32,000 nt of DNA from Faecalibaculum rodentium (GTDB taxonomy: Bacteria > Bacillota_I > Bacilli_A > Erysipelotrichales > Erysipelotrichaceae). Location: assembly GCF_001564455.1 (NCBI RefSeq), contig NZ_CP011391.1:1860001-1892000 (forward strand), given 5' to 3'. The number at the start of each line of letters is the position of its first letter. Position 1 is the stretch's first letter. Positions 1-32,000 of the stretch are shown one piece after another. The translations under genes were made by a program, and so were the position numbers. The notes below the pieces were generated by a model. That model saw only the letters and a list, made by a program, of their open reading frames with translations. It ran no database searches and was not told the DNA's origin.

Positions 1-9513: not shown

Positions 9514-10214
9514 ATGAGTTTCCTCTCTTTCAATATCCTGATCAAAGTCAGACGCCAACGGATCATGGTCAATATATCTGCATGACTTAGACTGGATTGG
9601 TTATTTGAATGTCGCCTATAATCAATCAGCGGTTCCTTTAAATATCTCACCTTCCCTGTCCTGCAGGCTGTCAGTCCAAGCCATTGATCATGCATCGGCA
9701 GATTTTTAGGGAACGGTAAAGCTCTATCCAACAAAGACCGTTTAAATGCCATACAGCAGCCAATGAAGGAATTGCGAAGCAGATTGTTCCAAAATCCTTT
9801 TTTTGTTCCATGCCATTGAAAATAAGACGATTCCAGTTCTGATAGATTTTCATCTATAATCCGGCAATCATGCAAAACCAGGAGAGTATCATCTTTTTTC
9901 AAAGCATCGAGTACAACCTTCAACTTTCTGCTGCACCAGATGTCATCCTGATCAGCAAGAAAAATATAATCGCCATGGGCTGCATTCAGTCCATTCTCAA
10001 CATTGCTTACAACTCCCTGACCTGGCCCTTTCAGCAGACGGATTCTTTGATCCTGAAACCCGGATATGAGAGATTCAGTCCTATCGGTGGAAGGGTCAAG
10101 GGAGATTACCAGTTCATCTCTCTCATCAAGCTGTTGAATAATGGAAGCTATTTGCGCTTCAATGAATTCTTCCCCGTTACAGGCTGCCATCACGACAGAA
10201 ACACGCCTATTCAT
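9510..10214 (-). CDS. Family 2 glycosyltransferase
   Basis: VSVVMAACNGEEFIEAQIASI, SLDPSTD and ADQDDIW motifs. 234 aa. Paralogous in its N-half to the next gene downstream. Confidence 0.8.
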   Translation of the reverse strand: MNRRVSVVMAACNGEEFIEAQIASIIQQLDERDELVISLDPSTDRTESLISGFQDQRIRLLKGPGQGVVSNVENGLNAAHGDYIFLADQDDIWCSRKLKVVLDALKKDDTLLVLHDCRIIDENLSELESSYFQWHGTKKGFWNNLLRNSFIGCCMAFKRSLLDRALPFPKNLPMHDQWLGLTACRTGKVRYLKEPLIDYRRHSNNQSSLSHADILTMIRWRLTLIRILKERKLI

Positions 10215-10968
10215 TCCAGAGTACCCCTGGATATCTCAGCTGAACAGCCAGATGTAGTTTGCGCTTGAATATCAGATATCTGGCTTTCCAACGTGCAGTT
10301 GAATAATATGTCAGCAAATCGCTTTTTTGTATTTTCAGTCGCTTTACAGCCGCTGCTAAATCCAAAATATCCGCGGAAAATGCCTGCTTCAGGTTAGTCG
10401 GAAGAATTTTAATTTTTTCCCCGGAATTTTTCATATCCTTCAAAAACTGGTGATCCACATAATCCAGGAACAGTCGCTCATCATAAGAGTAGGAATCTGC
10501 TAGCCTCTTGGGTATAGCCATACCGCTGTTGATTCCTGTAATCTCTGTAATTGATTCCGTTGACTGCACCAAATGTGGAATATCATGCTTCATTTCTGCA
10601 GGTGAAATCATCTTTCCGTTTGCCGTCATGACCACTGGAAGAAGAATGGCATCCGGTGATTCCATTCGTAGTTTTACCCAATATTCATCCGGAATTTCTG
10701 TATCATCATCCAGAAGCACAATCCAGTCTCCGGGTTTCTTGCGAAGCATATTAAATGCCGCGTTATAGGCTTTAGACAGCCCTTTGTTTCCATTCATAGA
10801 AAGAAACCAGGCGCCTGCCTGTCGGGCTTCTTCCTGGTTTTGAACTGATTCATCTGTACTGTTATCCACTACGAGAAGCTGTACATCTGACTGACTTTTC
10901 GCAGAACAAAACGAAGGACATTCTGAAAGATGTTTGTTGTACACGACCATCACAGCGTATATTTTCAT
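10207..10968 (-). CDS. Family 2 glycosyltransferase
   Basis: IYAVMVVYNK start, VVDNSTD and LLDDDTEIP (DxD) motifs. 253 aa. ATGA overlap with the upstream gene at 10965-10968. Confidence 0.75.
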   Translation of the reverse strand: MKIYAVMVVYNKHLSECPSFCSAKSQSDVQLLVVDNSTDESVQNQEEARQAGAWFLSMNGNKGLSKAYNAAFNMLRKKPGDWIVLLDDDTEIPDEYWVKLRMESPDAILLPVVMTANGKMISPAEMKHDIPHLVQSTESITEITGINSGMAIPKRLADSYSYDERLFLDYVDHQFLKDMKNSGEKIKILPTNLKQAFSADILDLAAAVKRLKIQKSDLLTYYSTARWKARYLIFKRKLHLAVQLRYPGVLWNE

Positions 10969-12074
10969 GCATCCACCTCATCCAGCGTTCTGAAAAAAGT
11001 CTCTTCCGAGAAGAATCTCTCATAGACTTCCTGCATATTGCGTCTTCTTCTCAGAGCCTGATCAGCTGGTTCATGACAGATCCTCTGCGCGAGTTCATCC
11101 AGATGATCACGGTCTACATTGAAACCCAGGTCGTACTTCTCCACAAGTTTCTCCGTGTCCCCACCTATGGAATTCAGCATTGGCAGACCACCAATCATGT
11201 AATCCAGAGATTTCATAGTCAGGCCAACCATGACATTGGGCTTGACGATATTCAGTCCGAAATGGCAATGATCAAAAATCTCCTGCTTGGCCTGCGGATC
11301 AAACAGAATACCGTGATCCACTACCTGCGCTCCTGTGCTTTGCACTTCTGAAATGAGTCGATCTTTTGTTTCCCCTTCTCCAATAATATGAAAACGTGTA
11401 GGTTTGATTTTGGTTGTTGCTTCCGTGATTTTCCGTATCAGACAGATATCAATGATATTGTTGATGGATCCCAGATAAACCAGATCCAGGGTATCGGCGT
11501 CCAGATGGGGATGCAGAGGCATTGGTTCCTGGGATCGGGCAAAGTGAAGAACGGTGTAGTCGTCATTTGCATTCAAGCCTTCCAGAAACAGTTCGCATTC
11601 CACAAAGACCTGGTCTGCATTCGGAAGGTTCTTGTCACGGAGCTTCTTCCACTCAGTAAAAACCGGCAGCCATTCAAATCTCTGAATAGGAAGAGCTTCC
11701 GGCCACAGATCATTGATATCAAAATACAGTCTGATATCCGGATGGTTCTTTTTGTAATGGCTCATGGTTTTGCACAGTGAGTTTGCAGGAACCATGGAAT
11801 GTATGATATCAGGCTGCAGCCCTTCCATGAGTTTCTCAGCCTTACTGGAAAACCGGAGATGGGAATACAGTCGTCTGAACGACAGATTCTTATAGTAAGG
11901 AGGAGTTTCAATCAACACATCCGCATCCTCCAGGGAGGAGATCCGCTGTTTTCTTCGATGAGAAAAATCGGAACTGATGACTGTCACTTCGTATCCCTTT
12001 GACGAATAGTACTTTTTCAAAAGTCTTACTCTGTCAAAGAATGTGTCATTGAAGCATACGATTGCGACCTTCAA
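10965..12074 (-). CDS. GT-B fold (GT4/GT1-like) glycosyltransferase
   Basis: 369 aa. MKVAIVCFNDTF... N-terminal Rossmann-like start and a C-terminal half with HIIGEGETKDRL and a LDYMIGGLPMLNS region, typical of GT4-type enzymes. Specificity unknown. Confidence 0.6.
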   Translation of the reverse strand: MKVAIVCFNDTFFDRVRLLKKYYSSKGYEVTVISSDFSHRRKQRISSLEDADVLIETPPYYKNLSFRRLYSHLRFSSKAEKLMEGLQPDIIHSMVPANSLCKTMSHYKKNHPDIRLYFDINDLWPEALPIQRFEWLPVFTEWKKLRDKNLPNADQVFVECELFLEGLNANDDYTVLHFARSQEPMPLHPHLDADTLDLVYLGSINNIIDICLIRKITEATTKIKPTRFHIIGEGETKDRLISEVQSTGAQVVDHGILFDPQAKQEIFDHCHFGLNIVKPNVMVGLTMKSLDYMIGGLPMLNSIGGDTEKLVEKYDLGFNVDRDHLDELAQRICHEPADQALRRRRNMQEVYERFFSEETFFRTLDEVDA

Positions 12075-12140
12075 AACTCTCCTCCTCCTTTCTTTTCACG
12101 ACATTCCAAATCAGTATATCACATTCAGATCTTTCAAAAT

Positions 12141-13868
12141 TCAGCCTTCCGGTACCTGTGACGGATCTTCCACAGACTGTCCGGGATTTTCGGGTTCTTC
12201 TACGGGAGGTTCAGTGGGCAAACCGGAGTCCTCAGGCACTTGAACATCCCATTGAGGCTCTTCATAGTACCAGGAAGGATCATAGTAGTCAGTTCCAGTC
12301 TCGTTGTTATACTCATAGCTCTCGGGAATCTGCTGATAGATGTCTTCTGTAGATTCCTTTGGCTCGGCTTCCGTGACCTCGTCTGCATCTTTTCCATCCA
12401 GAACCGCCATGATTTTGTCGTGGGCAAGCGCCACGGTATTCTGATCAAGAACAGTCACATAGGCTTCCTGACCCAGCGAAGGACAGAACAGGGTATCACC
12501 ATCGCCGGATACCTGATAGGACTCAAATTTCCAGTCCGGTATTGCCTGGATTTGATACTTGATGAAGTCTGTGATTTCGTCCTGAGAAAGCGTTGTATCA
12601 AATGCACTCTCCAGAGCCTTCAGCAAGCTGATGTAATTCACAATAATCTCCGGACTTGTTGCTTTGTTAAAAATTGCCTTCAGGACCATTTGCTGGTTTC
12701 GTACCCGCTGGTTGTCTCCATCTATATATGCATATCGCTCCCGTGCAAAGGAAAGAGCCCGTTCCCCGTCCAGATGATTCCAACCTTCGGTAACACCTTC
12801 CAGTGTGGAGTCTGCATAGAATGTCTCAACAGCCTGACCTTCCGGAACTTCAATATCAATACCGCCCAGACTGTCCACGATATTGGTCACACTGGAGAAA
12901 TTCACGCGGAATGTATAGTTGATCTCAATATCCAGAAGTTTCTCGACTGTTCTTTTTGTGGATGTGATTCCGTTGATGCCGGTATGGGTGATTTTATCCA
13001 GTTCACCTTCCGCACAGGCATAGGCATCTCCACAGTCCACAGGGATATAGGAGTCTCGGGGGATACTTGTCAGCAGAACAGTGGAAGTCATGGGATTTAC
13101 GGTCACAACCATATTAACGTCCGACCGGGACAGTTCCCCCACATCTCCATAGGTGTCATTTCCAGAAATCAGGATGTTGTAGGGTTTGGTTGTAACATCA
13201 GAAACTGCTAGAGCTTCATTGGTGGCGCTGGTCTTGAAATGAGCCTGGAATATGACTCTCGTCCTGGTTGAGAAATCTGCGTAATCCTCCAGCTCGGTGA
13301 CATTGGTCCGATATGCTTCATTGAGAATGACCGCATCCACATCCCCGTTATACAAAGCCATGGCTTCCTGCGGAACGGAATCCAGCTCGACCTGCTCAAA
13401 CTCCACAGGCATTTCTTTCTGAATCTGCTCGAGCGCCTTTTCCGTACCGCCTTTGTCAATGTTTTTCAGGATTCCGACTTTTTTACCGGAAAGGTTCTCC
13501 AGGGAATCAATATCAGACTCACTCATCACAATGACAGATATATTGTTGTCATTGGTATTTTTAATGGCGGTGATTGATGCCAAGGTCCCATTGGTCCTGA
13601 AAATGTAGTAAGCACCCAGCATGTAAGCACAGGACAATATCAAGGATATTGCCAATACTGTATTTGTGATTTTTTTAGAGTGTTTGAATTCCAGATTCAG
13701 CAAAACGAAAATCAGGCAAACCAATCCAAGAATCAACAGGAAGGGATAAAGAACAGTATCAGGCAGTACCCCCAAAGCATACATTTGATATCCGACAAAT
13801 GCCGTTGAGACAACTAACAAAATATACACAACCCATGTCCATGTTGTTCTGTTCTTGAGATATTTCAT
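12141..13868 (-). CDS. LytR-CpsA-Psr (LCP) family glycopolymer-peptidoglycan ligase, low-GC paralog
   Basis: N-terminal TM segments. LCP core ILISGNDTYG...SRSDVNMVVTVNP...LTSIPRDSY...INYTFRVNFSSVTNIVDSLGGIDIEVP...ERALSFARERYAYIDGDNQRVRNQQ. Acidic, Pro/Tyr-rich C-terminal tail. SD GAAAGG upstream of the ATG. Confidence 0.9.
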   Translation of the reverse strand: MKYLKNRTTWTWVVYILLVVSTAFVGYQMYALGVLPDTVLYPFLLILGLVCLIFVLLNLEFKHSKKITNTVLAISLILSCAYMLGAYYIFRTNGTLASITAIKNTNDNNISVIVMSESDIDSLENLSGKKVGILKNIDKGGTEKALEQIQKEMPVEFEQVELDSVPQEAMALYNGDVDAVILNEAYRTNVTELEDYADFSTRTRVIFQAHFKTSATNEALAVSDVTTKPYNILISGNDTYGDVGELSRSDVNMVVTVNPMTSTVLLTSIPRDSYIPVDCGDAYACAEGELDKITHTGINGITSTKRTVEKLLDIEINYTFRVNFSSVTNIVDSLGGIDIEVPEGQAVETFYADSTLEGVTEGWNHLDGERALSFARERYAYIDGDNQRVRNQQMVLKAIFNKATSPEIIVNYISLLKALESAFDTTLSQDEITDFIKYQIQAIPDWKFESYQVSGDGDTLFCPSLGQEAYVTVLDQNTVALAHDKIMAVLDGKDADEVTEAEPKESTEDIYQQIPESYEYNNETGTDYYDPSWYYEEPQWDVQVPEDSGLPTEPPVEEPENPGQSVEDPSQVPEG

Positions 13869-13985
13869 AATCTGCCTTTCTTACTCCCATTCACCTCTGA
13901 AGTCCCGGTTTTCCAACTTTCCGGATATCTGTATCAGTAAATACAAAACAATACTATGTCGGTCAGCACTGTCTCACTATCCGTC

Positions 13986-14014
13986 ATTCTAACATTTGTC
14001 TCATTACCTTGGAA
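13986..14014 (-). promoter_or_regulatory. Candidate sigma-A promoter for the glycan operon (TTCCAA-17-TGtTAGAAT)
   Basis: On the minus strand, an extended -10 TGTTAGAAT (13994-13986) and a weak -35 TTCCAA (14014-14009) with a 17-nt spacer, about 120 nt upstream of the LCP start. Eye-scan only. Confidence 0.3.
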
Positions 14015-14057
14015 ATGCCGCTGTGGCAGCGAACCGCTTACAGTGATCGGTCCCAGT

Positions 14058-14096
14058 ATAAAGAGAAAAGGACAGCAAGTGATGTCTCACTGTCCT
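14058..14096 (-). terminator. Rho-independent terminator after the high-GC LCP gene
   Basis: Stem AGGACAG/CTGTCCT (14069-14075 pairs with 14090-14096), 14-nt loop, followed on the minus strand by TTTTCTCTT. Starts 6 nt after the stop at 14102. Confidence 0.5.
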
Positions 14097-14101
14097 GGCT
14101 C

Positions 14102-15886
14102 TTATTCGTAGGTGTATTCGAAACTGCCGGCATCATCCTCAGGATCCGAGAAATCATTTCCCTGGGGTACAGTTCCAGCATCTTCATACAGGACATCATC
14201 CTCTGAAGTGTCATCTTCTGTCCCATACACCGGCGCATATCCCGCATCTTCCTCTGGGACATACACTTCTCCCATGCCCGCTGCACGCTCTGCCCGCTGC
14301 TGGTCCACGCTCAGGGATCCCGCTGCATCCACAGAATGCGCTTCGGCATAGCTTCTGATTGCATCGGCACTGTCTCCGTTTTCCGTCATCAGAATGAGTG
14401 TTCTGGCAGCTTCTGTCATCTCGGGACGGGGAATGGTCACCGCCACATAAGAGCCAATGGTACCGGACAGCTGTGTATCCGGCTCTCCTGCAATGGCATA
14501 GCTGATGATCTGCCAGTTGGGACGGCGCAGGAGCTCATAGCGCAGGAAGCTCTTGATCTGGTCGGCGGGCATATTCGTTTCGAAGGCCACACTCACCGCA
14601 TCCATCAGCGCGGGGTACCGGAAGAGCAGTTCGGGGCTGATGATTTTGTCGATCAGAGCCCGCATGACCTGCTGCTGGTTGCGGATCCGCTGGTTGTCTC
14701 CATCCTGGTAGGCATGCCGCTCCCTGGCAAAGGCCAGGGCCCGCTCGCCCTCGAGGTGGTTCCAGCCGGCTTTTACGCCTTCGGTGCCATTGGCATAGAA
14801 CGTATCCACTTCCAGGCCTTCGGGAATCTCCACATCAATGCCGCCCATGGCATCCACGAGATTCACCAGACTGGAGAAGTTGACCCGGACGGTATAGTTG
14901 ATTTCGATGCCTAGGTAGTCCTCAATGGTGCTTTCTGTGGTGCCCACACCATACAGACCGGTGTGCGTCAGCTTGTCATCCACCGGGGAGCAGGCTGTTT
15001 CGTCCTTCTTGCAGGACATGGTCAGGTAGGAATCCCGGGGAATGCTGGTGATCAGCACGACCTGTGTGCGGGGATCGATCGTCAGCAGCATGTTCACATC
15101 CGACCGGGAGTTTTCGTTGAGGCTTCCATAGGAGTCATTGCCGCTGATGAGGACCGTGAAGGGATCCCGGGTGATATCAGCCACGCTGTCGGGATCATTG
15201 GCGGCTGATTTTGTGCGGTCGGTGTACCAGACTGTCTGCTGCAGGACATTGGAATCGGTCTGGAACTCAAAGAATCCATCGGTTTCGTGGATGATCTGCC
15301 GGGTGTTGTCCGGAATCAGCACAGCCTGCACTTCGCCGTCATACAGTGCCTGGACGCAGGAAATCACATCAGGGTAATCCTGCACAGACACACTGGCTTT
15401 CGACTGCACTTCCTGCAGTCCTTTGGCGATTCCTTCCGGATCAGCTTCCGGCACCGTGCCCACGGTTTTGCCATTGAGGTCCGACACATTGTCAATATTG
15501 TCTTTTTTCAGGCTCACCAGGGACACGGTATTGGCAATCCTGTCGGTGAGGTTGGTCACATTGTCAAATACTTCATCCGTTTTCTTCAGATAGTCTGCCC
15601 CGACGAAAAAGCCGCAGGCAAGGGCCACAGCCACAAGCCAGCAGATCACGCGGGCGGCGGTTTTCCGGGCAAACTTGAACCAGAGAATGACGTAAATCAG
15701 CAGGGAAACAGCCAGGATCACAGCACCTGTCAGGAGTATGTGAGATGGCAGCAGATCGATCTGCACGAGGGCAAGGACAAACAGTCCCAGGCACACAAAC
15801 ATGGCCAGCACAGCCACAATACTGAGCAGCCCCGGACGCCGGCGCCGCACGGTTTTCTTTTTCTGTTTCCTTACTGGTTCAGCCAT
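14102..15886 (-). CDS. LytR-CpsA-Psr (LCP) family ligase, high-GC (backbone) paralog
   Basis: Same architecture as 12141-13868: basic N-terminus, TM segments, inserted domain, then the LCP core VLISGNDSYG...SRSDVNMLLTIDP...ITSIPRDSY...INYTVRVNFSSLVNLVDAMGGIDVEIP...ERALAFARERHAYQDGDNQRIRNQQ and an acidic Tyr-rich tail. SD AGGAGG. Confidence 0.9.
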   Translation of the reverse strand: MAEPVRKQKKKTVRRRRPGLLSIVAVLAMFVCLGLFVLALVQIDLLPSHILLTGAVILAVSLLIYVILWFKFARKTAARVICWLVAVALACGFFVGADYLKKTDEVFDNVTNLTDRIANTVSLVSLKKDNIDNVSDLNGKTVGTVPEADPEGIAKGLQEVQSKASVSVQDYPDVISCVQALYDGEVQAVLIPDNTRQIIHETDGFFEFQTDSNVLQQTVWYTDRTKSAANDPDSVADITRDPFTVLISGNDSYGSLNENSRSDVNMLLTIDPRTQVVLITSIPRDSYLTMSCKKDETACSPVDDKLTHTGLYGVGTTESTIEDYLGIEINYTVRVNFSSLVNLVDAMGGIDVEIPEGLEVDTFYANGTEGVKAGWNHLEGERALAFARERHAYQDGDNQRIRNQQQVMRALIDKIISPELLFRYPALMDAVSVAFETNMPADQIKSFLRYELLRRPNWQIISYAIAGEPDTQLSGTIGSYVAVTIPRPEMTEAARTLILMTENGDSADAIRSYAEAHSVDAAGSLSVDQQRAERAAGMGEVYVPEEDAGYAPVYGTEDDTSEDDVLYEDAGTVPQGNDFSDPEDDAGSFEYTYE

Positions 15887-15924
15887 GATTCCCCTCCTGT
15901 GTCACAGTTGTTTAAGGTCGTGAA

Positions 15925-15957
15925 CATAAAAAAACAAGGTTTTTTGTCCCTTGTTTC
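15925..15957 (-). terminator. Rho-independent terminator after the O-acylation operon
   Basis: Stem AACAAGG/CCTTGTT (15949-15955 pairs with 15933-15939), 9-nt loop, then TTTTTTAT on the minus strand. Confidence 0.55.
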
Positions 15958-15985
15958 AAGTGTAGTAAAAAGCTCGGCCGGAAAT

Positions 15986-16017
15986 CAACAAGGTATCCGC
16001 CTCTTGTTGCATTTTTT
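15986..16017 (+). terminator. Terminator-like hairpin oriented for the plus strand (no plus-strand gene to serve)
   Basis: Stem CAACAAG/CTTGTTG (15986-15992 pairs with 16003-16009), followed on the plus strand by CATTTTTTG. On the minus strand it is preceded, not followed, by the homopolymer run. Confidence 0.3.
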
Positions 16018-16026
16018 GGGTGAAAG

Positions 16027-17199
16027 TCATGAATTTTCTGTTTCATTCGCCGCCGGTTCGCCGCTTTTCGCATCCAGCACACCCTTCAGGCTGTGGTCCT
16101 GGACCCAGGAGCTGTAGTTGTAAAGAAAGAGCACATCACTGAAGACACCGGTTTCCATGAGACGGTCCAGGTTCCCGTCATAATACCTGGGGTCCACGAC
16201 TGTGATCGACCGGCACTGGGGGATCAGAAACTGCAGCATGGCATTGGCATAGGAATCCTTGAACAGAAGCAGCCGCACAGGACTGTCATTGTCCATCTCC
16301 AGGGTGAACTCCCCGGTATTCGGGCCGGTGAAAACCTGATACTTGTCCCGTCGGTCCAGCGCACTTTCATCGTACATGGTCCGGGATTTCACGCCGTCTT
16401 TTGTCATGACATACTCCGGTCCGTTTTTCGGCACCCAGATCTCGACGGTGTCCGAGAGAAACGGGTCACCGGTTTTGGCGGAGAGTGTCCCCTGGAATCC
16501 GTCGGCGGCTTTGAGAATATCGAAAGCGGCTTCGTCGGCACTCCAGCCTTTTGCGACAGCCAGGTCCGTCCAGGCATACCAGGCACCCCTGGACTTCCAG
16601 TGGTGGTCGGTGGCATAGTACAGATCTTCGTCTTTGTGACTGGCCAGTGTGTCCAGGCTGTTGATGAATCCCAGATCCTGGCTCTTGCTCTGGATATCCG
16701 CAATGGCTGCGGCTTCATCGGCGGAGGTGGCATTCATGGGCAGTCTGTCGGCATTGACCGCAATGGAGGTGGGGACGATCTGCACGTTGACCGGAATCCC
16801 GGTTTTGGCCTGAAAATCACGGATGGCCTGCAGGTTCTGGTCCGAGACTGCCGCATCATAGGCAGGTGCCTGTTGCAGAAGCATATGACTGCCTATATAG
16901 ACATCATCGATCTCGGAAACGCCTTCCAGGCGCTGAACGCAGTAGTTCAGGTGAAGAAGGGAATTCCTCAGGGGAAACTGATCGGCATACCAGTCATTGA
17001 TTTCCCGTCCGGTCTCGCCCGTCCAGAGCCCCCGGGCCTGAATGTCCGATATCTGGGCAAGGGGCCGGTTTTCTGTGTCGCTGTCGGCTTTGTCGGGCAG
17101 GACAAGGTTCAGGATCAGCGCCAGCAGGCCGCCGCCTAGGATCACCAGAAAGAGAATATTGCCAAGCCGGTCCTGTCGGCTCCATTTTTTGGTTTTCAT
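16027..17199 (-). CDS. DHHW-motif protein (AlgJ/AlgX/PatB-like extracytoplasmic O-acyltransferase partner)
   Basis: N-terminal anchor, then YYATDHHWKSRGAWYAW (DHHW motif) and LLFKDSYANAM. I moved the start to the ATG at 17199, preceded by AAAGGGGAAA. The track start at 17223 is a TTG codon. Confidence 0.8.
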   Translation of the reverse strand: MKTKKWSRQDRLGNILFLVILGGGLLALILNLVLPDKADSDTENRPLAQISDIQARGLWTGETGREINDWYADQFPLRNSLLHLNYCVQRLEGVSEIDDVYIGSHMLLQQAPAYDAAVSDQNLQAIRDFQAKTGIPVNVQIVPTSIAVNADRLPMNATSADEAAAIADIQSKSQDLGFINSLDTLASHKDEDLYYATDHHWKSRGAWYAWTDLAVAKGWSADEAAFDILKAADGFQGTLSAKTGDPFLSDTVEIWVPKNGPEYVMTKDGVKSRTMYDESALDRRDKYQVFTGPNTGEFTLEMDNDSPVRLLLFKDSYANAMLQFLIPQCRSITVVDPRYYDGNLDRLMETGVFSDVLFLYNYSSWVQDHSLKGVLDAKSGEPAANETENS

Positions 17200-17212
17200 G
17201 GATTTCCCCTTT

Positions 17213-18586
17213 CTAGAATGCAAAATACAGGAAGGTCCTGGATGTGCCGGCCACCAGGGCTGCCAGACAGGTCAGCAGGATCAGCGACCAGAAGACAGCC
17301 ATGCCCAGTACTGCCGGCATTTTCCATTTCCGGAGGATCCTGTCCTGCAGGCGCTGGAACAGCGAGCCGCTGAAGGCGAATGCCAGCAGGAAGAGAATGG
17401 CGTTGGTACGCAGCCAGAAGAGTGTCTGGTCATCTGTCAGTCCAGTGACACCAATGCCAAACATCCGGCACAGTCTCGCAAAGGCGGTCACAAGGTCCGG
17501 GGCAGCGAAGAACACCCAGCCAATGTCGGCAATGAGGAAGATCAGGATGACCCGCCCCCACCGCGGGAGTTTCTCGAGATATGGCTGGAACCAGAAGCGT
17601 TCGGCAATGATCAGCAGTCCATAATACAGTCCCCATACCACGTAGGTAAGGTTCGCTCCATGCCAGATGCCGGTAAGCAGCCAGACTATGAGCAGATTGC
17701 GGATGAGGGCTTTTGTGCCTTCACGGCTGCCGCCCAGCGGAATGTAGACATAGTCCCGGAACCAGCTGGAAAGAGCAATGTGCCATCGCCGCCAGAAATC
17801 ACGGACAGACACAGCCCGATAGGGATGGTCAAAGTTCTCCGGAATGTGAAAGCCGAACCATCGGCCCATGCCAATGGCCATATCGGAATATCCTGAGAAA
17901 TCGAAGTACAGCTGGAAGGCGTAGGCCAGGGACAGGACCCAGGCACCGGCCCAGGTGGTGTTGGCCTGCAGGGCCACAAACACTTTTCCGAGTCCATCGG
18001 CCAGAATGACTTTCTTGGCCAGTCCCCGGGTGAATTTCAGGCTTCCGGAGCCGATGTCCTGGAAGGTGACGGTCCGGGTGGACAGTTCCGGTTCCATTTC
18101 GTGGTACTGGACAATGGGGCCCTGTGCCATTTTCGGGAAAAAGGACAGGTACAGCGTCAGTTTGAGAAAGTCTGTCTGTGCCGTGCACCGTCTGGTGTAT
18201 ACATCGGCGAGATAGGACAGGGCCGTGAATGTGTAGAAGGAGATCCCCAGCGGGAAGGGCAGCCCCAGGGGCCGGAGCCCGAGCCCCGTCAGGATGGGAT
18301 CCAGATACTTGTAGAGTCCCAGGATGACCAGAAGTCCGCCGGCAGCGGTCCAGAACAGCGGTTTGCGGTTTGCATCGGACTCGTCTTCGAGGGCCCGTCC
18401 GGCAAACCAGATCCAGCAGGTCTCGATGAGAAGCAGTACCAGTCCCTGGAGCCCGGCCCAGGCATAGAAGAGCCAGGACAGTCCGACGAGAAGGATGTTG
18501 CGGCTTTTATCTGTCTTCAGCACCCGGTATCCCACAACACTCAGGGGCAGGAAGGCAGTGAGAAACAGCAGATTCGTGAAACTCAT
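17213..18586 (-). CDS. MBOAT-family membrane-bound O-acyltransferase (AlgI/DltB/PatA-like)
   Basis: 457 aa, polytopic. Conserved block RDFWRRWHIALSSWFRDYVYIPLGGSR contains the MBOAT catalytic His region. ATGA overlap with the upstream gene at 18583-18586. SD GAGGAGG. Confidence 0.9.
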   Translation of the reverse strand: MSFTNLLFLTAFLPLSVVGYRVLKTDKSRNILLVGLSWLFYAWAGLQGLVLLLIETCWIWFAGRALEDESDANRKPLFWTAAGGLLVILGLYKYLDPILTGLGLRPLGLPFPLGISFYTFTALSYLADVYTRRCTAQTDFLKLTLYLSFFPKMAQGPIVQYHEMEPELSTRTVTFQDIGSGSLKFTRGLAKKVILADGLGKVFVALQANTTWAGAWVLSLAYAFQLYFDFSGYSDMAIGMGRWFGFHIPENFDHPYRAVSVRDFWRRWHIALSSWFRDYVYIPLGGSREGTKALIRNLLIVWLLTGIWHGANLTYVVWGLYYGLLIIAERFWFQPYLEKLPRWGRVILIFLIADIGWVFFAAPDLVTAFARLCRMFGIGVTGLTDDQTLFWLRTNAILFLLAFAFSGSLFQRLQDRILRKWKMPAVLGMAVFWSLILLTCLAALVAGTSRTFLYFAF

Positions 18587-19074
18587 AACGCCTCCTCGAA
18601 CCGGGCTGCGGCTGCCTTTGCCTGGGGACCGGTCATATAGAACAGGTAGTTGGGGTGTACATCGACCACAGCCTGATTCACCATATCCAGCTGTTCAGGG
18701 GCGTATCCCTGGTAAATGTCTTTCTGGGACTGGATCCGGGCATTGACTTTGTCCAGCACGTCCTGTTCCTGTGCAGGGTCAAACCGGATGATGAGGAGCT
18801 CTTCGGCATCCATGGCATTCAGGCTTCTCCAGTAGGCAATGTCGGGATACTGCGCCGGGTCCAGTCCGAGCTTGCTGCGGATCAGGGACTGGTCTGCGGC
18901 CGGATAGGCTGTCAGGTCCATGCCTTCAGTGACCGCAGCTGTCACATCCGCAAAGTCTGCCTGGCTGGGTCCTTCCCGGAATACCGAGGGCAGAAAAAAG
19001 CACAGAAAAGCAGTGAAAGTCACAATCATTCCGATGGTCCAGCGGTTGATGGTCAGGGTTTTCTGGCGGTTCAT
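18583..19074 (-). CDS. Small membrane-anchored protein, DUF4358-like
   Basis: TM anchor IGMIVTFTAFLCFFLP. The body (MDAEELLIIRF...RIQSQKDIYQGYAPEQ...AVVDVHPNYLFY) matches my recollection of DUF4358 proteins that accompany MBOAT/DHHW pairs in Clostridia. I moved the start to the ATG at 19074, which forms an ATGA overlap with the upstream stop at 19071-19074. Confidence 0.55.
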   Translation of the reverse strand: MNRQKTLTINRWTIGMIVTFTAFLCFFLPSVFREGPSQADFADVTAAVTEGMDLTAYPAADQSLIRSKLGLDPAQYPDIAYWRSLNAMDAEELLIIRFDPAQEQDVLDKVNARIQSQKDIYQGYAPEQLDMVNQAVVDVHPNYLFYMTGPQAKAAAARFEEAL

Positions 19075-19841
19075 TCGGCTTCTCCCACGGCATCCACGAT
19101 GCTTTCGGCCCATTTCAGGCACATATCCGGTGCAAGGTGAATGCCATCGGATTCCAGGTTGTCCTGGATCTCTGCATTCAGGCTGCCGGAGTCAATGAAG
19201 ACCCAGTGGTTTCTTTCGCACATGGCCTTGAGCTGTTCGTTGTACTGCCCGAGGTTTCCGTACTGCGGGTATTGTTCGATGACTGCGGGCGACACGTCCA
19301 GGATCGAGGTGACAAACACCCGGGCTCCTGGTGCCGCTTTGGCCGCCTGCTGAATATAAGATTCATAGACCTGCGCAAATCCTTCGGGACTGCCACCCAG
19401 GTTATGCTGCACGTCATTGATGCCATAGGACACAATGAGATTGGCCGGCTGGAGAGCAGTGATCCGCTCCAGCTGGTTGGGTATGTCCTGGCAGTCTGTC
19501 CCGATCACCGCAATGTCCCGGTCGCCATCCAGGATCTGGTATTCCGCGAGAGCTGCGGCCCTGGAATCACCGATCATGGCGTAGTCCGGCAGCAGCGCGG
19601 AGTAGGAGATCTTTCCTTCGCTGTAGGCCTGTTTCAGCTCGGCGGTCCGCTTCTGTGCGAGCGCGGAAGTCAGTTCAGCGGGATCCTTCGCAGCCTGTTC
19701 CCGGATCCATGCCCGGCCGTCTGTGACCTGCTGAGACTGTGTGTGAATCGCAAGCCACACAAGCAGCAAGACAAAAAGAGCGCCGGTTCCCACAGCAGCG
19801 AATTTCTGCCAGAGAACCAGGCGGTTCCACCATTCTTTCAT
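19071..19841 (-). CDS. Membrane-anchored SGNH/GDSL-family hydrolase/acyl-esterase
   Basis: N-terminal anchor FAAVGTGALFVLLLVWLAI. Block I MIGDSRAAA (GDS), block III SYGINDV, block V SDGIHL (DxxH). SD AAGGGGAGA. Confidence 0.75.
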   Translation of the reverse strand: MKEWWNRLVLWQKFAAVGTGALFVLLLVWLAIHTQSQQVTDGRAWIREQAAKDPAELTSALAQKRTAELKQAYSEGKISYSALLPDYAMIGDSRAAALAEYQILDGDRDIAVIGTDCQDIPNQLERITALQPANLIVSYGINDVQHNLGGSPEGFAQVYESYIQQAAKAAPGARVFVTSILDVSPAVIEQYPQYGNLGQYNEQLKAMCERNHWVFIDSGSLNAEIQDNLESDGIHLAPDMCLKWAESIVDAVGEAE

Positions 19842-19868
19842 ATCGTTCTCCCCTTATTCGTTACTGCT

Positions 19869-19898
19869 ATTGTACGGAAAACCGGCTGCTTCTGTTAC
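19869..19898 (-). promoter_or_regulatory. Candidate promoter of the O-acylation operon (GTAACA-18-TACAAT)
   Basis: On the minus strand, -10 TACAAT (19874-19869) and a weak -35 GTAACA (19898-19893), about 28 nt upstream of the ATG at 19841. Eye-scan only. Confidence 0.3.
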
Positions 19899-20023
19899 TG
19901 AAAACAACAGAAAGTGCAGGTTTTTTTCTGCAGGGACATGCAGGCTGCTCCCACCAGCTCCCGGTAGGGAAAAGCATACATTGCATATGAGGGCAAGTCC
20001 CGGGAGAGTCTGGAATCGTGGCA

Positions 20024-20062
20024 GCAAAAAGGCCGGGCATCTGTATATTGACGATCCCGGTC
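20024..20062 (-). terminator. Weak terminator-like hairpin downstream of the degenerate gene
   Basis: CCGGG/CCCGG stem with an 18-nt loop, followed on the minus strand by CCTTTTTGC. Confidence 0.3.
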
Positions 20063-20093
20063 TGATCGAATCGAGTTTGCAGGACAGGCAGAT

Positions 20094-20942
20094 TCAGTCC
20101 GCTTTGTGGCGGGCCAGTTCGGCTTCCGGTTCCCGGATTCGCCTGTCGCGGTCTTCCAGCTCCCTGTCCTTCTCCTCCAGCCGGGTGCCAAAAACCTGAA
20201 TGCTGCCGTCATTGCCACACCTTCTTTTTCCATGTACTCCAGGGCCTCCTTCCGGTTTCTGTCCCGGAAAATGTGACCCAGGCCGTTCAGTGTTCTGTCC
20301 TCCAAATCGTCCCACTCCGGGTCGATAAATACAAATCTGTTCTCCACACAGGTCTCTGTGATACGGGAAAACTCCCTGATCACTCTGGCATTGCCTTGCC
20401 TTCACCTCCCAGGTGATGATGAGATCGTCCGAAAATATGGCTGTGGGATAGATCCAGAACATCTTCAGATCATTCAGTCCTGCGCAGTCTGTGTTCATGC
20501 CCTTGATCCGGTTTTGCTGCCCGGACATGCCTCTGGCAATACAGCAGTCATTCCGGTTGGCCATCACTTCAGCCGTTGGCATAGTATTGTTCACTGCGAT
20601 GATCACCACATACAGTTTCTCCGTCTCCATATCCTGTATTACGCAGACCTGATCATTGACTGTGGTTCCTTCCACCGCCACTGTGAGCGCAGGATCCATC
20701 GTCTCCATCTTTTCATTCAGGACCGCCAGCTCATTCGCTGCACTCAGCGGCATTCGAAACACCTCCCGTATCCTGCTGCTGAGTTCCCGTACCGTGAAGT
20801 CTGCGTATTCCGGACACATCAGCCTGAGCACCAGAGAAAATATCTGTTTGTCCTGAAGCATGGCTTTGGCCGCCTTGTCCCGTTCCGGTCTGTCCGGCGA
20901 TACCAGCTGTCTGGCGTTTGTTTCCTGTCTGTCTGCCACCAT
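20094..20942 (-). pseudogene. Twice-frameshifted, degenerate PD-(D/E)XK nuclease-family 'transposase'-like gene remnant
   Basis: Strong SD AGGAGG 7 nt before the ATG at 20942. The N-part, DKAAKAMLQDKQIFSLVLRLMCPEYADFTVRELSSRI...LYVVIIAVNN...LNDLKMFWIYP, follows the layout I recall for PD-(D/E)XK nuclease-family transposases, but the E/Q/K catalytic positions are replaced. Plausible sequence moves to another frame near 20385-20400 (IREFSRITETCVENRFVFIDPEWDDLEDRTLNGLGHIFRDRNRKEALEYMEKEGV) and returns near 20205-20225 (SIQVFGTRLEEKDRELEDRDRRIREPEAELARHKAD). Confidence 0.4.
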
Positions 20943-21209
20943 GAGTTTTCCTCCTGCCGCAATCTGCTTTCCAGACAGCACCACACCAAACAGCAGACTA
21001 AAAGCAATTTATCAGTCATATATGCTCGGATAATTCAGATATTGCGATTTTTCCATAATAATTCTGCCACCTTATCGTAGCATCTGCCCAATTCTGCGCC
21101 TGTTTTCCCTTACCGGCAATTCATCTTTCTGTCATATGACTCCCCCGCCAGCCAGAATACAAAACGCGGATTTGTGACAGGTGCATCACAAAAACTTCAG
21201 CCATACAGC

Positions 21210-21246
21210 GCAAAAAAGGCCGGGTCCCTTCCCGGGAAACCGGCTT
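21210..21246 (-). terminator. Rho-independent terminator after the RloB-like gene
   Basis: GC-rich stem GCCGG...CCGGC (21219-21223 pairs with 21240-21244) with inner CCC/GGG pairing, followed on the minus strand by CTTTTTTG (A-run 21212-21217 on plus). Confidence 0.6.
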
Positions 21247-21267
21247 TATCTGCCTGACTCAGTTGCG

Positions 21268-22218
21268 TTATCCAGTATGAGAATCCTTTTCAGCATCACG
21301 CAGATCTCTAATCAGTCTGGGTACAGCAGAACCAACCTGATTTTTCAGAAGCAGCGGATCTTCGGGAAGTCCACTGGCATTCGCCAAAGCATTATCCAGT
21401 TTTGAAAGAAGCAGGTTTGTATTCACGTGTTTCTTTTTGTAACCTGGCAGATGCTGACAAAGGATGAACTCCGTATAGGTTTTCTTTGCCCTCTTTCCTC
21501 CCATCTCCTGATTTTTCACTTTTCTGTTTTCCAGAATATTATCCAGTTCTGCCTCATTCAGTTTGCGAAAATGCAGCAGCAGCCAGAGCTCAAAACAGGG
21601 ATTTGTCGGACAGAATCTGATGTTCAAAGTATTGCATTTTGTCAGGACCTCATCGTACTGATTCTCTTTAAAACTGTGTCTGTCTCTATCAACAATCATA
21701 TAGATATGATCGGTTTTCCAGTCCATCGTGGGAGGATCGAATTCGAAGTTCAGAATGGCATTTTTAAGCTGTTCCTGATTTTCATCCAGCGACTTCAGCA
21801 GTTGGGAAACAGCTGAATCCACATCCTCAATATATCCGGAATCCATCTGTGAATCGGAACCCGGCATTTCCGACTGCAGCAGCAGGTCATGGATTTCCTC
21901 CTCTGACACCTGACACCCGGTTTCCGCATGCAGCTTGCGAATCAGAGATTTCCATGTGATTTTGCCTTCTTTGCATTCTTCCATAAACGCTGTAAGACAT
22001 TCCAGGACCCGAACGGGATTGCTCATCGCGTATTCTCTGCCTTCTTTCTCCAGAGGGACAAGCTCCACCAGCTGACTTAGCCTGCACTGAGCGGATTGCT
22101 GTTTCAACGCGGAGAAATATATACTTTCGGTTTTCTCTCCTTCAAAAGCAAGGAACACTTTTCGCAATGGACTGCGTGTACCTGAGCGGCGCACAGCATA
22201 CTCCCGTAATTCTCTCAT
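21268..22218 (-). CDS. RloB-like (Toprim-type) protein with an unusually long internal insertion; AbiLii/AriB-like partner
   Basis: N-terminal KVFLAFEGEKTESIYF (RloB/Toprim Glu motif), later IYMIVDRDRHSF (DxD) and FCPTNPCFELWLLLHF (RloB signature as I recall it). 316 aa, versus about 200 typical. ATGA overlap with the ATPase stop at 22215-22218. Confidence 0.7.
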   Translation of the reverse strand: MRELREYAVRRSGTRSPLRKVFLAFEGEKTESIYFSALKQQSAQCRLSQLVELVPLEKEGREYAMSNPVRVLECLTAFMEECKEGKITWKSLIRKLHAETGCQVSEEEIHDLLLQSEMPGSDSQMDSGYIEDVDSAVSQLLKSLDENQEQLKNAILNFEFDPPTMDWKTDHIYMIVDRDRHSFKENQYDEVLTKCNTLNIRFCPTNPCFELWLLLHFRKLNEAELDNILENRKVKNQEMGGKRAKKTYTEFILCQHLPGYKKKHVNTNLLLSKLDNALANASGLPEDPLLLKNQVGSAVPRLIRDLRDAEKDSHTG

Positions 22219-23597
22219 CCCGGTTCTTCGCCCTCAAAGGGAAATACTGAATGGAACACCGGTACACCACCATACCTGCCTTCCCGGTACGCTTTCTCAA
22301 TTACCTTGTCAAACCGCTCATTGTACTCCTCCATGGAATACAGATGAGAATTACCTTCCCTGTTTTTATTGATGAACCAGATTTCATCTCTGCGTACAAG
22401 ATCAAAATCCAACAGTGCAGATTCATGAGTGGTGCAAATCAGCTGCGATCTACAGCCGGATTTTCTCAAAAACAGTTTGACGAACCGATATACAAGATTT
22501 GGATGCAGGCAGCGGTCCAGTTCGTCAATCACAAACACTTTCTCTTCCTCAGATAGAAGCACATCCAGCAGATCCAGTATTCTGATAGTCCCTTCGGATT
22601 CATCTGCCAGTGTGAATTCTACATCTCCTTCCTTTCCCTGATGGACAAAAACCAGCTGTACGAATTTTTCCGTTTCGGCTGTCAAATGGCATAAATACAT
22701 GTCATTGCGGGTTCGAAACAGAGCCTGGGCTTTCATTGCAGGATCTTTATGACATCTGGTCCGGGATTCATCCAGAGCCTTTCGAAACACCTGGGCTTCT
22801 TCGGGCCTGAGACGGGAACTAATCTGGTCATATGTAACTTTCCGATGATCAATTCTCGTAATCCCGGTGTCAAAAGCCTGGAGCCAGGATTCCAGAGCGG
22901 AAGTCGGGTTATGTTCAATCAACTGAAAGTAATTGGTGAAGCTGGTCTCTGGCCAGATCACATTGAGGTCCCTGGCATACCACAGGAAAAGATCTTCAAA
23001 AACCCGCAGTTTCTCATTTCTTTTCAGAACCGATTTCAGTGTCCGGTTCATTACGTGCAACAGAAGAATATCCTGATCTGTCTGAAAATCCTCCAGATAC
23101 TTTCCCAGTGTATCCTTCGTATTTGACTGCTCCAGTTCACCTCCCACACGGAAAGTCCCTTTATCTGTTGACCGTTCAAACAACACCGTTTCCCCACTGG
23201 TGTTTTTTCTGATCAGCCACTCACATAAAACGGAACCGGAAGCCAGAAGTAATTCAAATCCATAGCAGTAGCAGATTCCATCCAGCAGGATTTCCATCTC
23301 AAAATAACTGGGCATGTTTTGGTTTCTGCGGCTGGTTCTGTCATACAATCCCGCCGTATCCGCAGGGACGCCACGAAGAACGCATGCTTTCATGAACTGA
23401 ATCGCTTTAATCAGATTGGATTTCCCTGATCCATTGGCACCATATATCAGAGCAGCCTTCAGAAGTGAAACATCTCCAGCTTTTATGGTTTGCTCCGGAT
23501 GTCTGCGGACCCGGCTGCCTATCAGGGACAGCTCATTGGTACGGCCTTCATCTTCATCAAAAGAAAGAAAGTTTTTGAAATTGAACTGTTTCAGCAT
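22215..23597 (-). CDS. ABC/SMC-like AAA_21-type ATPase (AbiLi/RloA/AriA-like)
   Basis: MLKQFNFKNFLSF start, Walker A YGANGSGKSN, signature-like ESEGTIRIL, Walker B VFVIDELDRCLHP, H-loop CTTHES, C-terminal EGRYGGVP. 460 aa. SD AAGGAG. Confidence 0.85.
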   Translation of the reverse strand: MLKQFNFKNFLSFDEDEGRTNELSLIGSRVRRHPEQTIKAGDVSLLKAALIYGANGSGKSNLIKAIQFMKACVLRGVPADTAGLYDRTSRRNQNMPSYFEMEILLDGICYCYGFELLLASGSVLCEWLIRKNTSGETVLFERSTDKGTFRVGGELEQSNTKDTLGKYLEDFQTDQDILLLHVMNRTLKSVLKRNEKLRVFEDLFLWYARDLNVIWPETSFTNYFQLIEHNPTSALESWLQAFDTGITRIDHRKVTYDQISSRLRPEEAQVFRKALDESRTRCHKDPAMKAQALFRTRNDMYLCHLTAETEKFVQLVFVHQGKEGDVEFTLADESEGTIRILDLLDVLLSEEEKVFVIDELDRCLHPNLVYRFVKLFLRKSGCRSQLICTTHESALLDFDLVRRDEIWFINKNREGNSHLYSMEEYNERFDKVIEKAYREGRYGGVPVFHSVFPFEGEEPG

Positions 23598-23614
23598 GGC
23601 AAATCTCCTTTACG

Positions 23615-23689
23615 AGATTTTATCACCTTTCAAATGAAATTTGTTCCAAAATACGCTTAAATCTGCATTTTTATGTGATTTTTTCACAT
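23615..23689 (-). promoter_or_regulatory. Upstream region of the ATPase/RloB operon: extended -10 TGATAAAAT plus a 17-bp palindrome ATGTGA-N5-TCACAT
   Basis: On the minus strand, TGaTAAAAT at 23625-23617, with no good -35. A perfect inverted repeat at 23673-23689 (plus strand atgtgatttttcacat) lies just upstream. Eye-scan only. Confidence 0.3.
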
Positions 23690-23705
23690 TTCATATGACG
23701 GATAT

Positions 23706-23746
23706 CCAAAAAAGGCCAGACATCCCTTTTCAGGAGGTCTGGCCTT
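23706..23746 (-). terminator. Strong rho-independent terminator after ftsZ
   Basis: 8-bp stem GGCCAGAC/GTCTGGCC (23737-23744 pairs with 23714-23721), 15-nt loop, then TTTTTT on the minus strand (23713-23708). Confidence 0.8.
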
Positions 23747-23762
23747 CTTGAACTGTCACTGC

Positions 23763-24929
23763 TTATCTGTTGAAGAAGAAGTTCGGAATCTGATCATCCT
23801 GACCAGCCGCATTTCCATCTTCCACACTCGTCACCACACCCGGGTTGCCCGGGGTCTGGATCGTCGGCTTCGTGAACAGCTGCGGCTCCGCAGCTGTGTG
23901 CTGACTCCGGCGCTTCTTGCCGCCGGCTTTTTCCGGTGCATCATCGAATCCCGTGGCAATCACCGTCACGATGATGGAATCACCCAGCTGCTCGTTGATG
24001 GCGATACCGAAAATGCAGTCCACATCTCCGCCTGCGGCATCCTGGATTACAGCCACTGCGTTCTGGGCATCGTAGAAGGATACCTTGTCGCCGCCTGTGA
24101 TGTTGATGATCGCAGACTTCGCGCCCTGGATGCTGGACTCCAGCAGCGGAGACTGAATGGCCTTTTCCGCTGCCACGATGGCTTTGTCTTCGCCGTCGGC
24201 CATGCCGATGCCGATCAGGGCACGGCCCTGGTTCTGCATCACGCTGCGGACATCCGCGAAGTCCAGGTTGACCAGCGCCGGTACGGCAATCAGGTCGGAA
24301 ATCGTCTGAACACCCTGGCGCAGCACGTTGTCAGCTGCCTGGAATGCTTCTTCAATGGGCTTGCGGCCCAGGACCTCCAGCAGGTTGTCGTTGGACACCA
24401 CGATCAGAGAATCCACGTATTTCTTCAGTTCATCGATGCCCTCTGCGGCGCTGTTGGCGCGGCGCCGGCCTTCAAATGTGAAGGGACGTGTCACAACACC
24501 GACAGTCAGCGCGCCTTCTTCCTTGGCAATCTTGGCAACCAGCGGTGCGGCACCCGTACCGGTTCCGCCACCCATGCCGGCTGTAATGAACACCATGTCT
24601 GCGCCCTGGATCGCTTCACGGATTTCTCCTTCGCTCTCCTCGGCTGCCTTGCGGCCGATTTCCGGGTTGCCGCCGGCACCCAGACCCTTCGTGGTTTTTT
24701 CACCCAGCACGATTTTGTTGTCGGAGGGAGAGTTCTTCATCACCTGCACATCGGTGTTCGCAATAAAGAAGTCCACACCCCGGACACCGTCGGAGACCAT
24801 GCGGTTGACCGCATTGCTTCCGCCGCCGCCGACACCAAAGACTTTGATATCCGCTACTTGATTGAATTCTGGCATTCCTGTTTCCTCCTTGACCATTTCT
24901 GCATCCGTTTCTGTCAGACCGGCCTGCAC
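23763..24929 (-). CDS. ftsZ: Cell division GTPase FtsZ
   Basis: [30 protein letters not shown] tubulin signature, NLDFADV, and the C-terminal [11 protein letters not shown] peptide. 388 aa. Confidence 0.97.
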
Positions 24930-24938
24930 CTGTCTGTT

Positions 24939-26192
24939 TTATCCTTCATCCGTCAGGACCACGCTCTTCATCTTCCGCGTGAATCCCCCGTCTCCATGGT
25001 GGCTCCGGGCATTGATCTGATCAATGCTGGCCTCTAGTTCGTTGTTGTTCACGGAAATCCGGTCATCGTGCCGGATCCGGTTGATGTCCATCAGGGCATA
25101 GACACTGCCCAGCAGGGACACAAAGGCGCCGTCACGGGCACCGACACTCGTTTCCACATACACTCTGGCCGGCGCGTTAAACGCCGGTTCCAGTTCCTTC
25201 AGGACCGGTATGTTGCTTCCCTTGCCCGTTACGATGTACTTGACCTTGCCCCGGTTCACGATTGGGGCACAGGCTTCGTTGATCCCTGCGATCCATTCCC
25301 GGATCCTGGGCACCACGGTTTTGGCGAGCTCCCCGGCCGTGATCTCCACGCGCTGGTCTTCCTTCTGTTCAATATAAATAATGACACTGCTGTCCTGCAT
25401 ATCCGTGGAGAAGCAGTTCTGCAGCAGCCGGAACGTGACTTCCCGGCCCAGGCGGTATTTTTTTCTCAGCGGTTCCATGAACCACATATATCCCTTGTCC
25501 AGATCGAAGCTGGAACGCAGCCGTCCGTCCTGGAAATACGTCAGCAGGGTGTGGTTTGCCTCCAGCTGCACCTGGATCACCGGACGCTCGCTGCTCTGTG
25601 CCAGTGCCGCTGTTTCCTGTGCCGCCGCGTAGGAGTCCAGCACCAGATCCAGTATCTCCAGATTGGCCTGCTCCACTGCCCGGGCATAGGCATACACGGT
25701 GTCCTTGTCGGCATACAGCAAATCGACATCCATGACGAATTCCTCGCACTGTTCGGACAGGGGCAGCTTCGATGAGGTTTCCCCGTTCACTTCATACTGG
25801 ATGCGGTTGGCATTCACAAACACCGCATCATCATCCCGGCGCAGCTGCTGTGCCCTGGTCAGCCCCTGCTGGATGTGGAACAGCCGTACGGTTTTTGTGC
25901 CGTCTTCGATGCCCACCCTGATTTTCTGAGACGAATCCTTCACGTTTACACTGGGGACAAGCAGCACAACGCGCTCGATCCTGTAGCCCAGCGCCGCCTG
26001 TGCAGCAGTCAGCGCCTGGCGTATGGACGCCACGACACTGGCTTCGTCCGTGATTGTCGTTCCGGAAAGCCCGGCTGCCGGCGCCCGCTCAATGCGAAGG
26101 ACATTTGCCCGGCCTTCATAGACTTCCATGACCGCCAGTCTTACTTCGCCATCCGCCAGCTCAAGCGCTGCATATACACGTTTTTTCGACAT
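24939..26192 (-). CDS. ftsA: Cell division protein FtsA (actin-like ATPase)
   Basis: 417 aa, located 9 nt upstream of ftsZ. Actin-fold pattern (YAALELADGEVRLAV..., ...VTGKGSNIPVLKELEPAF...) and a C-terminal basic amphipathic tail. SD GAAGGAGG. Confidence 0.85.
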   Translation of the reverse strand: MSKKRVYAALELADGEVRLAVMEVYEGRANVLRIERAPAAGLSGTTITDEASVVASIRQALTAAQAALGYRIERVVLLVPSVNVKDSSQKIRVGIEDGTKTVRLFHIQQGLTRAQQLRRDDDAVFVNANRIQYEVNGETSSKLPLSEQCEEFVMDVDLLYADKDTVYAYARAVEQANLEILDLVLDSYAAAQETAALAQSSERPVIQVQLEANHTLLTYFQDGRLRSSFDLDKGYMWFMEPLRKKYRLGREVTFRLLQNCFSTDMQDSSVIIYIEQKEDQRVEITAGELAKTVVPRIREWIAGINEACAPIVNRGKVKYIVTGKGSNIPVLKELEPAFNAPARVYVETSVGARDGAFVSLLGSVYALMDINRIRHDDRISVNNNELEASIDQINARSHHGDGGFTRKMKSVVLTDEG

Positions 26193-26217
26193 TCGGCCCC
26201 TCCTTCATTCCTGTTCT

Positions 26218-26256
26218 TCATTATACAATCGATGTCCTGCAATTCCCAAAAAAAAG
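26218..26256 (-). promoter_or_regulatory. Candidate ftsA-ftsZ promoter with a consensus extended -10 (TGTATAAT)
   Basis: On the minus strand, TGTATAAT at 26227-26220, immediately downstream of the internal terminator and about 28 nt before the ftsA ATG. The -35 is weak (TGGGAA). Confidence 0.45.
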
Positions 26257-26293
26257 CAGGCATACGATGTTTATAGTACAACATATGCCTGTC
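26246..26293 (-). terminator. Rho-independent terminator between the PBP gene and ftsA
   Basis: 8-bp stem CAGGCATA/TATGCCTG (26284-26291 pairs with 26257-26264) with inner TGTT/AACA pairing, followed by C+TTTTTTTT on the minus strand (26255-26248). Confidence 0.7.
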
Positions 26294-26379
26294 TGTTTGA
26301 AAGTCTCCATGACCGCCCGATATCCGGCCCTGATTGCGAAGTGCATGTAAGCGCTCCCCTGCAACAGATGTCACACTGC

Positions 26380-26397
26380 ACCTGACGAACGTCAGGT
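26380..26397 (-). other. Perfect 7-bp stem / 4-nt loop hairpin 3 nt after the PBP stop codon
   Basis: ACCTGAC-GTTC-GTCAGGT on the minus strand. No U-tract follows, so it is not a canonical terminator. Confidence 0.4.
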
Positions 26398-26400
26398 CTG

Positions 26401-28602
26401 TTACTCCATCGTGACCTGAATGTCGCTGCTTCCGTCAATCGGCGTACCGGGTTCAATGTTCTGGGCCTGCACCTTGCCATAACCCGAAGTCTGCACCCCG
26501 ATTCCCGTCAGTGCCCAGAACGCCGTGACATCCTTGCGGGTCCATCCGCTCATGTCCGGCATCGTCAGCGACGCGGAATCCGTCATGACCAGGACCCGGG
26601 AATTGGAGTTGATTTTCGACCCCGCACCGGGATACTGATTCACCACACTCTGGCCATCCCCCAGCACTGTGACATTGAGCTTCTTTCCCGCCAGCTCCTG
26701 GTCCATCCAGGCCCGGGAGTGATTCACCAGACTCGGCATCTCATAGGTGTCCCAGCTGTCTTCTTCCTGCTCCGGGTTCTGCGGCTGGACTGCATTCGCT
26801 CCGGAGACACCGTTGGCGATCAGCGCTGCCTTCACGATTTCCTGAAACGGCTCAGCTGAATAACCCGTAATGTTGCTGCTCACCATTCCCCAGTACACCA
26901 TGATCTTGGGATCATCCGCCGGCATCGCCGCGATGACACTAGAAGTATAGTTGGTCTTGTCGTATTCCCCGGTCTGTTCGTTATACAGCTCGCCGGTACC
27001 GGTTTTCAAAGCCATGTCCACCCCGTCGATCCGGAACCGCTCACCGGAGTTCCCGTCCTGGGTGACACCCTTCATGATGTCCACCACCTTGCGGGCAGTC
27101 TCCGCGGATATGGGTTCTCCCACCACCTCGGGTTCATATTCCTTCAGTGGCGTTCCGGTATCCGGATCCTGAATGGATTCCACCACATAGGGCCGCATCA
27201 TTTTGCCGTCATTGAAAATCGCCGTATAGGCCTGGCACAGCTGCAGCAGGCTGATGGACGACCCCTGACCGAATCCCGTGGAGAGATAGTCGGCAGCGGT
27301 GTCCACGTTTTTGACACCCGTGGCTTCGGTGACAAAGGGAATCTCCGTGGCCTTGAAGAACCCGAACCTGTCCAGATACTCGACATACTGGTTGTAGTTG
27401 ATGTAGTTGGCCAGCAGTTCGCAGATCCCGACATTGGAGGAGACCCAGAGGCCTTTGTCAAAGGTGATCTCGCCGAAGTCGTTGCCCAGAGCATCGCTGA
27501 TGGGTTTGAAGTCGGTCTGTGTGCCGTTGGGCACACGGATGATTTTGCCCGTGGAAGGATCCTGGGTATAGGTGAATGTGCCGGCCCGGAATGTGGTCTC
27601 TCCGTTGTAGACGCCGGTATCGATCGCCACCGCATACGTGAAGGGCTTCATGACAGACCCCACTTCGACGTTCTTGTCCGCCACGTTGTCCAGAAACGAC
27701 GGGATTTCCTGGTGGGTGTTCTGGTCATATGTGGGATAGGACCCCCAGGCCAGGACCTTTCCGGTCTCCGGTTCCATGACCAGTGCCCAGGCGGCCTGTG
27801 CATTGTTGTCCTGCATGGTCTTTGCCAGCTGGGCCTCCACAATGGACTGCAGGTTCGAGTCAATGGTCAGATACACGTTCTTTCCATCAATCGCTTCCTG
27901 GTAGACCTGCGTGGTCCCCGGCAGGATCGTGCCGTCCACCGCCTGCTGGTACTTCATACGCCCGTCTGTTCCGGACAGGTATTCCTCCATGGACAGCTCC
28001 AGTCCCATTTTTCCCTGTATGGCCTGTTCGTCTTCATCGAAGGCCGCAAACCCCACCAGATTGGAGGAATACGGCGTCGTGGGATAGTTCCGGTTGGTGG
28101 TGTCCACGAACCCGATCCCCGGAATGTCCGCCGCCTCGATCTTCTCCATCACGTCTTTGGTCAGGCGCTTTGTGCCGGTGCCCAGTTCCGTCTGGACCTG
28201 GCCGCGTTTCATGGCCTTCTCCAGGATGGTGGCTATCTGTTTTTCGTCCACGCCCTCCAGCACTTCGGCCAGTTTCTTTGCGGTTTCCTTCGCATCCTGG
28301 ACATAATCGGGATTCCCCTTGGCATCCCTGACGGAATCGTCCAGATACGCCACCAGGGTATATGCCTTCACTTCCTGGGCAATCACCGTGGAGCTGCGGT
28401 CCAGGATCTGCCCGCGTCTGGCCTCCACGGTGGTGTCCACAATGGAGGAAGCCAGCTTGCCGGTCAGCACGTCTTCCTGACTCCAGATGTGTCTGTGTGT
28501 CCCCATAGTGAAAAGAACATTAGCAGTCACTAATGTTCCGGCGGTCCCCATCGCCAGGATCATGCGAAAGAGTTTTTTGTTGGTCCGTCTGACGTCCATC
28601 AC
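26401..28602 (-). CDS. Class B penicillin-binding protein (PBP2B/FtsI-type) with two C-terminal PASTA domains
   Basis: N-terminal TM. Transpeptidase motifs SVMKP (SxxK), SSN (SxN) and KTGT. Two PASTA-like repeats at the C-terminus (YEMPSLVNHS... and LTMPDMSGWT...). 733 aa. Confidence 0.93.
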   Translation of the reverse strand: MMDVRRTNKKLFRMILAMGTAGTLVTANVLFTMGTHRHIWSQEDVLTGKLASSIVDTTVEARRGQILDRSSTVIAQEVKAYTLVAYLDDSVRDAKGNPDYVQDAKETAKKLAEVLEGVDEKQIATILEKAMKRGQVQTELGTGTKRLTKDVMEKIEAADIPGIGFVDTTNRNYPTTPYSSNLVGFAAFDEDEQAIQGKMGLELSMEEYLSGTDGRMKYQQAVDGTILPGTTQVYQEAIDGKNVYLTIDSNLQSIVEAQLAKTMQDNNAQAAWALVMEPETGKVLAWGSYPTYDQNTHQEIPSFLDNVADKNVEVGSVMKPFTYAVAIDTGVYNGETTFRAGTFTYTQDPSTGKIIRVPNGTQTDFKPISDALGNDFGEITFDKGLWVSSNVGICELLANYINYNQYVEYLDRFGFFKATEIPFVTEATGVKNVDTAADYLSTGFGQGSSISLLQLCQAYTAIFNDGKMMRPYVVESIQDPDTGTPLKEYEPEVVGEPISAETARKVVDIMKGVTQDGNSGERFRIDGVDMALKTGTGELYNEQTGEYDKTNYTSSVIAAMPADDPKIMVYWGMVSSNITGYSAEPFQEIVKAALIANGVSGANAVQPQNPEQEEDSWDTYEMPSLVNHSRAWMDQELAGKKLNVTVLGDGQSVVNQYPGAGSKINSNSRVLVMTDSASLTMPDMSGWTRKDVTAFWALTGIGVQTSGYGKVQAQNIEPGTPIDGSSDIQVTME

Positions 28603-28632
28603 ATGCTCCTTTTCAATGTTTCAGTTGTGCAG

Positions 28633-28655
28633 TGCAGCTGTCCTGGACAGCTGCA
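28633..28655. repeat. 23-nt perfect palindrome (11-bp arms) in the ftsL-PBP intergenic spacer
   Basis: tgcagctgtcc-t-ggacagctgca read directly from the sequence. No flanking T-run on either strand. Confidence 0.6.
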
Positions 28656-28668
28656 GGCGGTACAGTGC

Positions 28669-28977
28669 CTACTGACCGGAGTCGCCGATCACGTAAATAT
28701 TGCCGGAGTTGTCCTGCACCTGTTCCCCCAGCATGCTCAGCACGCGGCCCTTGTCCTGCATGCTGTGCACCTGCGCCTGCAGGTCCTCCACTTCGCTTTT
28801 CTTCCGGGCGATTTCACTGGCCAGACTCTGCTCCTTTTGCTGAAGCGTAATATTATATGAATTCAGTCCGACCTTCGCACCTCCGTAGAATACTACAGAA
28901 AACCCGAAAACAAATGTGCAGACGCCTCTGATCCCAGAGCGTCTTTTTTTGATTCCCTTACTCCGATTCCTCGCCAT
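28669..28977 (-). CDS. ftsL: Cell division protein FtsL (bitopic, coiled-coil)
   Basis: 102 aa: basic N-terminus, one TM (VCTFVFGFSVVFYGGAKVGL), then a heptad-like region. Occupies the canonical position between rsmH and the PBP gene. Confidence 0.65.
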   Translation of the reverse strand: MARNRSKGIKKRRSGIRGVCTFVFGFSVVFYGGAKVGLNSYNITLQQKEQSLASEIARKKSEVEDLQAQVHSMQDKGRVLSMLGEQVQDNSGNIYVIGDSGQ

Positions 28978-29896
28978 TTCTTTCTATTCCCCTTAATTTT
29001 GCACTGTGCGCCCGGTTGTTGTCCTGCAGCTCCTGCAGGTCTGCAGTGACCGGTTTGCGTGTAAGCAGTCGATATTGCCGTTTTTCTTCCCCTGTCTGCG
29101 GCAGTCTGCGGTCGGTCCTTGGCGGTACGGCCGCTTCTTTGAAGGCGTTTTTCACCAGACGGTCTTCGAGTGAGTGGAACGTGATGACAGCCATGCGGCC
29201 ACCGGGCTTCAGCCGGTCAAGTCCCTGCTGCAGGACACTCTCCAGCTGTGCCAGTTCCCGGTTGACTTCGATCCGGATCGCCTGAAATGTCCGTTTTGCC
29301 GGATGGCCCTTCTTTCGCAGAACAGCCTGCGGCAATGCCTGGCGGATGACATCCGTCAGCTGAAACGTCGTGTCCACCGGCGCGGTTTGGCGTGCCCGCA
29401 CAATGGCGGCGGCGATTTCTCCCGCAAAGGGTTCCTCGCCGTAGAGTTTCAGGATCCTGGTCAGGTCCTCTTGTGTATAGGCATTGACCACATCCCAGGC
29501 GGAAAGTGCCTGGTCCTGGTCCATGCGCATATCCAGACGTGCATCTTCCCGGTAGGAAAACCCGCGGGCCCCGTCATCAAACTGCGGGCTCGACACCCCG
29601 AGATCCATCAGGATGCCGTCCACTTTCCCGACGCCGAAAGAATCCAGCACGGAATCCAGTTCGTCAAAGGGGGCATGAATGCACGTAAATCTGTCACTGA
29701 TCGCTTCAAGACGCGGTGTACTCTCGTCGATTGCTTTCTGATCCATGTCGAAGGCATAGAGATGCCCCGTTTTCAGACGGCGCAGGATCTCGCTGCTGTG
29801 ACCCCCTCGTCCCAGCGTGCAGTCCACGTATATGCCGTCCGGCTTCACATCGAGCAGATCGATTGTCTCATCCAGTAAAACACTTTTATGCTCCAT
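28958..29896 (-). CDS. rsmH: 16S rRNA (cytosine1402-N4)-methyltransferase RsmH
   Basis: HKSVLLDETIDLL..., YVDCTLGRGGHS, DLGVSSPQFD, ITFHSLEDR. 312 aa. Confidence 0.95.
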   Translation of the reverse strand: MEHKSVLLDETIDLLDVKPDGIYVDCTLGRGGHSSEILRRLKTGHLYAFDMDQKAIDESTPRLEAISDRFTCIHAPFDELDSVLDSFGVGKVDGILMDLGVSSPQFDDGARGFSYREDARLDMRMDQDQALSAWDVVNAYTQEDLTRILKLYGEEPFAGEIAAAIVRARQTAPVDTTFQLTDVIRQALPQAVLRKKGHPAKRTFQAIRIEVNRELAQLESVLQQGLDRLKPGGRMAVITFHSLEDRLVKNAFKEAAVPPRTDRRLPQTGEEKRQYRLLTRKPVTADLQELQDNNRAHSAKLRGIERNGEESE

Positions 29897-29897
29897 A

Positions 29898-30332
29898 TCA
29901 CATTTCCATCAGGCCTGAAAGACGCTCGGCCGCTTCCTCGAAGGAAGCCTCTTCCACATCTTCCACTTTCTCCCAGCGGTCTTTTGCCCAGATCTCGATA
30001 TGATTGGCGACGCCAATGATGACGCACTCCTTCTCCAGACCGGCAAGCTGAACCAGGCCGGCGGGAATCAGAATTCTTCCCTGTCCGTCCAGGTCGCATT
30101 CGGCGGCTTTGGACAGCATCATCCGCTGATACATGCGGGCGTCCTTGTTCGTTGAGGGCAAAGTTTTCAGTTTCTCATATACGACCTGCCACTGGGCCAT
30201 CGTATAGACATACAAGCAGCCATCCAGTCCACGGTTCACCACGACGGTCTCTCCAAGGTCTTCACGGAACTTCGCGGGCATGATCAATCGCCCCTTACGA
30301 TCGATGTTGTGCGCGAATTCCCCCATGAACAC
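29898..30332 (-). CDS. mraZ: Transcriptional regulator MraZ
   Basis: MFMGEFAHNIDRKGRLIMPAKFRE... plus a second DGQGRILIP repeat (two SpoVT/AbrB-like halves). 144 aa. GTG start preceded by GGGGGTGA. Confidence 0.95.
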   Translation of the reverse strand: MFMGEFAHNIDRKGRLIMPAKFREDLGETVVVNRGLDGCLYVYTMAQWQVVYEKLKTLPSTNKDARMYQRMMLSKAAECDLDGQGRILIPAGLVQLAGLEKECVIIGVANHIEIWAKDRWEKVEDVEEASFEEAAERLSGLMEM

Positions 30333-30379
30333 GTGCCATCACCCCCACTTCCTGACACAATGCGCTACTTCGTACCACA

Positions 30380-30408
30380 ATGATACCGCAACAGACCCCC
30401 CCATACAA
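30380..30408 (-). promoter_or_regulatory. Candidate Pmra promoter (TTGTAT-17-TATCAT)
   Basis: On the minus strand, -35 TTGTAT (30408-30403), a 17-nt spacer and -10 TATCAT (30385-30380). Followed by 10-bp-phased GTG/GTA repeats at 30346-30378. Confidence 0.4.
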
Positions 30409-30414
30409 ATCCTT

Positions 30415-30463
30415 TCAAAAAAAAATCCAAAGCCCCGGTATAGCAATGCGCCGGGGCTTTGGA
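30415..30463 (-). terminator. Very strong minus-strand intrinsic terminator immediately upstream of the mraZ promoter
   Basis: 13-bp perfect stem TCCAAAGCCCCGG/CCGGGGCTTTGGA (30426-30438 pairs with 30451-30463), 12-nt loop, followed on the minus strand by nine T (30425-30417). No minus-strand gene lies upstream of it. Confidence 0.7.
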
Positions 30464-30518
30464 AATCTGATACTCTGAAAGTGCAGGCGTCTGCCTGCAG
30501 ATACAGGAGAGTGAAAAC

Positions 30519-32000
30519 ATGAATACTGGACTGCTGTTTGTGCTGGGGCTCTGCCCCATTCTCTGGCTCATCCTCGCCCTGCTCGTGCTGAAATGGCCCA
30601 CCTGGAAAGCGGCCGTGGGTTCGGCCCTGCTGGCGGCAATCGAAGCCATGCTGGTCTGGAAGCTTCCGGCGCTGGATACCGGATCCGCCGCCCTGGAGGG
30701 CATCATGATGGCCCTCTGGCCCATCGTGGTGGTGATCATTGCCGCGGTCTTTACCTATAACTTATGTGTAAAGACCGGTGCCATGGAAACCATCAAGGGA
30801 ATGCTCGCGTCCGTGACCAGTGACAGGCGCCTGCTGGTGCTTCTCATTGCCTGGTGCTTTGGCGGCTTCATGGAAGGCATGGCCGGATTCGGCACCGCCA
30901 TTGCCATTCCTGCGGGCATGCTCGCCGCCATGGGATTCGACCCCATTTTTTCGTGTCTTGTCTGCCTGCTTGCCAACGGATTCCCCACGCCCTGGGGCTC
31001 CATCGGCATTCCGACCACGACACTTGCCAACCTGGTGGGACTGGAAAACACCCACCTGTCCTTCGTGGAAAGCCTCCAGTGTGCACCCTTCATGCTGGCC
31101 GTGCCCTTCATCATGATGATGCTCGCCGGCGGAAAGGGCATGAAGTCCCTGAAGGGGATCGGATTCATCACCCTGATGTCCGGTGTCTGCTTTGTGATCC
31201 CGCAGCTGATCGTGTCCTGGTTTGTCGGGGCGGACCTGGCTGTGGTGGTCGGAGCGGTGTGTTCCATGGCCGTTACGATTGTGCTGGCCATGAAAAAGAA
31301 GACACCGCCGGAGTATGAAATGGAAGTGAAGACGGAGAAAAGCCTGACGCTGGACAAGGCGCTGCGTGCCTGGAGTCCGTTCATCATGATTTTCATCCTG
31401 CTGCTGGGCACTTCCAAGCTCGTGGCCCCGGTCAACAGCTGGCTGGCGCAGTTCTCCTCCGCCGTGTCGGTCTACACCGGTGCAGATCCCAACACCATCA
31501 GCTTTGTCTGGATCAACACCCCCGGTGTATGGATCTTTCTGTCGGCCATAGTCGGCGGTCTGATCCAGCACGCATCCTGGGAGGACTTCCGGTCCGTGTT
31601 TGTGGCCACTGTCAAACAGATGACCCCGACAATCATCACCATGTGCAGCGTGCTGGCCACCGCCAAGATCATGTCCTATTCCGGCATGATTGGGGACATC
31701 GCAGCGTTCTGCATTGCTGTCACCGGTTCCTTCTATACCATCTTCGCTCCGTGGCTCGGGTGCCTGGGCTGCTTTGTCACGGGATCTGGCACGAGCTCCG
31801 GCCTGCTCTTCGGCCAGGTGCAGATGGATGCCGCAACTGCCCTGAACATGGATCCGTTCTGGGTCGTGGGCCTCAACATGCTGGGTGTCGGCGTGGGCAA
31901 GATGCTGTCCCCGCAAAGCATTGCCATTGCCCTGTCAGCCGTCGGCCGCACGGGCAGAGATTCGGAGCTGCTGAAAAAGGTGCTGCCCTATGGGGCAGTG
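30519..32000 (+). CDS. lctP: L-lactate permease (LctP family), N-terminal 494 codons; runs off the window end
   Basis: Not in the ORF track (no stop in window). ATG at 30519 with SD AGGAGA 8 nt upstream. Manual translation gives MNTGLLFVLGLCPILWLILALLVLKWPTWKAAVGSALLAAIEAMLVWKLP...FGGFMEGMAGFGTAIAIPAGMLAAMGF...GFPTPWGSIGIPTTTLA, characteristic of LctP/GlcA permeases. Confidence 0.88.
   Translation, partial: MNTGLLFVLGLCPILWLILALLVLKWPTWKAAVGSALLAAIEAMLVWKLPALDTGSAALEGIMMALWPIVVVIIAAVFTYNLCVKTGAMETIKGMLASVTSDRRLLVLLIAWCFGGFMEGMAGFGTAIAIPAGMLAAMGFDPIFSCLVCLLANGFPTPWGSIGIPTTTLANLVGLENTHLSFVESLQCAPFMLAVPFIMMMLAGGKGMKSLKGIGFITLMSGVCFVIPQLIVSWFVGADLAVVVGAVCSMAVTIVLAMKKKTPPEYEMEVKTEKSLTLDKALRAWSPFIMIFILLLGTSKLVAPVNSWLAQFSSAVSVYTGADPNTISFVWINTPGVWIFLSAIVGGLIQHASWEDFRSVFVATVKQMTPTIITMCSVLATAKIMSYSGMIGDIAAFCIAVTGSFYTIFAPWLGCLGCFVTGSGTSSGLLFGQVQMDAATALNMDPFWVVGLNMLGVGVGKMLSPQSIAIALSAVGRTGRDSELLKKVLPYGAV

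Follow-up and report, generated by a model that had tools for sequence, protein, structure and literature searches.

We show here that two overlapping ORFs on the minus strand of Faecalibaculum rodentium DNA, in the order abiLi then abiLii according to the ORF list of the window (the whole 32,000-nucleotide stretch that was analysed), encode an AbiL-type ATPase and its RloB-family partner. With a probability of roughly 0.78, we consider this pair from a member of the Erysipelotrichaceae to be a self-contained, predicted anti-phage module of the AbiL family that was acquired horizontally and is present in part of the population. The central reading of the earlier note, an AbiL-like ATPase and RloB islet behind ftsZ, is borne out by family profiles, foreign composition and presence or absence among strains alike. 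The locus is an ordinary member of the known AbiL family, and its only odd trait is a fast-evolving insert of 80 residues in the putative nuclease. The genes and the motifs of their products are as follows.

22215 to 23597, minus strand: abiLi, 460-aa ABC-type (Rad50/SMC/OLD-like) ATPase; PADLOC AbiLi, Pfam AAA_21
21268 to 22218, minus strand: abiLii, 316-aa RloB-family, Toprim-like putative nuclease; Pfam RloB, PADLOC AbiLii
AbiLi motifs: Walker A GANGSGKS, residues 53-60; signature-like ESEGT, 333-337; Walker B VFVIDELD, 354-361; H-loop TTHES, 389-393
AbiLi Walker B/D-loop: residues 354-366
AbiLii motifs: FEGEKTE, residues 25-31; IVDRDRH, 175-181; NPCFELWLLLHF, 206-217 (NPCFELWLLLH, 206-216)

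The two genes are translationally coupled and have their own upstream region and their own terminator. They form one operon, being adjacent on the same strand with an ATGA at 22215-22218 in which the abiLi stop overlaps the abiLii start, and with a single terminator 3' of abiLii; the 460-aa and 316-aa lengths and the ATGA overlap had been described exactly before. The first protein matches the PADLOC AbiLi model over residues 1-450 (3.2e-77, 258 bits) and Pfam AAA_21 at 4e-31 (109.6 bits, cut-off 27). The second matches Pfam RloB at 2e-24 (87.2 bits, cut-off 31.5) along profile positions 2-195 of 195, and the PADLOC AbiLii model at 1e-17, its other PADLOC match being only a weak one to AbiJ. 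Searches with AAA_21, RloB and PADLOC models, which the earlier note had proposed as a check on itself, thus gave significant matches to both proteins, so its reading stands. The residues K59 (Walker A), D358/E359 and H391 of AbiLi, and E26, D177, D179, N206, E210 and H216 of AbiLii, are all present in columns that are invariant or nearly so among homologs; the motifs called earlier in both proteins could be located and coincide with the invariant columns of both families. The locus therefore holds the sequence features by which PADLOC/DefenseFinder define AbiL, namely an ATPase, an RloB-family partner, an operon and intact catalytic residues.

Structural comparisons place the first protein firmly. 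Its AF2 model (pLDDT 83.9) retrieves Rad50 heads (3e-10), the Thermus OLD protein 6P74 (2e-9) and also PtuA in Foldseek, and its profile matches 6P74 at 0.0017 in the PDB, where PtuA is matched too, as it is in the PADLOC search; the single AbiLi sequence gave zero matches against the PDB. AbiLi is an intact Rad50/SMC/OLD-type ABC ATPase. AbiLii is an intact RloB protein and a putative nuclease. Its AF2 model (pLDDT 90.7, pTM 0.87) would put E26 after strand 1 and D177xD179 after strand 3, as the strands and acidic residues are ordered in a Toprim fold. The RloB profile found only spurious helical-repeat matches in the PDB. That the pair might instead be a PARIS (AriA/AriB) system sensing anti-restriction proteins is suggested by the shared two-gene logic and by the match of the PADLOC AriA model to the ATPase at 3.7e-32. 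However, the AriA model is equal to the generic Pfam AAA_21 in length and aligns at identical coordinates (50-397 onto 3-304 of 304), its 110 bits fall far short of the 258 bits of the AbiLi model, and the second protein belongs to RloB and gives no DUF4435/AriB match at E<=0.1, which makes PARIS very unlikely here.

The non-coding elements around the genes are the following.

23706 to 23749, minus strand: ftsZ intrinsic terminator, an inverted repeat whose T-run GGCCTTTTTTGG is the left islet border
23598 to 23705, minus strand: abiLi upstream region, islet-specific, with a palindrome, a second inverted repeat and a Shine-Dalgarno sequence
23673 to 23689: 17-bp palindrome ATGTGAAAAAATCACAT, upstream of abiLi
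23601 to 23620: second inverted repeat, overlapping the Shine-Dalgarno AAGGAG at 23605-23610
21211 to 21245, minus strand: the pair's own intrinsic terminator, ending in GGCCTTTTTTG

Both the strong ftsZ terminator said to precede the pair and the pair's own terminator, put earlier at 21210-21246 and found at about 21211-21245, are present. The upstream region (23598-23705) contains no convincing sigma-70 consensus for an abiLi promoter. The palindrome pointed out before does exist, but as an operator it had to be discarded, since an equally good inverted repeat arises in 33% of shuffles of this 108-nt region, which is chance level.

It seems that the islet was brought in as a block, for which two further features are needed.

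21013 to 23705, minus strand: replaced block (islet haplotype), 2,693 bp, in place of a ~200-bp intergenic segment of islet-less strains
21013 to 21213, minus strand: diverged right flank, 201 bp, a version of the resident intergenic sequence that accompanies the islet

Firstly, the composition is foreign, and the low GC noticed earlier in sampled lines holds across the region: GC is 44-47% across 21000-23500 vs 53-59% in most flanking windows, and GC3 is 47-48% in the pair vs 69-75% in ftsZ, the GDSL gene and the PBP gene. Secondly, contigs with identical FtsZ show three states of the locus (pair present, pair absent, and pair plus next gene absent), from which it follows that this is a strain-variable islet and not a housekeeping gene. 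Of the contigs read with an identical FtsZ, about half lack the pair. Universal conservation of the pair at this position, with a backbone-like composition in relatives, was the outcome that the earlier note had set against its own reading, and the ftsZ-downstream comparison revealed variable presence and foreign composition. Only its position speaks for a housekeeping role of the pair alongside the division and cell-wall genes, under shared regulation with ftsZ, and we give that explanation a negligible probability in view of the strong terminator ahead, the composition and the absences just described.

The borders of the block are well defined. Homology with islet-less strains stops at 23705 at a site that is otherwise near-identical, and both borders are terminator T-runs that share GGCCTTTTTTG, the 11 bases with which the pair terminator and the ftsZ terminator both end. 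A 9-bp GTCATATGA repeat was considered as border and rejected, as the empty-site alignment puts the border at the terminator instead. The right flank is 98-99.5% identical among contigs with AbiL and only 63-69% identical vs those lacking it, and carriers differ hardly at all in the AbiL genes but by 1-4% in the flanks. No integrase, tRNA, Rfam match or terminal inverted repeats were found at the block, which contains only the two genes. Because integrase and tRNA are absent and the 201-bp right flank is diverged, the evidence points to import of the islet by homologous recombination.

On either side of the pair lie genes for division, the cell wall and glycans. The neighbourhood had been called housekeeping, a description that does not hold, given that the spot is strain-variable and lies beside a variable, low-GC cell-wall glycan cluster, which is likely a phage-receptor locus. 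Immediately downstream of the pair lies a gene for 359 aa that had been described as decayed and nuclease/transposase-like; the decay is real (a frameshift near 20395), but the suggested identity is not supported by any family match in Pfam, NCBIfam, PHROGs or PADLOC. It was also weighed as a third component of the system and set aside, having neither a family match nor a homolog beside other AbiL pairs.

The arrangement recurs widely, in that an AbiLi-like ATPase lies directly upstream of RloB in 78 of 80 loci from bacteria and some archaea, with gaps mostly of -26 to +18 nt. Related pairs adjoin other defence or mobile genes, among them a TIR protein, a prophage region and a transposase. Since the name RloB comes from Campylobacter hsd loci (PMC10440598, PMC13064643), the pair could in principle serve a type I restriction-modification system as an accessory of the RloAB kind. 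Against this, no hsd-type domain occurs among the scanned window proteins or in the precomputed Pfam annotations of the pair's neighbours, and no hsd or restriction-modification genes lie near related pairs in 10 sampled neighbours and three annotated contexts, so that we hold the accessory role to be highly improbable. The absence of hsd genes noted earlier is thus correct, but it is the rule in the sampled loci and not unusual.

The one odd trait of the F. rodentium pair is situated within AbiLii.

21727 to 21966, minus strand: insert-coding region, AbiLii residues 85-164, 80 aa

An extra segment in the RloB-like protein had been recognized before, though its extent was overestimated (about residues 45-165, as opposed to the measured 85-164). 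The insert is placed between strands 2 and 3 of the Toprim core, and is helical and acidic (16 D/E vs 6 K/R). It diverges faster than the rest of the protein, with 24% identity in the insert vs 47% in the core. Among pairs measured in species-representative genomes, 27 of 72 have the long RloB form, with inserts of about 60-94 residues, and approximately 50 protein clusters align over 97% of the query. Gut Firmicutes carry the long-RloB clade in great numbers, with at least 1,495 ATPase clusters (E<=1e-20). The prototype lactococcal AbiLii, at about 297 aa, may be a long form as well. The insert is a trait common to, and specific to, the long RloB proteins, which make up a large clade of gut anaerobes. 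When searched alone with phmmer against 1.84 billion representative proteins, it retrieved only itself and one fragment, with no homolog outside F. rodentium. The idea of an undescribed variant must accordingly be given up as far as a one-off is concerned, though by sequence the insert has no detectable homolog beyond the species.

More speculatively, the insert may be where regulation particular to the lineage, or contact with a partner, is most likely to reside. A tentative extension, which we think rather unlikely, is that the long-RloB pairs constitute an AbiL subtype of their own that lacks a separate description, in which the insert (about 60-94 residues, helical, predominantly acidic, rapidly diverging) is a module for control or specificity that varies by lineage; within such a subtype it might act as an autoinhibitory plug that mimics nucleic acid, as an ATPase-docking surface or as a phage-targeted surface. 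The ATPases paired with long RloB show no compensating indel, median lengths being 460 and 455 aa with differences of 1-4 residues. Among F. rodentium strains the insert shows no diversifying changes, the 0-2 amino-acid changes all lying outside it.

[quoted passage not shown] On the analogy of PARIS and OLD, a likely function of the pair would be that of an ATPase-controlled nuclease aborting infection. Following PARIS AriA/AriB, P2 OLD and the NetFlax AAA/TOPRIM pairs, an AbiLi oligomer would hold the AbiLii nuclease inactive until a phage-derived cue altered the state of the ATPase and freed or activated AbiLii, which would then cut an essential nucleic acid, either tRNA (as AriB and OLD do) or DNA. 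Such cleavage would halt growth of the infected cell and block phage production. The pair might also be mainly a selfish toxin-antitoxin cassette, with AbiLii as toxin and AbiLi as antitoxin, kept by post-segregational killing or hitch-hiking and having no real anti-phage role in its host. It is in favor of this possibility that AAA and TOPRIM_OLD/RloB pairs have been validated as toxin-neutraliser pairs (PMC10440598), that the AbiLii of F. nucleatum is toxic in E. coli (PMC3985639) and that the cassette has spread recently among strains. However, the prototype AbiL makes its host resistant to phage (Deng et al., 1999, cited in PMC13064643), related pairs keep the company of defence and mobile genes described above, and defence and toxin-antitoxin roles can coexist, so that we find a purely selfish cassette improbable and favor the anti-phage module. 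A point against the mechanism proposed above for the anti-phage module is that, in F. nucleatum, AbiLii was not neutralised by AbiLi supplied in trans, and that the AbiLii of L. lactis showed no toxicity in E. coli (Dy et al., 2014); hence the simple picture of the ATPase as antitoxin is not established for AbiL.

The F. rodentium pair opens no new category. Its main value is that of a clean, well-delimited natural example, a 2.7-kb block without mobility genes that is polymorphic in a mouse-gut commensal widely used for microbiome work and lies between ftsZ and the variable cell-wall glycan region. A compact, confidently modelled pair with a defined insert could be a test case for the regulation of split ABC ATPase/Toprim systems.

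Among known systems, Septu PtuA/PtuB and the PtuAB of retron Ec78/Eco7 share the related ATPase fold, but their effector is an HNH nuclease and not RloB. RloAB of the Campylobacter hsd loci has an RloB-family protein in common with the pair, whereas its restriction-modification context is absent here and in the related pairs sampled. The OLD family (P2 Old, class 2 OLD/GajA of Gabija) shares the ABC ATPase and Toprim logic, in line with the match of the AbiLi model to 6P74. In contrast to OLD and GajA, which are single polypeptides, and to Gabija, which also needs a UvrD-like helicase, the locus has two ORFs and no helicase neighbour, and hence neither the fused ATPase-Toprim nor the GajB helicase that mark Gabija and class 1-2 OLD. 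The NetFlax toxin-antitoxin pairs of AAA (node D29) and RloB/TOPRIM_OLD (D44/M70) contain the same domain pair; those from Clostridium algidicarnis and Streptococcus agalactiae are toxic and neutralised, in assays of toxin-antitoxin and not anti-phage activity (PMC10440598). PARIS is likewise a split ABC ATPase and Toprim-type nuclease and the best-understood mechanistic analogue, in which the nuclease is sequestered by an ATPase hexamer until a trigger frees the tRNase (PMC11464382, PMC12409363). Its effector is DUF4435, while the one here is RloB, and a FEMS 2026 review describes AbiLii and AriB as having no sequence similarity and superposing poorly in structure. The closest counterpart is lactococcal AbiL (L. 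lactis plasmid pND861, as modelled in PADLOC). The F. rodentium pair differs from it in being chromosomal, in an Erysipelotrichaceae gut bacterium, and related at the profile level only; tblastn against plasmids and phages gave no close lactococcal AbiL, the one lactococcal result being a prophage pair whose second protein is short (192 aa). Nonetheless, the two proteins, their order and their co-transcription are the same, and both PADLOC models built for AbiL are the best match for the pair described here.

The locus is compact: on the minus strand, the ftsZ stop codon is followed by a hairpin with T-run, a spacer, abiLi, abiLii and a second hairpin with T-run, as read from the ORFs and their surroundings:

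23706-23749, minus strand: ftsZ terminator, a strong hairpin and T-run after the ftsZ stop codon
Between this terminator and abiLi, minus strand: AT-rich spacer of 108 nt
22215..23597, minus strand: abiLi, 460-aa ORF
21268..22218, minus strand: abiLii, 316-aa ORF
About 21211-21245, minus strand: second hairpin and T-run, after abiLii

The abiLii start sits within the abiLi stop codon (ATGA), and a Shine-Dalgarno sequence, AAGGAG, lies in the spacer eight bases 5' of the abiLi ATG. GC across the pair is 44-47% against 53-59% in most of the windows that flank it, and GC3 is 47-48% against 69-75% in ftsZ, the GDSL gene and the PBP gene. The earlier note had described a pair of lowered GC, coupled through ATGA, that begins after the strong ftsZ terminator and has a terminator of its own; the ORF coordinates, both hairpins with their T-runs, windowed GC and GC3 bear this out, and every motif quoted for the two proteins was found in them. 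The 17-bp palindrome it reported upstream does exist but is unremarkable, since a third of shuffles of the 108-nt spacer contained an equally good inverted repeat. An inverted repeat at 23601-23620 (minus strand; AAATCTC-GTAAAG-GAGATTT) overlaps the abiLi Shine-Dalgarno and could, once transcribed, mask the ribosome-binding site; repeats of this kind also turn up by chance.

AbiLi matches the PADLOC AbiLi model (3.2e-77) and Pfam AAA_21 (4e-31; AAA_15 more weakly), and AbiLii matches Pfam RloB (2e-24; 87 bits, cut-off 31.5) and the PADLOC AbiLii model (1e-17). Neither protein has a specific NCBIfam model, and the existing NCBI annotation is the generic 'AAA family ATPase' and 'RloB family protein', as in the nearest database entries, which are 99% identical and come from Faecalibaculum rodentium. 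A secondary PADLOC 'AriA' match of AbiLi has the coordinates of the generic AAA_21 domain and less than half the AbiLi score, and Pfam and PADLOC profile searches gave no DUF4435/AriB signal for AbiLii. Structural matches of the AF2 model of AbiLi (pLDDT 83.9) are Rad50 and SMC heads (about 3e-10), the OLD nuclease 6P74 of Thermus scotoductus (2e-9), and PtuA from Septu and from retron complexes; 6P74 and PtuA were also found, weakly, in a profile search against PDB sequences. The AbiLii model is confident (pLDDT 90.7, pTM 0.87) and runs through strand 19-25, a helix, strand 51-56, helices, four extra helices, strand 171-177, a helix, strand 200-206 and a helical C-terminal part. In an alignment of 66 RloB homologs E26, D177, D179, N206, P207, E210 and H216 are invariant; the model places them directly behind strand 1, where strand 3 ends and behind strand 4, a predicted arrangement in keeping with the Toprim pattern. 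Both proteins retain intact catalytic residues, and their genes are tightly coupled.

The alignment of 66 homologs and a second alignment of ORFs from 72 genomic pairs agree that residues 85-164 of AbiLii have no counterpart in short RloB proteins (about 215 aa); the insert does not begin at residue 45, as the span of about 45-165 proposed earlier would have it. It lies between strand 3 and the helix following the conserved S-N-P motif. The insert is not peculiar to F. rodentium AbiLii: some 50 protein clusters, with lengths of 296-337 aa, align to 97% of the AbiLii query, and 27 of the 72 pairs, drawn from species-representative genomes, carry it, among them Lachnospiraceae, Clostridia, Treponema and other spirochaetes, Dialister and Methanomassiliicoccales archaea. 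ATPases partnering a long RloB share 35-43% identity with AbiLi and short-form partners 28-38%, so that the long pairs make up a co-evolving clade; no matching large indel was seen in their ATPases. Across this clade the insert varies from 59 to 93 residues, its pairwise identity is 24% against 47% in the core, and it is net acidic in 25/27 long forms (median charge -6). Because it is variable and acidic, a regulatory or interface role is more plausible than a catalytic one. When the F. rodentium insert alone was searched with phmmer against 1.84 billion representative proteins, it retrieved only itself and one fragment; the idea of an insert without homologs therefore holds for sequence but not for position and structure, where equivalents are many. 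A long-RloB clade with a fast-evolving insert is a modest point, apparently not discussed previously.

The architecture of the pair is conserved across phyla. Each related long-form pair stands alone as a two-gene unit, and the settings are unrelated to one another. That of Acetobacterium lies in a prophage-like region, and that of the closest relative between two giant unannotated proteins. The pair on a Selenomonas metagenome contig (L103:8001-8906 and flanks) lies within a surface-polysaccharide/glycan cluster (NeuB, NTP_transferase, epimerase), a placement reminiscent of the F. rodentium pair, which also has glycan genes nearby. Among ten neighbours sampled are a TIR protein, a DDE transposase, a radical-SAM enzyme, and spore-germination and HD proteins, and none is an hsd gene; R-M genes are indeed missing beside ftsZ, as noted earlier, but this is not unusual, as every locus sampled lacks them. 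ATPases similar to AbiLi are frequent on small plasmids, and a few phages encode them too. Two Methanomassiliicoccales MAG contigs (L042, L045) carry long-form AbiLi/AbiLii pairs at 27-29% and 35-38% identity, which implies that the module has passed between domains in the gut.

Look-up of the identical 370-aa FtsZ revealed three states of the locus:

State A, ftsZ - AbiLi - AbiLii - 359-aa-type gene - GDSL: contigs L009, L011, L015 and six more similar places
State B, ftsZ - 359-aa-type gene - GDSL, without AbiL: contigs L013, L014, L016-L018 and three more
State C, ftsZ - GDSL directly: contigs L010, L012 and one more

The exact AbiLii protein stands after ftsZ in all contigs carrying it, and the pair is present in roughly half of the contigs read with identical FtsZ, which refutes a housekeeping role. 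When the three states are aligned, the left border falls at 23705, directly after the T-run of the ftsZ terminator. Past the AbiL terminator, segment 21213-21013 is homologous to the DNA right behind the ftsZ terminator in empty sites, with 63-69% identity to them against 98-99.5% among AbiL-positive contigs; the segments next to it match nearly all contigs compared at 94-99% identity. The differing block is therefore 21013-23705 (2.7 kb). The ftsZ and AbiL terminators share their final 11 bases, GGCCTTTTTTG (23704-23714 and 21212-21222, minus strand), so that a short direct repeat flanks the islet; it could be a coincidence of two terminators or microhomology used in cassette gain or loss. 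The islet and its borders gave no integrase, transposase, tRNA, Rfam match or terminal inverted repeat. Between carriers, the flanks diverge by 1-4% and the products of the AbiL genes by 0-2 amino acids. The cassette is accessory and moves horizontally; we infer that it entered this site in a diverged relative and that homologous recombination through the conserved flanks has recently been carrying it from one F. rodentium strain to another.

Several neighbours deserve mention. The strain-variable orphan gene of the 359-aa type (19895-20984, minus strand) is frameshifted near 20395, and its presence is independent of AbiL. It has no match in Pfam, NCBIfam, PHROGs or PADLOC, which leaves the former label 'nuclease/transposase-like' unsupported. 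In the intact-looking copies (L015:11934-13013 and L016:9438-10490, on the contigs so numbered) the last 100 or so residues resemble out-of-frame sequence, so the gene may be decaying everywhere. A 417-aa gene (24939-26192, minus strand) occupies the place of ftsA, with the PBP gene on one side and ftsZ on the other; it has no Pfam match at E<=0.01 and none in precomputed tables, and its product is either a highly divergent FtsA or some other protein. Positions 1-14000 hold an ABC-transporter-dependent cell-wall glycan cluster (epimerase, WsaF-like protein, GT2 and GT4 glycosyltransferases, Wzt/Wzm, MBL-fold and LytR-CpsA-Psr proteins) of low GC (about 36-49% and mostly close to 40%; backbone about 51-60%). 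Past the first LytR gene, strains differ in which genes it contains, and the cluster may represent a variable phage-receptor locus beside the defence islet. In two F. rodentium contigs (L002, L004) the MBOAT gene region is called as a 480-aa opposite-strand gene (about 11579-13021 in L002, minus strand), probably a gene-calling artefact in GC-rich DNA.

L. lactis AbiL aborts phage infection by an unknown mechanism (PMC13064643). AbiLii of F. nucleatum is toxic in E. coli and is not neutralised by its AbiLi in trans, and L. lactis AbiLii is not toxic (PMC3985639). Pairs of an AAA and a TOPRIM_OLD protein behave as toxin and neutraliser (PMC10440598); in PARIS a Toprim tRNase is sequestered by an ATPase hexamer until a phage protein triggers its release (PMC11464382, PMC12409363), and P2 OLD is likewise described as a tRNase (bioRxiv 10.64898/2026.07.10.737580). 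By analogy, AbiLi would be an infection sensor controlling AbiLii, and AbiLii would cleave tRNA or DNA and so arrest the infected cell. The defining features of PARIS, of RloAB in an hsd context and of Gabija/OLD do not fit the F. rodentium pair, whereas it has every testable defining feature of AbiL, the assignment first made in the earlier note, and it belongs to this already known system.
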